From contig JAZDKB010000004.1 in the NCBI GenBank assembly GCA_043803405.1, forward strand, positions 32,001 through 96,000: a stretch of DNA of 64,000 bases, written 5' to 3'. The notes beneath the pieces were generated by a model, which was not told the DNA's origin, ran no database searches, and was given only the letters and a program-made list of their open reading frames with translations. The stretch's first letter is position 1; each line of letters opens with the position of its first letter. The translations under genes were made by a program, and so were the position numbers. The stretch is from Spirochaetota bacterium. Lineage in GTDB: Bacteria > Spirochaetota > UBA4802 > JAFGDQ01. Positions 1 to 64,000 of this stretch are shown here, one piece after another.

Positions 1-65
1 ACATTTATCTTACATGCATAATAAAAAAATCAGTTAAATGAGTAATAATTAATAATAATTTTTTT

Positions 66-773
66 CTATTTTAAACGTCTGTATGTCATCTCAGCTTGTG
101 ATCCCTGTTTTATTTTTACACAGATAATTCTGCCTGTGGCGGCATCGACATACACAGTCTTTATTACAGGGCCCATTTTACCTTCAAAAACAGCACAGAC
201 TATGCCGTCCACTATTTCTTCTTTTATCCGTGTTATAACCCACATGTCTGATTTTTCGCTTTTTCCTACGGCAAGTGGTTTATCCGGAATGAGATATGAA
301 TCCATGGGTTCAGAATTTATTTTGATAAAATCATCAATGGATTTTGATTTTAACAGGAGATCTATCTCGTCAGTAAACCCGAATTCCTTTGAGGCTGCAG
401 CTTCTTCCGGATTATCAAACTGCGGTTTTGGCCTTGGAATAAATATTTTTCCGTCCGGCGTAATTAATTTATATTGCTCCTTGTTTAAAAGCGGCGATTT
501 ATCAAAGTTAGCAAGCTTATCGAGGGATAGCCCGGCCTCAGCTTTAAATGCTTTTGATTTAATAAGCGCAGAACCGTCCGGGAAAACTTTAACAACTTTA
601 TTTTCGCTTTCTATACGGGACGCAGGCGGCTCTAATCCTTTCATTATTATGGTCTCTTCAGATTTCCATGTTTCATCCGAAAGAAATTTCAGGGCGATTT
701 TATTTTCAGCTGTTAGTTGAAAACAAAAAGTAAATAAGTAAATGGCGATGCTGAACAAAATAAACTTTTTCAT
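66..773 (-). CDS. Exported hypothetical protein
   Basis: 235-aa ORF with AGGAG RBS and N-terminal signal peptide (MKKFILFSIAIYLFTFCFQLTA); no family recognised. Confidence 0.75.
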   Translation of the reverse strand: MKKFILFSIAIYLFTFCFQLTAENKIALKFLSDETWKSEETIIMKGLEPPASRIESENKVVKVFPDGSALIKSKAFKAEAGLSLDKLANFDKSPLLNKEQYKLITPDGKIFIPRPKPQFDNPEEAAASKEFGFTDEIDLLLKSKSIDDFIKINSEPMDSYLIPDKPLAVGKSEKSDMWVITRIKEEIVDGIVCAVFEGKMGPVIKTVYVDAATGRIICVKIKQGSQAEMTYRRLK

Positions 774-816
774 ATAATATTTTCTCCTTTTGATTAAATA
801 TTAGTCGGATAATATC

Positions 817-880
817 CCGCTGACACCGAAGGCGGAAGCCGGTGCGAAAGCACCGGGGGCTTGCCCCGGGGAATTTTATT
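817..880. repeat. GC-rich palindromic REP-like element (IS200/IS605-end-like)
   Basis: Hairpins ccggtgc-gaaa-gcaccgg and ggggc-tt-gcccc followed by ggggaattttatt; a 22/25 match to the latter occurs at 31900-31924. Confidence 0.55.
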
Positions 881-1206
881 AGTTGCAATATTGTATTATT
901 TTTATTTAAAAAATCCAGTACTTTTGTAAAATTCTTTTTTCTTGTATTAGAAAGCCAATGCACTCTTTGATAATAACTTTATTAAATATTAAAGGCAATT
1001 TATAAATCCCGGTCATTAAATTAATTATAAGTTTATTGCAAAATATATTGCATTCTTTATAAAGCGTAATAAATAATAAATCATCGCGATTTAATAAATG
1101 ATTTCCAGTTCACTGCCGTATTTCAATTTTTAGCATTATTAACGACTAAAAACGAATGGGACAGTGTGGTAGAATATATTTAAGCTAAGTCCGGAGAACG
1201 AGACAA

Positions 1207-2247
1207 ATGACTAACAAAGAAAAACTGATTAATCAAAAATGCAAATCAACAGGCATAGGAAGCGTACCACATACCGACATTAATGCTATTGCCGATCTTA
1301 TCATAAACAAATGCCCAAGCCTGCCTTACTGGCCGCAGATCGTAAACGCAGATCCGAGAGAAGGTATGCTGACGCAATATACTGAGAATCTTCCCTGCCT
1401 CAAACTGAATAAGAATAACGAAGTAATATTTGACGGCACCCTTAAGGACGAGCAGGTACTTAAATTTTATGAACACTTAACCTCCAGCGATTACGATTAC
1501 TTTAAAATAAGCAGGGAATATGCGCACGGATTTTATACTTTAATCGAAAAATTAAAAAGCAGCAAAATTGACTTTGTAAAAGGCCAGGTTGTTGGCCCGG
1601 TAACATTATTGTATTCGTTAAAAGGCGATGACGGCAAGCCGTTATTGTTCGACGATATGCTGAGCGACGCGGTCATTCGCGGGCTCGCAATGAAAGCCGT
1701 GTGGCAGGCAAAGGAAATAAAGAAGATCGGTAAAGCACCCGTTATATTCTTTGATGAGCCAGCCATGTCGGGTTTCGGTTCTGCTTTTATGCCGCTTAGT
1801 AAAGAGCAGGCAACGAATATATTCGATAAACTTATTGATACTGTAAAGGAACACGAAGACGTAATTACAGGAATGCACTGCTGCGGCAATTCCGACTGGG
1901 AAATGCTATTGCAGACAAAGATCGATATTATTAACTTCGACTCATTTGCCTTCTCGGAGAACTTCGTATTATTTTCAGAAAGCATAAAGAAGTTCCTTAA
2001 CAGGGGCGGCATAATTGCATGGGGAGCAGTGCCTACTTCGGATTACAGGAAAGGTATAACGCTTGATATAATAATAAATAAAGTAAACAACGCAGCAGAT
2101 AAATTAGCCGGCAAGGGAATAGACCGCAATATGCTGTTTAAGCAGTCCGTATTCACGCCCGCCTGCGGCATGGGCACACTGAGCAAGGAAATAGCAGAGA
2201 AGATACTGGATTTAACAAATAAACTCGCGCTGCATTTTACAAATTAG
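1207..2247 (+). CDS. Core (single-domain) cobalamin-independent methionine synthase, MesB-like
   Basis: 346 aa; motifs TGIGSVP, WPQ, KGQVVGP, FFDEP, HCC (Zn ligands), WGAVP, PACG; lacks the N-terminal barrel of full MetE. Confidence 0.75.
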   Translation: MTNKEKLINQKCKSTGIGSVPHTDINAIADLIINKCPSLPYWPQIVNADPREGMLTQYTENLPCLKLNKNNEVIFDGTLKDEQVLKFYEHLTSSDYDYFKISREYAHGFYTLIEKLKSSKIDFVKGQVVGPVTLLYSLKGDDGKPLLFDDMLSDAVIRGLAMKAVWQAKEIKKIGKAPVIFFDEPAMSGFGSAFMPLSKEQATNIFDKLIDTVKEHEDVITGMHCCGNSDWEMLLQTKIDIINFDSFAFSENFVLFSESIKKFLNRGGIIAWGAVPTSDYRKGITLDIIINKVNNAADKLAGKGIDRNMLFKQSVFTPACGMGTLSKEIAEKILDLTNKLALHFTN

Positions 2248-2794
2248 TTTTAATTGCTTTTTCCAGGTCTTTTAAATTGCTTTCGTTATAGCCGATTGCA
2301 GAAAATAATATATCCTTATTTTTATTTACAAGAAAAAGAAGCGGTAGTGTCGCATTTTTAATATTATTTACTTTTCTGTAATTATTAAATGTCATGCCGT
2401 AAATATCCAGCAAACATGTTTCTTTAATATTTAGCTTTTGCAAAACCTCAGATGCTTTTTCTCTGGAAGGCCTTTCGGCTGTTCCTTCTTTTGTCTTTTC
2501 GGTAGTGGATTCAACATAGATAAATACGAGTTTAACTTTTTTATCTTTGAATATTTGCGAAGTGGCCATTTGCTGGAGTTCGGGCATTTCTTTTCTGCAT
2601 GGAAGGCAGTCGTACGACCAGAATGATATAACAAGATTGCTGCCGGTTAATAACGAGCTAAGCATTGTGATCTTTCCGTTTGTGTCTTCAAGCGCTATAC
2701 CCGGCGCTTTCGGCAGAGGCTGTTTTGCATCGGTAATTAGATAAAATGAACAGATCAGAAATGCTAACAGTGACAGTATAAATATTTTTTTCAT
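2237..2794 (-). CDS. TlpA/ResA-like thioredoxin-fold protein, exported
   Basis: Signal peptide; FWSYDCLPCRKEMP (WxxxCxxC) motif. Confidence 0.85.
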   Translation of the reverse strand: MKKIFILSLLAFLICSFYLITDAKQPLPKAPGIALEDTNGKITMLSSLLTGSNLVISFWSYDCLPCRKEMPELQQMATSQIFKDKKVKLVFIYVESTTEKTKEGTAERPSREKASEVLQKLNIKETCLLDIYGMTFNNYRKVNNIKNATLPLLFLVNKNKDILFSAIGYNESNLKDLEKAIKTNL

Positions 2795-3188
2795 AAATAA
2801 AAGTTCTCCCTTTAAAGCAGCATTGATTATGAAAGAATATAAATATCGAATATTACAGTAAATATTGCAATGTTCAAGTGTTTATTTTTTATATATCGGT
2901 TTCAGAGACATCTATGGAGCCTGCTTTATTAATATTATCCGATCAGATTTTGAATGGAATATCTTACAGAATAGGTTTTTTTCAGATTAGTGTCAATGTC
3001 GTTTTGTTAACTTTTGAGGTTTTTATTTTTAGCGGATTATAGTGTTCATTTTGCAGGTACTATCTTTCTATTTAAACCGTAAATTGCCTGAATTATCCAT
3101 TAATCCGTTAATTAAATTGCTTGACTTCATTCAGTATTTTCAACAATTTGATGATGCTATAAATAATATATATTATAGGAGATTTTAA

Positions 3189-3785
3189 GTGGCAGAAGTA
3201 ACAAGTGCATTAATAAAAGAACTGCGGGAAAGGACTCAGGTAGGCATAACTGAGTGTAAAAAAGCCCTTGTCGAATGCGGCGGCGATATTGAAAAGTCGA
3301 TCGATTATTTAAGGAAGAAAGGCATTGCATCGGCAGCTAAAAAAGAAAGCAGGGCGACTAAGGAAGGCATAGTAGCGACCTATATACATGGGAATTCCAA
3401 GCTGGGTGTAATGCTTGAACTTAACTGCGAAACAGACTTTGTAGCCAAGAACGAAGATTTCAGGGAATTCGGAAAAGAGCTGTGCATGCAGGTGGCTGCA
3501 AGTTCGCCTTTGTGCGTCAACATTGAGGATATACCGGCCGAAGAACTTGAGCGTGAAAAAGATATACACAGGGAGCAAATGAAGGATTCGGGGAAGCCTG
3601 CAAATGTCCTGGAGAAGATAGTCGAGGGTAAACTGAAAAAATATTACTCCCAGGTCTGCCTTATGGAGCAGGAATATATGCGCGATCCCAAAGTCATTAT
3701 AAAGGATCTTATTAAAGAAAAAATCGCAAAATTCGGAGAAAATATTTCGGTTTCCAGATTTGCCCGTTATAAGATCGGGAAATAA
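3189..3785 (+). CDS. tsf: Elongation factor Ts (short form)
   Basis: IKELRERT..ECKKAL and ELNCETDFVA motifs; GTG start with AGGAG RBS. Confidence 0.97.
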   Translation: MAEVTSALIKELRERTQVGITECKKALVECGGDIEKSIDYLRKKGIASAAKKESRATKEGIVATYIHGNSKLGVMLELNCETDFVAKNEDFREFGKELCMQVAASSPLCVNIEDIPAEELEREKDIHREQMKDSGKPANVLEKIVEGKLKKYYSQVCLMEQEYMRDPKVIIKDLIKEKIAKFGENISVSRFARYKIGK

Positions 3786-4523
<738 letters not shown>

Positions 4524-4607
4524 GGAATTTTATATTTCGTAGAAAGTCAGATAATTTAAAAAAACAGGCTTTTGGTTAAGACTGCTAATTAAAGTTAGAG
4601 GTTATTT

Positions 4608-5165
4608 ATGACAGAGGAAATTATTTCCGATCTTGAAGAAAGAATGAAGAAGAGCGTAAAAAATCTTCAAAAGGAATTCGCTGCCATAAGAACAGGCAGG
4701 GCAACTCCTTCAATTTTCGATAATGTCAGGGTTGATGTTTATGGAACGCAAATGCCGATAAACCAGGTTGCTACTATTTCGTGTCCCGAACCGAAACTGA
4801 TCGTAATTAATCCATGGGATAAGGGGAACATGTCATCAATTGAAAAATCCATCCTTAAGTCTGATCTCTCCTTAAACCCTTCAAGCGACGGCAACCTGAT
4901 AAGAATACAGATACCTGACCTGACCGAAGAAAGAAGAAAGGAATACGTGAAGCATGCGAAACAGAAAGCGGAAGAATGCAGGGTTGCGATCAGGAACATA
5001 AGAAGAGACGGCAATGAAATGATCAAGGAACTGGAAAAAGAAAAGGAAATATCTGAGGATGATTCCAAGGTCGCTATTGCTAAAATCCAGAAAATTACGG
5101 ACACGTTTACACAAGATGTTCAGAGTATTACGGATAATAAAGAAAAAGAAATATTGAATGTCTGA
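4608..5165 (+). CDS. frr: Ribosome recycling factor
   Basis: IRTGRA, LTEERRKE, AIRNIRRD; conserved synteny. Confidence 0.97.
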   Translation: MTEEIISDLEERMKKSVKNLQKEFAAIRTGRATPSIFDNVRVDVYGTQMPINQVATISCPEPKLIVINPWDKGNMSSIEKSILKSDLSLNPSSDGNLIRIQIPDLTEERRKEYVKHAKQKAEECRVAIRNIRRDGNEMIKELEKEKEISEDDSKVAIAKIQKITDTFTQDVQSITDNKEKEILNV

Positions 5166-5170
5166 TTTTA

Positions 5171-5887
5171 ATGAAAGACTATAAAAGCTTAATTGATCTG
5201 AAAAGGGTTCCCAGGCACATAGCGGTTATAATGGACGGGAACAGGCGATGGGCCGAAATGCATTCATTGCAAAGGCTGGAAGGGCACGCGAAAGGCGCTG
5301 ACGTTATCGATTCCATTACCGAATGCGCCAGTTCTCTCGGCGTCAAAGTATTATCCTTATATGCATTTTCCACTGAAAACTGGTCAAGATCAAAAACAGA
5401 AATAAAAGGTCTGTGGGATATTCTTCACCTGTATGTTAAATTAAAAAGAAATGACCTGATGAAAAACGGCGTGAGGATCAGGTTTTGCGGATTATATGAT
5501 AAGCTCCCTAAATCTGTAGTAAACAGCATTAACGACATAATTGCATTAACGAAAAATAATAAAAAGATAACTTTAAATATGTGTTTTAATTACGGCGGCA
5601 GGCAGGATATAGTTAACGCCGTAAATAAATGGATAGGTGCAAGGAAGCCGGACGAAGAACTGAACGAAAAAAAACTGGAGAAATACCTTTTAACGGCCGG
5701 CCTTCCCGGAATCGACTTAATGATAAGGACAAGCGGAGAATACAGGATAAGTAATTTTTTGATATGGCAGATAGCTTATTCGGAGCTTGTTTTTCTTGAT
5801 GTTCTGTGGCCGGATTTTAAGCCCGCGCATCTCCAGAAAGCTATTTACGAATACCAGAACAGGGAAAGGAGATACGGCGGATGGTAA
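5171..5887 (+). CDS. uppS: Undecaprenyl diphosphate synthase
   Basis: HIAVIMDGNRRWA, YAFSTENW, IRTSGEYRISNF. Confidence 0.96.
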   Translation: MKDYKSLIDLKRVPRHIAVIMDGNRRWAEMHSLQRLEGHAKGADVIDSITECASSLGVKVLSLYAFSTENWSRSKTEIKGLWDILHLYVKLKRNDLMKNGVRIRFCGLYDKLPKSVVNSINDIIALTKNNKKITLNMCFNYGGRQDIVNAVNKWIGARKPDEELNEKKLEKYLLTAGLPGIDLMIRTSGEYRISNFLIWQIAYSELVFLDVLWPDFKPAHLQKAIYEYQNRERRYGGW

Positions 5888-6768
5888 AGGACTTTAAAAC
5901 AGGCACACTTTACAGAGTGGCAACAGGAGTGATCGGACTGCCTGTTTACTTTCTCGCACTTGCTTTTGATTATTTTAATTCTATAGGCGTGCTAATCGTC
6001 TCCCTTGCGGTCAGCCTGTTATCTCTATATGAATATTATAAGATCAGCGATAAGGAAAAAGACGGCAAACCGTTTGTTGTATTTGGAATTATTGCTGGCG
6101 CTGCTGTAAATTTAATAATGTACTATTACGCGTTCGGAAACAGGCTCGGTTTTTACTGCCCGGCCGATCTTGATGCGCGGATGATCTTTATTTTAATGAC
6201 GCTTTTCCTTTCAGTAATACTGGTCATTCAATTATTCGGCAGGCCGATAAAAGGCGGAATATATTCATTGTCGGCGACCGTATTCGGTGTTGTATATATT
6301 GTCTTTTTCTTCTCGCATATAATATTGCTCAAGGCTTTACAGAACGGTTTTTTATATATACTTATTTTAAATATTGTTGTTATGATAAATGATACGATGG
6401 CGTATTTCGGAGGGAGTTTATTCGGCAGGCATAAACTGAATTTTCCAGTATCGCCGAATAAATCGTGGGAGGGATATTTCTCCGGCCTGATTTTTAGCGT
6501 TATTTTCATGGCTGCGACAAATGAAATTTATGATGTATTCCTGAATATCCGCCTGTTTTCCTTTGCGGAATCTATTGTTCTGGGTATTGTTTTCAGCATG
6601 CTTGGGCATATTGGCGACCTGGTAGAATCCGCTGTTAAAAGAGACGGCCTTAAAAAAGATTCGGGCAGCCTGCTTCCCGGGCACGGAGGAATGTGGGATG
6701 TCTTTGACGCTTTGATATTTTCTCTGCCTTTCTTCTATTATTATTTGATACTCAAAGGCGTTAATTGA
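5881..6768 (+). CDS. cdsA: Phosphatidate cytidylyltransferase
   Basis: Multi-TM; SPNKSWEG, GDLVESAVKR..KDSG..PGHGG. Confidence 0.95.
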   Translation: MVKDFKTGTLYRVATGVIGLPVYFLALAFDYFNSIGVLIVSLAVSLLSLYEYYKISDKEKDGKPFVVFGIIAGAAVNLIMYYYAFGNRLGFYCPADLDARMIFILMTLFLSVILVIQLFGRPIKGGIYSLSATVFGVVYIVFFFSHIILLKALQNGFLYILILNIVVMINDTMAYFGGSLFGRHKLNFPVSPNKSWEGYFSGLIFSVIFMAATNEIYDVFLNIRLFSFAESIVLGIVFSMLGHIGDLVESAVKRDGLKKDSGSLLPGHGGMWDVFDALIFSLPFFYYYLILKGVN

Positions 6769-6834
6769 TCAGGATGTGTTTATTAAAACAGAGTATTAAC
6801 ATACCGTCCTGCCTTATTAAATCTGGATTTGCAA

Positions 6835-7995
6835 ATGTCCTTTAAAAAAATTACCATACTGGGATCAACCGGATCAATCGGGCTATCCGCGTTAAGGGTG
6901 CTCAGATCAATCGATCATGATTTTGAAATATACGGATTAAGCTGTAACAGCAATATAAAATTATTCGAAGAACAATTGAGCGAGTTCAGGCCGGCCGCCG
7001 CCGCTGTTGCTTCTGCCGATGCGTTAAAGTCGGCAGAGTATGCCGGGCTTAAGAAGAAGTTCCCGGGCACGGTTTTCTTTGAAGGCAATGAAGGCGTTGT
7101 GGAGCTTGCCAGGCAGAAGGTTGATATCCTTGTGTCGGCAATTGTGGGAGCTGCAGGGCTTATGCCCACGCTCGCTTCACTTCCAAACATTAAACGCCTG
7201 GCCCTTGCAAATAAAGAGACCCTTGTAACAGCGGGCGGGATCGTCACCAGGAAGGCAAAGGAAAACGGTGTTGAACTGATCCCTGTGGACAGCGAACACA
7301 GCGCGATATTTTCAATGATATGCAACATAGATCCGTCTGCCGTAAGCAGGCTCATCCTTACTGCTTCGGGCGGCAGTTTGCGCAATAGATCAATTGAAGA
7401 GATGGAAAGGATTACGCCCGAAGAAGCACTGAAGCATCCCACATGGGATATGGGCAGCAAGATAACTATTGACTCCGCCACGCTGTTCAATAAAGGATTC
7501 GAAGTAATAGAGTCGCATCATCTGTTTAATGTCGGTTATGATTCTATAAGCGTTATAATCCATCCTGAGAGCATTATACATTCAATGGTGGAAACAAGGG
7601 ACGGCGTGATATACGCTTACATGAGCGTGCCGGATATGGCCTTCCCGATTCACAACGCGCTTGTTTATCCGGAAATAAAAGCAAACCCGTTCGGCAGGCT
7701 GGACCTTGCCAGAGTGGGAAAACTCGAGTTTTACGAATACGACAGAAAAAGATTCCCTGGGCTGGAATTGTGTTATTCCGCGGGCAGGGCAGGCGGTACA
7801 ATGCCTGCCGTTCTTAACGCTGCAAACGAAGTGGCTGTAAACGCTTTTCTTGGGAAGAAAATATTATTTACAGATATAGTAAAAATAGTTGAAAAGACAA
7901 TGGGTAAGCATAAGATGATAAATGATCCGGATATATCGGATATATTTGAGTCTGATAAATGGGCGAGGGAGATTGCAAACAGCTTAATAGCATGA
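6835..7995 (+). CDS. dxr: 1-deoxy-D-xylulose-5-phosphate reductoisomerase
   Basis: LGSTGSIG, LANKE, PVDSEH, HPTWDMGSKITIDSAT; ATG at 6835 chosen. Confidence 0.96.
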   Translation: MSFKKITILGSTGSIGLSALRVLRSIDHDFEIYGLSCNSNIKLFEEQLSEFRPAAAAVASADALKSAEYAGLKKKFPGTVFFEGNEGVVELARQKVDILVSAIVGAAGLMPTLASLPNIKRLALANKETLVTAGGIVTRKAKENGVELIPVDSEHSAIFSMICNIDPSAVSRLILTASGGSLRNRSIEEMERITPEEALKHPTWDMGSKITIDSATLFNKGFEVIESHHLFNVGYDSISVIIHPESIIHSMVETRDGVIYAYMSVPDMAFPIHNALVYPEIKANPFGRLDLARVGKLEFYEYDRKRFPGLELCYSAGRAGGTMPAVLNAANEVAVNAFLGKKILFTDIVKIVEKTMGKHKMINDPDISDIFESDKWAREIANSLIA

Positions 7996-8036
7996 CATAT
8001 TTTAACAATTTTCGAAAATCAATTTAAGGAAAAAAA

Positions 8037-9605
8037 ATGATAACATTAACTTATATTTTAGCCGCAGTCATTCTTCTGGGGCTTTGTATTTTTATTCATG
8101 AACTGGGACATCTTCTGGGCGGCAAAATGGTAGGAATTAAAGCCAAGGTCTTTTCGATCGGCTACGGCAAAGGCGTATTAAAAAAGAAGATCGGAGAAAC
8201 AACATACCAGGTAACCCTTATCCCGTTCGGAGGGTTCTGCCAGTTCTACGGCGAGGATCCGTCCGAGAAGAGAGAGGGAAAGGGGTATGAATTCCTGAGC
8301 GCAAGCCCTTTGCGCAGGGTCGTTACTGTGCTTATGGGGCCTCTTTTTAACCTGTTCTTCGGCATTCTGCTATTCTTTGCAATGAATCTTATCGGGTACT
8401 CGACAGAAACAAACCAGGTAACCATACCAACATACCTGAGAGAAGGTTCATATATCTCGCCTGCCTATAAAGCGGGAATACAGGATAAGGACAGAATAAT
8501 CGAAATAAACGGGTATAAAATAGTAAATTTTTTCGACATCCGCAGCAGGATAATGTTTTCTGAAGGAAAGCAAACTGCCATAAAGGTGGAAAGAGACGGG
8601 AAGACGCTCAGTTATAATATAACTCCGCAGAAATACGGGGAAAAGGATCATTATACCATAGGTGTTATGCCTTACGGTGAGCGAATACTGGTAGTAGGCG
8701 CTCTTAAGGAGGATGTCGCAGCCAGGGCCGGGATTGAACAGTATGATGAGATCAAATCGGTAAACGGCACAAAAGTTACTTCCGCGAAAGAATTTACTGA
8801 GGTAGTAAGGGCAAATCCCGGGAAAGAGCTGAACCTGGAAATAATCCGCGCCAATAAGCAAATGAATGTTTCAGTTACGCCCAGGGTCAGGGAAATCCTT
8901 TCAATCCGCCAGTTCGAAGACGGCCGCTTTAAAAATGAAAAATTCGAAGTTGTTATAGACAAGATGGATATAGTAAAAAAAGCAATCAATAAAAAGAAAT
9001 TAAAGATTAATGATAAAGCCGTCGCTTCATTCGACCAGTTTAAAAAAATGCTGTCGGATAATAAAGATAAGGTCATCAGGCTCTCGAACAGCGGCGGGAA
9101 CTATAATGGAGTTATAAGCTACGATTCATTCGGATTTATCGGCGTGGAGACTGCAGTATCCCCGGATATGAAAGAAGTAAAATACGGCGTAATAAGCGGT
9201 TTCTGGAGAGCGCTGGTTGAACCGTATTACTTTGTCGTTATGAATATAAAGGGAATGGGGATGATGTTCTCCGGCCAACTTGATGTAAGGGAAAACCTGT
9301 CCGGGCCGCTTAAGATCGCAAAGATCGCGGGCGATGTTGCCTATTACAAAGGAGTATCCGCGTTTATACTGCTAATGGCACAGATATCCATTATACTTAT
9401 GGTAATGAATCTGCTTCCTATTCCTGTAGTTGACGGCAGCTTTATATTGTTCTTTCTTTATGAAGCTATTCGAGGAAAGCCAATAAATGAAAAGATAATG
9501 CAGAAGATACAGTATGTGGGCATGGGCTTGCTTATTGCGATGGGAGTTTTTGTCATATTCAACGATCTCTCGTTTTTCCCATTCTTCCAGAAGCTGTTTA
9601 ATTAA
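8037..9605 (+). CDS. rseP: RIP metalloprotease RseP with PDZ domains
   Basis: HELGH, NLLPIPVVDG, PDZ-like segments; follows dxr. Confidence 0.93.
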   Translation: MITLTYILAAVILLGLCIFIHELGHLLGGKMVGIKAKVFSIGYGKGVLKKKIGETTYQVTLIPFGGFCQFYGEDPSEKREGKGYEFLSASPLRRVVTVLMGPLFNLFFGILLFFAMNLIGYSTETNQVTIPTYLREGSYISPAYKAGIQDKDRIIEINGYKIVNFFDIRSRIMFSEGKQTAIKVERDGKTLSYNITPQKYGEKDHYTIGVMPYGERILVVGALKEDVAARAGIEQYDEIKSVNGTKVTSAKEFTEVVRANPGKELNLEIIRANKQMNVSVTPRVREILSIRQFEDGRFKNEKFEVVIDKMDIVKKAINKKKLKINDKAVASFDQFKKMLSDNKDKVIRLSNSGGNYNGVISYDSFGFIGVETAVSPDMKEVKYGVISGFWRALVEPYYFVVMNIKGMGMMFSGQLDVRENLSGPLKIAKIAGDVAYYKGVSAFILLMAQISIILMVMNLLPIPVVDGSFILFFLYEAIRGKPINEKIMQKIQYVGMGLLIAMGVFVIFNDLSFFPFFQKLFN

Positions 9606-9617
9606 ACTTTTGGCAGG

Positions 9618-10367
9618 GTGATTATGCGTGTACTGATTATTAACGGAAGCGCAAGGGGCATTGAAGGCGTAACAGCCAGGATGGCAATTAGCATGACTAA
9701 CGGCCTTTCGGAAAGCGGTGCTGAAGTAAAACATATTTTTGTGAACGGCATGGATATTTCGCCATGCAGGGCGTGTATGTCGTGCATGCACGATAGTCCG
9801 GGCATTTGCACAGTAAAGGATGACATGACCGGCATCTACGACGACTTTCAGCATTCCGATGTATTTGTAATGGCGACTCCGGTATATGCAGACAGCATGC
9901 CTGCACAGCTTAAAATGATAATCGACCGCAGCACCTGCTGCATGAATCCGTATTTAACTAAGGATGAATGGGGCAGGGTGAGGCATTTTTATACGTGGCG
10001 CATGCCTGCTAAGTTTCTCCTTCTCTCAACTTCGGGCTTTCCGGAAACCGAAACCTTTGCTCCTCTGGTCGCGACCTTCAGGGCACAGGCAAACAGTTTC
10101 GGCTCGGAGGCAATTGGCGAGATTTGCATTCCCGGCGCCATTGCTTTTCAAATGGAGCCGTCGGTCATGGAAGGGCATCTTGCGCTCCTAAAGGAGGCGG
10201 GTAGAATGCTCGGCAAAACCGGGAGCATATCCGGCGAGCTGTTGAATGTCCTGAATACACCGCCTTTAAATACAGACCAATATTTGGCTATAGCGAAAAA
10301 ATATGAGGAATGGATCTCGAAACAGCTAAACAAATGCAGGGCAAACGCCCGCGGCTTTGCGGGCTGA
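9618..10367 (+). CDS. Iron-sulfur flavoprotein / NADPH-dependent FMN reductase family
   Basis: INGSAR, CxxCxxC(x7)C cluster motif, ATPVY; start may be ATG 9624. Confidence 0.85.
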   Translation: MIMRVLIINGSARGIEGVTARMAISMTNGLSESGAEVKHIFVNGMDISPCRACMSCMHDSPGICTVKDDMTGIYDDFQHSDVFVMATPVYADSMPAQLKMIIDRSTCCMNPYLTKDEWGRVRHFYTWRMPAKFLLLSTSGFPETETFAPLVATFRAQANSFGSEAIGEICIPGAIAFQMEPSVMEGHLALLKEAGRMLGKTGSISGELLNVLNTPPLNTDQYLAIAKKYEEWISKQLNKCRANARGFAG

Positions 10368-10369
10368 GG

Positions 10370-11203
10370 CTACTCAAACGCCTTAAGCCTGTCTTTCCAG
10401 TCAAGCCCCAGGAACTTTGCAATGTGAACGGTGCTGCCGCGCATCCGGTTCGCGAAGTTTTCTGCCGAAAGCAGTTTACGCTTCAGGAAATAATCGTTTC
10501 GTATCCGCATGGCATTTATTGAGTAATAGAAATATCCTTTTGATTCCTTATCATAAATAAAAAAAGAAACAAGCTGATATTCTTCCTTATTATTTATCAA
10601 AATAAAATATTTTTCCATCGGCTGAATACATACGTTTTTTAAAATAAAGTTATCTCCGTCGTTATATATTTCGCTTCTAAAGAGCAGGCTGCCGAACCTG
10701 TTGTCCGTTGTTTTAAAGTAAAGAACGGTTTTTGGGGATATTGCAGTGTATACAGTATCTTTTAAAGGCTTTTTCATATCTGTTGAATCGATATGCTGCG
10801 AACCTGTAATCAGTTTGCCGGTTTTTCCGCTTGTTTTGGAATAGTAGCGCATGCCGGATAATTTTGATGGTGCTGCAAGCGTATTATAGATAGACAGTTT
10901 TGTTTTATCGTTTAATGCGAAGGGGAAAAACGCTTTTTCGATGCAGATCATTTCATATTCCGCGGTTTCTTTTCCGATGAAGCCGGTTGCGGGAAAACTG
11001 ATTTGCGCGTCCGTGCCGGAAGTGTGAACAATTCCGTTATATTTAAGGTAACTCTTTGTGATTATATTGCCCTTCCTTAGTGTTTCTTTCTCTGTTTTAC
11101 TGAAAAATTTATCGGCAGATATGCGTTCTTCTGCAAATGCGAAGGCAGCAATTATCAGAAAAAGATACGTTATAAATATTGTTTGCTTGCAGTATCTGCT
11201 CAT
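10370..11203 (-). CDS. Exported hypothetical protein (DUF6675-like)
   Basis: Signal peptide after ATG 11203; LSGMRYYS, DNRFG and FANR resemble a spirochaete-type family (recollection). Confidence 0.6.
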   Translation of the reverse strand: MSRYCKQTIFITYLFLIIAAFAFAEERISADKFFSKTEKETLRKGNIITKSYLKYNGIVHTSGTDAQISFPATGFIGKETAEYEMICIEKAFFPFALNDKTKLSIYNTLAAPSKLSGMRYYSKTSGKTGKLITGSQHIDSTDMKKPLKDTVYTAISPKTVLYFKTTDNRFGSLLFRSEIYNDGDNFILKNVCIQPMEKYFILINNKEEYQLVSFFIYDKESKGYFYYSINAMRIRNDYFLKRKLLSAENFANRMRGSTVHIAKFLGLDWKDRLKAFE

Positions 11204-11489
11204 TTTATATAATCCCGATTTCTTAAATTGTGCATTATTTGACGGAATAGTCACTCGATTTACCTGGTAAAATAGATTCTTTGTATTCAAATTATATCCT
11301 GAAAAACATTTTCCAAGTAAACCACAAATTAATAATTATATGCTAAAATATGATTTTCACTGCTAAAAACACGTTTTATGTTACTAAATTGTTAAATTAT
11401 TTGAATATTTAGTAGTAAAAAGCAACAAATATTGACAGATTTTGCGTATATCTTGTATCTTAACATTAATAAATGATTTGGAGGAATTC

Positions 11490-13661
11490 ATGAGAAATAC
11501 TAAACCAACAATTACAGCAGAAAGGAGTGATATGGAATTTAATGAGATTGACAAGCCGGTATCGTTATATTTCGGCGAGAATACGTTTAATGAAAAAGTT
11601 ATGAAAGCAAAGCTGCCCAAGGATGTGTTTAAAAGGCTGACTGAAATTATAGAAAAAAACAAGAAGCTGGATATTGACACGGCGAACACGATCGCTCACG
11701 CCATGAAGGAATGGGCAATGGAGAACGGCGCTACGCACTTTGCGCACTGGTTCCAGCCCATGACGGGCATTACAGCGGAAAAGCACGATGCCTTTATTGA
11801 GCCTGTCGGCGGAGGCGAAGTGATAGAAAGATTTTCCGGGAAACAACTCGTCCAGGGCGAGCCGGACGCGTCAAGTTTCCCGAGCGGCGGCATACGCGCC
11901 ACATTCGAAGCAAGGGGATATACCGCATGGGATATGTCGAGCCCGGCTTTTTTAAGAAAGAACGGTTCGGGAGCGACGCTCTGCATCCCGACTGCGTTTA
12001 TTTCCTATACCGGAGAGGCGCTCGATAAAAAGACTCCGCTGCTGCGCTCAATCAGCGCTGTTAATAAAAGCGCGCTTAGAATATTAAGACTTCTCGGCAA
12101 CAGGAAATCAAAAAAGATAATATCCAACCTGGGTCCCGAGCAGGAATATTTCTTAATAGATAAGGATTATTTTTATAGAAGACAGGACCTTGTGCTTACA
12201 GGCAGAACGCTTATAGGCGCGCCGCCGGCAAAAGGACAGGAACTCGAGGATCAATATTTCGGAAGCATAAAAGAAAGGATACAAGTGTACATGCATGATA
12301 TTGAGAAAGAACTTTACAAGCTTGGAATCCCGGCGAAGACGCGTCACAATGAGGTGGCGCCCAGCCAGTTTGAGCTGGCTCCCATTTTTGAAGAAGCCAA
12401 TTTAGCCGTGGATCACAATCAGCTTGTTATGGATACAATGCACAGGATCGCGAAGCATCATAATCTTGCATGCCTGCTTCACGAGAAGCCGTTTGCAAGG
12501 ATAAACGGCTCGGGGAAACACCTGAACTGGTCTTTGGCAGATACGGACGGCAACAATATGTTTGAACCGGGTAAAACGCCTCATGATAACATGCAGTTTC
12601 TCGTGTTCCTGATCGCAGCTATCAAGGCTGTATATGAGTACAGCGACATTCTCCGCTCATCAGTCGCTTACGCTGCTAACGATCACAGGCTGGGAGCGAA
12701 TGAAGCTCCGCCTGCAATCATTTCGGTTTTCCTGGGAGATCAGCTTACCAAGATTCTTGATGATATTGAGAAAGGATGTGTGAGCGATGTTTGCGACGAT
12801 GCAATTATCGATCTCGGGTTATCTTCGCTTCCTCTGGTGAGCAAGGATACTACGGACAGGAACAGGACATCGCCGTTCGCGTTTACGGGAAACAAGTTCG
12901 AGTTCAGGGCGGTCGGGTCATCGCAGTCAATATCTTTCCCTGCCACTACGTTGAATACAATTGTGGCAGCGGCTCTGGATGAACTGGCCGACAAGCTGGA
13001 GGCGAAAAAGGATACGGATATTAAACAGGCTATCTTTGATCTAATCAGGGAAGAATTAAAGAAGATAAAAGCGGTTCTCTTTATGGGAGATAATTACTCC
13101 GAAGAATGGCACAAAGAAGCGGAGAGAAGAGGTCTTCCAAATTTAAAGACTACCCCGGAGGCTCTAATGGCGCTTAATAAAGAAAAAGCTATGAACCTTT
13201 TCGACAAGTATGGAGTTTTATCCAAGGTCGAATTGAAATCCAGATACCATATCTGGCTGGAGAAATACTCTAAGGAAATCGAGATAGAAGCAAAGGCACT
13301 CTACGATATGGTAATTACGCAGGTCATACCTTCAGGGCTGAAATATCAGAAAGAGCTGGCTGAGTCAATTGCCAGCACCTCGAATGCGGTCGGAAGCGGA
13401 GCAGATTTATCCGTACAGAAGGATTTCCTGATAGGCATAGTAATGCTTATAAGCAGCATCAAATCGGCTGCGTCGAAATTAAAAGTGAGCTATGAAAAGG
13501 GCGGATCAATCAAAGATGAGCAGGAAAAGGCCGACTATTACTGCCGTGAAGTAAAAGCAAAGATGGATGCTATAAGAGAAGATGTGGATAAGCTTGAATC
13601 AATGGTTGATGATGAATCGTGGGCACTCCCGAAATTCTGGGAAATGCTTTTCATAAGCTAG
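11490..13661 (+). CDS. glnA: Glutamine synthetase type III
   Basis: HWFQPMTG, AEKHD, GEPDASSFPSGG, HNEVAP, DRNRTSPFAFTGNKFEFR; GGAGG RBS (alternative ATG at 11532). Confidence 0.95.
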   Translation: MRNTKPTITAERSDMEFNEIDKPVSLYFGENTFNEKVMKAKLPKDVFKRLTEIIEKNKKLDIDTANTIAHAMKEWAMENGATHFAHWFQPMTGITAEKHDAFIEPVGGGEVIERFSGKQLVQGEPDASSFPSGGIRATFEARGYTAWDMSSPAFLRKNGSGATLCIPTAFISYTGEALDKKTPLLRSISAVNKSALRILRLLGNRKSKKIISNLGPEQEYFLIDKDYFYRRQDLVLTGRTLIGAPPAKGQELEDQYFGSIKERIQVYMHDIEKELYKLGIPAKTRHNEVAPSQFELAPIFEEANLAVDHNQLVMDTMHRIAKHHNLACLLHEKPFARINGSGKHLNWSLADTDGNNMFEPGKTPHDNMQFLVFLIAAIKAVYEYSDILRSSVAYAANDHRLGANEAPPAIISVFLGDQLTKILDDIEKGCVSDVCDDAIIDLGLSSLPLVSKDTTDRNRTSPFAFTGNKFEFRAVGSSQSISFPATTLNTIVAAALDELADKLEAKKDTDIKQAIFDLIREELKKIKAVLFMGDNYSEEWHKEAERRGLPNLKTTPEALMALNKEKAMNLFDKYGVLSKVELKSRYHIWLEKYSKEIEIEAKALYDMVITQVIPSGLKYQKELAESIASTSNAVGSGADLSVQKDFLIGIVMLISSIKSAASKLKVSYEKGGSIKDEQEKADYYCREVKAKMDAIREDVDKLESMVDDESWALPKFWEMLFIS

Positions 13662-13688
13662 CGTCTTAACTGTATAAATTCAAATTTA

Positions 13689-13787
13689 TTTTGCCACAGA
13701 GACACGGAGTCACAGAGAAGACAAATTAATTATTTTTATAATAAAAACTAAGAAAAAACTCAGTGTCTCTGTGACTCTGTGGCAAAA
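13689..13787. repeat. Inverted-repeat (MITE/REP-like) element with CACAGAG-type arms
   Basis: ttttgccacagagacacggagtcacagag ... ctcagtgtctctgtgactctgtggcaaaa around an AT-rich spacer. Confidence 0.75.
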
Positions 13788-13792
13788 ACAGC

Positions 13793-13826
13793 AAAGCCCG
13801 CGGAATGCAAAACCGCGGGCTTTTTT
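13793..13826. terminator. Intrinsic terminator between convergent glnA and coaB
   Basis: aaagcccgcgg-N9-ccgcgggcttt followed by a T tract. Confidence 0.8.
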
Positions 13827-13828
13827 AT

Positions 13829-14524
13829 TTAATTCAATTCACCTTCTATCTCGTTCAGTATTCTGTTTGCTGCTTCCGGTTTTGTGAGCAGCGGCAGATC
13901 AATTTTGTTTGCTGAATCATTCCCCTTTTTGTTCCTGATAAATATGGTGATCAGGTTGGTATCTGTGCCGAAACCCGCGTCCTTTTGCGTAACGTCGTTA
14001 AGGCATATCATGTCAAGGTTCTTCGCAATGAGCTTTTTAAGAGCATTGTTTTCAGTATTGTCTGTCTCTGCCGCAAAGCCGGCTACGAAAATTCCGCTTA
14101 GCGAAGCGTCCCTCGTTTTTTTTTCTGCAATAAACTTTAGTATGTCCGGATTTTTTGTCAGCTTAAGGATAAGCTCGTCATTGCCGTCTTCTTTTTTTAT
14201 TTTTGTAGACGATCTTTCTGCAGGCCTGTAATCGGCAGGTGCCGCAGCCATAATGATTATGCAATCCGGAGTAAGCTCGTTTATTACGGCATTGAGCAGG
14301 TCGTTTGTGGTTTCAACCTGAACCGATCTGAATCTTTTATCCGTTAACAGGCTGTTGTCAATTGGCCCGTGTATAAAAACAGTTTGTTTTGACCTCGCGG
14401 CAGCCGCCTCTGCAAGAGCAATGCCCATCTTGCCGGATGACGCGTTAGAGATATAGCGCACAGGATCGATCCATTCGCGCGTAGGCCCGCCTGTGACGAT
14501 TATCTTTCTATTCTTTAAGGGCAT
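13829..14524 (-). CDS. coaB: Phosphopantothenate--cysteine ligase (stand-alone)
   Basis: VTGGPTRE.IDPVRYISNASSGKMG, AAPADY, GFAAET; ATG 14524 overlaps the end of coaC. Confidence 0.92.
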   Translation of the reverse strand: MPLKNRKIIVTGGPTREWIDPVRYISNASSGKMGIALAEAAAARSKQTVFIHGPIDNSLLTDKRFRSVQVETTNDLLNAVINELTPDCIIIMAAAPADYRPAERSSTKIKKEDGNDELILKLTKNPDILKFIAEKKTRDASLSGIFVAGFAAETDNTENNALKKLIAKNLDMICLNDVTQKDAGFGTDTNLITIFIRNKKGNDSANKIDLPLLTKPEAANRILNEIEGELN

Positions 14525-15041
14525 TTTCGGCTGCCTCGAATATTTTTTCAATATCTGCGAGCCTGCCTTCGCCTTCATCGCCGCACGCGACTTTGCCTTT
14601 TTCAGGGCTTATGAACCGGACTCCCCATGATTTTAGCTGTTTGATGTTTGCCTGAACGGCCGGGTGAGCCCACATGTTCGGGTTCATCGCAGGTGCTATA
14701 AGCACAGGGCATTTTACAGAGAGGAACGTTGTGCTTACCAGATCGTCCGCGATCCCGTTCGCGAATTTGCCCATTATGTTCGCGGTTGCCGGCGCAACAA
14801 GAAAAAGCGAAGCGTCTTTCTTGAGCTCAATGTGTCCCATCTCTCTCATGTTTTTTACGAAGCTGTCCGAGTATACAGGATTGCCCGAAAGCGTTTCAAG
14901 CGTAAGAGGAGTAATAAGCTCCTTCGAGTTTTCGGTCATTGCAATATAGACCGAATATCCGGATTTCACAAACAGTCTTGTTAAGTCGCAGGCCTTGTAA
15001 GCCGAGATCGAAGAAGTTATTCCAAGAATTATTTTTTTCAT
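14508..15041 (-). CDS. coaC: Phosphopantothenoylcysteine decarboxylase (stand-alone)
   Basis: SISAYK, VAPATAN, PAMNPNMW, ACGDEGEGRL. Confidence 0.92.
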   Translation of the reverse strand: MKKIILGITSSISAYKACDLTRLFVKSGYSVYIAMTENSKELITPLTLETLSGNPVYSDSFVKNMREMGHIELKKDASLFLVAPATANIMGKFANGIADDLVSTTFLSVKCPVLIAPAMNPNMWAHPAVQANIKQLKSWGVRFISPEKGKVACGDEGEGRLADIEKIFEAAENALKE

Positions 15042-16804
15042 ATTCGCTTAAACACCTTTTCCAGATCGTTTTTTTCGAGCCTGTACATATAAGGCCGACC
15101 GTGCGGGCATCTCTTGTCGTACTCTCCGCTCAGGGCGCGTGTCGTTATGAGCTCCGCGTCTTCAGCAGTAAGGTCGTCGCCTGAGCGCTTTGCCGAACGG
15201 CATGCGGCCTTTTCTGCAATCGCTTTTTTTACATCGAGTATATGATCCGCGTCGTTCCTTAACGCCTCTATTATATCAGCGAAAAAGCCCTCAATGTCAA
15301 GGTCTTTTGCAATTGCCGGTATGCCGCGTACTACAATTGAGTTATCGGAAAAAATATCTGCATCGAATGCACAATCAATAAAATAATCTTTTTTATCAAG
15401 AAATATTTGGTAATCTTCAATAGATAGTTCAATTATAATCGGGAATATCAGGTTTTGTGTTTCCTGCTGTTGCCCGGCATTTAAAAGCCGGTCATATAAA
15501 TAGCGTTCATGAGCCGCGTGAAAGTCGATAAAAACCAGGGCAATATCATACTCAATTACAATATAAGTCCCGAAAATAATTCCTAAATATTTAAAGTCAT
15601 GCGGTTCGCTCACAGCCCTGTATAGCATCTCTGCTTCCTTAATTAGCGATCCGGGCGATTGAAAAAATTTATATGCTTCAGTCTTTGGGCCGGTATGTGT
15701 GCGGCGCGGCAATGTGTCGTAATTAAAATCGAATCTGCCCGGAGAATAATTTGCCTCCGCGTGCGGTAAAACATTTCCGATAGCCTGTCTTTGTGCGTCT
15801 ATATGCCCAATGTCCAGCCTATGCTCTTTGCTTAGCGCTTTTTCCCCAAGCCGCATTATGAGACTGTTGATGTAATTCTGGTCAAAGAACCTGATTTCTT
15901 TTTTCGCAGGATGGATGTTCACGTCGATCAGCTCGGGATCGATATTTATAAATATGATGGCAGCCGGATGGCTTCCCCTTGGAGCTATTGCATCGTAAGT
16001 TTTCGATAACAGAAAACCGAGGTATTTATATTCAACAGGCCTGCCGTTGACGTACAGAGCCTGCATTGAGCGGGATGACTTTAAAAAACCGGGCTTTGAA
16101 AAGAAGCCAGATATCCCGGCTTTGTCTTTTAGCGTTTCAAAGTTTAAAGAATCCAGCGCGGATTTCCCATAAACCTGCCCGATCCTTTCTTCCAGTTTGT
16201 CCGTTTTCGCAAGCGTGATGACGCGCTTGCCTTCAATGCTGAGCGTAAAGCTTATATCCGGTTTAGAAAGAGCCGTTCTCAAAAATGCTTCCCGGATCTT
16301 TCTTACTTCCGCGCTTTTTGATTTAAGGAATTTTTTTCTTGCTGGAATATTGTAAAAAAGATTTTCAATGATAATAGCTGTGCCTGCTGAACCCGCGTAA
16401 TCGGAAATTTCAGTGCTGTCGTTTGTGCTCACAAGCTTTGCGCCCATTTCCTCTTCTGTAGAGCGGCTGATTATTGTGAGTTTCGAAATAGATGATATGC
16501 TCGCGAGCGCTTCGCCTCTGAAACCGAAAGAGCCTATCATTTCAATATCCGAAATATCCCTGATCTTACTTGTAGCGTGATTCTGCACCGCAAGCGGAAG
16601 ATCGTCCCTGTAAATGCCTTTGCCGTTATCCTTAACTATGATCTTTTTGAGGCCGCTGTCGAATACCTCGACATCTATTTCAGTTGCTTCCGCGTCAATC
16701 GAGTTCTCCAGCAGCTCCTTTACTACGGAGAAGGGGCCTTCCACCACTTCGCCTGCTGCGATCTTGTTTTTAACGGATTCCGGGAGTATCTGTATTCTTG
16801 GCAT
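15038..16804 (-). CDS. mutL: DNA mismatch repair endonuclease MutL
   Basis: IAAGEVVE, GFRGEALASI, DFHAAHER, CPHGRP. Confidence 0.96.
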   Translation of the reverse strand: MPRIQILPESVKNKIAAGEVVEGPFSVVKELLENSIDAEATEIDVEVFDSGLKKIIVKDNGKGIYRDDLPLAVQNHATSKIRDISDIEMIGSFGFRGEALASISSISKLTIISRSTEEEMGAKLVSTNDSTEISDYAGSAGTAIIIENLFYNIPARKKFLKSKSAEVRKIREAFLRTALSKPDISFTLSIEGKRVITLAKTDKLEERIGQVYGKSALDSLNFETLKDKAGISGFFSKPGFLKSSRSMQALYVNGRPVEYKYLGFLLSKTYDAIAPRGSHPAAIIFINIDPELIDVNIHPAKKEIRFFDQNYINSLIMRLGEKALSKEHRLDIGHIDAQRQAIGNVLPHAEANYSPGRFDFNYDTLPRRTHTGPKTEAYKFFQSPGSLIKEAEMLYRAVSEPHDFKYLGIIFGTYIVIEYDIALVFIDFHAAHERYLYDRLLNAGQQQETQNLIFPIIIELSIEDYQIFLDKKDYFIDCAFDADIFSDNSIVVRGIPAIAKDLDIEGFFADIIEALRNDADHILDVKKAIAEKAACRSAKRSGDDLTAEDAELITTRALSGEYDKRCPHGRPYMYRLEKNDLEKVFKRI

Positions 16805-16887
16805 GTTTAAATTGTCAGGCGGAAATATATTAGTGTCAACAATATTAAGTCCTGATTTTGGCAGTAACGGAGGCTGAATTTAATTAT

Positions 16888-17634
16888 TTATTTGCTTTCG
16901 ACATGCCGCAAAAGTTCAGGCAATGTTTTTCCAAGAAGACCTTCAATAAAAATATCCGTGATCGAATCTGTAAGGGCGGTCTTTTCGAGGTTCATTTCAA
17001 TTATAGTGGCGCCGTTTTCCTTGGCCTTATATGGAATGGAAGCGGCAGGGAAAACCTGCGCCGATGTACCTATTACCATAACGGCATCCGCAATATCTGC
17101 AAGCCGCATTGATTCCATCAGGGCATTATGAGGAATATTCTCGCCGAAAAAAATAACAGTAGGTTTTAGTATGCTGCCGCATTCTTTGCATCTCGGCGGA
17201 GCGCATTTCTCAATACGGAACTGTTCTGCGGAAAAGGTCATTCCGCAATCAAGGCATTTTAAATTCCTGCTGTTACCGTGAAATTCAATGACGTGTTTGC
17301 TCCCGGCCGCCTGGTGCAGATTATCGATATTTTGCGTAATGACAGCCTTTAAAATGCCGATCTCCTCCAGCCTTGCGAGTGCAATATGCCCTGCGTTTGG
17401 TTTTGCCTTTCCTGTAAGCTCCTGCATCTCGGCAAGCATTTCCCATGTTTTTTCCGGATGCATACGGAACATTTCAATATGAGCATATATGGCCGGATCG
17501 TATTTTGTCCATAGCCCGTCCTTGCCCCGAAAGTCTGGGATACCGCTTTCAACCGAGTGACCGGCTCCCGAAAGAGCGATAAGGTTTTTTGATTTCTTTA
17601 TTATTTCCGCAGCTTCGCGGTAATTGTTTTCCAT
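16888..17634 (-). CDS. cobB: NAD-dependent protein deacylase (sirtuin)
   Basis: GAG.S.ESGIPDFRG, TQNIDNLH, HG, two CxxC, GTS. Confidence 0.92.
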   Translation of the reverse strand: MENNYREAAEIIKKSKNLIALSGAGHSVESGIPDFRGKDGLWTKYDPAIYAHIEMFRMHPEKTWEMLAEMQELTGKAKPNAGHIALARLEEIGILKAVITQNIDNLHQAAGSKHVIEFHGNSRNLKCLDCGMTFSAEQFRIEKCAPPRCKECGSILKPTVIFFGENIPHNALMESMRLADIADAVMVIGTSAQVFPAASIPYKAKENGATIIEMNLEKTALTDSITDIFIEGLLGKTLPELLRHVESK

Positions 17635-17771
17635 GGTTTTGATTCCCGCTGTTTTAATTGTGTTTTTAGTTAATGGTTTTTCATTATGGAGAGAAGCTAA
17701 AAAGAAATATAAATTGCATTTCTATAATATTAAACTAAAATATAACCGCTGTGTCAAGTATTTCGCTTATC

Positions 17772-19901
17772 TTACCATAATTTAAAATCGGTTTTCAGAT
17801 CTGCGGAAATGAGAGTCTGATTATTTTCGTACTTGTCATCAAATTCGCCTGAATAATAATAGAACCATCGGTATTTTAATGAAATGCTGAGGAATTGATT
17901 AACAGATGCAGAAAGGCTGTTTTGTATTTCATTCCTGATATGCCTCTTTGATTTCTCGTGAGATTTAGCCGAGATGAATGAATCGATATTTAAGCCGTAT
18001 GTGAAATAATTAAAAAATACAAGCTTGTACCCGATAAGCGTCTCAATGCCGTAAACGGTTCTTTGTACAGGATCGTGCACATTTTTTTCAAAGCCCAGGC
18101 CAAGTTTAACCTGAAGGCTGTCGGTAATTGCGTTTATTCCTGCTGTTTCGCGGATAAGTACAGGACGAAGTCCATCTGTGCTTTTAATTACGGATTCCGC
18201 CTGGGATTTCTGATATGGTTTTATAGTGTCATAAAAATTCAGATTATAAGTAAATGTACCGCGCAGAAGGTTGTTGAGATATTCTTCATCCTGACGCTCA
18301 TAAAACATATACGGCGAAAAGATGAACTGGTGATACCTGTTGTATATTGTTAAATCGATTTTGTTTTCCATCCCCCATCGTTTATAGCTTTCGTCAGCCT
18401 GCCCTACAGGAGTCTCAATGTTATCGCTACGCTTAACTTTGTTGTTTTCAAAAAAATTTGAAAGATAAAAATCTACTGTTGCCCTGAATGACCTGTTCAA
18501 ATAACTGAAATCGTGTTTAAAGATAATTTGTTTTTCTTTGATATCCGAAAGGACTGCATCAGTAACATTTGTCCACGTGTTTTGATATGGAATGTTTTTT
18601 TCCAGGATCTGCTCAATCTTTTCAAAAGCCGGCTGTGTTGCTGCTATGCGGTATGCGCGTGTGTTGTTTATCTGGTAGCCCTGTATCTTTCCGTCTTTAA
18701 CGCCTTCGATTATTATATTATCATCTTTTCCGATAATGTTTTTAATATCAATGCCGTTTAAATTGAAGATAAATATATTATAATCGGAATTTACGGCGCG
18801 AAGCAAATCAGGGTATTTAATATCGCCGTTAAATGAGGATTCCAGTATAGTGTTCCTGTCAATTGCCGAGAGTTCTGTATTGAATCTGTCCCTGAGCAAC
18901 CCGGCAAGTTTAGTGTCATTGATCAGTAATTTTTTATCATCCAGATGAAGAATTACAGACTCATTATCCGCTGCAAACATTTTTTTCCATAGAGCAAGAC
19001 GGCTTTTAAATTCCGAATATTCGTATGAATTTAACGCGACCGGCGCAGGGGTTATCTGCCGCATTCCAGTCACTGAAATATTCGCATCAAGCCGGAGGCT
19101 GAGCGAATAGAATGCATCACCTCCCGGAAGCAGCAGAACCGTTCTTCCATCCGCGAGATCAATCCGCGACGCCTTGTCCGAAAACAGATCGCCGGTGTTG
19201 TCGCCGCCGCAGAGCGCGAGCTGTACCTGTTTATGCTGAGTGAGAAGCGATATCGTATCCTTTATGCTTAAACCTGAAAGCAGCACAATATGCCGCACTC
19301 CAAGGCTTTCGAGCGCTTTTATATTTTCGTTTAAAGTTTCGCTTTCGTTTCTCAACCGGATTTTATACAGATTTTTTTCCGCTATATCGAAATATATCTT
19401 TTTTGATGATATGGCTGTGAAGGCTACGGGTCTATTTCCCTTCTTGCGGATGATGTACGGCGAAAACAGATTTTTTTTCTTCTTTGTGATGTTAGCAGAC
19501 AGAAGCTCGGTATTTTTCCCAGAACTCAAGAACTGGAGATTGTCGATGCCAATGCGCAAATCATTAGAAGATATTAGAACAGCGTCGCATGAAAAGAAAT
19601 TAAAAAAATCCATCATTACTGAACCGTAGCTGAATTTGGAAAGCAGCCCGGGATAAAATGCGTTTCCCATGTCAATATAGATATCAGCTTTACGGGCTTT
19701 ACGTTCAGCAAGGATACTTTGCGCAAGCACGAGCATCGGATCTTCTTCATTATCCGATCCGTTTAGTGAAAATTTTCCGCCCAGATTGGATGTGACAATG
19801 ATAGAGACCTCTTCTTCGGCGTGTAGAGGAAAAATCAAAAAGAAAGCCGCAGTATTTATGACAAATAAAAATGTTAAAAGCCTTAAGATATTTCTCATCA
19901 T
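17772..19901 (-). CDS. Degenerate 5'-nucleotidase-like domains fused to a probable outer-membrane beta-barrel
   Basis: Signal peptide; metallophosphoesterase-like motif order with substituted ligands; C-terminal alternating aromatic beta pattern ending DFKLW. Confidence 0.6.
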   Translation of the reverse strand: MMRNILRLLTFLFVINTAAFFLIFPLHAEEEVSIIVTSNLGGKFSLNGSDNEEDPMLVLAQSILAERKARKADIYIDMGNAFYPGLLSKFSYGSVMMDFFNFFSCDAVLISSNDLRIGIDNLQFLSSGKNTELLSANITKKKKNLFSPYIIRKKGNRPVAFTAISSKKIYFDIAEKNLYKIRLRNESETLNENIKALESLGVRHIVLLSGLSIKDTISLLTQHKQVQLALCGGDNTGDLFSDKASRIDLADGRTVLLLPGGDAFYSLSLRLDANISVTGMRQITPAPVALNSYEYSEFKSRLALWKKMFAADNESVILHLDDKKLLINDTKLAGLLRDRFNTELSAIDRNTILESSFNGDIKYPDLLRAVNSDYNIFIFNLNGIDIKNIIGKDDNIIIEGVKDGKIQGYQINNTRAYRIAATQPAFEKIEQILEKNIPYQNTWTNVTDAVLSDIKEKQIIFKHDFSYLNRSFRATVDFYLSNFFENNKVKRSDNIETPVGQADESYKRWGMENKIDLTIYNRYHQFIFSPYMFYERQDEEYLNNLLRGTFTYNLNFYDTIKPYQKSQAESVIKSTDGLRPVLIRETAGINAITDSLQVKLGLGFEKNVHDPVQRTVYGIETLIGYKLVFFNYFTYGLNIDSFISAKSHEKSKRHIRNEIQNSLSASVNQFLSISLKYRWFYYYSGEFDDKYENNQTLISADLKTDFKLW

Positions 19902-19916
19902 AATGGTATGATTATT

Positions 19917-20630
19917 TTAGGGAGCATTGTTTGTTTTATCGGGTGCGGATTCTGCAGACTTGATTTTCTCTTTAAGATTTGTATATTCTTTTTCAAGAAC
20001 CTGCATGGCTTTTTCTTTATCGGCAAGCGACTTCCCGGATTCATGGATCTTAACCGAGAGCTCGCTGTTCCCGATCTTTAATGAGGCAATATCCGATTCC
20101 TTTTCAAGCATGATTTTCTTCAGCTCTTCGATTTGCCTGGATAAAGCAAGTTCTTTCTGCAGGTTTTCATTGCGCAGTATTTCACGTTCTTTGCTGAACG
20201 CGTCCTGCTGGATTTTTATCGCGTTATTCAGCTGTTTTATTTCGAACGTAAGTTTTGTTTCTATATTTTTATTAAGTGTTGCTAATTCATGAATTTTGGC
20301 AGCGCTCTCCTTTCCCATTTTTTCGGCCTTCATCTCCAGATTTTTATACTGGCTTTCGCGGAGCGTAATATCCTTCTGATATTTATCTTTAGAGGAATGC
20401 ATATCCGATGCGAGCTTTTCTATTTTCGCGTTAAGCTGCTGTACCTCTTTTTTTGTCTGTAAATTTTCCTCTTTTAATACTGAATTTTCTCTCTGAAGCA
20501 AAGCGAGCCGGTTTTTCATCAGGCTGTTTTCCGCGCGAAGCTGCTCATTAAGATCCTGATATTTGGAAACGTTTATTGTTGTGCAGGAGAGCGAGCAAAC
20601 TATGAAAAATAAGAAAATTTTTTTATACAT
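19917..20630 (-). CDS. Coiled-coil lipoprotein
   Basis: Lipobox (CSLSC) followed by heptad-rich helical sequence. Confidence 0.75.
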   Translation of the reverse strand: MYKKIFLFFIVCSLSCTTINVSKYQDLNEQLRAENSLMKNRLALLQRENSVLKEENLQTKKEVQQLNAKIEKLASDMHSSKDKYQKDITLRESQYKNLEMKAEKMGKESAAKIHELATLNKNIETKLTFEIKQLNNAIKIQQDAFSKEREILRNENLQKELALSRQIEELKKIMLEKESDIASLKIGNSELSVKIHESGKSLADKEKAMQVLEKEYTNLKEKIKSAESAPDKTNNAP

Positions 20631-20829
20631 AGGACATTACCATCTGAGTAAATAATATTTTGATTATTGCTTTAAGAGTTGATCCTATCTAAGTTACCTG
20701 TTGGGAAAATAAATTCAAGAAGATTTTAATATTTACTGGAAAATTGGACCTTTATAAAAAATTCCGATTTAAGAGTTGCAATTTTAAAATTCTGAATTAA
20801 ATATAGAGCAATAATGAGAACATCATTAA

Positions 20830-20905
20830 GAGTGCGTCCCAAAACTTATATATCGCTTATTATTGTCTCCTTTTACAATATCACAATAGGTTTTGGGACG
20901 CACCC
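20830..20905. repeat. MITE-like element with 20-bp terminal inverted repeats
   Basis: gagtgcgtcccaaaacttat ... ataggttttgggacgcaccc (18/20 complementary). Confidence 0.7.
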
Positions 20906-20953
20906 AAAGTAATATTTTTTCATATTTAAAACAAAAACAATTGGGGGATATTT

Positions 20954-22291
20954 ATGCTTAATTTTTTACTTACACCTGAACAGGAAAAACTTAGAGAAGA
21001 AGCCCGGCAGTTTGCGATAAATGTAGTATTGCCTGTAGCTTCTTATTATGATGAAATAGATGAAATTCCCATGCCTGTAATTAAAAAAGCAATTGAAGCA
21101 GGAATTATGAACGCGGATATTCCGAAAGAATACGGCGGGAAAGGTTACGGGCTTATTGAAGCTGCAATTATGACTGAGGAAATTGCAGCTGCTTGTCCCG
21201 GGATTGCAACATCGATTTTTGACAATTCGCTTGGCATGGAGCCGGTTTTGCTGTGCGGAAACGAACAGGCAAAGAAAAAGTATCTCCCAAAAATTTCAAA
21301 AGAGGGTAAGATGATTTGCTTTGCAACATCCGAACCGACCATGGGGTCCGATGTAGCAGGTATAAGATGCAACGCGAAACAGGACGGGGATGATTTTATA
21401 ATTAACGGCACAAAATACTGGATCACGAACGGCGGCATTGCGGATTACATGAGCGTGTTCGCAACCGTTGATCCTAAAGCCGGACATAGCGGCATTTGCG
21501 CGTTCCTTATAGAGAGAGACCAGGAAGGCGTTTCAGTAGGCAAAGCAATACCCAAGATGGGGCAGAGATGCTCCAACACTGTGGGGCTGAATTTTAGAAA
21601 TGTTAGAGTGCACAAAGAAAACATACTGGCGCTCCCCGGGCAGGGTTTTGTTCTGGCAATGAAGACGTTCTCAAGAACAAGGCCGATCATAGGCGCATTC
21701 GCAGTCGGAGCTGCAAGGGCTGCAATGGAATACGCTATCGAATACACTAAGAAAAGAAAAGCATTCGGCATGCCTTTAATGGGACATGAAGCGATCCAGT
21801 TTAAGCTCGCTGAGATGTATCAGAAGATTGAGACATCCAGGCTTATAAGCTGGAAAGCGGCGTGGGAAGCGGATAATAATATCGATCCCACGATCAACGC
21901 ATCTATAGCAAAGTTTTATGCAAGTGAATGCGCGCTTGAAGTCATTAATGAAGCAATGCAGATCTTCGGCGGATACGGGTACACGAAGATGTTCCCTGTG
22001 GAAAAGCTGCTGCGCGATGTGCGGCTTCTCAGGATATATGAAGGCACCAGCGAGGTTCAGCGTTTAATAGTGGCGGAGTATCTGCTGTCGAAATACAAAC
22101 CGGCAATGCCTTCCCTGGAAAATTTTCCTATGCACAGGACAATGGATCCCTTGTCCGACGGATTCGGCCAAGGAAGCAAAACAGCATGGAGATGCACTAT
22201 GTGCGGGCACGTACATTACGGCGATGAAGCGCCGGATCACTGTCCGTATTGCTTTTTCCCTGCAGGCGCCTTTAAAAAAGTCGGCGGATAA
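20954..22291 (+). CDS. Acyl-CoA dehydrogenase with C-terminal rubredoxin-like domain
   Basis: FATSEP.MGSD, NGTKYWITNG, IYEGTSEVQR; C-terminal CTMC...CPYC. Confidence 0.92.
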   Translation: MLNFLLTPEQEKLREEARQFAINVVLPVASYYDEIDEIPMPVIKKAIEAGIMNADIPKEYGGKGYGLIEAAIMTEEIAAACPGIATSIFDNSLGMEPVLLCGNEQAKKKYLPKISKEGKMICFATSEPTMGSDVAGIRCNAKQDGDDFIINGTKYWITNGGIADYMSVFATVDPKAGHSGICAFLIERDQEGVSVGKAIPKMGQRCSNTVGLNFRNVRVHKENILALPGQGFVLAMKTFSRTRPIIGAFAVGAARAAMEYAIEYTKKRKAFGMPLMGHEAIQFKLAEMYQKIETSRLISWKAAWEADNNIDPTINASIAKFYASECALEVINEAMQIFGGYGYTKMFPVEKLLRDVRLLRIYEGTSEVQRLIVAEYLLSKYKPAMPSLENFPMHRTMDPLSDGFGQGSKTAWRCTMCGHVHYGDEAPDHCPYCFFPAGAFKKVGG

Positions 22292-22464
22292 GTATTCGCC
22301 GATCGGTTCTATGAAAAGTAAGTCGGAATAACTCTCAATACTCCTGGGGGATTACTTGACAAATAGAATTTACTAATGTAATAATTATTATTATTTCTAT
22401 ACACAACTCTGAGATATATAGATTTTAGGACGTACTTTTCAAAATAACAAGGGGAGAGGAAATT

Positions 22465-22884
22465 ATGAAACTGGCACAGGATTATATAAAAAAAATAGAA
22501 AAGCAACTTGCGGAATTTGGGAAAAAGATTGATGAACTAAACTTAAAAGATAAAGCAGAAGTTAAATCTAAATTAAATGAAAATAAGGATGTGCTGTTTG
22601 CCAGGCTGGATGAATCTTTAAAGAAAGTCAGTCAGAATATTGATTCACATCTAAATGAATGGGAAACAAAAATAGGAAAACTTAAGGGTAAGGGGAAAGA
22701 AGAGGCAAAGAAGGAGTATGAAGATATAATTAAAAATATAGGGCCGAGAGTTGATGAATTCAATTCCAGGCTTCAGGATCTGAAAAAGTCGGGTGGCAGT
22801 GCATGGAATGAACTGAAGACCGGCGGTGTAGCAGCGTGGAAAGTACTGAAGGATTCAATTAAAAAAGCTAAAGACAAATTTTAA
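22465..22884 (+). CDS. Coiled-coil hypothetical protein (Sll1863-like stress family)
   Basis: LKKSGGSAWNELKTG..AAW pattern; GGAGAGG RBS; TTGACA upstream. Confidence 0.6.
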   Translation: MKLAQDYIKKIEKQLAEFGKKIDELNLKDKAEVKSKLNENKDVLFARLDESLKKVSQNIDSHLNEWETKIGKLKGKGKEEAKKEYEDIIKNIGPRVDEFNSRLQDLKKSGGSAWNELKTGGVAAWKVLKDSIKKAKDKF

Positions 22885-23042
22885 AAATTATTAATATTGT
22901 TATCAGGAAAACTGGCATCCCTGACTGTCAAATTTATCCGATATGTAGAAGTTCTCCGAAATTACATTGGGCTTCTTTCTTAAAGGAATTCGATATTTTC
23001 TGTAAGAATTAGTCTATTAAATATTAGCTTTAAGTTTTTGTA

Positions 23043-24803
23043 TCAGAAAAGTCCTGTTATCTTTCCTGTGTTTACATCCACGTCAATTTTTCTGAAAGCA
23101 GGATCTGAGCTTGTTCCGGGCATCAGGCTTATGTTGCCTGTTACAGGGCACAAAAATTTTGCTCCGTCATAAACCAGTATGTCCCTCACAGGCAGTATCC
23201 ATCCTTTGGGAACCCCTTTTATTTCAGGTTCATGCGATAAACTCAAATGCGTTTTTACCATCATTGTATAATAATCTTTTTTAGCAGGGTCTGCTTCAAG
23301 CTTTTTAAGCTTAGCTTCAGCCTCAGGTATCCATAGAACGCCTTCAGCTCCGTATATTTTTTTTGCTATAAGTTCAACCCTTTCCTTTAGAGGCATATCC
23401 ATCGGATAAAGGAATTTAAAGTCTGTTTTTTCATTGCATGCATCTATTACTGCATCTGCAAGCTCCAGTGCGCCTTCTCCGCCCTTAAGCCAGTGCTCGG
23501 AAAACGCGACGCGCGCTCCTGCTCTTTCCGCTTCCCTGCGCACCATAGCGATCTCTTCTTTAGTGTCAGTAGCAAAAGCATTTATACATACAACCGGCTT
23601 CATGCCGGAAAGCTTAACAATGTTAATATGATGAAGCAGGTTCGGTATACCTTTTTCCAGCAGTCCCAGGTTCTCTTTTTTATATTCATCCGGAAGATGC
23701 AGACCCGGAGCTACCCTTGGCCCGCCGCCGTGCATCTTGAGCGCCCTGATCGTTGTTGTGATGACTGCCACGTGCGGATTTTTGCCGCTTATCCTGCACT
23801 TTACGTTCCAGAATTTTTCGAACCCGATATCCGCGGCAAACCCGCTCTCTGTAACATGATAGTCAAAAAGCTTGAGCCCCAGCCTGTCGGCAATTATGGA
23901 CGACTGTCCAATGGCGATATTGGCAAACGGCCCTGCGTGTATCATTACAGGCTGTCCCTCAACAGTCTGAAGCAGGGTCGGATTTATGCTGCTCCTCATA
24001 AAGGCGCACATCGCTCCTGCCACTTCAAGATCTTCGGTTGTAATGCGCTGCCCGTATTTTGAATACGCTACAGTCATGTTGCCTATCCTGTCGCGCATGT
24101 CCTTTAGATCTTTTGCGATTGATAGTATCGCCATTATCTCGGAGCTTACGGCAATGTCAAAACGGGATTCTACCATGTACCCGTCCATTTTGCCGCCAAG
24201 TCCTATTATGATATTACGCAGACTCTGTGCGCAGAAATCCATTACCCATCCTATCTTAATGTTCTTCGGATCAATATCGAGCCGCCTTAAATAGCGTTTC
24301 GCAAGCTCGTCATCCCCGTAATTTCTTTCATGCTGCATTCTCGCGGTAAGGGCGACCATTGCCAGGTTGTGCGCGTTCATAACAGCGTTAATGTCGCCGG
24401 TAAGCCCAAGCGAGAATTCGCTTAGCGGAATTACCTGCGCGTTTCCTCCGCCGGACGCGCTGCCCTTTACATTCATAGTTGGCCCCGTAGACGGCTGCCT
24501 GATAGCACCCCCTACATTTTTCCCTCTCTTTCCAAGCCCTTCAATTAAACCGATAGTTGTTGTTGTCTTGCCTTCGCCCAAAGGAGTCGGAGTAATTGCC
24601 GTAATATCTATATAGTTACCGTCTTCGTTACCGCTTACTTTTTCCAGAGCCCTGGCGAAGTCGATTCTTCCAAGCCTGCCAGAGGGAAGCATGTCCTCTT
24701 TGTCGAGCCCAAGTTCCTCCTGAAGCTGCCACAGGGACTTCATTTTTTCTTCGGCAAATTCGGATATCTGCCAGTCCGTTATTTTCGTTGGATCGTAATA
24801 CAT
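23043..24803 (-). CDS. fhs: Formate--tetrahydrofolate ligase
   Basis: [42 protein letters not shown]. Confidence 0.96.
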
Positions 24804-25283
24804 AAATACTCCTTAGTTCAGACAAAACACTGACATTGTAAGAGATTTGATAAACATCTTCGTATGTAATAGTACATTTGTAAAAAGTTCAGTTAAGTAT
24901 TAATATTTAAAATGTCGGTAAAATAATGGATAAAATGATACAGACATTTAGTCCCGTCATCTTTTTTTTATTTTGATTGTAAAATATTCGCGCCTGTATT
25001 GAATTAAAAAGCTGATGTGTTCAGGACAAACAAATCGAATATCCTGCCGAAACCGTTTTTAATAGTTTTATACATGATTATATAAGTCACTTGACTAAAC
25101 TAAATAATTGTAAAAAAAATGCTGTAAAATAAAAGGATGATTAATTATACCAGATATTTATTAATTATTTGCAGTTATTAAAATAACGATTTATAATATG
25201 CTTGCCGCATTTTTCGGAAATTATAATATCGTAAAACCGTTTTCGCAGCAAATCGGATTATTATATTTATAAAAGAGCGGGCT

Positions 25284-25667
25284 ATGATAGAATTGAATTT
25301 CAGGAAAATGAACGGGCTGGTCCCTGCAATTGCACAGGATGAAAAAACAGGCGAAGTCCTCATGATGGCCTATATGAATAAGGAATCATGGGAGCTTACA
25401 ATAGAAACAGGCATTGTGCATTACTGGAGCAGATCAAGAAACGAACTATGGAAAAAAGGAGAAACATCCGGCAACATACAGAAGGTAAAGGAAATCAGAG
25501 TCGATTGCGACGACGATACAGTCCTTCTGAAAGTTGAGCAGGTAGGAGGAGCCGCCTGCCACACCGGATACAGGAGCTGTTTTTACAGGGTCGTTAATAA
25601 CGGCGGGCTTAAAATTGACGGAGAAAAGATTTTTGACCCGGATAAAGTCTACGGAGACCATAAATGA
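25284..25667 (+). CDS. hisI: Phosphoribosyl-AMP cyclohydrolase
   Basis: YWSRSR..LW.KGETSG, DCDDD, ACHTG..SCF. Confidence 0.96.
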
Positions 25668-26545
25668 AAGAGAAACTCAAGCTTGGAATTCCAAAGGGAA
25701 GCCTGGAAAAGCCTACTATAGAATTATTTAAAAATGCAGGATGGCGGATTTCCGTGTCATCTAGAAATTATTATCCTTCAATAGACGATGATGAAATATC
25801 GTGCTCGCTTATCAGGGCGCAGGAAATGGCCAGGTACATTGAAAGCGGCGTGCTCGACGTTGGCCTTACAGGGCTTGACTGGATTCTTGAGAATGAATCC
25901 GATGTCGAGTATATATGCGACCTCATCTATTCAAAGGTTAGTACAGAGAAAGCGAAATGGGTGCTGGCCGTTCCCGAAAGATCGGACATCCGGTCTATTG
26001 AGGACTGCGCAGGGAAAGTCATTTCAACCGAACTTGTAAATTTTACAAAACGCTATTTTAAAGAACGGAATATTCCTGTTGATGTGGAATTTTCATGGGG
26101 AGCCACGGAAGCAAAAGTAGTCGAAGGCCTGGTGGACGCAATAGTCGAAGTAACCGAGACAGGCTCTACCATAAAGGCGCACGGCTTAAAGATAATTCAT
26201 ACTTTTCTTGAAACAAATACCAAGCTGATCGCAAACCGCAAAAGTCTTGCGGACCCGGATAAAAAAAGGAAAATTCAGCAAATATCGCTTCTACTTAAAG
26301 GCGCCCTGAACGCGGATACTCTTGTAGGATTAAAAATGAATGTCCCGAAAGACAGCATTGGGTCTATCGTAAAGATATTGCCCAGCATTACAGCGCCTAC
26401 TGTATCGGAGTTATACAATGCAAAATGGTTCTCCGTAGAAACAGTTATAAGCGAAAAACTGGTCAGGGAACTAATCCCGCTTTTAATAAATGAAGGAGCT
26501 GACGGTATAATAGAATACCCGCTTAACAAGGTCGTTAATAAATAA
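25664..26545 (+). CDS. hisG: ATP phosphoribosyltransferase (long form)
   Basis: GIPKGSL, FSWGATE, TETGST, C-terminal regulatory domain. Confidence 0.95.
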
Positions 26546-26569
26546 TATTATATTATTAAGGAACAACTT

Positions 26570-28195
26570 TTGAGCTACCAAACAGTACCCGACAAACAAC
26601 AAAAAATTCTTCTGGTTGACGATGAGCCCCTTGTAAGGAACACGCTGTCGAAATACCTGGAAAGGATGGGTTATTTAATCGATACTGCGGAAGACGGGGG
26701 AGTTGCCATTGTTAAACTTGGAACAAGTGTCTTTGATCTTGTATTAACCGATCTTAAAATGCCCAATGTCGACGGGCGCGAACTTTTGCAGTATATGGCT
26801 GAAAAATTCCCGGATACTCCTAAAATCGTTTTAACCGGATTCGGAGAGGAAAAAGATATAATCATTGCTCTTAAAGCAGGCGCGAACGACTTTCTGTTCA
26901 AACCTATCGGCGATTTCGGTATTCTTAATCACTCGGTGCAAAAGGCGCTTGAAATAAAAAAGCTGCATGATGAAAAGGACAGATATTTTGAACAGGTAAA
27001 ACAGATTAATGAAATAATTTCTCTGCTCAATAAAGGCAAAACCGTTGAAGAAATATTTCGTTATTTAAGTGTATCATTAAGAAGAGTTATACCTTTTAAC
27101 AAAATATCGCTTGTACAGATCGATAAAATAAACAGTACAATTGTTACAAAGCTGACAAATTTAGACGGGGAAAAAGTTAAGCATGAAGGGCCTGTCATTC
27201 CGGTAAATATACAAAGGCTGGAAAAGGATACTGTATTCAGGAACAAGCTGATAATTAATAATTTAAACGAATATGTTTTTGCGGATGAAGAATTAGAACG
27301 CACGTTTTCAGGTTTAATTAAGTTACTGAAAGAGGAAAAGATTGAGTCGATGCTGGTTCTTCCGTTGATTGTTAATGATGAGATCAAAGGCTTTTTAAAT
27401 TTATTTTCTAAGATACCCGGTTTTTTCCGGAATGAGCATGTGACATTAATGGAATCCATGGCAGGGCATATCGCCCTTAGTATACAAAGGGCAGGGCTTC
27501 TCGACGATCTGGAAATTCATACAAAAAAACTTGAGCATCTTGTGGAACTTCGCACGAACGAGATACTGAAAACGCAGAGAACAACGCTATTTGCGCTCAG
27601 TAAACTGGCAGAAGTCAGGGACCGCGAAACAGGGGAACATCTGGAAAGAATCAGACGATACTCCATATTGACGGCTCAGATCTATAAATATACGAATAAT
27701 AAGTACAATATAACCAATATCTTCTTAAGAGACCTTTACGATTCTTCTATATTGCATGATATCGGGAAAGTCGGTATACCTGACGCTATTCTCAGGAAAG
27801 ACGGTCCATTGACTCGCGAGGAGTTTGAGGTTATAAAAACTCATATATATGTCGGGTACAATGCTTTAAAGACAGCTTCTAAAGAACTTGGGGAAAACTC
27901 TTTCCTTAAAATGGCTATGGATATTATTCTTTACCATCATGAGCGCTGGGACGGTACAGGATATCCCGAAGGATTAAAGGGTGAGGAAATACCTCTTGCA
28001 GCCCGAATAGTTACCATAAGTGATATATACGACGCTCTTGTTTCCAAAAGACCTTACAAAGATGCACTTTCACATGAAGCCGCAATGGAAATCATGAAGG
28101 CGCAGGAGTCTTTTTTTGATCCTGATCTTTTTAAAATTTTTATTGAAAATGCTTTGGAATATGATTTAATCAGAAAACACTTTATAGATAGATAG
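26570..28195 (+). CDS. Response regulator with REC-GAF-HD-GYP domains (c-di-GMP phosphodiesterase)
   Basis: LLVDDE..DLKMP receiver; central GAF-like segment; HDIGK and HHERWDGTGYP; TTG start. Confidence 0.9.
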   Translation: MSYQTVPDKQQKILLVDDEPLVRNTLSKYLERMGYLIDTAEDGGVAIVKLGTSVFDLVLTDLKMPNVDGRELLQYMAEKFPDTPKIVLTGFGEEKDIIIALKAGANDFLFKPIGDFGILNHSVQKALEIKKLHDEKDRYFEQVKQINEIISLLNKGKTVEEIFRYLSVSLRRVIPFNKISLVQIDKINSTIVTKLTNLDGEKVKHEGPVIPVNIQRLEKDTVFRNKLIINNLNEYVFADEELERTFSGLIKLLKEEKIESMLVLPLIVNDEIKGFLNLFSKIPGFFRNEHVTLMESMAGHIALSIQRAGLLDDLEIHTKKLEHLVELRTNEILKTQRTTLFALSKLAEVRDRETGEHLERIRRYSILTAQIYKYTNNKYNITNIFLRDLYDSSILHDIGKVGIPDAILRKDGPLTREEFEVIKTHIYVGYNALKTASKELGENSFLKMAMDIILYHHERWDGTGYPEGLKGEEIPLAARIVTISDIYDALVSKRPYKDALSHEAAMEIMKAQESFFDPDLFKIFIENALEYDLIRKHFIDR

Positions 28196-28214
28196 AAGAA
28201 GAGGATTTGTAACA

Positions 28215-29117
28215 ATGTTAAGACAGAATGTGAGTTTCAGGTTCGGAGGCCCGATTACTGAAGCTGTAAAGAAATTAATGATAATAAATGCGGGAATATT
28301 TTTAATTCAGAAAATTTTATATCTTGTTTACCCGGGTATTTTTGAGCACATTTTCGGCCTTAACCACATTGGCCTGTTTTATGAGTTTAAAATCTGGCAG
28401 CCTTTTACATACATGTTTCTTCATGGAAGCATTTTGCATATATTTTTTAATCTGCTTACGCTATGGATGTTCGGAGGCGAACTGGAGCAGAGATGGGGTA
28501 AAAAGTTATTTATTCAGTATTATTTTTTTTCCGGCATAGGCGCAGGATTTTTTATTTCCATAATGAATTTTATTATTTTTGCAAATTACGGATATTCTCC
28601 GGTCACAATCGGGGCTTCAGGGGCTATTTACGGAATTCTTCTGGCTTACGGGATGACCTGGCCGAACAGGGAAGTGCTTCTTTATTTTGTAATACCGATA
28701 AAAATTAAATATCTGGTTATAGGTTTCGGATTGATCGAGTTTCTGGGCACAATAACAAGCGCAACCGGTTCCGGCGGGACTATCAGCCATATCGGTCATT
28801 TAGGCGGATTAATTTCAGGATTCCTTTTTTTGCTTTTCAGAAGAAAAAAATCCGTTAAAACGGACAAAAATCCTTCTGCGCAGAGTAGTGCGTCAACACC
28901 CGGTTCAAACGGAAAAATCTATCAGTTTTTAAGCCAGGATAAATTAAAACGCAAACAGGAAGAAACAGACAGCAGAATAAAAGCAAAAAAAATTATAGAC
29001 TCGCTTCTTGAAAAGATTGCAAGAGAAGGCATGAGCGCTCTCTCTCATAAAGAGAAAAGCGAACTGGAATGGGCAAGGAAGCATTATTATCCCAACGAAG
29101 AGGATATACTGCATTAA
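28215..29117 (+). CDS. Rhomboid family intramembrane serine protease
   Basis: TYMFLHG..HIFFN, GASG, HIGHLGG; C-terminal IDSLLEKI tail. Confidence 0.92.
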   Translation: MLRQNVSFRFGGPITEAVKKLMIINAGIFLIQKILYLVYPGIFEHIFGLNHIGLFYEFKIWQPFTYMFLHGSILHIFFNLLTLWMFGGELEQRWGKKLFIQYYFFSGIGAGFFISIMNFIIFANYGYSPVTIGASGAIYGILLAYGMTWPNREVLLYFVIPIKIKYLVIGFGLIEFLGTITSATGSGGTISHIGHLGGLISGFLFLLFRRKKSVKTDKNPSAQSSASTPGSNGKIYQFLSQDKLKRKQEETDSRIKAKKIIDSLLEKIAREGMSALSHKEKSELEWARKHYYPNEEDILH

Positions 29118-29234
29118 AATATATATAAATTAATAAACACAAGCTTCCCTGTAATCTCATAAAACTGCAAATTGTTTTAAAAGTTTAGGTGTTGAAATAA
29201 AAATAATTTTTCCTTTTATTATGGAGGTTTTTAA

Positions 29235-29579
29235 ATGAAAAAGTTGATCCCATTTATATTAATCCTGCCTCTTGTCGCATGGTTTTTCGATGACGACGAA
29301 AAGAAAGAAATGGTAGAAAAAAAATGGTTTAAGAACGATAATACTTTTGTAATTATTTGCAAAGGGTGGCCAAAGGAAAGCCTGACCGGCCAGGCGAGAA
29401 TTGATTCGGCCAAGGAAGCTGCATTAATGAACGCACAGTTTACAACAAAAGATTTATTCAGTAAACCGGTTGATGTTGTAAAGTTCGGTACAATTGAAAA
29501 TTATAAAATTTATGATAAATATGTGACAATTCAGTATGTAATAACCTATACTGGTTTACGCAGGTATTATAAAGGATAA
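29235..29579 (+). CDS. Exported hypothetical protein
   Basis: GGAGG RBS, N-terminal hydrophobic signal. Confidence 0.7.
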   Translation: MKKLIPFILILPLVAWFFDDDEKKEMVEKKWFKNDNTFVIICKGWPKESLTGQARIDSAKEAALMNAQFTTKDLFSKPVDVVKFGTIENYKIYDKYVTIQYVITYTGLRRYYKG

Positions 29580-29589
29580 ATATAATTTT

Positions 29590-30051
29590 TTACTTTTCCT
29601 TGTAATAAAGATCTACATCAAACCCGCCGAATCTCGATTCAAAAGATATGTTGATATTTTCGTATAATGTCTTCATGGTTATCGGGTCGCTGTTGAATTC
29701 CGGCGGAGACAGCCGTATGTCTTTTTCCACGAACTGGAGCTGGTTGGCAAACGTGCCGGTTATCATGTTTGCGAGCTCTCCTGCAACGTCCGCATAATGT
29801 TTCTGCAATGATTTGAGGTTAGGTTTTGCATCCGGTATCATTTTTTGTATCAGAAGGTTCAGCGTGCCGGGAGGAATATTAAGAATAATCTCGCCCAGCA
29901 AGGATCCGTCAATTTCAATTGATACCTTTGCGTCTTTTCCGGATGATTGGGATTTATAAACTTCTTTGATTGTATTATCATTAAAAAAGTTTTTAAATAT
30001 ATGATCAACAGATCTTATTATGCAATTGTAATATCTGTCGTAACTGTTCAT
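29590..30051 (-). CDS. cheX: Chemotaxis phosphatase CheX family
   Basis: GELANMITG (ExxN) motif and LSPP. Confidence 0.8.
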   Translation of the reverse strand: MNSYDRYYNCIIRSVDHIFKNFFNDNTIKEVYKSQSSGKDAKVSIEIDGSLLGEIILNIPPGTLNLLIQKMIPDAKPNLKSLQKHYADVAGELANMITGTFANQLQFVEKDIRLSPPEFNSDPITMKTLYENINISFESRFGGFDVDLYYKEK

Positions 30052-30244
30052 GCCTGCCTCATTTTTTCTGAATATATCTTTCAGCAGATTTGATTTTCCG
30101 AATGGCGCAATATCAGGATTTTAATACATTGAATTATGCTGAAAAGATGCTCTTTATTCACGTCATATTAAAAGATGTTTTAGTCAAGTTTTATTTTTTG
30201 AGATATGTCGGGAATAGATATTATGCTTTTAGTGTATTCAGTAT

Positions 30245-31204
30245 CTACCCGGCGGCATCAATTGCCGCTTTCGCCGCTCCGAGAGCGGGAATTTTTTCTT
30301 CATCTTTGACAATTAAATATTTAATATTTTCTTTTAATCCTTTCTGGACTCTTTCCTGTACCATTTTTTTTACAACCGGCAGTATTAATTTACCGGCGCG
30401 TGACAAGCCTCCGCCGAATATAACTGCTTCAGGATTAAAAATTGATATGAGGTTCGATACCCCAATGCCGAGGAATTCCGATATTTCATTAATTTGTCTC
30501 ATGGCAAAGACATCGCCTTTAACCGCTTCTTCAAAAATAATTTTTGCGGATAATTTTTCGTTTTGAATTCTTCTGTTAACAGATGATGCAGCATTGCTCC
30601 GTAATCCCTTCCTGGCAGATTTAACGAGCGCTGTCGCAGAAGCGTACATTTCGAGACATCCCCTGTTCCCGCAATTGCATTTTCTGCCTTTGTAATCTAT
30701 AGTTGTATGCCCGGCTTCCATTGCGCTTCCGGAGCGTCCGGCATAAAGTTTTCCATCTATTACAACTCCGCCGCCTATGCCTGTACCAAGAGTAAGCATG
30801 ATCCAGTTAGAGAAATTTTTTCCGCTTCCTTTCCATTGCTCGCCGATTACGGCAGCAGTCGCGTCGTTCTCAAGAAATGTTTTTATACCAGTTCTTTTTT
30901 CAATTATTCTAACAAGCGGATAATTCTTCCATGCCTGTATATTCGCGCTTGTCAGTATAAGTCCTTTCTCTTTATCAATGGCACCTGCCGCGCCTATGCC
31001 TATAGCTTTTATTTTTGTTTTTAAAACATCTTTAGTGCCGGAATAATTTTTATTGCTAAATGTTTCCGCAATAGAACAAATACCTTTTTCAATATCAAGT
31101 GCATTTTTTTGTGTAGAAATTTTTTTAAAATTTAGAATATTCCCCTCTTTATCCGTAAGAATGCCTTTTATATTAGTGCCGCCTATATCTATACCTATAT
31201 ACAT
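30245..31204 (-). CDS. ROK family sugar kinase (glucokinase-like)
   Basis: GIDIGGT, ENDA, GTGIGGG, EAGH, CNCGNRGCLE. Confidence 0.92.
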   Translation of the reverse strand: MYIGIDIGGTNIKGILTDKEGNILNFKKISTQKNALDIEKGICSIAETFSNKNYSGTKDVLKTKIKAIGIGAAGAIDKEKGLILTSANIQAWKNYPLVRIIEKRTGIKTFLENDATAAVIGEQWKGSGKNFSNWIMLTLGTGIGGGVVIDGKLYAGRSGSAMEAGHTTIDYKGRKCNCGNRGCLEMYASATALVKSARKGLRSNAASSVNRRIQNEKLSAKIIFEEAVKGDVFAMRQINEISEFLGIGVSNLISIFNPEAVIFGGGLSRAGKLILPVVKKMVQERVQKGLKENIKYLIVKDEEKIPALGAAKAAIDAAG

Positions 31205-31310
31205 AAAAAACCTCGTAGAAATATCATTAAATGCCTTAATGATGATAATACAATTAAGTGATGCATAAAATCAAGCAGCTAAAAAAATTTTTGTAAAATA
31301 TGAAAAATTC

Positions 31311-31339
31311 TTGACAATAATTAGATATCTAAGTATTTT
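31311..31339 (+). promoter_or_regulatory. Sigma70-like promoter with MarR operator in the spacer
   Basis: TTGACA-17 bp-TATTTT; palindrome TTAGATATCTAA at 31321-31332. Confidence 0.7.
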
Positions 31340-31345
31340 TCATTT

Positions 31346-31771
31346 GTGAAGATAAAAAACACACTTTCAAATATCAGCAGAATAAAAGAAGCTGCTGATA
31401 ATTTTATTATGCGGGAGCTTGAGAAAAAAGGAATAAAAGGCATTGTTACTTCCCATGGAGGGATTCTGCATCATCTTTATCTGAGTCAAAGTCCTTTGAC
31501 AATGACCGACTTATCCGGTAAAATCAATAAAACACAGCCGACCATCACTGTTTTAATTAATAAGCTTGTAGCTCTAGGGTATGTTAAAAAAGAAAAATCC
31601 CAGAATGACGGACGGATCTTTTATATATCGCTGACAAAGAAAGGAGAAAGTTTCAGAAAAATTTTTTATGAAATATCACAGGAGCTGAATAAAAAAATTC
31701 ATAGCGTTCTTACGGAAACGGAATCTGATACTATTGATGAATTACTGGGAAAAATAGCGAAAAATTTTTAA
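31346..31771 (+). CDS. MarR family transcriptional regulator
   Basis: Winged helix, TITVLINKLVALGYV..DGR..ISLTKKG; GTG start. Confidence 0.9.
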   Translation: MKIKNTLSNISRIKEAADNFIMRELEKKGIKGIVTSHGGILHHLYLSQSPLTMTDLSGKINKTQPTITVLINKLVALGYVKKEKSQNDGRIFYISLTKKGESFRKIFYEISQELNKKIHSVLTETESDTIDELLGKIAKNF

Positions 31772-31786
31772 TTTTTTTTATATTTA

Positions 31787-31804
31787 TACTTAGATATCTA
31801 AGTA
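31787..31804. promoter_or_regulatory. Second MarR operator
   Basis: Perfect 18-bp palindrome TACTTAGATATCTAAGTA sharing its core with 31321-31332. Confidence 0.7.
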
Positions 31805-31848
31805 CTTAGTATTTTGGTTTTATTTCAAGGCCTTGAAACATAATACCT

Positions 31849-31924
31849 TTGCTTTCGCGACGACCTGCATCGCAGGTGGCGGTTGGTATGTTAATAACAG
31901 GGGCAAGCCCCTGGGAATTTTATT
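31849..31924. repeat. REP-like palindromic element related to 817-880
   Basis: ggggc-aa-gcccc-tgggaattttatt plus hairpins acctgc-atc-gcaggt and gctttcgc. Confidence 0.5.
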
Positions 31925-31951
31925 TAAAAATAAATAACAGGAGTGTATTTT

Positions 31952-32356
31952 ATGGAAGAAGTAATTAGATTTTTAAAAGAAAATCCCATAGGATTTTTAG
32001 CGAGTGTGGATAATGGGAAACCGAGAGTGCGTCCTTTTGGATTTATGCTCGAAGAAAACGGGAAGTTGTATTTTTGCACAGGCACGGTAAAGGATGTTTA
32101 TAAACAGCTTAAGAATGTTCCTTCTGTTGAGTTTTCCTGCTTGTCAAAGGATTTCAGCAAATGGCTAAGGGTGAACGGGCAAATTAAATTCAGCGACGAT
32201 GCAAAGATTAAAGAAAAAATAATCAATTCTCAGCCGCTTGTAAAAAGTATTTATAAAACAGCTGATAATCCGGTATTTACGATATTCTTTATCGATAATG
32301 GGAACGCATCCTTATGGGATTTTTCCGGAAATCCGCCTAAAACAATCAAATTGTAA
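31952..32356 (+). CDS. Pyridoxamine 5'-phosphate oxidase-like FMN-binding protein
   Basis: FLASVDNGKPRVRPF, LYFCT..KDVYKQL..P.VEF; AGGAG RBS. Confidence 0.88.
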   Translation: MEEVIRFLKENPIGFLASVDNGKPRVRPFGFMLEENGKLYFCTGTVKDVYKQLKNVPSVEFSCLSKDFSKWLRVNGQIKFSDDAKIKEKIINSQPLVKSIYKTADNPVFTIFFIDNGNASLWDFSGNPPKTIKL

Positions 32357-32448
32357 TGTTGTTTTAAAACAATATTACGAACTTCCCCATTACAGACTGC
32401 TGCAAAAGGTAAATGTCTTGTAATGAATTATCCAGCCAAAACAAAAGG

Positions 32449-32482
32449 AAACAGCCGGTATGTTTGTGCCGGTTGTTTTTTT
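32449..32482 (+). terminator. Intrinsic terminator
   Basis: aaacagccgg-loop-ccggttgttt followed by a T tract. Confidence 0.6.
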
Positions 32483-32583
32483 ATTATCTTTCCGCAAATA
32501 TTTTTTAATAATTAAAAAAGCACTTGAATGATTTATAGATTGTTCATAACTGATATTCAGAAAAATAAAAAATAAATAATTTT

Positions 32584-33426
32584 ATGGAAAAGAAAATAGA
32601 TCTTCATGTTCACACCAAGGCTTCGGACGGGATTTTGACGCCGAAGGAAATGATAGATTATGCTGTGAAGAACGGAATTTCTTCGCTCGCAATTACAGAC
32701 CACGATACAGTTGCAGGTTTGCCCGAGGCCATGGATTACGCAAAAGAAACCGGTTTTGATCTGGTTTCGGGAGTGGAATTCGGACTTGACTATAAAGCCG
32801 GATCCTTTCATTTGCTTGGCCTGTTTGTCGACTTCTGCAATCCCGATCTTATTGCGGCGACCGAAAGATTAAAAGAGTCGAGAATGATCAGACTTGTTAA
32901 AATGGTGGAAATCCTGACATGTGAAGGATATAGTATTTCTCTTGAAGAGGTGGAAGAGGAAGCAATGGGTGCTGCAGTCGGAAAGCCGCATATAGCAAGG
33001 ATCATGATAAAGAAGGGTTATGCTGAAGATATGAATTGCGTTTTTAAGAATTTTATGATAAAAGGCAAGCCCGGGTATGTCAAAAGAGACAGAATAAGCC
33101 TTGAGGAAGCTGTGTCTGTAATTAAAAAATCGGGCGGGATTGCGATCATTGCGCACCCGGTCTCTTTAAATTTAAAATTGAACAATTTTGAAAAGAAGCT
33201 GGATGAGTTTATACAATGCGGGGTAGATGGCCTGGAAGTCTATTCTTCAATGCATAGCATGGAAGATGTCTCCGGTTTTTTACACATTGCAAATAATAAA
33301 AATATAATGATTACCGGCGGCAGCGATTATCATGGAGACAGCAGCAAAGAAATAGGGGTTTACACTGATGGTAATTTTATTCCCGGACATTTGCTTGACG
33401 AAATACGAAAGCGCAGAAATAAATAA
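32584..33426 (+). CDS. PHP domain phosphoesterase (TrpH/YciV-like)
   Basis: DLHVHT.ASDG, AITDHD, AHP, GGSDYHG. Confidence 0.92.
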
Positions 33427-33429
33427 TTA

Positions 33430-34518
33430 ATGAAAACACTGGATAAATATTTAGTATCTCAGTTTTTAAAAGTTTTATGCGGTTCCCTGGTATTCTTCCT
33501 GGGCATATATATAATTACAATTTATCTTGATAACCTGAAATATTTTACTCACCCGAACGTTCCTTTTAGCCTGGTAATAACTTATATCCTGAACGTAATG
33601 CCGGAAATACTTATACAGGTGCTTCCGGCTTCTGCCCTGTTTTCAACATCTTACATATTCGGCAGCATGAATTCCAGCAATGAAATAATAGCAGTCTATA
33701 ACGGACGAATAGGGTTTTCGAGACTTATCCTTCCATTAATAATTATAGGTATAATACTGGCCATATTATCGTTTCTGTTCTTTGAATTCGTATCTGCCGA
33801 GAGCAGCAACCGGGCTGTTGAAATAAAACAGAATATTAAAAAACTTACAGGGAAAAGCCTGGGGTATATGTTCAGTAATTCCAAGTGTTATTTAAAGGGG
33901 AACGACGGCACAATTTATTATGTAGAATATTTTGATTCCAATAGCGGGCTGATGCACGGGCCTGTGATTTTTAAATTCGACAGAGATGGCAACCTCTTTT
34001 TTCAATTGAACGCCAGGAGTGGCATTTACGATGAAAAAGAAAAAGTCTGGAATTTCAAAGATGTAATTATAAGTCATTATGACGGAAATGATAAATACAG
34101 GGATGAGCAAAAGAAAGCTTATTCAATGAAGCTGACTGAATCTCCAGCAAGTTTTATGAAGACGCCTGTCACTTTAATGCAGATGCGCCTGAAAGATGCA
34201 TTGGAATTTATCGAGAGCAAACGCAAAAGCGGAGCCGAATACAAGAATTTCCTTGTTGAATTTCACTGGAGATTTGCTTTCCCTTTCTCGGCTGTTATTA
34301 CAATTTTAATAGGGAGCGTAGCCGGGATATATTTTAGAAAAGCTGTGCTTGTTATGTCGATTTTTCTGGCAATAGTTTTATCTTTCGGATATTACGGAAT
34401 GCTTGCACTCGGAATTGCTTACGGAAAGGCCGGGAAAATTGATCCTATAATGGCCGCGTGGATCGCGAATGTTGTCTATTTGACCGGAGGGATCGCTGCG
34501 CTAAAGCTGAAGAAATAA
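33430..34518 (+). CDS. lptG: LPS export ABC transporter permease LptF/LptG family
   Basis: 3 TM + periplasmic domain + 3 TM; NEIIA, HWRFAFP, AAWIAN. Confidence 0.8.
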   Translation: MKTLDKYLVSQFLKVLCGSLVFFLGIYIITIYLDNLKYFTHPNVPFSLVITYILNVMPEILIQVLPASALFSTSYIFGSMNSSNEIIAVYNGRIGFSRLILPLIIIGIILAILSFLFFEFVSAESSNRAVEIKQNIKKLTGKSLGYMFSNSKCYLKGNDGTIYYVEYFDSNSGLMHGPVIFKFDRDGNLFFQLNARSGIYDEKEKVWNFKDVIISHYDGNDKYRDEQKKAYSMKLTESPASFMKTPVTLMQMRLKDALEFIESKRKSGAEYKNFLVEFHWRFAFPFSAVITILIGSVAGIYFRKAVLVMSIFLAIVLSFGYYGMLALGIAYGKAGKIDPIMAAWIANVVYLTGGIAALKLKK

Positions 34519-34613
34519 AGGATTTCGGCTGCTGGTGTAAATGTTTACAAGTCGTCTCAAAATTTAATGTCAGCTATTACTGTAAAATTTTTTTTGATTA
34601 CCTTTAATAGTTC

Positions 34614-34795
34614 GTCACAATTGAAATTGTGGGTAGAGAATTGAAATACGTTACAAAATTTTTGAGGACGCTTTTCGCACCCTGAAGCAAAAACCTTAAT
34701 AAACTGAAAAACAATATAAAAGGGTGCGATTCCGCAGAAAATTTTGTAATGTATTTCAATTCCTGACATTGTCAGCTCACTGAATCAATTGTGAT
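34614..34795. repeat. Long imperfect inverted-repeat element
   Basis: Arms 34638-34683 and 34721-34762 (gaattgaaatacgttacaaaatttt..tcgcaccct / agggtgcga..aaaattttgtaatgtatttcaattc) plus outer tcacaattga/tcaattgtga. Confidence 0.7.
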
Positions 34796-34822
34796 GGCGC
34801 ACTAATATCTGGACTTTAAAAA

Positions 34823-35884
34823 ATGAATTTTTCTCTAATATTAAAATATTCAAGGCTGCTTCTGCTCCCGTTCATTCCGCTATATCTTCTTGCATTTTAT
34901 TTAATAAGATATTTTTCGAAACAGGAAAGATTTTCTGTGCCGGTTATATGTGTGGGAAACATTACAACAGGTGGCACGGGGAAAACCCCGGCAGTAATTT
35001 GCATTGCCCGGATTTTAAAGGAAATGGGATTTTCACCAGGCATAGCGAGCAGAGGTTATCGCGGCTCCAAATCTAAGGAAGGCGCAATTGTTTCAGACGG
35101 TAAAACAATACTACTTGATCATATTGAAGCGGGAGAGGAAGCATTATTAATTGCAATGTCGTTGAAGAATGTACCTGTTGCAATCTGCAGCAGAAGGACA
35201 GAAGCCGTGCGCGCTTTAATCTGTAAGTTTAACATTAACGTTGTTATCCTTGACGACGGGTTCCAGAATAATTCTCTTTATAAAGATATAAATATAGTAA
35301 TTATTGATGCGCTGAACCCTTTTGCAAAAGGATTGCTCTTGCCGGCAGGCAATCTGAGAGAGCCGTTATCTTCACTTAAGCGTTCGGATGCTGTCTTCAT
35401 TAATAAGATCGATCTTGTTGCGGAAAGTATAGCGAACGAAATTGTAATGAGAACGAAAAAACAAGCCGGGGGCAGTAAAATATTTTTTTCCGGATACGGT
35501 AACAGTATCTTGCTTAAAATGAATAATTTAAAGAGCGAAGTATCTGTTCAGAAAATTAAGAATAAAAAGATATTGCTTGTTTCCGGAATAGGCAATCCGG
35601 AATCTTTTGCGCGGACTATTGCTGAATACTGTCCCGCGGATATTGCGCATTTATCGTACCCTGATCATCATTCTTATTCTCAGCAAGACATGGGAATTAT
35701 TAGTCGCAAATCGCAGGGATATGATCTTGTAATAACAACTGAGAAGGATTATATCAAGATGCGCTGCTTTCAGGTTCCGGATAAGTTTTATTTTATGAGG
35801 ATTTCTTTTGTAATAAGAGAACCTGATCCATTTAAAAAATGGATTGAATCTTATTTGCGAAATATAAATAATAGAAAGAGCTAA
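34823..35884 (+). CDS. lpxK: Tetraacyldisaccharide 4'-kinase
   Basis: VGNITTGGTGKTP, SRGY, LDDGFQ, LPAG.LRE, DHH, TTEKD. Confidence 0.95.
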   Translation: MNFSLILKYSRLLLLPFIPLYLLAFYLIRYFSKQERFSVPVICVGNITTGGTGKTPAVICIARILKEMGFSPGIASRGYRGSKSKEGAIVSDGKTILLDHIEAGEEALLIAMSLKNVPVAICSRRTEAVRALICKFNINVVILDDGFQNNSLYKDINIVIIDALNPFAKGLLLPAGNLREPLSSLKRSDAVFINKIDLVAESIANEIVMRTKKQAGGSKIFFSGYGNSILLKMNNLKSEVSVQKIKNKKILLVSGIGNPESFARTIAEYCPADIAHLSYPDHHSYSQQDMGIISRKSQGYDLVITTEKDYIKMRCFQVPDKFYFMRISFVIREPDPFKKWIESYLRNINNRKS

Positions 35885-35959
35885 ATGGATGTGTTTAAAA
35901 AGATTAGTTAACTTACTCAACTTGACTGACTTTTTTTGTAGTATAATAGTCGATTAAGG

Positions 35960-36073
35960 GATAAATGTCACAATAATCAGAAATTTTAAGGCGGCAGGAT
36001 GCCGCCGCGAGCCGCTTCTTACAGGAAGTATGCATTAGCGGCGAGAAAATTGATGATTATTGTGACATTTATC
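35960..36073. repeat. MITE-like element with perfect 20-bp terminal inverted repeats
   Basis: gataaatgtcacaataatca ... tgattattgtgacatttatc; internal GC hairpin gcggcaggatgccgc. Confidence 0.75.
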
Positions 36074-36128
36074 AAGTATCCGTATTAAACGCATAAAAAA
36101 ATAGATAAATAATTATGGAGCGATAATT

Positions 36129-36539
36129 ATGCCGAACGATTGTTTATTCTGCAAAATAATAAGAGGGGAGATCCCTTCTGCAAAGGTTTACGAGGATAAG
36201 GAAGTCGTTGCTTTTCTAGATATTTTTCCTTTCACGAAAGGACATACTGTTGTGGTGCCGGTTGAGCATCATGAGACATTCTTCGATTTCCCGGACGACA
36301 AGGTTAAGAATTATTTCTGCACTCTGAAAAAACTTGCCGACAGGATAAGGATTAATCTTAATGCTGACGGGCTGAACATTGTACAGAATAATTTCCGCGC
36401 TGCCGGGCAGATCATCTTTCACATGCATTATCATATAATACCGAGGTGGACGAACGACAACCGTCCGTTTCTTAAGCAGCCCAAGGACCAGGCAACTCCA
36501 GAGTACATGGCTGAGATGCTAAAGCTTATAAAGGGTTAA
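36129..36539 (+). CDS. HIT family hydrolase
   Basis: CLFCKI, GHT, HMHYHII (HxHxH). Confidence 0.93.
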   Translation: MPNDCLFCKIIRGEIPSAKVYEDKEVVAFLDIFPFTKGHTVVVPVEHHETFFDFPDDKVKNYFCTLKKLADRIRINLNADGLNIVQNNFRAAGQIIFHMHYHIIPRWTNDNRPFLKQPKDQATPEYMAEMLKLIKG

Positions 36540-39031
36540 AAGTCAGTGCTTGCCTGTGCGCCCTCTGTGTCACCCGGGCCGTTGCGCCAGTTTTCGGCGC
36601 TTCCGGGCGCGGCTGTATCGATACGTTCCATCGATATTTTTGGGATGTTCGATCCTGCGGCCCACCCGGCCTGCATGTCGATGCAGTCTATTTCGCGTTT
36701 ATTGTAAAGCAGCCTGATTATGGCGCCTGTATTCCCGAGCGCTCCGGTGTATATCAGATCCGCGTTTTTGCCAGGCACTGTTGTGTCGTCGGTTCTCTCC
36801 AGAAGAAAATGCCCGTGAGCCGGAATGATTCCGTAAAGCTCTGTTTGTATGTTTCCGTCTATTGACCAGCCAGCAAGGCTGATGTCCGCGTCCGTATTGT
36901 TGTACAGTTCCAGCCACTCGTCGTTTGCCGAGAGATCTGTCCCTGCCCACGCGATCTCGGATACTGCAACTGTAAGGGCGCTGTGCCCAAGGTCGCCTTC
37001 CAAGTTATGAACTCCGGGTGTGGCAAGATTAAACAGCGCGTAAGAGTATTCATTGCCGATGTTTGCCTGAGTGTCGGTTGTAAACCAGTCAGCCGGATGT
37101 TGCCCGTCACCGGGCGTTTCTTTTCTTGCCATGCTTTTTTTAAGCAAATCGCTGTAGCCTGCGAACCCCGCGCTTCCGTTTCCTGCGCAGTCGATTACGT
37201 TGCCGGCCGCATCTTTAATGACTATCTGCAGGCTCTCGTTCGATATTGAGAGGCCGGATGTGACAATATACTTTTCCGGTTTAAAAGCAGATGCCGAGGG
37301 GTCCCTGTGCATTATCATACAATAACTGTAAGGAGCTATGGAGCATTCTTCAAGGTAAAGCGTTTTGCCGCCTGACCGCGCGCCCTCGATTGTCCATCCG
37401 TTCAGGTTAATTTCTTTTTCCCCTGTGTTTCGCAGCTCGATAAATTCGTCATTGGCGACTGTTTCGTCCCTGGATTTTCTGCTGCCCATCCACATGACTT
37501 CGTTGATTACTGCATCCTGGTATTCGTATTGTTCGTTGCTGCCGGTATTGCTGTTTACGATGTCTGTTCCTTCGTCCCATCTTTTTTGCCACTCGTCTTT
37601 ATAGAGCTTCGCGATTTCTGCTGAATAAAGTATAATGATATTTTCGTCGTTTTCCGCGTTCGCGTTGTAACTCCAGTTGAAGGAGCCGGTTATAACTGCC
37701 TCTTCGTCGATGATCATTGTTTTATGATGCAGCTTGCCGCCATGTCCGTCCGGCTGCTCAAAATAATTACCGTCTATTCTGCAGGGGATGTTCTCCTTAA
37801 CAAGCGATTCTTCCGAAGAGTTCGCGAGCTGAGACTCATCGAATATGCCTTTTATCTCTATCCCGTTTTTGTGTTTATTGATCAGCTGGTTTATGAGATT
37901 AAAATGAGTGAATGAAAATATCATGAAATAAATATTTTTTGCGGAAATATTGACAGTGTCCAGAAGATGGCTCATGGCTGTTCTGCCTTCGATAAGCGCA
38001 GGAGGGAACATGACGTCGATCGCTATGCCGTCAATTACATGACTGCGTTTGTCGCTTACAGGTGAACGGCCGGGGAGCCCGAGCAGGTACTCGAACTGTT
38101 CCCTGTAAGTACCCGCAATGCCTGCATCCTGAATGATAAGCGAATTATTGTTGTTAAGGTTAAAGTCCGTGTATGTGCAGTTCGCAGATCCTGTGAAAAG
38201 ATATTCGCTGCCTGCACTGTCTGTGAATAATGCGAACTTGTTGTGCATTATGCTGTCGTTCAGTAAAATGAAATCGTCGAAGCCGGCCGCTGCGGGAAAC
38301 TCGACGCGCTGTTTCCCTTCGGCAGGGAAATACGTATCGAGTGCCGAGGCAATTCTATAGTAGCCGGCGTAGTAATTTCCGGATCCTGCCGCGATTGTCC
38401 CGTCTCCGTCCAGGTCGCCGGCAAAGCGCACGTGTACTCCTCTTTCTATTGCGCTTTCTATTGCACAAAGCGCGTTCTCGCTGTCCATGCCGTAAAAGCA
38501 CAGGTCGAGGTATCCGCCTGCTGGCTGGCTGTTTATCATTTCCGTAAATGCTTCTTCAAGAGATGTATCCCGATCAGGACCTGAGAAATATACTTCTATG
38601 TTTGATTTAGTGAAGTTTATGTTGAAAGAAAATCCAGGAGTAGCCGGGTCATTGCTTCTGATCATTATTCTTCCAAAGTTATTTTTTTCTTTCGAGAAAA
38701 ATTGTAACGAGAAATTTGTGTTCCCGCCCGGTTTAACAATCCATGAAGGAGCTTTTAATATGCTGAAGCACAGCGAATCCGAATTGACGTTTTCCACTAT
38801 TAAATCGGATGATCCATTGTTCCCGATAGTGAAAACAATCTCCACAGGATTGCCGGAGTATGAGTGTATTCCTATTGTATCTCCGGGTTTTACTGTTGCC
38901 GAATTATACGTGATGCATATATCCGGGCTGCTTGCGTCCTGTGAAAGATCGCTGCAGGAAACAGAAGCGATGATTGAGAGATACATCGTTTTTATTATTG
39001 CTGAGAGAATAATCTTGATTGTTGCGTGCAA
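36536..39031 (-). CDS. Lipoprotein with Ig-like, two PLD (HKD) and two lamin-tail domains
   Basis: MHNK..TGSAN and LHHKTMIID..TGSFN; INEVMW..EFIELRN and SEIAW..EWLELYN lamin-tail motifs; lipobox SVSC; TTG start. Confidence 0.8.
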   Translation of the reverse strand: MHATIKIILSAIIKTMYLSIIASVSCSDLSQDASSPDICITYNSATVKPGDTIGIHSYSGNPVEIVFTIGNNGSSDLIVENVNSDSLCFSILKAPSWIVKPGGNTNFSLQFFSKEKNNFGRIMIRSNDPATPGFSFNINFTKSNIEVYFSGPDRDTSLEEAFTEMINSQPAGGYLDLCFYGMDSENALCAIESAIERGVHVRFAGDLDGDGTIAAGSGNYYAGYYRIASALDTYFPAEGKQRVEFPAAAGFDDFILLNDSIMHNKFALFTDSAGSEYLFTGSANCTYTDFNLNNNNSLIIQDAGIAGTYREQFEYLLGLPGRSPVSDKRSHVIDGIAIDVMFPPALIEGRTAMSHLLDTVNISAKNIYFMIFSFTHFNLINQLINKHKNGIEIKGIFDESQLANSSEESLVKENIPCRIDGNYFEQPDGHGGKLHHKTMIIDEEAVITGSFNWSYNANAENDENIIILYSAEIAKLYKDEWQKRWDEGTDIVNSNTGSNEQYEYQDAVINEVMWMGSRKSRDETVANDEFIELRNTGEKEINLNGWTIEGARSGGKTLYLEECSIAPYSYCMIMHRDPSASAFKPEKYIVTSGLSISNESLQIVIKDAAGNVIDCAGNGSAGFAGYSDLLKKSMARKETPGDGQHPADWFTTDTQANIGNEYSYALFNLATPGVHNLEGDLGHSALTVAVSEIAWAGTDLSANDEWLELYNNTDADISLAGWSIDGNIQTELYGIIPAHGHFLLERTDDTTVPGKNADLIYTGALGNTGAIIRLLYNKREIDCIDMQAGWAAGSNIPKISMERIDTAAPGSAENWRNGPGDTEGAQASTDF

Positions 39032-39047
39032 GTGTTTACATACTCCT

Positions 39048-40457
39048 TTACTCTGCTAAGAATGCAATGCCGAACTGAAGCTGATTAAGCCTTTCCTGAA
39101 AATGTATATTGTAATAATCGTATCCGTAATCGTATTTGCAGAATACAGTAAGGTCTTCTATGTCCGGAAAAAAGTACTTCGGAAGAAAATGCACCTGCGC
39201 CTGGTAATTAAAGTTATCGGATATTTTTGCGCGTTTTCCTTTGATCGCCGGATGTCGGCTGTCTGCTGCTTCCGGAGACTGTATGTATTTTCTCCCTGAT
39301 GTTGCATACGAAACAGAGCCTGATATGCGCAGACAATCTTCAAGAAAAAAAAGTTTTGTTTTTAAAAACACGCGGCTAAGTTCGTATTGTCCTTTAAGCT
39401 CCTCCTCCCTGTTGAACCCGGGATGCCACTGGTAAGATGCTTCAATGCGTATCTTTTTAAATGTAACTGCGCTTGCTGCCGCTTCAATAAAATTAGTAGA
39501 AAAATTACCTGACTCGGTATTTACCCTGCCGTTGCTTGTATAAAAATTTCCGCTCTGGCCGTTTGAATGATGGCTGATCATTAAAGAGAAATACAGAAAA
39601 TTGATTTGCGAAGGCAGCGCATTATTTAAACTGTTCCACCACATATACCATGTTCCCCTAGGCATAAAGCTGGACGTCTTCACCGGCGCGGAATAATCTC
39701 GGAGCATACGCAAAGTTACCCTTGGAGTGAAGTTAATAAAATAATTATAATTGTCCCCGGCTCCTTTTGAGAATACGCGCATTTGCGGATTTATGTCAGC
39801 TTCGAAATGCTGGTTGCATTTTATTTTATCTTCATTGCTGCTGTTGTATTCAAAAGGATAAACCCCTATGTAAGACGGATCCATATTCTGCTCTATTATT
39901 TTTCGCTTTTGATTAAATGATCTTTCGGTTTTGCTTTCTTCTTCAGACATTTCAAAAAGGCCTTTCTCCTTCACTTCCTCTGACTTAAGCTGTTCTATCT
40001 TAACAGTTTGCGCTGAAAATTCCGTATAATAATTATTTGCAGTTTTTTCTTTTTTATCCTTCGCGTCTATATCCGCTCCTTTTGCTATGAGCAGTCTGTT
40101 TATTTTTAAAAGTTTATGCGCTGGAAAATTTCTGATATTATCGGGATTGGAAAAGAGTGATATTACCGCTGTTCTGCCGTCGTTATCGCGTGCATTGACA
40201 TTTGCGCCATTCGAAAGGAGCAGCCTGATTATTGTGTATTTTTTATTAAAAGAATAACCCGGTGTGTTTAAGCTGCATACAATGATGAGTGCTGTTCTGC
40301 CCCCGCTGTCTTTCGCGTCAATATCCGCGCCATTTAACAGCGCCGACCCAATGGCGTCGTAATCGAAATTTTTTGCTGCATTAATAAGATCGTCATCCGG
40401 ATATGCGAAGAGATTTATTGTGATTAATAAAAACATTGCGGCAATAATTTTTCTCAT
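39048..40457 (-). CDS. Ankyrin repeats fused to an outer-membrane phospholipase A1 (OMPLA)-like domain
   Basis: Signal peptide; GADIDAKD.GGRTAL, GANVNARD.DGRTA and GADIDAKD repeats; SHHSNGQ resembles the OMPLA HxSNG site. Confidence 0.7.
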   Translation of the reverse strand: MRKIIAAMFLLITINLFAYPDDDLINAAKNFDYDAIGSALLNGADIDAKDSGGRTALIIVCSLNTPGYSFNKKYTIIRLLLSNGANVNARDNDGRTAVISLFSNPDNIRNFPAHKLLKINRLLIAKGADIDAKDKKEKTANNYYTEFSAQTVKIEQLKSEEVKEKGLFEMSEEESKTERSFNQKRKIIEQNMDPSYIGVYPFEYNSSNEDKIKCNQHFEADINPQMRVFSKGAGDNYNYFINFTPRVTLRMLRDYSAPVKTSSFMPRGTWYMWWNSLNNALPSQINFLYFSLMISHHSNGQSGNFYTSNGRVNTESGNFSTNFIEAAASAVTFKKIRIEASYQWHPGFNREEELKGQYELSRVFLKTKLFFLEDCLRISGSVSYATSGRKYIQSPEAADSRHPAIKGKRAKISDNFNYQAQVHFLPKYFFPDIEDLTVFCKYDYGYDYYNIHFQERLNQLQFGIAFLAE

Positions 40458-40917
40458 GTTTTCTCCTTTTATGCGCCTGTTAAAAAAATTTATTGCGTAA
40501 ATATGATTTTACGGACGTTTAAATAAGACACTATCGACAATAGATGCAGCAATTTTATTTATGACATAATCGCTTTTGGTTTTATAATTTTTTCACTAAA
40601 ATAGTACAATGAATAATATATTAGTCATTAAAGTATATTTTAATTTTATGATACGAAAGGAGAATGCAAGTAAAAAATATATTTTTTTCCTGTAAACCTT
40701 AATAAAAAGCAGGCGTTAATATGAAGCAAAAAAAGGCTGAAAGATTAATGAGAATTGTTTTTCTGCAATGTTTCAGGTATACCTGTTATACAACTGATTT
40801 CGAGTAGCATGTCTGTATTTATAATGGAAAAATTTAACAGTTGATTAAAATAAAAATGAACCGCTTTGAGAATAAATGGGTCTAATTGTTCACTACTAAA
40901 TTACAGGAGATACATAT

Positions 40918-41625
40918 ATGAAATTTATATGCTTCATTTTTCTGCCTTTCTTGTTGCTGCTTATATATACATCCGATAGTAATTCAGAGACTAAAGAAAA
41001 TACGGAAGTTCCAATTGACTGTCCTTTAAAAAATGGTATTGATGCCCATAACATGAAACCTTTTGAGAATGTAAATAAATACATTGATTTCCTGGAAAGA
41101 AAAGACAGAACTGCATGGCAAAAACCTGATCTTGTAATTTCATCTATGGGATTAAAGGGTTCGGAAAGTATTGCAGACATAGGCGCTGGCTCCGGGTACT
41201 TTACTTTTCGTTTTGCTTCGGCGCTGCAAAAAGGCAGAGTAATTGCCATTGATGCTGAACCTGATATGATTCGTCATATACACCATAAATCAATGATGAC
41301 AGGCATTAAAAATATTCAGGTAATACTTGCTTCTTATGATAATCCCAGAGTACCAAAAGATATCGATATAGTTTTTATTTGCGATGTTTTACACCATGTT
41401 AAAAACCGTACAGAATGGCTAATGAAACTAAATACAGAAATGAGAAAAGGGTCAAAACTTGTTCTGATTGAATTTAAAGAAGGCAATTTACCGGAAGGCC
41501 CGCCTAAGAAAATGAAAATTCCGGGTAAAGAAATGTTATCGATAGTAACTGAGGCCGGATTTAAACTAGTTAAACAAAATAATGATTTATTGCCTTATCA
41601 GTACTATTATGAATTTGAAAAATAA
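40918..41625 (+). CDS. Class I SAM-dependent methyltransferase with signal-like N-terminus
   Basis: WQKP, ADIGAGSGYF, DVLHH. Confidence 0.85.
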   Translation: MKFICFIFLPFLLLLIYTSDSNSETKENTEVPIDCPLKNGIDAHNMKPFENVNKYIDFLERKDRTAWQKPDLVISSMGLKGSESIADIGAGSGYFTFRFASALQKGRVIAIDAEPDMIRHIHHKSMMTGIKNIQVILASYDNPRVPKDIDIVFICDVLHHVKNRTEWLMKLNTEMRKGSKLVLIEFKEGNLPEGPPKKMKIPGKEMLSIVTEAGFKLVKQNNDLLPYQYYYEFEK

Positions 41626-41744
41626 AGGATAGATTTTTTGTATTCTAAACGTTCGTCCTTTTGAGAGAGATGGGGACGATAGACGTATATTAAATTTCGC
41701 GTTCATCTATTTCTCTGGTTATAGTTAGCAGTGTGTTGCAGTAT

Positions 41745-42146
41745 TCAGTTACAGCAATCGATCGGCTGATAATATAAATCCTGACTTTCCAGTAATATCA
41801 TTTTTCTCCCGCCATCTTTATATGCGGTTATAACAGTGTTGAATTGAACTGCTGTTATAGTAGTTGGCGAATGGGTAAATGCAATAATAACATCTTCGTT
41901 GAAATTTTTATTTGCATCTAATGTTAACTGATAATCCGAAATTGCCCCATCGCCGTAGGTCTTTACCGTTACTATATCTGCGTCAGTAGAACCGGCAATA
42001 TTCAGATGAACTTCGCCTATGCCTTCACTAGTAATAATAGCATTCCATCCTGAGCTTGTTATCGTTAAATTGATATCCGGATCTTGGGTGTAACATGAAA
42101 AAAGAAAAAGAAATATTGGGAATAGAATCAATTTTATTTGTTTCAT
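41745..42146 (-). CDS. Hypothetical lipoprotein
   Basis: AGGAG RBS before ATG 42146; lipobox FLFSC. Confidence 0.7.
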   Translation of the reverse strand: MKQIKLILFPIFLFLFSCYTQDPDINLTITSSGWNAIITSEGIGEVHLNIAGSTDADIVTVKTYGDGAISDYQLTLDANKNFNEDVIIAFTHSPTTITAVQFNTVITAYKDGGRKMILLESQDLYYQPIDCCN

Positions 42147-42549
42147 AAAATTATCTCCTAATAAAAAAATAATTTTTAATTTCTGTATTATTATTAAAAG
42201 CGCCATTGATTTCAATTAAAAAAAATAAATTTTTCTGTAATATTATAATTATCTAATATAATTGCATTTTAATTAAGATATTAAATCTGCATTCCTTCGG
42301 TAATCGTAATCGGCAAATGCAGCAAGCGATATTGTACATATAAGAGAAGTTTTCGTACAGGAGAACGGGAGAGCTGCAACTGCTATCGCAGCAAGAAGTG
42401 CGGCGTGTTAAAATGCGCGTGCGGGAGCTGAGCACAGGCAAACGAAAACACGCCGACTTACAATTAGCAAAGGCGATCGGGAGGAGAATAGTACTTAGAA
42501 GCAAAAAGCGATCTGAAACAGATGTTAAAAACTTATTTTATAGATTTGC

Positions 42550-43083
42550 TCAATCCTTAAATTCTTTAACTACAGCTTCGTATTTTTCATGAATCATTTT
42601 TCTATCAAAATCCCAAAATTCAGCAAGCATAGCCTGATCTTCTTCATCTGAAAAATAAGTGCGCGATGCAGGGAAAAACACATCATCTTCTTTCTTTATG
42701 TGCTTTGGATAAAATTCTATAAGCATTTTTAAACATTCTGTTATTTCTAAAAGTGATCCTTTATCTCCATTCCGATAACGTGTGTTAGCCTCAACTAAAG
42801 CTTTTGTTGTTTTTCGGCCTAATAGATGATCTTTTATCAATTCACTCATCAGCTTATGATCTTTTTCAGATAAATTTTTATTTCGAAGATTTCTGAATAA
42901 AATATCTTCTTCTTTTCCATGGTGAGTCCGGTCAGCATAAATCCGAATGAAGTCAACAGCTGTATCTATAAAATATGGATCAACCGATTTTTCCTGTTCG
43001 GCAAGTTTTAATTTCTTTTGAATTACATTTATCATTTTTTCAATTAATCTATGTTCTATCATAAGCGGGCCACGTGCTTGCAT
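42550..43083 (-). CDS. Hemerythrin-like (HHE cation-binding) protein
   Basis: EHRLI, HHGKEEDILF, DH, HIKKEDDVFF. Confidence 0.9.
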   Translation of the reverse strand: MQARGPLMIEHRLIEKMINVIQKKLKLAEQEKSVDPYFIDTAVDFIRIYADRTHHGKEEDILFRNLRNKNLSEKDHKLMSELIKDHLLGRKTTKALVEANTRYRNGDKGSLLEITECLKMLIEFYPKHIKKEDDVFFPASRTYFSDEEDQAMLAEFWDFDRKMIHEKYEAVVKEFKD

Positions 43084-43270
43084 ACCTGATCCTCCTGATA
43101 TTAATTTTAAGATATTATTATTTTGTTTCCATATAACTATATAATAAAACTAAAATTTTCAATCAAAAAAAATAATAGATCAGTTATCGCATCACAATCA
43201 GGATATTAAGTCATATACAAGCCGCATTCGTGATAAGCAGGTGCCTCAGGCAAAACGGATGAAATAAAGT

Positions 43271-43289
43271 TGACGTTTTAAAAACGTCA
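43271..43289. promoter_or_regulatory. Palindromic operator overlapping a -35 box
   Basis: TGACGTTTT-A-AAAACGTCA (perfect 9-1-9) overlapping TTGACG upstream of the thioesterase and ligase genes. Confidence 0.55.
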
Positions 43290-43361
43290 GGTTTTGATGA
43301 TCTCTGTCAAGCTTTAGCGCAGGATAACTATTTAATAAAACGATAAGGAAAGGTGCTTATT

Positions 43362-43835
43362 ATGAATGAAAAAGCCGTTCAGGATTATTACCGCGATGAA
43401 TATTCGCATTGTTTCGGATGCGGCAAACTCAATGTAGACGGTATGCAGATCAAGAGTCATTGGAACGGAGAAGAGAGCATCTGTCATGTTATGCCAAAGC
43501 CGTATTTCACGGGAGGCTTTCCTGGAAACTTATATGGCGGACTGATCGCCTCTCTGATTGATTGCCATAGCGCTGCTACTGCATCGGCAGCGAAGCTGTC
43601 CAAACAGGGGTTTACCCTTGAAAACCATCAGCTTTCCCGTTTTGTTACGGCATCATTGAAAGTCGATTACCTGAAACCGACGCCGATGGGAAAGGTGCTG
43701 GAATTACGGGGAACAATCAAGGAAATCAGAGAACGGAAAATTATCGTTAATGTTACGCTGTCAGCTGAAGGCGAAATCCGCGCGAAGGGAGAAGTGTTGC
43801 TCGTCCAGCTTCCGGAACAGGAAGGAACCATTTAA
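43362..43835 (+). CDS. PaaI/hotdog-fold thioesterase
   Basis: HCFGCG, YGGLIASLIDCH, FVTASLKVDYLKPTP. Confidence 0.88.
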   Translation: MNEKAVQDYYRDEYSHCFGCGKLNVDGMQIKSHWNGEESICHVMPKPYFTGGFPGNLYGGLIASLIDCHSAATASAAKLSKQGFTLENHQLSRFVTASLKVDYLKPTPMGKVLELRGTIKEIRERKIIVNVTLSAEGEIRAKGEVLLVQLPEQEGTI

Positions 43836-43902
43836 TACCTGCCTGTTGATATTTTATCAGTATCAATCACATAATTTTTCTGTTACAAGAAATGGAGGCT
43901 GC

Positions 43903-45963
43903 ATGAATACATTGTTTTATCCCCGGAGTGTTATGGTTGTCGGTGTTTCCAACGATCCGGTAAATTTGGGAAGATCTATTGTCCAAAACCTTGACCGCTT
44001 CAAGTTTAGCGGTCCCGTCTATTGCGTAGGAAAAGATGGCGGATATCTGGGAGAGAGAAAAATTTATACATCCATCGAAGCTGTAGATGCAGTGCCTGAT
44101 CTGGCTGTTTTTCTCATCCCGGCACGTTATATTCCAGGTGCAATGGATGCATGCGGAAGAAAAGGAATCCGCTATGCTGTGATTGAAACTGCAGGATTTA
44201 CCGAATTTGCAGAAGAAGGCCGCAACCTTGAAGATCAGCTGCGCAATGCTGCAAAGCAGTGGAATATTCGCTTTGTCGGTCCTAACTGCATCAGTATTAT
44301 CAATCTGGAAAACGGTCTAGTCCTTCCCTTCGTTTCATTTTACCAGCCCGAAACAAAGCTGGGTCATATATCCCTCGCTTCCCAGAGCGGCGGAGTAGTA
44401 GTAGACAGTGTCCGGCTTCTGTCGCTGGAAAATCTCGGTTTTAATAAACTAATAAGTATGGGAAACAAGCTGGATCTGAACGAGAATAACTTTTTTGAAT
44501 ACCTGGTATCGGATCCCGGCACTCATATAATAGGATTATATCTGGAACATATTGTAGACGGACGACTGCTCATGAACATTGCATATCAAAGCAACAAGCC
44601 GATTATCATTTTGAAGTCAAACATTGCCGATTCAAGCAGGAATATCGCCATGTTTCACTCTACTGCGCTTGCCGGAGACAATACGGTAGCAGATTCGGCG
44701 TTCAGGCAGGCCGGGCTTTTCCGCGTGAATAATATGCGTGAGATGATGGATAATTTCAAAATTTTTTCTCTGCCGCCATTAAAGGGGCCACGGCTTGGGT
44801 TGCTCTGCCGTTCCGGCGGCCAGGGAGTAATGCTGGCAGATTCCGCCTACAGGCATGGATTCGCATTATCCCGGTTCTCCGATGACTTTTTCGCATTTGT
44901 AAAAAAAGAAGTTCGTGCCGGCGTCATTCGGCTTACCAATCCTTTGGATATGGGGGATGTTTTTAATCTTCAGACACACATAGAAATTATGAAAAAGGCT
45001 CTCCAGGAAAAGGACGTGGATGGACTGGTGTTCAGCCATGCTTATATTGGAGATTGGGAGGTTCAGGCTTCCGAAGATCTCATCCGTGCTGCCCGTGATC
45101 TCTCGCTCGCTTACCGGAAACCGGTTGTCATCACAGTTGTGCCAAAAAAACAGGAATGGTTTTCAATGAAAGAGGCCGTTGATTTCCCAGTCTTCAGTGA
45201 GGCGGATGACGCGATCCGCGCTCTCGGTAATTCCTTACATCATTTTACAAACCTGTCTCTCCCGGGCTGGTCCCGGAAAAGGATTCCTCTTTGTAATGCC
45301 GGTAAAGTGCCCGGAAACAATGATTCGCGTAAATCCTCACGGCTTCTGGGTCCGGGAGAATCATATAGGCTGCTTGCTTTAACCGGGCTGCCTGTTGCGG
45401 ATTATCGGGTTGTCAGAGACGTTAAGGAAGGCGTAAAGGCTGCGAGTGAGATTGGCTATCCGGTTGCGGTGAAGATCGCTGAGCCGAATGTTCTCCATAA
45501 GACCGAGGAACAGGGAGTGAAACTCAATATCGCTGATGCGGCAGAACTGGAACGGATAATCAATGATATGAACGGAGAAGAATTTCTTATCCAGAAAATG
45601 GCCGGTACTGGACTGGAAGTCATTATCGGCGGTAAACAGGATAATGAATTCGGACCGATAATTCTCTTCGGGCTTGGAGGTATTTTTGTTGAGGTAATGA
45701 AAGATGTGGCCATTCGCGTAGCTCCTGTTGAAGACTATGACGCCGAAAGCATGATCGCCGACACGCATGGCGCCCGCCTGCTGGAAGGCTTCAGAGGGCA
45801 GCCCCCGGCTGACAAAGCGGCCTTAAAGAAGTGCCTGATGACTATTTCCAGACTGCTGTATGATCATCTGGAGATTACGAACCTCGACATCAATCCTATG
45901 ATCGTCCATAATGACGGCATGGGATGTGTTATTGTAGACGCGAAGATCGAAGTGAGTGAATAA
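43903..45963 (+). CDS. ADP-forming acyl-CoA synthetase (alpha-beta fusion)
   Basis: GPNC, SQSGG, MGNKLD, HSTALAG, NPLD, HKTE, GPIILFGLGG, DINP; GGAGG RBS before ATG 43903. Confidence 0.9.
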   Translation: MNTLFYPRSVMVVGVSNDPVNLGRSIVQNLDRFKFSGPVYCVGKDGGYLGERKIYTSIEAVDAVPDLAVFLIPARYIPGAMDACGRKGIRYAVIETAGFTEFAEEGRNLEDQLRNAAKQWNIRFVGPNCISIINLENGLVLPFVSFYQPETKLGHISLASQSGGVVVDSVRLLSLENLGFNKLISMGNKLDLNENNFFEYLVSDPGTHIIGLYLEHIVDGRLLMNIAYQSNKPIIILKSNIADSSRNIAMFHSTALAGDNTVADSAFRQAGLFRVNNMREMMDNFKIFSLPPLKGPRLGLLCRSGGQGVMLADSAYRHGFALSRFSDDFFAFVKKEVRAGVIRLTNPLDMGDVFNLQTHIEIMKKALQEKDVDGLVFSHAYIGDWEVQASEDLIRAARDLSLAYRKPVVITVVPKKQEWFSMKEAVDFPVFSEADDAIRALGNSLHHFTNLSLPGWSRKRIPLCNAGKVPGNNDSRKSSRLLGPGESYRLLALTGLPVADYRVVRDVKEGVKAASEIGYPVAVKIAEPNVLHKTEEQGVKLNIADAAELERIINDMNGEEFLIQKMAGTGLEVIIGGKQDNEFGPIILFGLGGIFVEVMKDVAIRVAPVEDYDAESMIADTHGARLLEGFRGQPPADKAALKKCLMTISRLLYDHLEITNLDINPMIVHNDGMGCVIVDAKIEVSE

Positions 45964-46182
45964 TCATTTCTTAACAAATGTGATAATTTAAAGATCAATA
46001 GCTGTTTACGTAATGATTAGTGTTGTATAATTCCGAACGGATGAGAGAAATCTCCTGATTAAATGTAAAAATATATTTCCCAGTCGCTATCGCTTCTTCG
46101 AAATGACAATTCAATATATTCAATCGTAAAATGCTATAGTCGCATATTTAACGCAAACCTGGGCTTATATAATGAAGAAAAT

Positions 46183-46956
46183 TCAGGGTACAGACGCTTC
46201 ATTTATTATAATATATATTGCCTTTAATAAGTGCGCGCTTTGCGCAAGCTGTAAATAGGCCTCTTCTTCCGTTAACCTGGTTTTATGTTCCTCTTGCATA
46301 GCATAGCCAATCTTTGAAGCTTGATTTGCAATATTTGAAATATGTATTGCTATTTCTTTATAGAATTTATTGATATTTGCAGACAACCGGATAGTGGGAA
46401 TTTTACTCATCCTTTTACGTATCTCTTCCGTAATCCTTAAAACCTTTGAATCAATCGTTTCATCCTTTGGGCCTGCATTTTCGACAATACCATCGTTGGT
46501 GCTATGATTTTCTTTATTAAAGTTATTATATTCAATGTTGTGAAAAGGCATTGATAGGTCCCCGATATAATGCGAGGCAAAACCAAGTGAATAGAGAGCG
46601 TACTTGCTTCCTGATCCCTTTATAATATAATTATTTATTGATGCTATTATTGCACCATAAAGATGCCCATTCGTGTCACCCGCTTTGTTATAATCATTAA
46701 ACTGGGCAAGTACTATATCTGGAGTAATCTTGTCTCCCTTTGGAGTATTGTTGTAATGATTTCCCGATTCTATTTCTCCGGCTTTTTCTTTTGCCATGTC
46801 GGCGCCTACTGCAAGGTAGGCATAATTACCAAGTCCGGCTGCTTTTGCAATTGCCATGTGTGTGGCGTCGTGCCAGGCCATTACTTGACTTGAGCAAAGA
46901 AGTAAAGCGAATACAACTGCTATGTAATTAAATAAAGATAAAAGTCTCATAAGCAC
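46183..46956 (-). CDS. Secreted zinc-dependent phospholipase C / S1-P1 nuclease superfamily protein
   Basis: Signal peptide ending VMA then WHDATH (N-terminal Trp/His); HYIGDLSMPFH. Confidence 0.75.
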   Translation of the reverse strand: MLMRLLSLFNYIAVVFALLLCSSQVMAWHDATHMAIAKAAGLGNYAYLAVGADMAKEKAGEIESGNHYNNTPKGDKITPDIVLAQFNDYNKAGDTNGHLYGAIIASINNYIIKGSGSKYALYSLGFASHYIGDLSMPFHNIEYNNFNKENHSTNDGIVENAGPKDETIDSKVLRITEEIRKRMSKIPTIRLSANINKFYKEIAIHISNIANQASKIGYAMQEEHKTRLTEEEAYLQLAQSAHLLKAIYIIINEASVP

Positions 46957-47089
46957 CTCTTGCTCCGGTTGAATTTATAGTCAGTTTTCAAAATATTTAT
47001 ATAAAGCAATAAGCCGATTAGCGATTATAAAACCAGCTATATAATAATATTGTTTCCCAATAGATATAAAGTATTAATGTTATTTTCAA

Positions 47090-48715
47090 TTAAAAAAATA
47101 AGGACGCATATATTCCAAATTTAGGATATAAACTGCTGTCCTCATAACTCTTATTAAGAGTCGTGCTCCGGGCTTTGTGATATTCCAGCGCTGTAAAAAA
47201 ACCGAAGTTATATTTGTTTTTATAAGTGTAGATCAGATAAACAGCGTTTGTATGGGAATCGCTCCGGTATTTGAACAATTGATCTTTTGCTGAATCAATG
47301 CCGGGAACTCCTGTAATGTCATTTCCAACTTCATATCCGTTGTACGAGTTTTTAAACTTTATTCTTCTGTAAATATAGCTATATCGTATATTTATATTTT
47401 CAAGATATATGGTTTCTAAGTTAAACCTTAGTATCCCTATCTGGGTATTTATTTTTATTTTTGGTACTGTATTTGCGTTATTTTCAGAATCATCAGTTGA
47501 ATCATTGTATTTATTACCCATAAAAGAAAAAGGATCAAATTGTAATTCGATTTTTAAAAAATGGTTCTGATAACTGGCGCCAAAACGATATGAGGGTGCG
47601 AAACCATAGTAACCGTTATTTTTGCTTCCATCCCGGATCCCCATGTTTAAACTGTCATAATACCATTGCAATGTGCATCTGCCATAATCTAATCCTGTTT
47701 CAAATGATATGCTGGGATTTAAACCATCATCCGGTGTTTTAAGGTCTCCTGATTTCCATTTGTATTTTTCCCATGGGACCAGGAACATATTAGGATCGAT
47801 CATGATGCCCAGGTGGAAATAATCGACCTTAAATCTATAGTAAATCTGTGTCTGGGTTTCTTCGTGGACAGAGTAGGGCATTGGGGCGCTCCCTGTGAGA
47901 AATATATGCTGGTAACCGAATATACCCGATGAGTACTCATTCTGCAAAATAGGTGTAAGATTGTTATTCCTGGAATTGGATGAGCCATATCTTGATCCGT
48001 ACGAAAACCAGTATCCGAGTGAAGTATAGTTTTTATATATCTGGGGTACGGCATAGAATTGCTGATATGTGTTATACTTATCAATACGCTCCCTGCCTGC
48101 TTTAATCCTGTCCAGTTCGATCTTGATCTGCACTGAATCATTCAGCATTTGCTGAGGAAAAACTTTTATTGTTTTTGCTTTACCTTTTTGAGTTTCTAAA
48201 TCAATAACCGGGCATAATCTGAAAGGATATGGATGCACGAATTCATAATTAATATTGCCATTATTATTAAAATTAATTTCCTTGCTGATTTTTTTAATTT
48301 TTATTTTCCAGATATTTTCTTTTGAGATTAAAACCTCGTGTCCGTCCAGGGTCAAAAAGGAAATATCGTTTTCGGAATAATCGATCGGCCAGCCTTCAAT
48401 AAGATTAACAATTTTATTATTCTGGACTGTGTCGATCTGGACTATATCTTCAAGTTCGTTTTTCTGAATCTGTATATAGGGAAAACTGTCTATTGAATAA
48501 GAGGTAAAATAAATTATTTCATACCTGGGGATCTCTTTAAATTTACCCTCCAGGGTTAAGAGTGTAATCTTTGATTTTTCTACTTTTAAAATGACTCCAA
48601 GTTCTCTTTCACAGGAAGAAACATAAAGTCCCTGTATATTTATAGCATATAGCGCTTCCGGAATAAATATTAATAGAAATATTAATATTATATATTTTTT
48701 AAAAAATAAGTTCAA
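47090..48715 (-). CDS. Hypothetical outer-membrane protein (paralog B)
   Basis: Probable TTG start at 48715 giving signal MNLFFKKYIILIFLLIFIPEALYA; C-terminus FGIYASLFF. Confidence 0.65.
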   Translation of the reverse strand: MNLFFKKYIILIFLLIFIPEALYAINIQGLYVSSCERELGVILKVEKSKITLLTLEGKFKEIPRYEIIYFTSYSIDSFPYIQIQKNELEDIVQIDTVQNNKIVNLIEGWPIDYSENDISFLTLDGHEVLISKENIWKIKIKKISKEINFNNNGNINYEFVHPYPFRLCPVIDLETQKGKAKTIKVFPQQMLNDSVQIKIELDRIKAGRERIDKYNTYQQFYAVPQIYKNYTSLGYWFSYGSRYGSSNSRNNNLTPILQNEYSSGIFGYQHIFLTGSAPMPYSVHEETQTQIYYRFKVDYFHLGIMIDPNMFLVPWEKYKWKSGDLKTPDDGLNPSISFETGLDYGRCTLQWYYDSLNMGIRDGSKNNGYYGFAPSYRFGASYQNHFLKIELQFDPFSFMGNKYNDSTDDSENNANTVPKIKINTQIGILRFNLETIYLENINIRYSYIYRRIKFKNSYNGYEVGNDITGVPGIDSAKDQLFKYRSDSHTNAVYLIYTYKNKYNFGFFTALEYHKARSTTLNKSYEDSSLYPKFGIYASLFF

Positions 48716-50345
48716 AAGCGCCACCGTATTCACATTTTTGTAATATTTTATTATCTTTATGATCAAAAAAATTATAATTATAAATATTATAGTAATAATT
48801 GAAGGTTGCTTTGATCGCCACATAATCGCTGAATCGGTTATGTAAATAGACTCCGGCATTATAATGCTGAAATTTTATATTATTTTTGTATTGTGGATAA
48901 ATCTGGCTGCTACCTGTCAAATCAAGGGCTTGAAAGGTCTCGCTGTATTTCCCGGACAGTATAATTCCATCAAGTCCAAGTTTTAACTCATTTGTTAAGC
49001 TGTAAATCAGTCCTGCTCTGAAATAGAATGAATTCAAACTGTATTTTTTTAAAGGGGTTGAATCATCATCCTCATATTCGGAATAGCCATTGACCTGTTT
49101 ATTATCTCCGGCATATCGTACAAAAACATTTTTCTTAATATCTCCGTTGCTGTCATTATAATCAGATATAGAAAAAATAGCCTTTATTTTCAGGTCTCCT
49201 TTATAGTAAATAAATCTTACAGTCGGGGATGTCTTTGGGGAAACGATTTCTCTTACATGGTTATTAACGTTCAAAGCATATATGGGATAGAACATGCCTA
49301 GAGAAGCGGAATATGGACCGTAATCAATTCCTAATAAAAGCATGTAATTATAATTAATCTCAACATAGGGGTTGTAGGAATATAATAGACTATTTGAATA
49401 ATCCAGATTATTCTTATCCTGTGTATAAAACCTGGTTCCTGCTGGCAGAGAACCGAGATTCATGTTCCCTATAAAAAGAGTATTGAAGAAATGAGTCTTA
49501 ACATCAGACTGCAGTATATTCGTATCAAAAAGTTCAGGAAGCCACTCTGAATCTGTTGTACCAACGGTTGTTTTACTCTGAAAACCATAGGCTTTGCCTG
49601 TAGACCATTGCATATACAGATCACCATTATTACTTTCTTTAAATCCGGCTTTCCGAAATAGTAAATTGCTTCCGAGTTTAAAATCCTGATCAAATATTAA
49701 AGGTTTTGCGTATAGATAGGTTCTTTCCTGGTAGCTGTATATTTTTATCAAATTATCCCGGGTTTTAATTAAATATTTACTAATATTTATTTTACCTTTA
49801 AATACCCTTGTAGGGTAAATAGTCAGTCCAGAAATGATTTTGCCTGTTCCCTGTGTGTTCTCATTCTCAGTATTTAAGATTACTTTTTTATAATTTGAAA
49901 GCTGCATACTGTCATTTTTTTTAAAATCATATTTTCTGAGTTTAACTATGTCTGTGAGTTTATGAACATGAATCTTGCCGCTTAGATCAAAAAATATAAC
50001 CATTTCATCTATCATTTGTATAGGAAAACCGGTAAAGGAGGGCGTGTCATTATCGAGTAGATATACATCCCGCAAATATTCCGCAATCTGTGAATTCAGA
50101 TCAATTTTTTCTATTGGATTCAAAACTATATTGTATATATATAAAACTTTTATACTTTCTTTATCTATTTTATTAACTTTGCCTTCCAGTGTCAGCACGC
50201 TTAAAGATGTTTCGTCAACACCTAATATAAATCCGGAATAATTCCGTTCTTTATTATCAGTAAAATTATAAATTTCAAATGCTGCGGCATTTATTTGAAA
50301 AATTATAATAATCAGAACTGATATTAGTATTTTAATAAGATTCAT
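48699..50345 (-). CDS. Hypothetical outer-membrane protein (paralog A)
   Basis: Signal peptide; Tyr-rich beta pattern; C-terminus YGGAFELIF; motif-level similarity to the downstream gene. Confidence 0.7.
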   Translation of the reverse strand: MNLIKILISVLIIIIFQINAAAFEIYNFTDNKERNYSGFILGVDETSLSVLTLEGKVNKIDKESIKVLYIYNIVLNPIEKIDLNSQIAEYLRDVYLLDNDTPSFTGFPIQMIDEMVIFFDLSGKIHVHKLTDIVKLRKYDFKKNDSMQLSNYKKVILNTENENTQGTGKIISGLTIYPTRVFKGKINISKYLIKTRDNLIKIYSYQERTYLYAKPLIFDQDFKLGSNLLFRKAGFKESNNGDLYMQWSTGKAYGFQSKTTVGTTDSEWLPELFDTNILQSDVKTHFFNTLFIGNMNLGSLPAGTRFYTQDKNNLDYSNSLLYSYNPYVEINYNYMLLLGIDYGPYSASLGMFYPIYALNVNNHVREIVSPKTSPTVRFIYYKGDLKIKAIFSISDYNDSNGDIKKNVFVRYAGDNKQVNGYSEYEDDDSTPLKKYSLNSFYFRAGLIYSLTNELKLGLDGIILSGKYSETFQALDLTGSSQIYPQYKNNIKFQHYNAGVYLHNRFSDYVAIKATFNYYYNIYNYNFFDHKDNKILQKCEYGGAFELIF

Positions 50346-50432
50346 TTTTTTTATTTGCTACGAGGAAAGTCAGATTTCTTAAAAATTGAACACTCAATGC
50401 CGGGCAATTAATCCGATTATTAAAACAGGCTG

Positions 50433-51092
50433 CTAAAAGTAGCTCGCTGCCAAAGCAATAAAAAATTGTCCGCTGTAATAGAAGATTAAACTTAAATGAT
50501 TATATTTCCATGGTTTCCAGAACTTATTCGCAGCAAGAATCATGTCCGAAATATAAAAAAGTAATGCGCCGGCGATAATCATTAATGCCTGTTCATTATT
50601 AAAAGAAGGACTGCTGCTTGTCGAGAAAGCCCGGCTTACCATAATGGAGATTATTGCTATATACCCGATAACCGGAAGCTTAGTAGCTTCAAGCCTGGAA
50701 CGGATAAGCACATAAAAAGAAATGCCTGTAGTTAAGAGAATTATTGCGGGCAGGGTATCCCATAAAGAGAAACGTCCAAGCAACATAAAGACAATCGTAT
50801 AAATTATATGTGCTGTAAAAAACAAACTCAATCCTGTAATAAAGGACTTTTTCCCATCAAACATTAAAGCTATATCACCGCCAATGGAAAATAGAAGTCC
50901 AAGTAATATACCGAATGTGTAAAGCAGGTTCTGTGTTGGCTCTAGAAAAGATAATAGCGCCGCACAGATCACAATTAACGTAGAAAGCGGTTTAAAAAAA
51001 TATATTTGTTGCTGATTGTTATTAAATCTGGCCCGTATTAAAATAAAAACTGTAATAACCAATACCGGAACCAGGTATAATGAACTTTTCAC
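50433..51092 (-). CDS. Lysoplasmalogenase (YhhN family)
   Basis: FKPL, GLLFSIGGDIALM, F..AH..Y, LFYISD, YYSGQ. Confidence 0.88.
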   Translation of the reverse strand: MKSSLYLVPVLVITVFILIRARFNNNQQQIYFFKPLSTLIVICAALLSFLEPTQNLLYTFGILLGLLFSIGGDIALMFDGKKSFITGLSLFFTAHIIYTIVFMLLGRFSLWDTLPAIILLTTGISFYVLIRSRLEATKLPVIGYIAIISIMVSRAFSTSSSPSFNNEQALMIIAGALLFYISDMILAANKFWKPWKYNHLSLIFYYSGQFFIALAASYF

Positions 51093-51241
51093 CGAAAGCC
51101 CCCGATAGTTATCATTATATTAATTTTTATATCTGCCGATTTTTTAAGCTTGTAAGACTGCCGTTTCAGTGAGGCAGCGTGTTGGCTTATCCATGATTTA
51201 ATAATATTAATTTGATAGTCAAGCTGTAATTATTAGTTTTT

Positions 51242-51385
51242 TCATCCTTTCTTTCTTTTTTTCAGGTTCTCATCCTGAGAACATTTCCTGCTTATTCAGG
51301 TAGAAACTCCAAGTTTCGGTAATAGCCATCTGTTTAGAATAAACCACCCGATTATAATAAGAATTAAGATATATTCCGGTTTCAT
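51242..51385 (-). CDS. Putative small membrane selenoprotein (U-x4-C); 47 aa with Sec30, 29 aa without readthrough
   Basis: Not in the ORF track. AGGAG RBS; MKPEYILILIIIGWFILNRWLLPKLGVST-UGA(51296-51298)-ISRKCSQDENLKKRKKG; hairpin 3' of the UGA. Confidence 0.6.
51263..51290 (-). promoter_or_regulatory. Candidate SECIS element (small selenoprotein)
   Basis: GUUCUC-AGGAU-GAGAAC stem-loop with lower CAG/CUG helix; loop begins 19 nt after the UGA. Confidence 0.55.
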
Positions 51386-51521
51386 GATATTTTAAATCTC
51401 CTTTTATTATTTTTATCTGACAAACCAAAGCTGGGGGAGAAACCGGCGCGATAGCACCGAAAATATCCTCCCCATCATTTATAATTTTTTTTCTGGAATA
51501 TGAATTAAGTAATATATAAAT

Positions 51522-51824
51522 TTAACAATGAGCGCCATTATTGATCGTAAAACCTTCATTATAGGCTGTTTTGTAGAAATCTATTTCTAAAGGTGAATTG
51601 CCGCCTATCATGCCTATGGTTTTTTCATCAATTATGATCTTTACTTTATCGAAATTGTACAGCTTATCCTTTGTGTCTTTTGACTCATCCAGAGCCATCC
51701 CCAGATTGGGTCCGCCTCAGCCTATTCCTGCTACATAAAGTCTAAATGCAGGTTCCTTATAATCGGATTTTTCCAGTAGTTCACTAAGCCGAATCTTTGC
51801 TTCGTTGGTTATGTTGATATTCAT
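51522..51824 (-). CDS. HesB/IscA-like selenoprotein, 100 aa, Sec36
   Basis: Not in the ORF track. AGGAG RBS; MNINITNEAK...FRLYVAGIG-UGA(51717-51719)-GGPNLGMALDE...GFTINNGAHC; the UGA sits at the GxGC/U position and the frame continues with HesB-like sequence. Confidence 0.88.
51681..51697 (-). promoter_or_regulatory. Candidate SECIS element (HesB-like gene)
   Basis: UGGCUC-UGGAU-GAGUCA stem-loop; loop begins 25 nt after the UGA. Confidence 0.55.
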
Positions 51825-51858
51825 AATGTGCTCCTCTTTGTAATTATTTTTTATCTAT

Positions 51859-51886
51859 TTATCATATTATATTGATAATATGATAA
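51859..51886. promoter_or_regulatory. Putative ArsR-type operator upstream of the HesB-like gene
   Basis: Perfect 12-4-12 inverted repeat TTATCATATTAT-attg-ATAATATGATAA (AT-rich, so chance cannot be excluded). Confidence 0.5.
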
Positions 51887-51902
51887 TAATGGCCAAAAAA
51901 AA

Positions 51903-52178
51903 TTATGATTGTAAAATCTTAATTATTTCCTTAACCCGTTTATCTACTACTTCATAGCACGTATTAACCCCGTCTTTTCTGGGTACTATTATACCTCTGT
52001 TTTTTAATACTGCCAGATGCTGTGAAACCGTCGACTGCGGGAGCTTAAGCTTTTCAACCATTTTGTTGACATTGCATTCATATTCGGCCATCAACCCCGT
52101 GATCAGTTTTAATCTTACAGGATGCCCGATGGCTTTTAATATTTCACTGTCTTTGTTAAAATCGATTGGTTTACTCAA
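51903..52178 (-). CDS. ArsR/SmtB family regulator
   Basis: LKAIGHPVRL, PQSTVSQHLAVLK; two Cys (ECNV, TCY); TTG start. Confidence 0.92.
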   Translation of the reverse strand: MSKPIDFNKDSEILKAIGHPVRLKLITGLMAEYECNVNKMVEKLKLPQSTVSQHLAVLKNRGIIVPRKDGVNTCYEVVDKRVKEIIKILQS

Positions 52179-52209
52179 AGCCTGCCCCTTTTTATCATTT
52201 ATATATCTA

Positions 52210-52239
52210 TATATTACAATATTATAATATACTTGTCAA
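52210..52239 (-). promoter_or_regulatory. arsR promoter with palindromic operator
   Basis: TTGACA on the minus strand (52234-52239) next to near-palindrome TATATTACAATATTATAATATA. Confidence 0.5.
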
Positions 52240-52354
52240 GTAAATATTTCGAAAAATACCCAGGAAAGCGCCTCAAAATTACTTTACAAATAAGGGGATA
52301 CTAATAAAAACGTAATCATAAATAAAAAAATACTATTATAGTACAGGGACTTTT

Positions 52355-52783
52355 ATGGAAAACAATATCACAAAAATGATAGTCGAAAGCAAACCTTCCA
52401 GCGTTACTCTTGCGTTCAGGTTGATTTTGGTTTCGATCGCGATCGGAATTATTAACATGATACTGGAATATTTTGAGGGTGGATTGTATTATTATTCAAC
52501 TTCCGGAATTATTGCCACAGCCCTTATTATAATGGGTATCATTCTTTTTCTGGCTTTTCAAATACAGAGAGGAAAAAACTGGGCGAGGATAATATTCTTT
52601 ATTGTTGTTTCCATTGGTATTGTTTTCTCAGTGCCTCAGTATATGAGCACTTTCAGCAGGAACTTTCACATCTGGATAATAAAAATTATTATGGCTTTGA
52701 TTGATATTGCTGTTATTGTTTTGCTCTTTAATAAACAATCCCACGATTGGTTTCTGAAGATAAAGAATTCCATGAAAGGATGA
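52355..52783 (+). CDS. Four-TM membrane protein of unknown function
   Basis: Hydrophobic helices; RGKNWARI and S.DWF motifs. Confidence 0.75.
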   Translation: MENNITKMIVESKPSSVTLAFRLILVSIAIGIINMILEYFEGGLYYYSTSGIIATALIIMGIILFLAFQIQRGKNWARIIFFIVVSIGIVFSVPQYMSTFSRNFHIWIIKIIMALIDIAVIVLLFNKQSHDWFLKIKNSMKG

Positions 52784-52785
52784 TT

Positions 52786-53478
52786 TTATTTATTCTTTTT
52801 TGCGATTAATATTATACCTGTAAAAAACAGTATTACTGCGATTAACAGTTTTGTTATATTGTTTTTGTTAAATGAGATATTTTCTTCATCTATATCTATG
52901 TTAAGCGATCCTGTAAGAATAAATTTGTTTTCTTTTTTATTATGCTGCTGTGCCGATTTATTAAATGCTCTAACCATGTCTTCGGCTTTTAATGTACCGG
53001 TTAATATTTTACCGTCAAATGAAGGGTTAGATGAGAGCTTTTCTATTTCTGCTGAATCTGCGGCATCGAACTTCTCCCATATCCCCCGAATCCCCTGGAT
53101 GCTGGCATACTTCAGGTCAAAATGTTCAGGATTTTTTTCTGTTCTGATAAAGATGCTTTTGTGAGAGCTTCCGTCTCTGAATAGATAATAATATTCCAAA
53201 CCGACTAACTTGTTAAATATCGGTAGATATTTACGACCTTTGCGTAATTCTTTTACAAAGCTTCCGGCAATGTCAATATCGCCTTTTAGCGAAAGGTAGT
53301 CTGACCTGATACTGTTTTTATCTATCATGCTGATAGTTGCGATCTCCGGAATTTTATTTAATTCAAAATAACGAGGCAGATAGTTGTACATGATGATAAC
53401 GGAGCCGGAAACGCATATTATGGCGAAGATAATAATGATTATTCTTCTGAGTTGCTTAGCGAGCGGATTATTGTCCAT
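52786..53478 (-). CDS. Hypothetical membrane-anchored protein
   Basis: N- and C-terminal TM segments flanking a soluble domain. Confidence 0.65.
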   Translation of the reverse strand: MDNNPLAKQLRRIIIIIFAIICVSGSVIIMYNYLPRYFELNKIPEIATISMIDKNSIRSDYLSLKGDIDIAGSFVKELRKGRKYLPIFNKLVGLEYYYLFRDGSSHKSIFIRTEKNPEHFDLKYASIQGIRGIWEKFDAADSAEIEKLSSNPSFDGKILTGTLKAEDMVRAFNKSAQQHNKKENKFILTGSLNIDIDEENISFNKNNITKLLIAVILFFTGIILIAKKNK

Positions 53479-53659
53479 TTTATTTATGATTCAAAAAACG
53501 ATTGATATATATAATATAGTGTACTTGCTATTTTTAAGATGAGTTCAAATTTTTTCCACATTTTTTTAAAAAGACTGCGATAAAATAAATTGACTTTTTT
53601 TAAAGTATCTAACCTGATTTTCGGCATTAACAAATAAAAACGATATATTCCACGGAAAA

Positions 53660-54847
53660 ATGATCCCCCAGAATATTGAACGTCGCATTCGTCAGCACAT
53701 ACAGGCAGGGAAGCATATTTTTTTTGCTATTGTTCAGCCTGGTTTTGAAGAGACAGCTTTGCAGGAAATTTTGTGCAAAGACGTTCAGCTTTCGGATATT
53801 AAAATCACAGAAGGCGGGATAGAATTCAGCGCCGGCATTAAAGATATATGGGAATTAAATTTTACATCCGGGTGTCTTACGCGGATATTGATGAGGATCG
53901 GAGTTTTTAAAGCTTTATATTTTGAAAAGTTTCGTGAAAAGATTGAATCAGTGCCATGGGAACTTTATTTAAAGCCTGAACAAACACCGGGCTTTAGTAT
54001 TAAATGCAGGCATTCGAGGCTTTATCATACCGGGCGCATTGAAGAGGAATGCGGAAAAGGCATACTGTCACGCATGGAAAAAGTATATCCGGCAACGGCA
54101 CGAGAAGAGTCATCCGAAGTAAATAGGCCGACTGTGTATGTACGCTTCGAAGACGACATCTGCACTGTAAGCATCGATACGACTGGGGAGCCTTTATATC
54201 GAAGAGGCTTTCGCACCCACATAGCAAAAGCTCCCATGAGGGAGACACTTGCTTCGTGTATTTTGCGCGAGGCTGGCGTTGAAAAGTTCGATGCTCTTCT
54301 GGATCCGATGTGCGGTTCCGGAGTTATACCTCTCGAAGGCGCGCTTATCTCAAGGGGCATCCCTGCCGGAATGTGCCGTTATTTTGCATTCGAGGACTGG
54401 CCCGGGCATCGCGAAAAAGCCTTTAATTATCTGAAAAAGAAAATTATTAAGAAAAGCAAATCAGGGTCTACAGGGTTTGCTGTTTATGCTTCCGATATTG
54501 ATGAGAAAGCAGTAGAGACGGCGCGTTATAATTTCGGGACTTCGGGCATTGCGGGGGATGTCGAAATATCCTGCTCCGATTTTTTTTCTCTTAAGCGCAA
54601 AGACTTTCCGGAGGAGAAGCTGCTGATTGCATTCAATCCGCCTTACGGCGAAAGGATCGGCCTGAAGGATGTAACGCAATTATACAGACAGATAGGAATT
54701 AAACTACGCAGTGGTTTTTCAGGATCGGTCTGTGCCGTTATTGTCCCAGGTATCAAAGCGGAAAAAGCGCTGGGGATATCTCCTATAAAAAGAATTCAGT
54801 TCATCAACGGCGGTATCCGGGTTGCGCTGGTTATCGGATTATGTTAA
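53660..54847 (+). CDS. THUMP-domain RNA methyltransferase (RlmL-like)
   Basis: DTTGEPLYRRG.R, APMRETLA, DPMCGSG, NPPYGER. Confidence 0.9.
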   Translation: MIPQNIERRIRQHIQAGKHIFFAIVQPGFEETALQEILCKDVQLSDIKITEGGIEFSAGIKDIWELNFTSGCLTRILMRIGVFKALYFEKFREKIESVPWELYLKPEQTPGFSIKCRHSRLYHTGRIEEECGKGILSRMEKVYPATAREESSEVNRPTVYVRFEDDICTVSIDTTGEPLYRRGFRTHIAKAPMRETLASCILREAGVEKFDALLDPMCGSGVIPLEGALISRGIPAGMCRYFAFEDWPGHREKAFNYLKKKIIKKSKSGSTGFAVYASDIDEKAVETARYNFGTSGIAGDVEISCSDFFSLKRKDFPEEKLLIAFNPPYGERIGLKDVTQLYRQIGIKLRSGFSGSVCAVIVPGIKAEKALGISPIKRIQFINGGIRVALVIGLC

Positions 54848-54912
54848 TCCTGTCTTTCGGTATACCTGAACTGCATATCCGCTTTTTTTAAAGCTGAAAT
54901 TACAGGCTGCCT

Positions 54913-56421
54913 TTATAGGCTGTTGCAGCAAAAGATGTCTATTGTTTTACCATCTGTGGTAACCAGAGCATCATCATTTTGAACCGTAAGACGCTTTCCA
55001 GTTTTCCAGTGTTTTAACCCTCCGCTTATCATGTTAATAGCGCGCCTGGGAATTATAGACTCATTTAGTTTTAAACGAATCGGATCCGGCATAGCCGAAT
55101 ATCCGTTGTTGATGACCACAAGGGCAACGTCGTCCGTTGCAATCCGCAAAAACGCGTATACCAGATCGTCCGACCACAGCGTTATGGTTGTGCCGTATTT
55201 AAGAGCCGCGTTTTCCCTGCGTAACCGTATCAGATCGCGTGTCCATATATATATTTCGTGTTCCTTGCGGTATCGCTCTTCCGGGTGGTTGTTGCTGCCG
55301 ATCACATGCCACGGAAAATCGCGGCGCAGATCGCGGTCATCTCCGGTCTTCCATCCTTCAAGCCCCAGCTCGGTGCCGTAGTATATCTGCGGGATCCCGC
55401 GCATTGTGAAAAGGGCGCTCAGACACAGCTTTGTTACACGTATTGCCCAGTCAAGGCCTGCTCCGTCGCCAGTATGCTTTGTCCTTGCATGGCTCATGAT
55501 CCGCCGTTCCAGGTCGTGGTTATCCAGAAGAGTAACCAGCCTGTTCGCATTGCGGTAGCCTCCCCTGACAGGGTTGTCATTATCGAGCACGCCTAGCGGC
55601 TCATTGTCGTTCAGCCGCGGACGCGCAAGCCAGTAGCACAGGCTGTCATCGTAAATTAAAGTTGAGCGCAGGGCAGTGCATAACGGGAAATCGAAGATTG
55701 AATCGAAATCATGGTAATTCTGGTACTGGAGCAGCTTTTCGACTTCGTCCTTGCCTTCAAACAGCACCTCCCCGATAAGACAGAGTTCAGGATATTCGCC
55801 GCGGAGCTGGGATTTGAAATAATGCCAGAATTTCGGTTCTACGTGCTTCACGGTATCCATACGGATATTGGTGACCTTGCCTTTATTTATCCAGTCCTGG
55901 ATGTTGTTTATAAAGTAGTCGAGTACCTGGGGATTGTCATGATCAAAGTCGGGCAGGCCGGCAAGCTCCCCTTTAATGTCGCCGGTACCGCCGGTGTTGA
56001 ACCATGAAGGATCAAAGTTCACCTGCGCTCCATATCCAGCATGATTCACAACCATATCGAGTACAACCTTTATGTCTCTTGATTCACATATCTCGACGAA
56101 TTTTCCGAGTGTGCTCATGTCTGCTGACCTGGGTAAATACGTGCCGTCGAGCAGCCTCGCGTCGAGTCGCTCAAAATTTTGCGGCCAGTAATAGTGGTAG
56201 GGGTCAAAAGCGCCGGACTTGGGGATATTCTCATAAACGGGGGTTATCCATACTGTTGTTACGCCCAGCTCGATTAGATAGTTGAGTTTGTCAACAATTC
56301 CGTCGAGCGTCCCTCCGTGAATGCTTGTGTCCGATGGATCTGCGTTTTGCTTATTTCTGCCGAAGAAGCGATCCGTTACAATGAAGTAGATAATGTCATC
56401 CTGAGTAACATGTTTTATCAT
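54913..56421 (-). CDS. Cytoplasmic alpha-amylase family (GH13) glycoside hydrolase
   Basis: DMVVNH, RMDTVKH, GEV, LDNHD, GIPQIYYGTE; no signal peptide. Confidence 0.92.
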   Translation of the reverse strand: MIKHVTQDDIIYFIVTDRFFGRNKQNADPSDTSIHGGTLDGIVDKLNYLIELGVTTVWITPVYENIPKSGAFDPYHYYWPQNFERLDARLLDGTYLPRSADMSTLGKFVEICESRDIKVVLDMVVNHAGYGAQVNFDPSWFNTGGTGDIKGELAGLPDFDHDNPQVLDYFINNIQDWINKGKVTNIRMDTVKHVEPKFWHYFKSQLRGEYPELCLIGEVLFEGKDEVEKLLQYQNYHDFDSIFDFPLCTALRSTLIYDDSLCYWLARPRLNDNEPLGVLDNDNPVRGGYRNANRLVTLLDNHDLERRIMSHARTKHTGDGAGLDWAIRVTKLCLSALFTMRGIPQIYYGTELGLEGWKTGDDRDLRRDFPWHVIGSNNHPEERYRKEHEIYIWTRDLIRLRRENAALKYGTTITLWSDDLVYAFLRIATDDVALVVINNGYSAMPDPIRLKLNESIIPRRAINMISGGLKHWKTGKRLTVQNDDALVTTDGKTIDIFCCNSL

Positions 56422-56527
56422 ATTTCCCCCTTAACAATGTTTAATACCGACAAAGTATTGAACAATGATATGGGTGAAATAGCCGGCATTGTCGTATTTA
56501 TATCATTGCTTAAAGCAATTGTCAATA

Positions 56528-57319
56528 CTACGCAAATCCTTCGCAAAAGGAATCCATATTTAAACCGATTGATGCATGGTCGTACCCTCCCTCGAGGATC
56601 GCATATCTTCGTCCGTTGCAAAGCTTTTCCGAGTATTCCTTCATCAGCCGCCCGAGCTCGGTGTAATCCTCGGGATAAAGAAGAGCGCCCCAGTCGTAAA
56701 TGCCCTGATCGAATCCTGCCGATGCTGCGAAAATATCGACATCCTTTAAATCTTTCATGTAGTCTTCGACTTCACGGATATAATTGCGCCTTGTTGACGA
56801 TGCGGGATTGAGTATATAGACAGTGAGGCCGTCAGTCCGATCGTCCAGAATATTTATATTCCCGTCCCCGGTATGAAGATCAAAATCGAGCACAAAGGCT
56901 TTTTTAATTTTTTTCTCAGCATACAGTTTCAGGAGGCTTATGGACATGTTATTGAAGTAACAGAAACCCCAGCACGAATCACCCGAAGCGTGATGCCCCG
57001 GAGGCCGAATCACTGCGAATGCAGGCTCGCCGTTGCAGGCTGTTTCAGCTGCCATGATGGCTCCCCCTGCTGCCAGAGCCGACAGCTCGTACAGAAGGGT
57101 ATCCTGTTTTATATAATCATAGTGGGTCCTGCCGTGCGCTCTTAAAATATCTGCCTCGCTTGCAGGGACAGGCGTAATAATATCATATTTTTCGGGCTTT
57201 TCTTTTATTATCTTCATTATCCCGTCAAGACGGCCTTCACGGGATGCCGGGTCCATAGAGTAACTTGAATTATAGTAACGCTCATGGAAAACGATTTTCA
57301 TGCTCATATTTTCCTCCAC
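56528..57319 (-). CDS. Histone deacetylase-family amidohydrolase
   Basis: RPPGHHA, GFCYFNN, DFDLHTGDG, AGFD, EGGY. Confidence 0.9.
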   Translation of the reverse strand: MEENMSMKIVFHERYYNSSYSMDPASREGRLDGIMKIIKEKPEKYDIITPVPASEADILRAHGRTHYDYIKQDTLLYELSALAAGGAIMAAETACNGEPAFAVIRPPGHHASGDSCWGFCYFNNMSISLLKLYAEKKIKKAFVLDFDLHTGDGNINILDDRTDGLTVYILNPASSTRRNYIREVEDYMKDLKDVDIFAASAGFDQGIYDWGALLYPEDYTELGRLMKEYSEKLCNGRRYAILEGGYDHASIGLNMDSFCEGFA

Positions 57320-57446
57320 CAGATAAATCTTATAATTATTATCATATTATTAATATGGATAGAATCAAGTATAAAAAATGAATTTTCGTATGGGAAGATC
57401 CTGGGAGATGTTTGCATTTAATGATACATTGAGGCAGAACCTCTAT

Positions 57447-57478
57447 GGCAAATTGCCTGCTTTGTATGGCAATTTGCC
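57447..57478. terminator. Hairpin downstream of pgk
   Basis: ggcaaattgcc-N10-ggcaatttgcc; no clear U tract. Confidence 0.4.
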
Positions 57479-57495
57479 GGTATAGAACCGAAATA

Positions 57496-58668
57496 TTATT
57501 TGTCCAGCGCAGCAACTCCGGGAAGCGTTTTGCCTTCGAGAAGTTCGAGGAACGCTCCGCCGCCAGTTGAGATGTACGACATCTTGTCCGCTAAGCCGTT
57601 GTCGTTTACAGCTGTTACGCTGTCGCCGCCGCCCACTACGCTAACCGGGCACATCGCGATCGCTTTGCCGATATCGATAGTGCCTTTAGCGAAATTTGGC
57701 ATCTCGAAAGCGCCCATTGGGCCGTTCCACACAACTGTCTTTGCGTTTTTAATAACTTTGCCGAATGCTTCGATCGTTTTCGGTCCTATGTCGAGGCCCA
57801 TCATGTTATCCGGGATCTTATCAATGCTTACGCTGCTTGCGGGCGAATCATTTTTAAACTCGGAAGCTATTACAGTATCAACAGGCAGCAGTATTTTATC
57901 TTTCCCCAGATCAAGAATTTCTTTTGCAGTGTTAACCAGGTTATTTTCCAGCAGTGATTTACCCACATTATATCCTTTGGCTTTTAAAAAAGTATATGCC
58001 ATTCCGCCGCCTATGATTAAGTAATCAACTTTGTTAATTAAATTTTTCAGCACTTCGAGCTTGGTAGATATCTTTGCGCCGCCTATGACCGCTACAAGAG
58101 GACGCTGAGGATTAGCAGTGATCTTTTTAAAATACTCGATCTCGTCTTTAAGAAGGAAGCCTGCGCCGCACTCTTTTACAAACTTCGTGATCGCTTCATT
58201 GGAAGCATGTCCCCTGTGGGCTGTTGCGAACGCGTCGTCAATGTACACATCGCCGAGGCTCGCAAGTTTTTTACCGAATTCCTTATCGTTCTTTTCTTCT
58301 TCGGGATAGAACCTGATATTCTCCAGAAGGGCAACGTCGCCTCCCTTCAGTTTGTCGACTGCCGCTTTTGCCTTGTCGCCTATCGGTTCCTCAATAAATT
58401 TGACTTCCTTTCCCAGCACTTCAGAAAGGCGCTTTGCAACAGGTTTAAGGCTCATCTTCGGCACAACCTTTCCATCCGGCCGCCCAAGATGCGAAATAAG
58501 AATAACCTTTGCGTTATTATCCATGCAGTATTTCAGTGTAGGCAGTGTAGCAGTGATCCGCGTATCATCTGTAATTTTCATTTCCTTATCATAAGGAACA
58601 TTATAATCCACCCTGATGACTACGCTTTTATTTTTTAAGTTAATTTGATCGATATACTTGATCGCCAT
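57496..58668 (-). CDS. pgk: Phosphoglycerate kinase
   Basis: RVDYNVP, SHLGRP, LLENIRF, WNGPMG.FE, ISTGGGA. Confidence 0.97.
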   Translation of the reverse strand: MAIKYIDQINLKNKSVVIRVDYNVPYDKEMKITDDTRITATLPTLKYCMDNNAKVILISHLGRPDGKVVPKMSLKPVAKRLSEVLGKEVKFIEEPIGDKAKAAVDKLKGGDVALLENIRFYPEEEKNDKEFGKKLASLGDVYIDDAFATAHRGHASNEAITKFVKECGAGFLLKDEIEYFKKITANPQRPLVAVIGGAKISTKLEVLKNLINKVDYLIIGGGMAYTFLKAKGYNVGKSLLENNLVNTAKEILDLGKDKILLPVDTVIASEFKNDSPASSVSIDKIPDNMMGLDIGPKTIEAFGKVIKNAKTVVWNGPMGAFEMPNFAKGTIDIGKAIAMCPVSVVGGGDSVTAVNDNGLADKMSYISTGGGAFLELLEGKTLPGVAALDK

Positions 58669-58737
58669 ATTTATCTCCTGTTAAAATAATATTTATTGTG
58701 AATTAAAAAATATATTGTAAGATATTTAATCGTTCGC

Positions 58738-59619
58738 TTATTGCAAATCCTGCTTCAGTTTACGCTTTGTTATTATCTTCGATATGATTATCGAGATCTC
58801 ATATAAAAGCATCACAGGCACAGCAACCAGGGTCTGGCTGAGTATGTCGGGCCCCGGGGTCAGCAGCGCCGCGAATATCCATATCAGCACAATCGCGTAT
58901 TTTCTTTTCGAGATCAAAACAGCCGGGCTAATGATGCCGATCTTTGTAAGAATCATGATCAGCACAGGCAGTTCGCACATTAGCCCCATCGCAAAACAGA
59001 AAAGCATAACAAAGCTTAAATATTTGCTCGCTCCAATTATACTATTCATATTGTCGGGTGTAAAGCTTAAAAGCATTGGTATCGCTATAGGCAGCAGAAA
59101 AAAATATGTGAGTACAATGCCGGTGTACATTAAAAATACAGCGGCAATAACCGAAAAGCCGATAAACCTTCTATCGTTCCTGCTGATTGCAGGTACAATA
59201 TATTTCCATATTTCGTAAACAATTACAGGCAAGCATGTAAATATACCTGCAATAAGCGCGGCCTTAGCCCTGATGACGAATCCTTCACTTAAATTAAATA
59301 AGCTTAATTTTAGGCCTGTTTTTAAAAACGGTTTATTGATAATATTTATTATATAATCAGATAGAAAGAAAAAGCTGGCAAGGGTGACTATTGTAATGCT
59401 GGTAAGTGATACTATCAGTCTGGAGCGCATCTCGTTTAAATGGCCCACCAGAGTCATAGGCAGGTCGTTGCGGTCAGCCGCGTTCTCATCTGTTTCGTTA
59501 TACGGCGAAAGCGCGTCGCCGGATGATTTGCTGTTTTTGCTTTTAGATTTTTTTAGATATGGATCCTTATGCTTTTCGCTTTTGCCGGATTTTTGCGGGA
59601 TGTTCTTTTTTGCTGTCAC
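58738..59619 (-). CDS. tatC: Twin-arginine translocase subunit TatC
   Basis: MTLVGHLNEMRSRL, six TM, ELP, LTPGPD..SQ, LLYE; GTG start with charged N-terminal extension. Confidence 0.93.
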   Translation of the reverse strand: MTAKKNIPQKSGKSEKHKDPYLKKSKSKNSKSSGDALSPYNETDENAADRNDLPMTLVGHLNEMRSRLIVSLTSITIVTLASFFFLSDYIINIINKPFLKTGLKLSLFNLSEGFVIRAKAALIAGIFTCLPVIVYEIWKYIVPAISRNDRRFIGFSVIAAVFLMYTGIVLTYFFLLPIAIPMLLSFTPDNMNSIIGASKYLSFVMLFCFAMGLMCELPVLIMILTKIGIISPAVLISKRKYAIVLIWIFAALLTPGPDILSQTLVAVPVMLLYEISIIISKIITKRKLKQDLQ

Positions 59620-59772
59620 CTGGAGTTTTCTCCGAAAAAAGAAATTAAAATAAGGATAAGTTGTATTTAATACATCAACCCCTTTAGAGGGACTGGGCTG
59701 CCTAACGTTAAATATCTGTTATTATTATTTGCTTTTGGCAATCATACTTGTATACCATCGCAATTGCCCTTT

Positions 59773-59965
59773 CAGCCCCCTAACCCCCGAAGGGGGCAGG
59801 ATCGGGAAAAATATTTATATTATAACTTATATCTTTAACCAGATATATTATATTATCTGATATTTTTACTCTTTATTCGTTGATTTAAACCTTTTAAATA
59901 CTAAAGATAAATAATATCGATTCAACACATTCCCAATCATGCCCCCTTCGGGGGTTAGGGGGCTG
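59773..59965. repeat. MITE/REP-like element with 36-bp inverted arms
   Basis: cagccccctaacccccgaagggggcaggatcgggaa / ttcccaatcatgcccccttcgggggttagggggctg (34/36), 121-bp AT-rich spacer. Confidence 0.8.
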
Positions 59966-60042
59966 GGAACATATGTTTAAACTGGCACATAGGTTACAAT
60001 TTAAACTAAGCGCATAGTTTGCACTTTTATTTATTTTACGAA

Positions 60043-61461
60043 TCAATATCTGTATAAATCAGACTTAAACGGGCCGTTTATCGGGATACCGAGATAATCG
60101 GACTGCTCTTTTGTCAGCTTTGAAACTGTAGCTCCAAGCCTTTCCAGATGAAGCCTTGCGACTTCCTCGTCAAGCTCTTTCGGCAAAGTATAAACTTTCT
60201 TCTCCAGCTTTTCTTTCGCGAGCTTCATTTGAGCTAAACACTGATTCGTAAAGCTGGTGCTCATTACAAAGCTGGGATGACCTGTTGCGCATCCAAGATT
60301 GACAAGTCTTCCTTCAGCAAGGACAATAATGGAACGCCCGGATTTTAAAGTCCATTTATCAACCTGCGGCTTAATATTTTCCTTTTTGCAATCCTTGCTA
60401 TTCTCCAGATACGACATTTCAATTTCATCATCAAAGTGGCCTATGTTGCAGACAATTGCTTCATCTTTCATCTTTTCCATGTGCTCGCCTGTAATTACCC
60501 TGCAGCACCCGGTAGCTGTAACAAAAATATCCCCTATGGAAGCCGCCTTATCCAAAGAAGTAATCTCGAATCCTGCCATCAATGCCTGCAATGTGCAGAT
60601 AGGATCGATCTCTGTAATAAGCACGCGCGCGCCGAAGCCTCTCATTGACTGAGCGCATCCTTTGCCCACATCGCCGTACCCGCAGATCACGATTACTTTA
60701 CCTGCAATCATGATGTCCGTAGCGCGTTTGATGCCGTCTGCGAGCGATTCCCTGCAGCCGTACAGGTTATCGAACTTCGACTTGGTTACCGAGTCGTTTA
60801 CGTTTATTGCAGGGAAAAGCAGTTCGCCTCTTTCCATCAGCTGATATAATCTGTGTACGCCTGTTGTAGTTTCTTCGGAAACCCCGCGTACTTTTGCAGC
60901 TATTTTTGTCCATTTTTTCGGGTCATTTTTAAAGCCATCTTTTAGCCTGTCAATTATTAGCTGGAATTCCTTGTTGGAATATTTCTTTTCCAGAAGTGAA
61001 GGATCTTTCTCGGCTTTAACGCCTTCGTGAATCATCAGCGTTGCGTCCCCGCCGTCGTCTACAAGCAGGTCGGGACCTGATCCGTCGGGCCATGTAAGCG
61101 CCTGCTCTGTGCACCACCAGTATTCTTCAAGTGTCTCGGCCTTCCACGCGAAGACGGCAGCGCTGCCTGCTTTTGCAATCGCAGCAGCAGCATTGTCCTG
61201 CGTAGAGTAAATATTGCACGACGCCCATCTCACGTCCGCGCCAAGCGCTGTAAGCGTTTCAATCAGCATGGCGGTCTGTATGGTCATGTGCAGGCTTCCC
61301 ATTACCTTCATGCCTTTAAGGGGCTTTTCCGGGCCGTATTTTTTTCTGATTGCCATAAGGCCGGGCATCTCGTTTTCCGAAAGCTGCATTTCTTTTCTGC
61401 CCCAGTCAGCATGAGACATATCAGCCACCTTATATTTTAAGGTCTTGTCTAACTTAATCAT
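60043..61461 (-). CDS. ahcY: Adenosylhomocysteinase
   Basis: [48 protein letters not shown] before ATG 61461. Confidence 0.97.
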
Positions 61462-61489
61462 TTTTTTCTCCTGATTTATTTTCACTTAA

Positions 61490-61546
61490 GATTTGTCCCA
61501 AAACTTATAACCCGATATGGCTATATATTGGTTTATGGGCATACCT
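61490..61546. repeat. Decayed copy of the 20830-20905 element
   Basis: taagatttgtcccaaaacttata vs taagagtgcgtcccaaaacttata; degenerate right arm ggtttatgggcatac. Confidence 0.55.
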
Positions 61547-61661
61547 TTCAAATGTGTTTCAATATTATTTCTCCCGGTTTACAATGCCGGGACTGAATGC
61601 CGGCATACTTTTTCCTTGTTGCCGGCTGCTTTAATTTCAGTTGATTTTTCGATAAATTTGA

Positions 61662-62576
61662 TCATGATTTTATCGCCAGATATAAATTAAGTTTTAAATT
61701 GTTTTGAATTTCAAACTCGGTACTTTCTTTTAAAGAAAACTCAGTATTTATAAGCCAGTTCTCTATTTCATTTTTTTCGAATCCGAGCCACCTGTCGCCG
61801 TATTTTGTACGCATCGTTTCGTTGCTATGCTTCAATAAATCCACAATAACAAATGAACCTTTTTTTCTGAGAACCCTGGATATTTCGTTAATTGCTTCCG
61901 AAGGAGAAGATAAATGATGAAGAACCATATTCGCAACCGCAAAGTCCGCTTCATTATCGCTCAACGGCAAATGTTCCAGGTCGCCAAGCCTGAGGCTAAG
62001 CCTGTCCGCGTCCGCAAAAAGGATTCTTTTAGCCTGTTCAAGCATTTTTGCCGACCGGTCTACGCCTATTACATTTTCTGCATGCTGAAGCAGGGTGGGG
62101 ATCAGATCCCCTGTTCCGCAGCCGACATCAACAGCCAGTTTACAGCTTTTCATGTACTGGGCGATGATTTTATTAATGTCAAAATCGCCTGTAATATTTT
62201 GCTTTAGCTTGCTCCAGTTTCCGGCAACCTTATCAAAGAAACGCGTTGTTTCGCTGGATCTGCTCTCAACGATTTTCCGGCATTTTTCGATATCCGGTTT
62301 TAATTCATTTTCAGGTGTTAACAGATTTTTTATTGATTTAATAAAAGGAAGGCTGTTCCCGTTATTTGCCGCCGAATAAAATATCCATAAACCATCCCGC
62401 CTGTATTTAACCAGCCCGCTATCCAGCAGAATCTTCAAATGCCTGGATATCCTTGGCTGGCTCATATTAAAAACAGATACGATTTCATTAACATTAAGTT
62501 CATAATGAAATAAGATGTTAAATAGTCTTAAGCGGGTATTATCCGATAATGCTTTGAAATAATTATCTAATTCCAT
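61662..62576 (-). CDS. sahR: SahR-type ArsR + SAM-binding methyltransferase-domain regulator
   Basis: N-terminal ArsR (KALSDNTRLR, SQPRISRHLK), C-terminal DVGCGTG and MVLHH; directly upstream of ahcY. Confidence 0.8.
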   Translation of the reverse strand: MELDNYFKALSDNTRLRLFNILFHYELNVNEIVSVFNMSQPRISRHLKILLDSGLVKYRRDGLWIFYSAANNGNSLPFIKSIKNLLTPENELKPDIEKCRKIVESRSSETTRFFDKVAGNWSKLKQNITGDFDINKIIAQYMKSCKLAVDVGCGTGDLIPTLLQHAENVIGVDRSAKMLEQAKRILFADADRLSLRLGDLEHLPLSDNEADFAVANMVLHHLSSPSEAINEISRVLRKKGSFVIVDLLKHSNETMRTKYGDRWLGFEKNEIENWLINTEFSLKESTEFEIQNNLKLNLYLAIKS

Positions 62577-62744
62577 ATATAACAATATACTTATATAGTA
62601 ATATAATTTTTGTCAAGTATAAATAATATTTGTATTAATATTCCATATCTCCACATTTTCTGTCCGGTCAGGTTTTTTAATAAGAACGAGTTTGTATACC
62701 GATAATATTAATATACAGGATTACACTATTATACAGGAGTTAAT

Positions 62745-62885
62745 ATGAAAGAACATAAAATGAAATCGTATTTATATAAATGCAAATGCGGGTATACTCT
62801 AAATGTTTTTGTTGACTATGGGATTCCGCAGGAATTTGTAAAATGCAGAAAGTGCGTTACTGAAATCAAACGGGAAGAGAATTAA
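62745..62885 (+). CDS. Small zinc-ribbon protein, 46 aa
   Basis: Not in the ORF track. AGGAG RBS; MKEHKMKSYLYKCKCGYTLNVFVDYGIPQEFVKCRKCVTEIKREEN. Confidence 0.65.
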   Translation: MKEHKMKSYLYKCKCGYTLNVFVDYGIPQEFVKCRKCVTEIKREEN

Positions 62886-63135
62886 TAACTATAATAAATT
62901 GCATCCGTGACATTTATCACATAATCTGTAATTAAAATTTGTCTTTCAGCACCAAATTGCTCAGTGAATATAATTTCAATATATATTTTTAACAATTACT
63001 GGTCATAGGACTATAAGCCTGAGCTGCCCCCGGTAGACAATACATTAAATTCTGCTTTCTTTTTAAACGGGTGATAAATTATAATGTGCTGTTGTTTATT
63101 ATAACAGAAAAAAATACAGTTACAGGAAGTATTTT

Positions 63136-64000
63136 ATGGAAATTGAATTTGTAGGCGGTGCAAGGACTGTTACGGGATCATCTTATATCCTTAAGGATAA
63201 AGATTTCCAGATTATGATCGATTGCGGGATGTTCCAGGGAAGAAGCCAGATAAGGGAAAGGAATTTAATCCAGCTTATATATGCCCCGGCACAAATAAAT
63301 ACTCTGCTATTGACCCACGCGCATATTGATCACAGCGGGCTTATTCCAAAACTTGTTAAAGAAGGGTTTACCGGTAAAATCTTTGCTACGCGTGCTACAT
63401 CTGACCTTTGCACTGTAATGCTTCCGGACAGCGCTCATATACAGGAAATGGAGATGGAATGGGTCAACAGAAAAAATAAAAGACTGGGACTGCCTATCCA
63501 GGATCCGATATACACGGTTGAAGACGCGGAGAACTCAGTAAAAAATTTTATTCCGGTTGAATACGGAAATAAAGTGAGAATTAATTCCCGCATTGAAGCA
63601 AGATACAGAGACGCCGGACATATTCTCGGATCATCCATGATTGAATTATGGGTTGATGGGGAAAATGGTAAAACCAAAATTGTATTTTCAGGTGACCTGG
63701 GGAAAAAGGATCAGGCTTTTATAAGAAATCCTGATATTATAGAAGATGCGGATATCCTTTTAATAGAATCGACTTATGGAAACAGGCTTCATAAGCAGAA
63801 AGAAGATACTCTTGAGGAGTTTAAAAATATTATTTTAAATTCATACAACAAAAAAGGTAATATTATTATACCTGCGTTCGCAATTGAAAGGACACAGGAA
63901 ATAATTATTGAGCTGTCAAAGCTTTTTAAAGAAAAGTTGATTCCTGAGATTCCTGTTTATGTCGATTCACCGCTCGCAATAAGAGCTACCGAAATATTCA
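63136..64000 (+). CDS. MBL-fold beta-CASP metallo-hydrolase (putative RNase), truncated at the window end
   Basis: Read from sequence: GGARTVTGS, DCGMFQG, THAHIDHSG, AGHILGS, FSGDLG, ESTYG. Confidence 0.92.
   Translation, partial: MEIEFVGGARTVTGSSYILKDKDFQIMIDCGMFQGRSQIRERNLIQLIYAPAQINTLLLTHAHIDHSGLIPKLVKEGFTGKIFATRATSDLCTVMLPDSAHIQEMEMEWVNRKNKRLGLPIQDPIYTVEDAENSVKNFIPVEYGNKVRINSRIEARYRDAGHILGSSMIELWVDGENGKTKIVFSGDLGKKDQAFIRNPDIIEDADILLIESTYGNRLHKQKEDTLEEFKNIILNSYNKKGNIIIPAFAIERTQEIIIELSKLFKEKLIPEIPVYVDSPLAIRATEIF

Follow-up and report, generated by a model that had tools for sequence, protein, structure and literature searches.

The predicted selenopeptide gene and its probable transcription unit

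The window, by which is meant the whole 64,000-nt stretch analysed, carries at 51242-51385 a 47-codon open reading frame on the minus strand, the plus strand over the same interval being interrupted by stops. The features of the locus are as follows.

52211..52239, minus strand: promoter-like TTGACA-17-TAATAT (one of 18 found; shuffles give 7.8)
51903..52178, minus strand: ArsR/SmtB-family repressor gene, first of the unit (NF033788 over its cut-off)
51522..51824, minus strand: HesB-like selenoprotein gene with the motif G-U-G-G-P and its TGA at 51719-51717, directly upstream of the peptide gene
51434..51473, minus strand: GC-rich intergenic hairpin in the gap between the HesB-like and peptide genes (-22.5 kcal/mol, no U-tail)
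51398..51403, minus strand: Shine-Dalgarno-like AAGGAG, 12 nt before the ATG
51242..51385, minus strand: predicted 47-codon selenoprotein gene (ATG at 51385, single hydrophobic helix, W-x-L-P-x-x-G-x-x-T motif, U30, C35, charged tail)
51314..51379, minus strand: predicted membrane helix, residues about 3-24 (AlphaFold2 and hydropathy)
51296..51298, minus strand: in-frame TGA, codon 30, predicted selenocysteine
51281..51283, minus strand: Cys35 codon of U-x4-C, invariant in 30 of 30 sequences of alignment A1
51266..51282, minus strand: SECIS-type hairpin, 7-bp stem, GGA loop at 51275-51273
51244-51242, minus strand: second TGA, end of the 47-codon frame, after a Lys/Arg-rich tail

The preliminary description of this locus had placed the frame at 51385-51242 with U30, C35, a basic tail and a second UGA, all of which stand, and had left its strand unstated. 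The strong ribosome binding site that it named is present as a motif but the spacing to the ATG is slightly long. Its single hydrophobic helix is borne out by hydropathy, with a best 19-residue Kyte-Doolittle mean of 1.88 at residues 5-23 of the peptide, and by AlphaFold2, which from a 53-sequence alignment predicted a helix at residues 3-24 (pLDDT 88-89 over residues 1-20) followed by a tail of low confidence (pLDDT 57-67), the one-helix model having a pTM of 0.39. The gene is single-copy in the genome.

One metatranscriptome contig spans 51250-52206 with no differences, running through the intergenic hairpin, which could either stabilise the message or attenuate it. The remainder of the 5.5 kb examined was uncovered except for a 143-nt piece in a YhhN gene, which lies 150 nt downstream of the peptide gene, and a partial match of 53 nt from a different sequence; two sister RNA runs (X2 and X3) gave no cover of this 5.5-kb region. 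The ArsR, HesB-like and peptide genes are likely to be co-transcribed, the RNA contig fitting a single transcript without proving it. The ArsR protein has two Cys residues (35 and 74) that are conserved in five close relatives, making it a candidate redox or metal sensor, and it scores far below the BigR cut-off (48 against 155 bits). No thioredoxin or rhodanese gene lies beside the peptide gene in the window. Elsewhere in the window, at 47090-50345 on the minus strand, two long frames of 589 and 548 aa overlap; they seem to be related, their N-termini being signal-like and their C-termini aromatic.

Predicted decoding of codon 30 as selenocysteine

The genome has what a SelB/SECIS-dependent selenoprotein requires (selA, selB, selC and selD, with UGA otherwise a stop). 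The genes for SelD (with its own TGA), tRNA-Sec, SelA and SelB form a cluster on contig C26, and the presence of prfB (RF2) means that UGA otherwise acts as a stop. Among the window genome and 100 relatives, 61 of 101 were matched by the family search, 58 with TGA at the site and two with Cys (G012 and G033). The match in G050 was spurious, giving no profile match once cut out, as was also the case for a second hit in G051, and a second hit in G161 was without the motif. A selA match was found in all 58 TGA carriers and the TGA form in none of the 16 genomes without selA, although 12 of these 16 come from one family such that they are not 16 independent cases. In G033, an 84% complete genome in which selA was not found, the peptide (L035 and L214) is Cys-type yet a 10-bp hairpin remains, which looks like a recent loss of selenocysteine, and G012 has kept selA and a Sec-containing HesB-like gene with a Cys-type peptide.

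The codon at the site was TGA in 178 and TGY in 16 of 194 distinct DNA loci, with nothing else seen, 15 of the 16 TGY loci deriving from a search that required Cys. A metagenome pattern that allowed any codon at the site but demanded the downstream Cys, and so gave a non-random sample, returned at least 120 matches (114 distinct), all with TGA. In all 66 loci that were not pattern-selected no stop interrupts the frame for at least 14 codons past the TGA, the other two frames closing within 12 codons in 32 and 31 of the 66. U or C at the first site is constant across members, and 56 of 67 unbiased loci have a spacing of four residues between it and the following Cys; Cys35 is missing or displaced in L187, L204, L205, L219, L223 and L224. 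Of 30 Cys-bearing loci from other phyla, 14 have most of the Cys codon outside the hairpin stem, which argues that the Cys is kept for the sake of the protein. In one branch (L215 from G010, L118 and L119) another in-frame TGA lies nine codons further on, within the hairpin's 3′ arm, and may be a stop or a second selenocysteine. Several relatives have an additional copy (L206-L211, L216, L217 and L220), which is more divergent, in many cases longer at the N-terminus, and has TGA at the site.

A protein library clustered at 50% identity gave 1216 clusters at E values up to 0.001. Among the best 150 database proteins, 149 of which could be parsed, the residue at the site was C in 115, W in 18, R in four, G in two, L in one and S in one, with eight ending there. 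The absence of TGG from the site in 194 DNA loci indicates that the W and G entries probably come from gene callers using other codes, and the R, L and S entries are probably single-base variants.

The hairpin consists of seven Watson-Crick pairs around the GGA loop, 20 nt past the UGA, and is the same structure as the 6-bp stem with a 5-nt loop 19 nt after the UGA that was first described. Its minimum free energy is -8.3 kcal/mol over a 63-nt stretch (z -2.7; 5 of 200 shuffles equally stable) and -7.0 kcal/mol for the 32-nt core alone. With a GGA loop, 7 bp, 20 nt and the 63-nt energy it agrees with a bacterial SECIS model that, in the available part of its source, specifies a 3-9 nt loop, a 4-16 bp stem, a G within loop positions 1-2, a distance of 16-37 nt from the UGA and a free energy of -7.5 kcal/mol or lower (PMC13188914). 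The stability of the hairpin is modest for the window gene alone and decisive across homologues. Of 141 TGA forms 116 have a stem of at least five pairs with G at the loop start, where 200 synonymous recodings gave a mean of 7.4 and a maximum of 14, and so do 30 of 37 members of a separate set; a hairpin of at least five pairs was also found in 7 of 16 Cys forms, suggesting recent changes from Sec to Cys. The covariation analysis proposed in the preliminary description came out in favour of the structure, as, with L013 (a Cys form) and L023 (shorter by one codon) set aside, the other 28 loci among the 30 of the window's group show pairing in 81.5% of cells and variation on both sides in four of six pairs, compared with 45-61% pairing for slid control structures, the structure having been derived from the window sequence and the relatives being kin.

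Three observations had been named as counting against read-through, namely homologues with TAA or TAG at the site, no conservation after the UGA and a lack of Cys homologues, and none of them is seen: TAA and TAG occur in none of 194 loci, the downstream Cys is conserved in a frame open in 66 of 66, and Cys homologues make up the greater part of the best 150 proteins. With TGA aligned to TGA or Cys at position 30, conservation on both sides and a covarying hairpin, the read-through first proposed is upheld. The RNA contig, which comes from another data set and covers the site without differing letters, indicates that the TGA is no assembly error. Codon 30 is predicted with very high confidence to be read as selenocysteine, and we strongly infer that SelB reads the hairpin and inserts selenocysteine there, translation continuing to the second TGA.

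The readings of the site without selenocysteine, or as a leader, are jointly very improbable. If the TGA were a real stop the product would be a 29-residue peptide and the frequent TGA-ATG would start a separate coupled mini-ORF, in line with the ATG that 51 of 67 unbiased loci have straight after the site and with the database proteins that end at the site. This is scarcely credible and largely refuted, given the lack of TAA or TAG, the continuity of the Cys forms, which keep the same Met, the ATA that the window gene has in place of this ATG, the absence of ATG in 16 of the 67 loci and the selection of the hairpin at synonymous sites. A short frame with a hairpin might also suggest a selenium-sensing leader peptide controlling a downstream gene, but the peptide gene is last in its unit here and the downstream genes differ between loci, many of them lying on the other strand; likewise, the 18 W and two G entries might suggest that TGA is Trp or Gly under a changed code, but prfB is present, one tRNA-Sec reads UGA and TGG is absent from the site. 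Leader control or recoding is thus highly unlikely.

Family membership and distribution

On sequence comparison the gene is assigned to an already predicted but uncharacterised selenoprotein family, referred to as 'Geobacter lovleyi' or, in the Global Ocean Sampling (GOS) data, 'Unknown'. The claim that the peptide is novel does not hold, as members with U at the site were already printed in the supplementary data of 2008 and 2025 papers. In the available part of the 2008 GOS paper '#Unknown' stands among previously described families with 15 sequences and 0 Cys homologues (PMC2398784), and the portion of Peng 2016 that is available counts 'Unknown (Geobacter lovleyi)' in 5 organisms (PMC5029168, Table S3), the link to this second entry being by name only. 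Members share a hydrophobic helix, the motif W/Y-I/V-L-P-x-x-G-x-x-T-U, a Cys five or six residues on and a charged tail, and by-eye comparison with the printed members found the helix, L-P-x-x-G-x-x-T-U and downstream Cys of a 45-70 residue protein in the window peptide. P0107, a match to the window profile (E 3.8e-9), is identical by eye to GOS entries letter for letter except at the Sec site. The window member differs in being linked to a HesB-like selenoprotein and ArsR, and in contrast to the published counts Cys homologues are abundant here and the family is far commoner than 5 organisms.

No published functional study of the family was found in the literature; main-text searches for its motifs gave nothing, its members appearing in supplements. 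There was no match among the 119 families of a 2026 catalogue, the available part of which has no U-x4-C motif and no 'lovleyi' (PMC13188914); BSepDB Table S2 or Haft and Tolstoy 2025 may include it. The accessible parts of PMC1976440 and bioRxiv 2022.07.06.499078 hold nothing on it. No NCBIfam model came near its cut-off with the window peptide or with sets of 30, 53 and 27 members, Pfam gave no match with the window peptide and 27 members except for the thioredoxin parts of two fusions, and NF049942, NF049953 and NF041197 had no match at the peptide locus. Weak hits to F0F1 subunit b were rejected as generic helix matches. No solved structural relative was found (best E 0.46), and a Cys homologue used as query against the ESM Atlas gave one unnamed cluster of 123 members at 0.88, which serves as a lead only. 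Among the best 120 of 589 homologues the source names were 'hypothetical protein' or blank, one stray label aside. The YgaP-like TM (PF11127), DUF6132 (PF19628) and CD1871A (NF040920) families are likewise short membrane proteins with a Cys near the membrane, and PF11127 and PF19628 proteins occur beside family members, but they have another motif and no HMM match to the selenopeptide family.

Using profile A2 on random genomes, with the four centre genomes (chosen as Cys forms) left out, carriers made up 41 of 100 genomes in the phylum of G101 (Desulfobacteraceae), 28 of 80 in that of G103 (Bryobacterales) and 8 of 100 in that of G102 (Planctomycetaceae), and none of 80 sampled genomes in that of G104 (Chloroflexota). 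For the G103 set, read from the match table only, a TGA lay inside the match for every random carrier. In the G102 set selA was present in 7 of 8 carriers, a weak test there as selA was found in 73 of 101 genomes; this figure is itself a high share of Sec users for the phylum. Viral contigs and plasmids gave no family match.

A possible redox role at the membrane

The positive-inside rule of membrane topology holds that the basic flank of a helix faces the cytoplasm. Across 177 loci K/R is richer after the helix than before it in 92%, the short N-flank having means of 0.2 K/R and 0.9 D/E and the 12 residues before the Sec 1.8 K/R and no D/E. This bias would put the N-terminus outside and the tail inside, with U-x4-C on the cytoplasmic side next to the membrane.

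Of 194 loci, 23 had thioredoxin, 20 rhodanese, 21 ArsR and 15 DUF302 within 1.7 kb, at least one of the four types being found at 58 loci and none at 136; 1 kb on both sides was available for only 112 of 205 loci. The expected frequency, about 0.2-0.3% per window, was taken from copy numbers in this one genome and is a crude underestimate, and kin are not independent. DUF302 directly adjoined the gene at 14 loci. A scan of 110 out of another 133 immediate neighbours yielded five TauE, two OsmC, two AhpC/redoxin, three MerR and one CsoR-type protein, most being unmatched or unrelated. Selected loci have MBL-rhodanese, SQR-like, DsbD-thioredoxin and DUF6132 genes nearby, and two of the best 150 homologues are thioredoxin fusions, one of which, P0135, looks frameshifted; a search for longer forms found none, the same search having also missed both fusions. 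Such gene types are parts of persulfide-homeostasis operons, according to the available part of one paper (PMC13467558). A persulfide-responsive operon of the BigR/SqrR type would combine a persulfide-sensing repressor with genes for PDO, SQR, rhodanese or TauE. Genes of this kind were seen at other loci; none of these enzymes is encoded beside the window gene, where the ArsR is below the BigR cut-off. In two Bacteroidota loci (L043:3007-4419 and L046:3027-4334) a thioredoxin, a DUF302 protein, a small unmatched membrane protein, a Cys-type peptide and a DUF6132-like protein are encoded in this order as a conserved run, and in L053, L056, L093, L097, L106 and L113 the following gene encodes a Cys/His-rich protein, some 100 residues long, that neither Pfam nor NCBIfam matches.

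The reading that we favour, at a probability of roughly 0.45, is that of a single-helix membrane selenoprotein whose U-x4-C at the cytoplasmic face serves as a redox or sulfane-sulfur contact recycled by thioredoxin. Judging only from the neighbours, Sec30 would react with an oxidant or persulfide, Cys35 would resolve the adduct as a Se-S bond and thioredoxin would re-reduce this bond, resetting the peptide. In this genome the peptide and the HesB-like selenoprotein would be co-transcribed with the ArsR-type repressor in control. The U-x4-C redox or metal site of the preliminary description thus stands as a site, with its conserved downstream Cys and aligned U/C, its redox or metal role being conjectural.

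The ArsR/SmtB neighbours at 21 of 194 loci, together with the one CsoR-type and three MerR-family proteins among the 110 scanned neighbours and the extra tail Cys of many Cys forms, would also suit a genuine selenoprotein in which the Sec/Cys pair, rather than undergoing redox cycling, holds a soft metal (Cu, Hg, Zn or As) at the membrane, perhaps as a dimer. This is unlikely, as no metal ATPase or metal-efflux family is prominent among the recurrent neighbours and the ArsR and CsoR folds include persulfide sensors too, as noted in the part of PMC13467558 that is available.

It is also conceivable, if doubtful, that a genuine selenoprotein acts as a small accessory subunit of, or anchors to the membrane, a partner that differs between lineages (a HesB-like Fe-S/Se carrier, DUF302 or rhodanese-YgaP), with the Sec carrying sulfur or selenium. 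Among the 30 loci of the window's group, 16 have the HesB-like gene directly upstream, and in L035 it and the peptide are both Cys-type, as in a joint switch. The adjacency of DUF302 at 14 loci, and a W-x-L-P-x-x-G-x-x-T motif conserved beyond the needs of a simple anchor, point the same way, but HesB linkage is confined to 20 of 205 loci, each of them similar to the window's group, and no partner is common to most loci.

In its wider form, the favoured redox reading would make the peptide a minimal bacterial counterpart of SELENOS-type proteins, with SELENOK resembling SELENOS as a single-pass membrane selenoprotein. SELENOS has one membrane helix and a disordered cytoplasmic tail in which Sec and a resolving Cys form a bond that thioredoxin reductase reduces in vitro, so far as the available part of the source goes (PMC13524514). 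It differs in being 189 residues long, with Sec as the penultimate residue and a 13-residue gap separating it from the Cys, compared with the 47 residues, U-x4-C and Sec right after the helix of the window peptide, such that the likeness is one of analogy only; the peptide does not belong to SELENOS or SELENOK, its Sec lying 17 residues from the end and Pfam giving no match. It is a tentative proposal, and on balance doubtful, that the Sec-x4-Cys tail captures an oxidant or persulfide on the inner face of the membrane with recycling by thioredoxin, and that the peptide is among the commonest selenoproteins of Desulfobacterota, Acidobacteriota and this spirochaete group.

This is a real gene that almost certainly encodes a selenoprotein, from a family that is under-counted and uncharacterised. 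The selenoprotein prediction itself is old, and what is added here is breadth, SECIS statistics, Cys homologues and operon context. Gene callers truncate the gene at 29 codons, omit it or misread its TGA, and current catalogues and HMM libraries are without the family, with the result that selenoproteome counts of several phyla miss this protein in about 10-60% of sampled genomes. At 47 residues the peptide can be synthesised whole, and with natural Cys variants at hand the role of a membrane-tethered selenocysteine in bacteria is easily testable. If the SELENOS-like proposal is true, the peptide would supply a step that present-day models of sulfane-sulfur homeostasis in anaerobes lack.

Follow-up and report, generated by a model that had tools for sequence, protein, structure and literature searches.

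The window, by which is meant the whole stretch of 64,000 nucleotides of Spirochaetota DNA that was analysed, carries three co-directional genes on its minus strand between positions 52178 and 51242, in the order arsR, a HesB-like gene and a gene for a small membrane peptide. Under translation table 11, the open reading frames listed here are limited to arsR and a tail of 58 aa from the second gene; reading TGA as selenocysteine (Sec) brings out a HesB-like protein of 100 aa (U36) and a peptide of 47 aa (U30). A first-pass annotation of this DNA had placed here two hidden minus-strand genes, each with an AGGAG ribosome-binding site (RBS) and one in-frame UGA, co-directionally downstream of a two-Cys ArsR, and both genes were found where it had put them, with a regulator that has exactly two Cys residues, C35 and C74. 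The unit is flanked by the gene of a YhhN protein downstream and a divergent membrane-protein gene upstream, both of which lie outside the unit in relatives. No isc, suf or sel genes were found beside it, and an Rfam scan of 50900-52500 returned 0 matches.

A short GC hairpin lies 3' of the peptide gene (51150-51175, minus strand) and may end the transcript before yhhN, and it is absent from the terminator-scan list. Elsewhere on the minus strand of the window (47090-50345), two tandem long ORFs of 589 and 548 aa resemble each other, each having a hydrophobic stretch at the N-terminal end and a C-terminal half rich in aromatic residues, and possibly encode paralogous outer-membrane proteins.

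Transcription across the unit

A groundwater RNA run contains a 976-nt contig that is exact over 51250-52206 (957 nt), spans the three genes at a depth of 18, extends over both gaps between them and stops at 52206, which is 5 nt beyond the -10 box predicted for arsR. The other RNA pieces in 19.9 kb are three in number, 143-259 nt long and of depth 2-3.6. A single run from a single study supplies this evidence, and the run was located by using this stretch as the query and may come from the genome's own site; two sister runs (X2, X3) gave no contig of this stretch, which is no proof of absence. RNA contigs of this kind show neither strand, nor start, nor a single transcript, and the finding fits co-transcription of arsR, hesB and the peptide gene.

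The gap between hesB and the peptide gene holds a hairpin without a U-tail (51430-51474, minus strand; -22.9 kcal/mol, z -1.9), which is specific to the lineage: it occurs once in the genome, and the hesB-peptide gaps of relatives do not contain it. It was considered as a terminator or a conserved RNA and rejected as both, being unconserved, devoid of a U-tail and bridged by the RNA contig. Transcription past this hairpin was a point on which the first-pass annotation had staked its proposal, and the contig does cross it.

Reading of the two UGA codons

The genome encodes the machinery for Sec insertion, for which the first-pass annotation had called: selD (with a TGA of its own), the tRNA-Sec gene selC, selA and selB lie together on contig C26, each scoring over its curated cut-off. 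On another contig, a weak selD match with one TGA is present on the minus strand (G000:C13:39398-39523), and near 38980 on the same strand a frame AML-U-GP with a hairpin is perhaps a further selenoprotein locus.

Section 5 of PMC13188914 describes the bacterial SECIS as a hairpin with a loop of 3-9 nt, a G in the first two loop places, a distance of 16-37 nt from the UGA and a minimum free energy (MFE) of at most -7.5, and hairpins that fit this model follow both UGA codons. The predicted SECIS upper stem-loop of hesB (51681-51698, minus strand) has the loop UGGAU and lies 25 nt after the UGA; homologues with UGA retain it, and in the Cys homologue L028/L116 it is disrupted. The predicted SECIS of the peptide gene (51263-51290, minus strand) has the loop AGGAU, 19 nt after the UGA, with -8.3 kcal/mol and a z of -4.2 against 60 synonymous recodings. 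When the same recoding test was applied across the peptide family, the mean z was -1.82 at UGA loci (n=90), -1.04 in Cys forms (n=8) and -0.16 in an upstream control (n=98); p<=0.1 was reached at 58/90 UGA loci, with 32/90 falling short, and also in 3/8 Cys forms. A genome-wide scan for UGA plus a GGA loop returned 48 sites, mostly by chance, and was left out of the evidence.

Occurrence of selB follows the same pattern. Among 61 genomes of the order, 37 have the peptide, and selB is present in all 35 that have its UGA form. The genomes that lack a selB match number 15: 14 of them have no peptide match, and in the other, G033 (84% complete), peptide and HesB alike carry Cys. In G012, selB is present and the peptide has Cys, with HesB keeping its UGA. 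Since the genomes are related, this co-occurrence is reported as a pattern and carries no statistical test. Both UGAs are most likely read as Sec.

The HesB-like selenoprotein

The hesB gene (51522-51824, minus strand) starts with ATG at 51824, preceded by AGGAG at 51835-51831 with a 6-nt spacer, has its TGA at 51719-51717 (codon 36) and stops with TAA at 51524-51522. Its 100-aa product contains GIG-U36-GGP and a single, C-terminal Cys100. It carries the UxGP motif and scores over the cut-off of PF01521 (30.9 bits versus 26.3) and, with U given as C, below those of both TIGR01911 (41.2 versus 66.35) and NF038090 (58.4 versus 85). HesB-like selenoproteins are an already known type, and TGA stands at a common column in 25/26 of the hesB genes linked to the peptide.

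The protein resembles the structures of IscA and ErpA. The A-type Fe-S carriers (IscA/SufA/ErpA) have three Cys ligands, including a C-terminal CxC, and the window HesB offers only U36 and C100 in place of the three; Sec with only one Cys is found in 21/26 of the linked proteins. A Cys-for-Sec homologue (L116:3682-3987) has the C-terminal CxC of the A-type carriers, as opposed to the one Cys in 21/25 of the Sec forms. The function of HesB-like selenoproteins is described as unclear in PMC11097638.

A family of membrane selenopeptides

The peptide gene (51242-51385, minus strand) starts with ATG at 51385 behind AGGAG at 51402-51398, a long RBS spacer of 12 nt; its first TGA (51298-51296) is codon 30, and the true stop is a second TGA at 51244-51242. 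The 47-aa product consists of a helix over residues 3-24, the segment WLLPKLG-x-x-T-U30-x4-C35 and a basic tail. Among 26 aligned members, W14, L22, P23, G26, T29, U/C30 and C35 never vary, conservation is also strong in the membrane-face motif W-x3-N-x-W-x-L-P-x-x-G, and the spacing from U to the next Cys is x4 in 83/90 UGA forms. AlphaFold2 predicts a single helix 3-24, with a pLDDT of about 90 over residues 1-20 and low confidence (53-61) in the C-terminal half. Hydropathy, together with a charge of +2 on the C-side flank of the helix in 26/26 members, suggests, as a heuristic, an N-out/C-in topology that would place U30 and C35 in the cytoplasm.

A pattern search of a genome collection gave 509 matches, of which 350 code for relatives; Desulfomonile and Geoalkalibacter types are among the carriers. 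Eighty of these 350 were kept and pooled with 30 relative loci, which after removal of one unparsed locus (L043) and 11 duplicates gave 98 distinct peptide loci. The 80 kept matches are listed under at least six phyla: Spirochaetota, Desulfobacterota/Deltaproteobacteria, Planctomycetota, Methylomirabilota, Acidobacteriota and Anaerolineae. Within the order the peptide is found in 38/61 genomes by a single query and in 37/61 by a profile, and among 301 genomes of the phylum all 41 with a peptide match belong to this order. The U/C column of the 98 loci is UGA in 90 and Cys in 8. G003, G010, G018, G024, G268 and G323 contain an additional, more distantly related copy of the gene, which likewise has TGA.

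A word-index protein search with the single peptide gave no candidate; a profile search found relatives. As many as 43 of the 66 hits in the protein database are 29-31 aa long, as expected when the UGA is read as a stop. Ten entries were checked, of which three are named 'hypothetical protein' and none bears a functional name. The representative proteins numbered 39, or 37 after removal of two unrelated repeats, and C-x4-C is present in 26/37; the second Cys thus persists where no SECIS is needed and does not owe its presence to the hairpin. At the Sec column, Trp or Arg stands in a few database entries (P0006, P0086, P0093). The search for longer, fused forms produced one hit, an upstream-extended truncated form, which is weak evidence either way, and the ESM Atlas offers one unnamed cluster at 0.88 for the peptide as a lead only. 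In three planctomycete loci (L041, L059, L063), the peptide's reading frame continues into a WCGPC thioredoxin that also has its own Met, which may give a thioredoxin fusion anchored in the membrane and carrying U/C-x4-C.

The peptide has no match in Pfam (best E 0.11), its profile has 0 matches in the PDB, and 26 members searched against NCBIfam release 20 reached a best E of 0.049, to unrelated membrane proteins. No entry of Table 1 in PMC13188914, a 2026 list of 119 families, fits the peptide motif. The families of Haft and Tolstoy 2025 (mSystems) were compared via that table and the NCBIfam scan only. The nine new families of the deep-Sep paper, as far as it names them, appear by domain or label only; three hypothetical ones are listed in PMC13188914 with NCBIfam models, none of which matches the peptide. 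Thus, among Pfam, NCBIfam, the PDB and Table 1 of PMC13188914, the peptide family is found in none. That a widespread selenopeptide family exists is, in our judgement, nearly certain, and much better secured than any function proposed for it below.

The ArsR repressor and its predicted operators

The arsR gene (51903-52178, minus strand) encodes an ArsR/SmtB repressor of 91 aa from a TTG start, whose winged-helix domain scores over the cut-off of NF033788 (77.6 bits versus 55) and also matches PF01022. Cys35 is positioned just before alpha3 and is invariant in 16/16 aligned neighbours from three phyla; Cys74 lies in the wing and is found in 10/16. The classical metal site of the ArsR family is a Cys-x-Cys in alpha3, which is absent from the window ArsR. 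The first-pass annotation had likened the protein to persulfide sensors of the BigR/SqrR type, a class defined by Cys residues in alpha2 and alpha5 (PMC10054925, as far as it describes the classes); as neither helix carries a Cys here, this membership was rejected. RexT is described in the same source with two Cys in alpha3, a pair that is likewise absent. The ArsR appears to be a thiol sensor with Cys residues outside the described SqrR/BigR and RexT sites.

A sigma70-type promoter of arsR is predicted at 52211-52239 (minus strand; TTGACA-17-TAATAT, a 10/12 match by consensus only), and a predicted operator, a 24-bp imperfect palindrome, covers its -10 box at 52205-52228. A second predicted operator, a perfect 10-4-10 palindrome at 51861-51884 before hesB, overlaps a promoter-like site (51895-51866) and is placed alike in relatives. 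A matrix trained on 12 sites before arsR and hesB in six relatives, with the window left out, ranked 51861-51884 first (20.6 bits) and 52205-52228 third (15.3 bits) among 3,974,192 genome positions, and it is this ranking by a relatives-only matrix that makes the palindromes more than chance. Palindromes before arsR and before the first gene had already been noticed in the first pass, the one before arsR at 52210-52231, about 5 nt off the core given here.

Elsewhere in the order, a matrix site above the 99th percentile of AT-rich windows is present at 13/14 loci with an ArsR orthologue, L134 being the exception, and at 0/17 hesB loci without arsR. The layout with one site over the arsR -10 box and one between arsR and the next gene recurs in the orthologue loci, and the matrix scan gave no further convincing operator targets in this genome. 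The 24-bp palindrome is hence a predicted operator belonging to, and travelling with, this ArsR, and a palindromic operator over its own promoter, as in the ArsR/SmtB family, is present as judged on sequence alone. Upstream of hesB in L011, L015 and L017-L037, families without an adjacent arsR, another promoter motif (TTGAC...AGTATTTTAGTAT) is found, possibly the site of a different regulator.

Among the 14 orthologue loci elsewhere in the order, the ArsR heads a thioredoxin in seven and a CoA-disulfide-reductase-like (CoADR) gene in five; of the remaining two, one reaches the locus edge and one (L134) has a long unannotated ORF. A C-terminal rhodanese domain is present in both of the CoADR-like genes that were scanned whole, which is the architecture of the persulfide reductase Npsr as given in PMC7969121. 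A thioredoxin gene lies directly 3' of the peptide gene in two family relatives (L009, L022), and no rhodanese or persulfide-reducing genes are present in the window's unit. These neighbours point to thiol-oxidation or sulfane-sulfur stress, in line with the redox theme proposed in the first pass, and suggest that the ArsR likely senses thiol-oxidising sulfur stress. The predicted unit would work like a persulfide regulon outside the BigR/SqrR class.

Gene linkage and neighbourhoods

The order arsR-hesB-peptide occurs in 7/98 peptide loci, namely the window, five of six family relatives and L060. The linkage that the first-pass annotation had wanted confirmed in relatives thus holds within the family, and with 7/98 loci the three-gene unit is family-restricted and unsupported as a general system. 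The hesB gene is directly 5' of the peptide gene in 25/30 relative loci, mostly with very short gaps; within the locus DNA examined, a HesB match is absent at 72/98 peptide loci and an ArsR match is present at 33/98.

Thiol- and sulfur-related neighbours in the 98 loci comprise WCGPC thioredoxins at 6 (from a raw cluster of 11 before the WCGPC check), TlpA-like proteins at 14, TauE at 5, YgaP at 6, an MBL-rhodanese directly upstream at 5, a rhodanese downstream at 3, PDO_seleno_TRX-like proteins at 3 and SQR-III-like proteins at 2 (4 SQR neighbours before checking). Neighbours unrelated to sulfur are Lon (15), NikR (18), UvrD/PHP (18), zf-HC2 (9) and RND efflux (7). All these counts are drawn from related genomes and are not independent. 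Loci of the Desulfomonile type have the order TlpA-like, peptide, ArsR, NikR; in Planctomycetes the orders are peptide, thioredoxin, ArsR; or TauE, MBL-rhodanese, peptide; or zf-HC2, peptide, YgaP, bd-like. At another locus of the genome studied here (L140:125-2247; G000:C43:65486-68740), hgcA and hgcB score over the NCBIfam cut-offs, which makes the bearer of this genome a putative mercury methylator; after them come another ArsR and an IscA/HesB-like gene of the Cys type.

A working model and its alternatives

The model we favour, to which we give about an even chance, is that the arsR-hesB-peptide cluster is likely one transcript, with Sec at both UGAs, that serves a response to thiol-oxidation or sulfane-sulfur stress. 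An ArsR dimer would bind the two palindromes and repress both its own promoter and the hesB-peptide pair, and it would be released by oxidation or persulfidation of Cys35, with the help of Cys74. With both UGAs then decoded by SelB via their hairpins, the products would be a soluble HesB-like protein, in which Sec36 and Cys100 form a pair, and a peptide that spans the membrane once and carries the pair Sec30-x4-Cys35 just beyond the helix, on the predicted cytoplasmic side. Both pairs would take up oxidising equivalents or sulfane sulfur in the form of a selenenyl-sulfide or persulfide, which in the case of the peptide would happen at the membrane, and thioredoxin or CoA-persulfide-reductase systems would recycle them. 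Of all this, the genes, their conserved UGA/Cys columns, the Sec machinery, the tie between the operator and this ArsR and the neighbourhoods are shown, whereas Sec insertion, co-transcription, repression, inducer, topology and chemistry are inferred. Against this model stand the ArsR Cys residues, which are not at known persulfide-sensing positions (C74 being missing in 6/16 aligned proteins), the lack of a reductase gene 3' of the peptide in this window, and the many peptide neighbours unrelated to sulfur (Lon, NikR, UvrD/PHP, zf-HC2, RND efflux).

Several of the same observations could be read differently. Selenolates bind soft metals strongly, and a response to soft metals or metalloids, in which the ArsR senses Hg, As or Cd via Cys35 and the Sec/Cys pairs bind the metal, with the peptide at the membrane, would make use of this chemistry; it would also suit an ArsR that scores over the cut-off of the ArsR/SmtB metalloregulator model, the NikR that follows peptide-arsR in 18 loci, the RND efflux genes near 7 and the hgcAB genes of this genome. 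This reading is nevertheless unlikely, given that the ArsR orthologues head thioredoxin or CoADR-rhodanese genes in 12/14 loci (another heads the long unannotated ORF at L134, with no operator there), that the window unit has no metal pump and that the alpha3 Cys-x-Cys is missing. The first-pass annotation had instead regarded HesB as an Fe-S or selenium carrier that exchanges cargo with the membrane peptide as its dedicated partner. The place of hesB immediately 5' of the peptide gene in 25/30 relative loci, the joint Cys forms in G033 and a HesB that belongs to PF01521 and resembles IscA/ErpA agree with such a coupling; a family-restricted unit and the 72/98 peptide loci without HesB leave the hand-off unsupported, and with a HesB in G012 that keeps its UGA beside a Cys peptide, one Cys besides Sec in 21/26 HesB proteins as against three in A-type carriers, and no isc, suf or sel genes beside the unit, we consider it unlikely.

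It is quite unlikely that the peptide serves a membrane enzyme or protease (cytochrome bd-like, SQR or Lon) as a small accessory subunit or as its regulator, with U-x4-C as a redox switch, a proposal that treats its place in this operon as secondary. Its size and single helix suit small membrane subunits, its membrane-face motif is strongly conserved, and 8 loci have bd-like genes close by and 15 have Lon, yet no single membrane partner is common to the clades. Finally, the UGA of the peptide gene could be an ordinary stop and the product a 29-residue membrane peptide, as the 43/66 short database hits and the long RBS spacer might indicate. Gene callers stop at UGA by default, however, and natural homologues have Cys at the UGA column followed by the conserved x4-C; together with the selB co-occurrence and the selection on the hairpin, this makes a plain stop highly improbable.

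A broader claim goes beyond the stress-response model for this cluster and falls somewhat short of an even chance in our estimate. The peptide may found a new family of tiny selenoproteins anchored in the membrane, about 45-60 residues long with U-x4-C and spread over anaerobes from at least six phyla, which escaped notice through truncation to 29 residues by gene callers, and which would act as a membrane-tethered shuttle for sulfane sulfur or redox equivalents, in this spirochaete family under the control of a new thiol-sensing class of ArsR with a Cys pair before alpha3 and in the wing. What lasts of the first-pass annotation is the two Sec-recoded genes, the operators, the linkage within the family and the redox theme; its BigR/SqrR assignment and the carrier coupling found no support, nor did the unit as a general system, and it underrated the peptide, the widespread and uncatalogued element.

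The peptide adds a widespread family to the roughly 119 prokaryotic selenoprotein families catalogued in PMC13188914, and a single-helix peptide with U-x4-C is a form absent from the table of that list. It is accessible by synthesis or expression for direct study. The HesB-like selenoprotein gains a regulator with a defined, predicted operator, and thereby a testable inducer. The annotation of many anaerobe genomes would change, since databases either lack the family or wrongly list it with 29 residues.

Comparison with known systems

Known HesB-like selenoproteins (TIGR01911, NF038090; UxGP in Table 1 of PMC13188914) have in common with the window protein the fold family Fe-S_biosyn, the sequence U-G-G-P and a UGA with a downstream hairpin. 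The window HesB differs in its one C-terminal Cys, and its gene in standing under an ArsR operator and beside a second selenoprotein gene. The Tso and SAO selenoprotein operons, as described in sections 7 and 9 of PMC13188914, likewise combine several selenoprotein genes with an ArsR-type regulator, and the UxxxxU of TsoB places two chalcogen residues at the same five-residue spacing as in the window peptide. TsoB is, however, a fusion of rhodanese and DsbD, while the window peptide has 47 aa and no NCBIfam match, and TsoR, also an ArsR, has a model that gives the window ArsR 37 bits at a cut-off of 115.

The persulfide-sensing repressors SqrR, BigR and HlyU (cluster 4 in PMC10054925) are likewise small ArsR proteins, and the likeness extends to the two Cys of the window's repressor and to its orthologues, which adjoin rhodanese-bearing and thiol-redox genes. 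HlyU is one of the four PDB matches of the window ArsR, the best being PagR, and the BigR model gives it 48 bits at a cut-off of 155. In the sulfide-detoxification operons with Npsr/CoADR-rhodanese, or with MBL-rhodanese and TauE, the likeness is one of company: such genes accompany this ArsR or the peptide in other lineages, whereas the window's unit has none of them and pairs the repressor with two selenoprotein genes.
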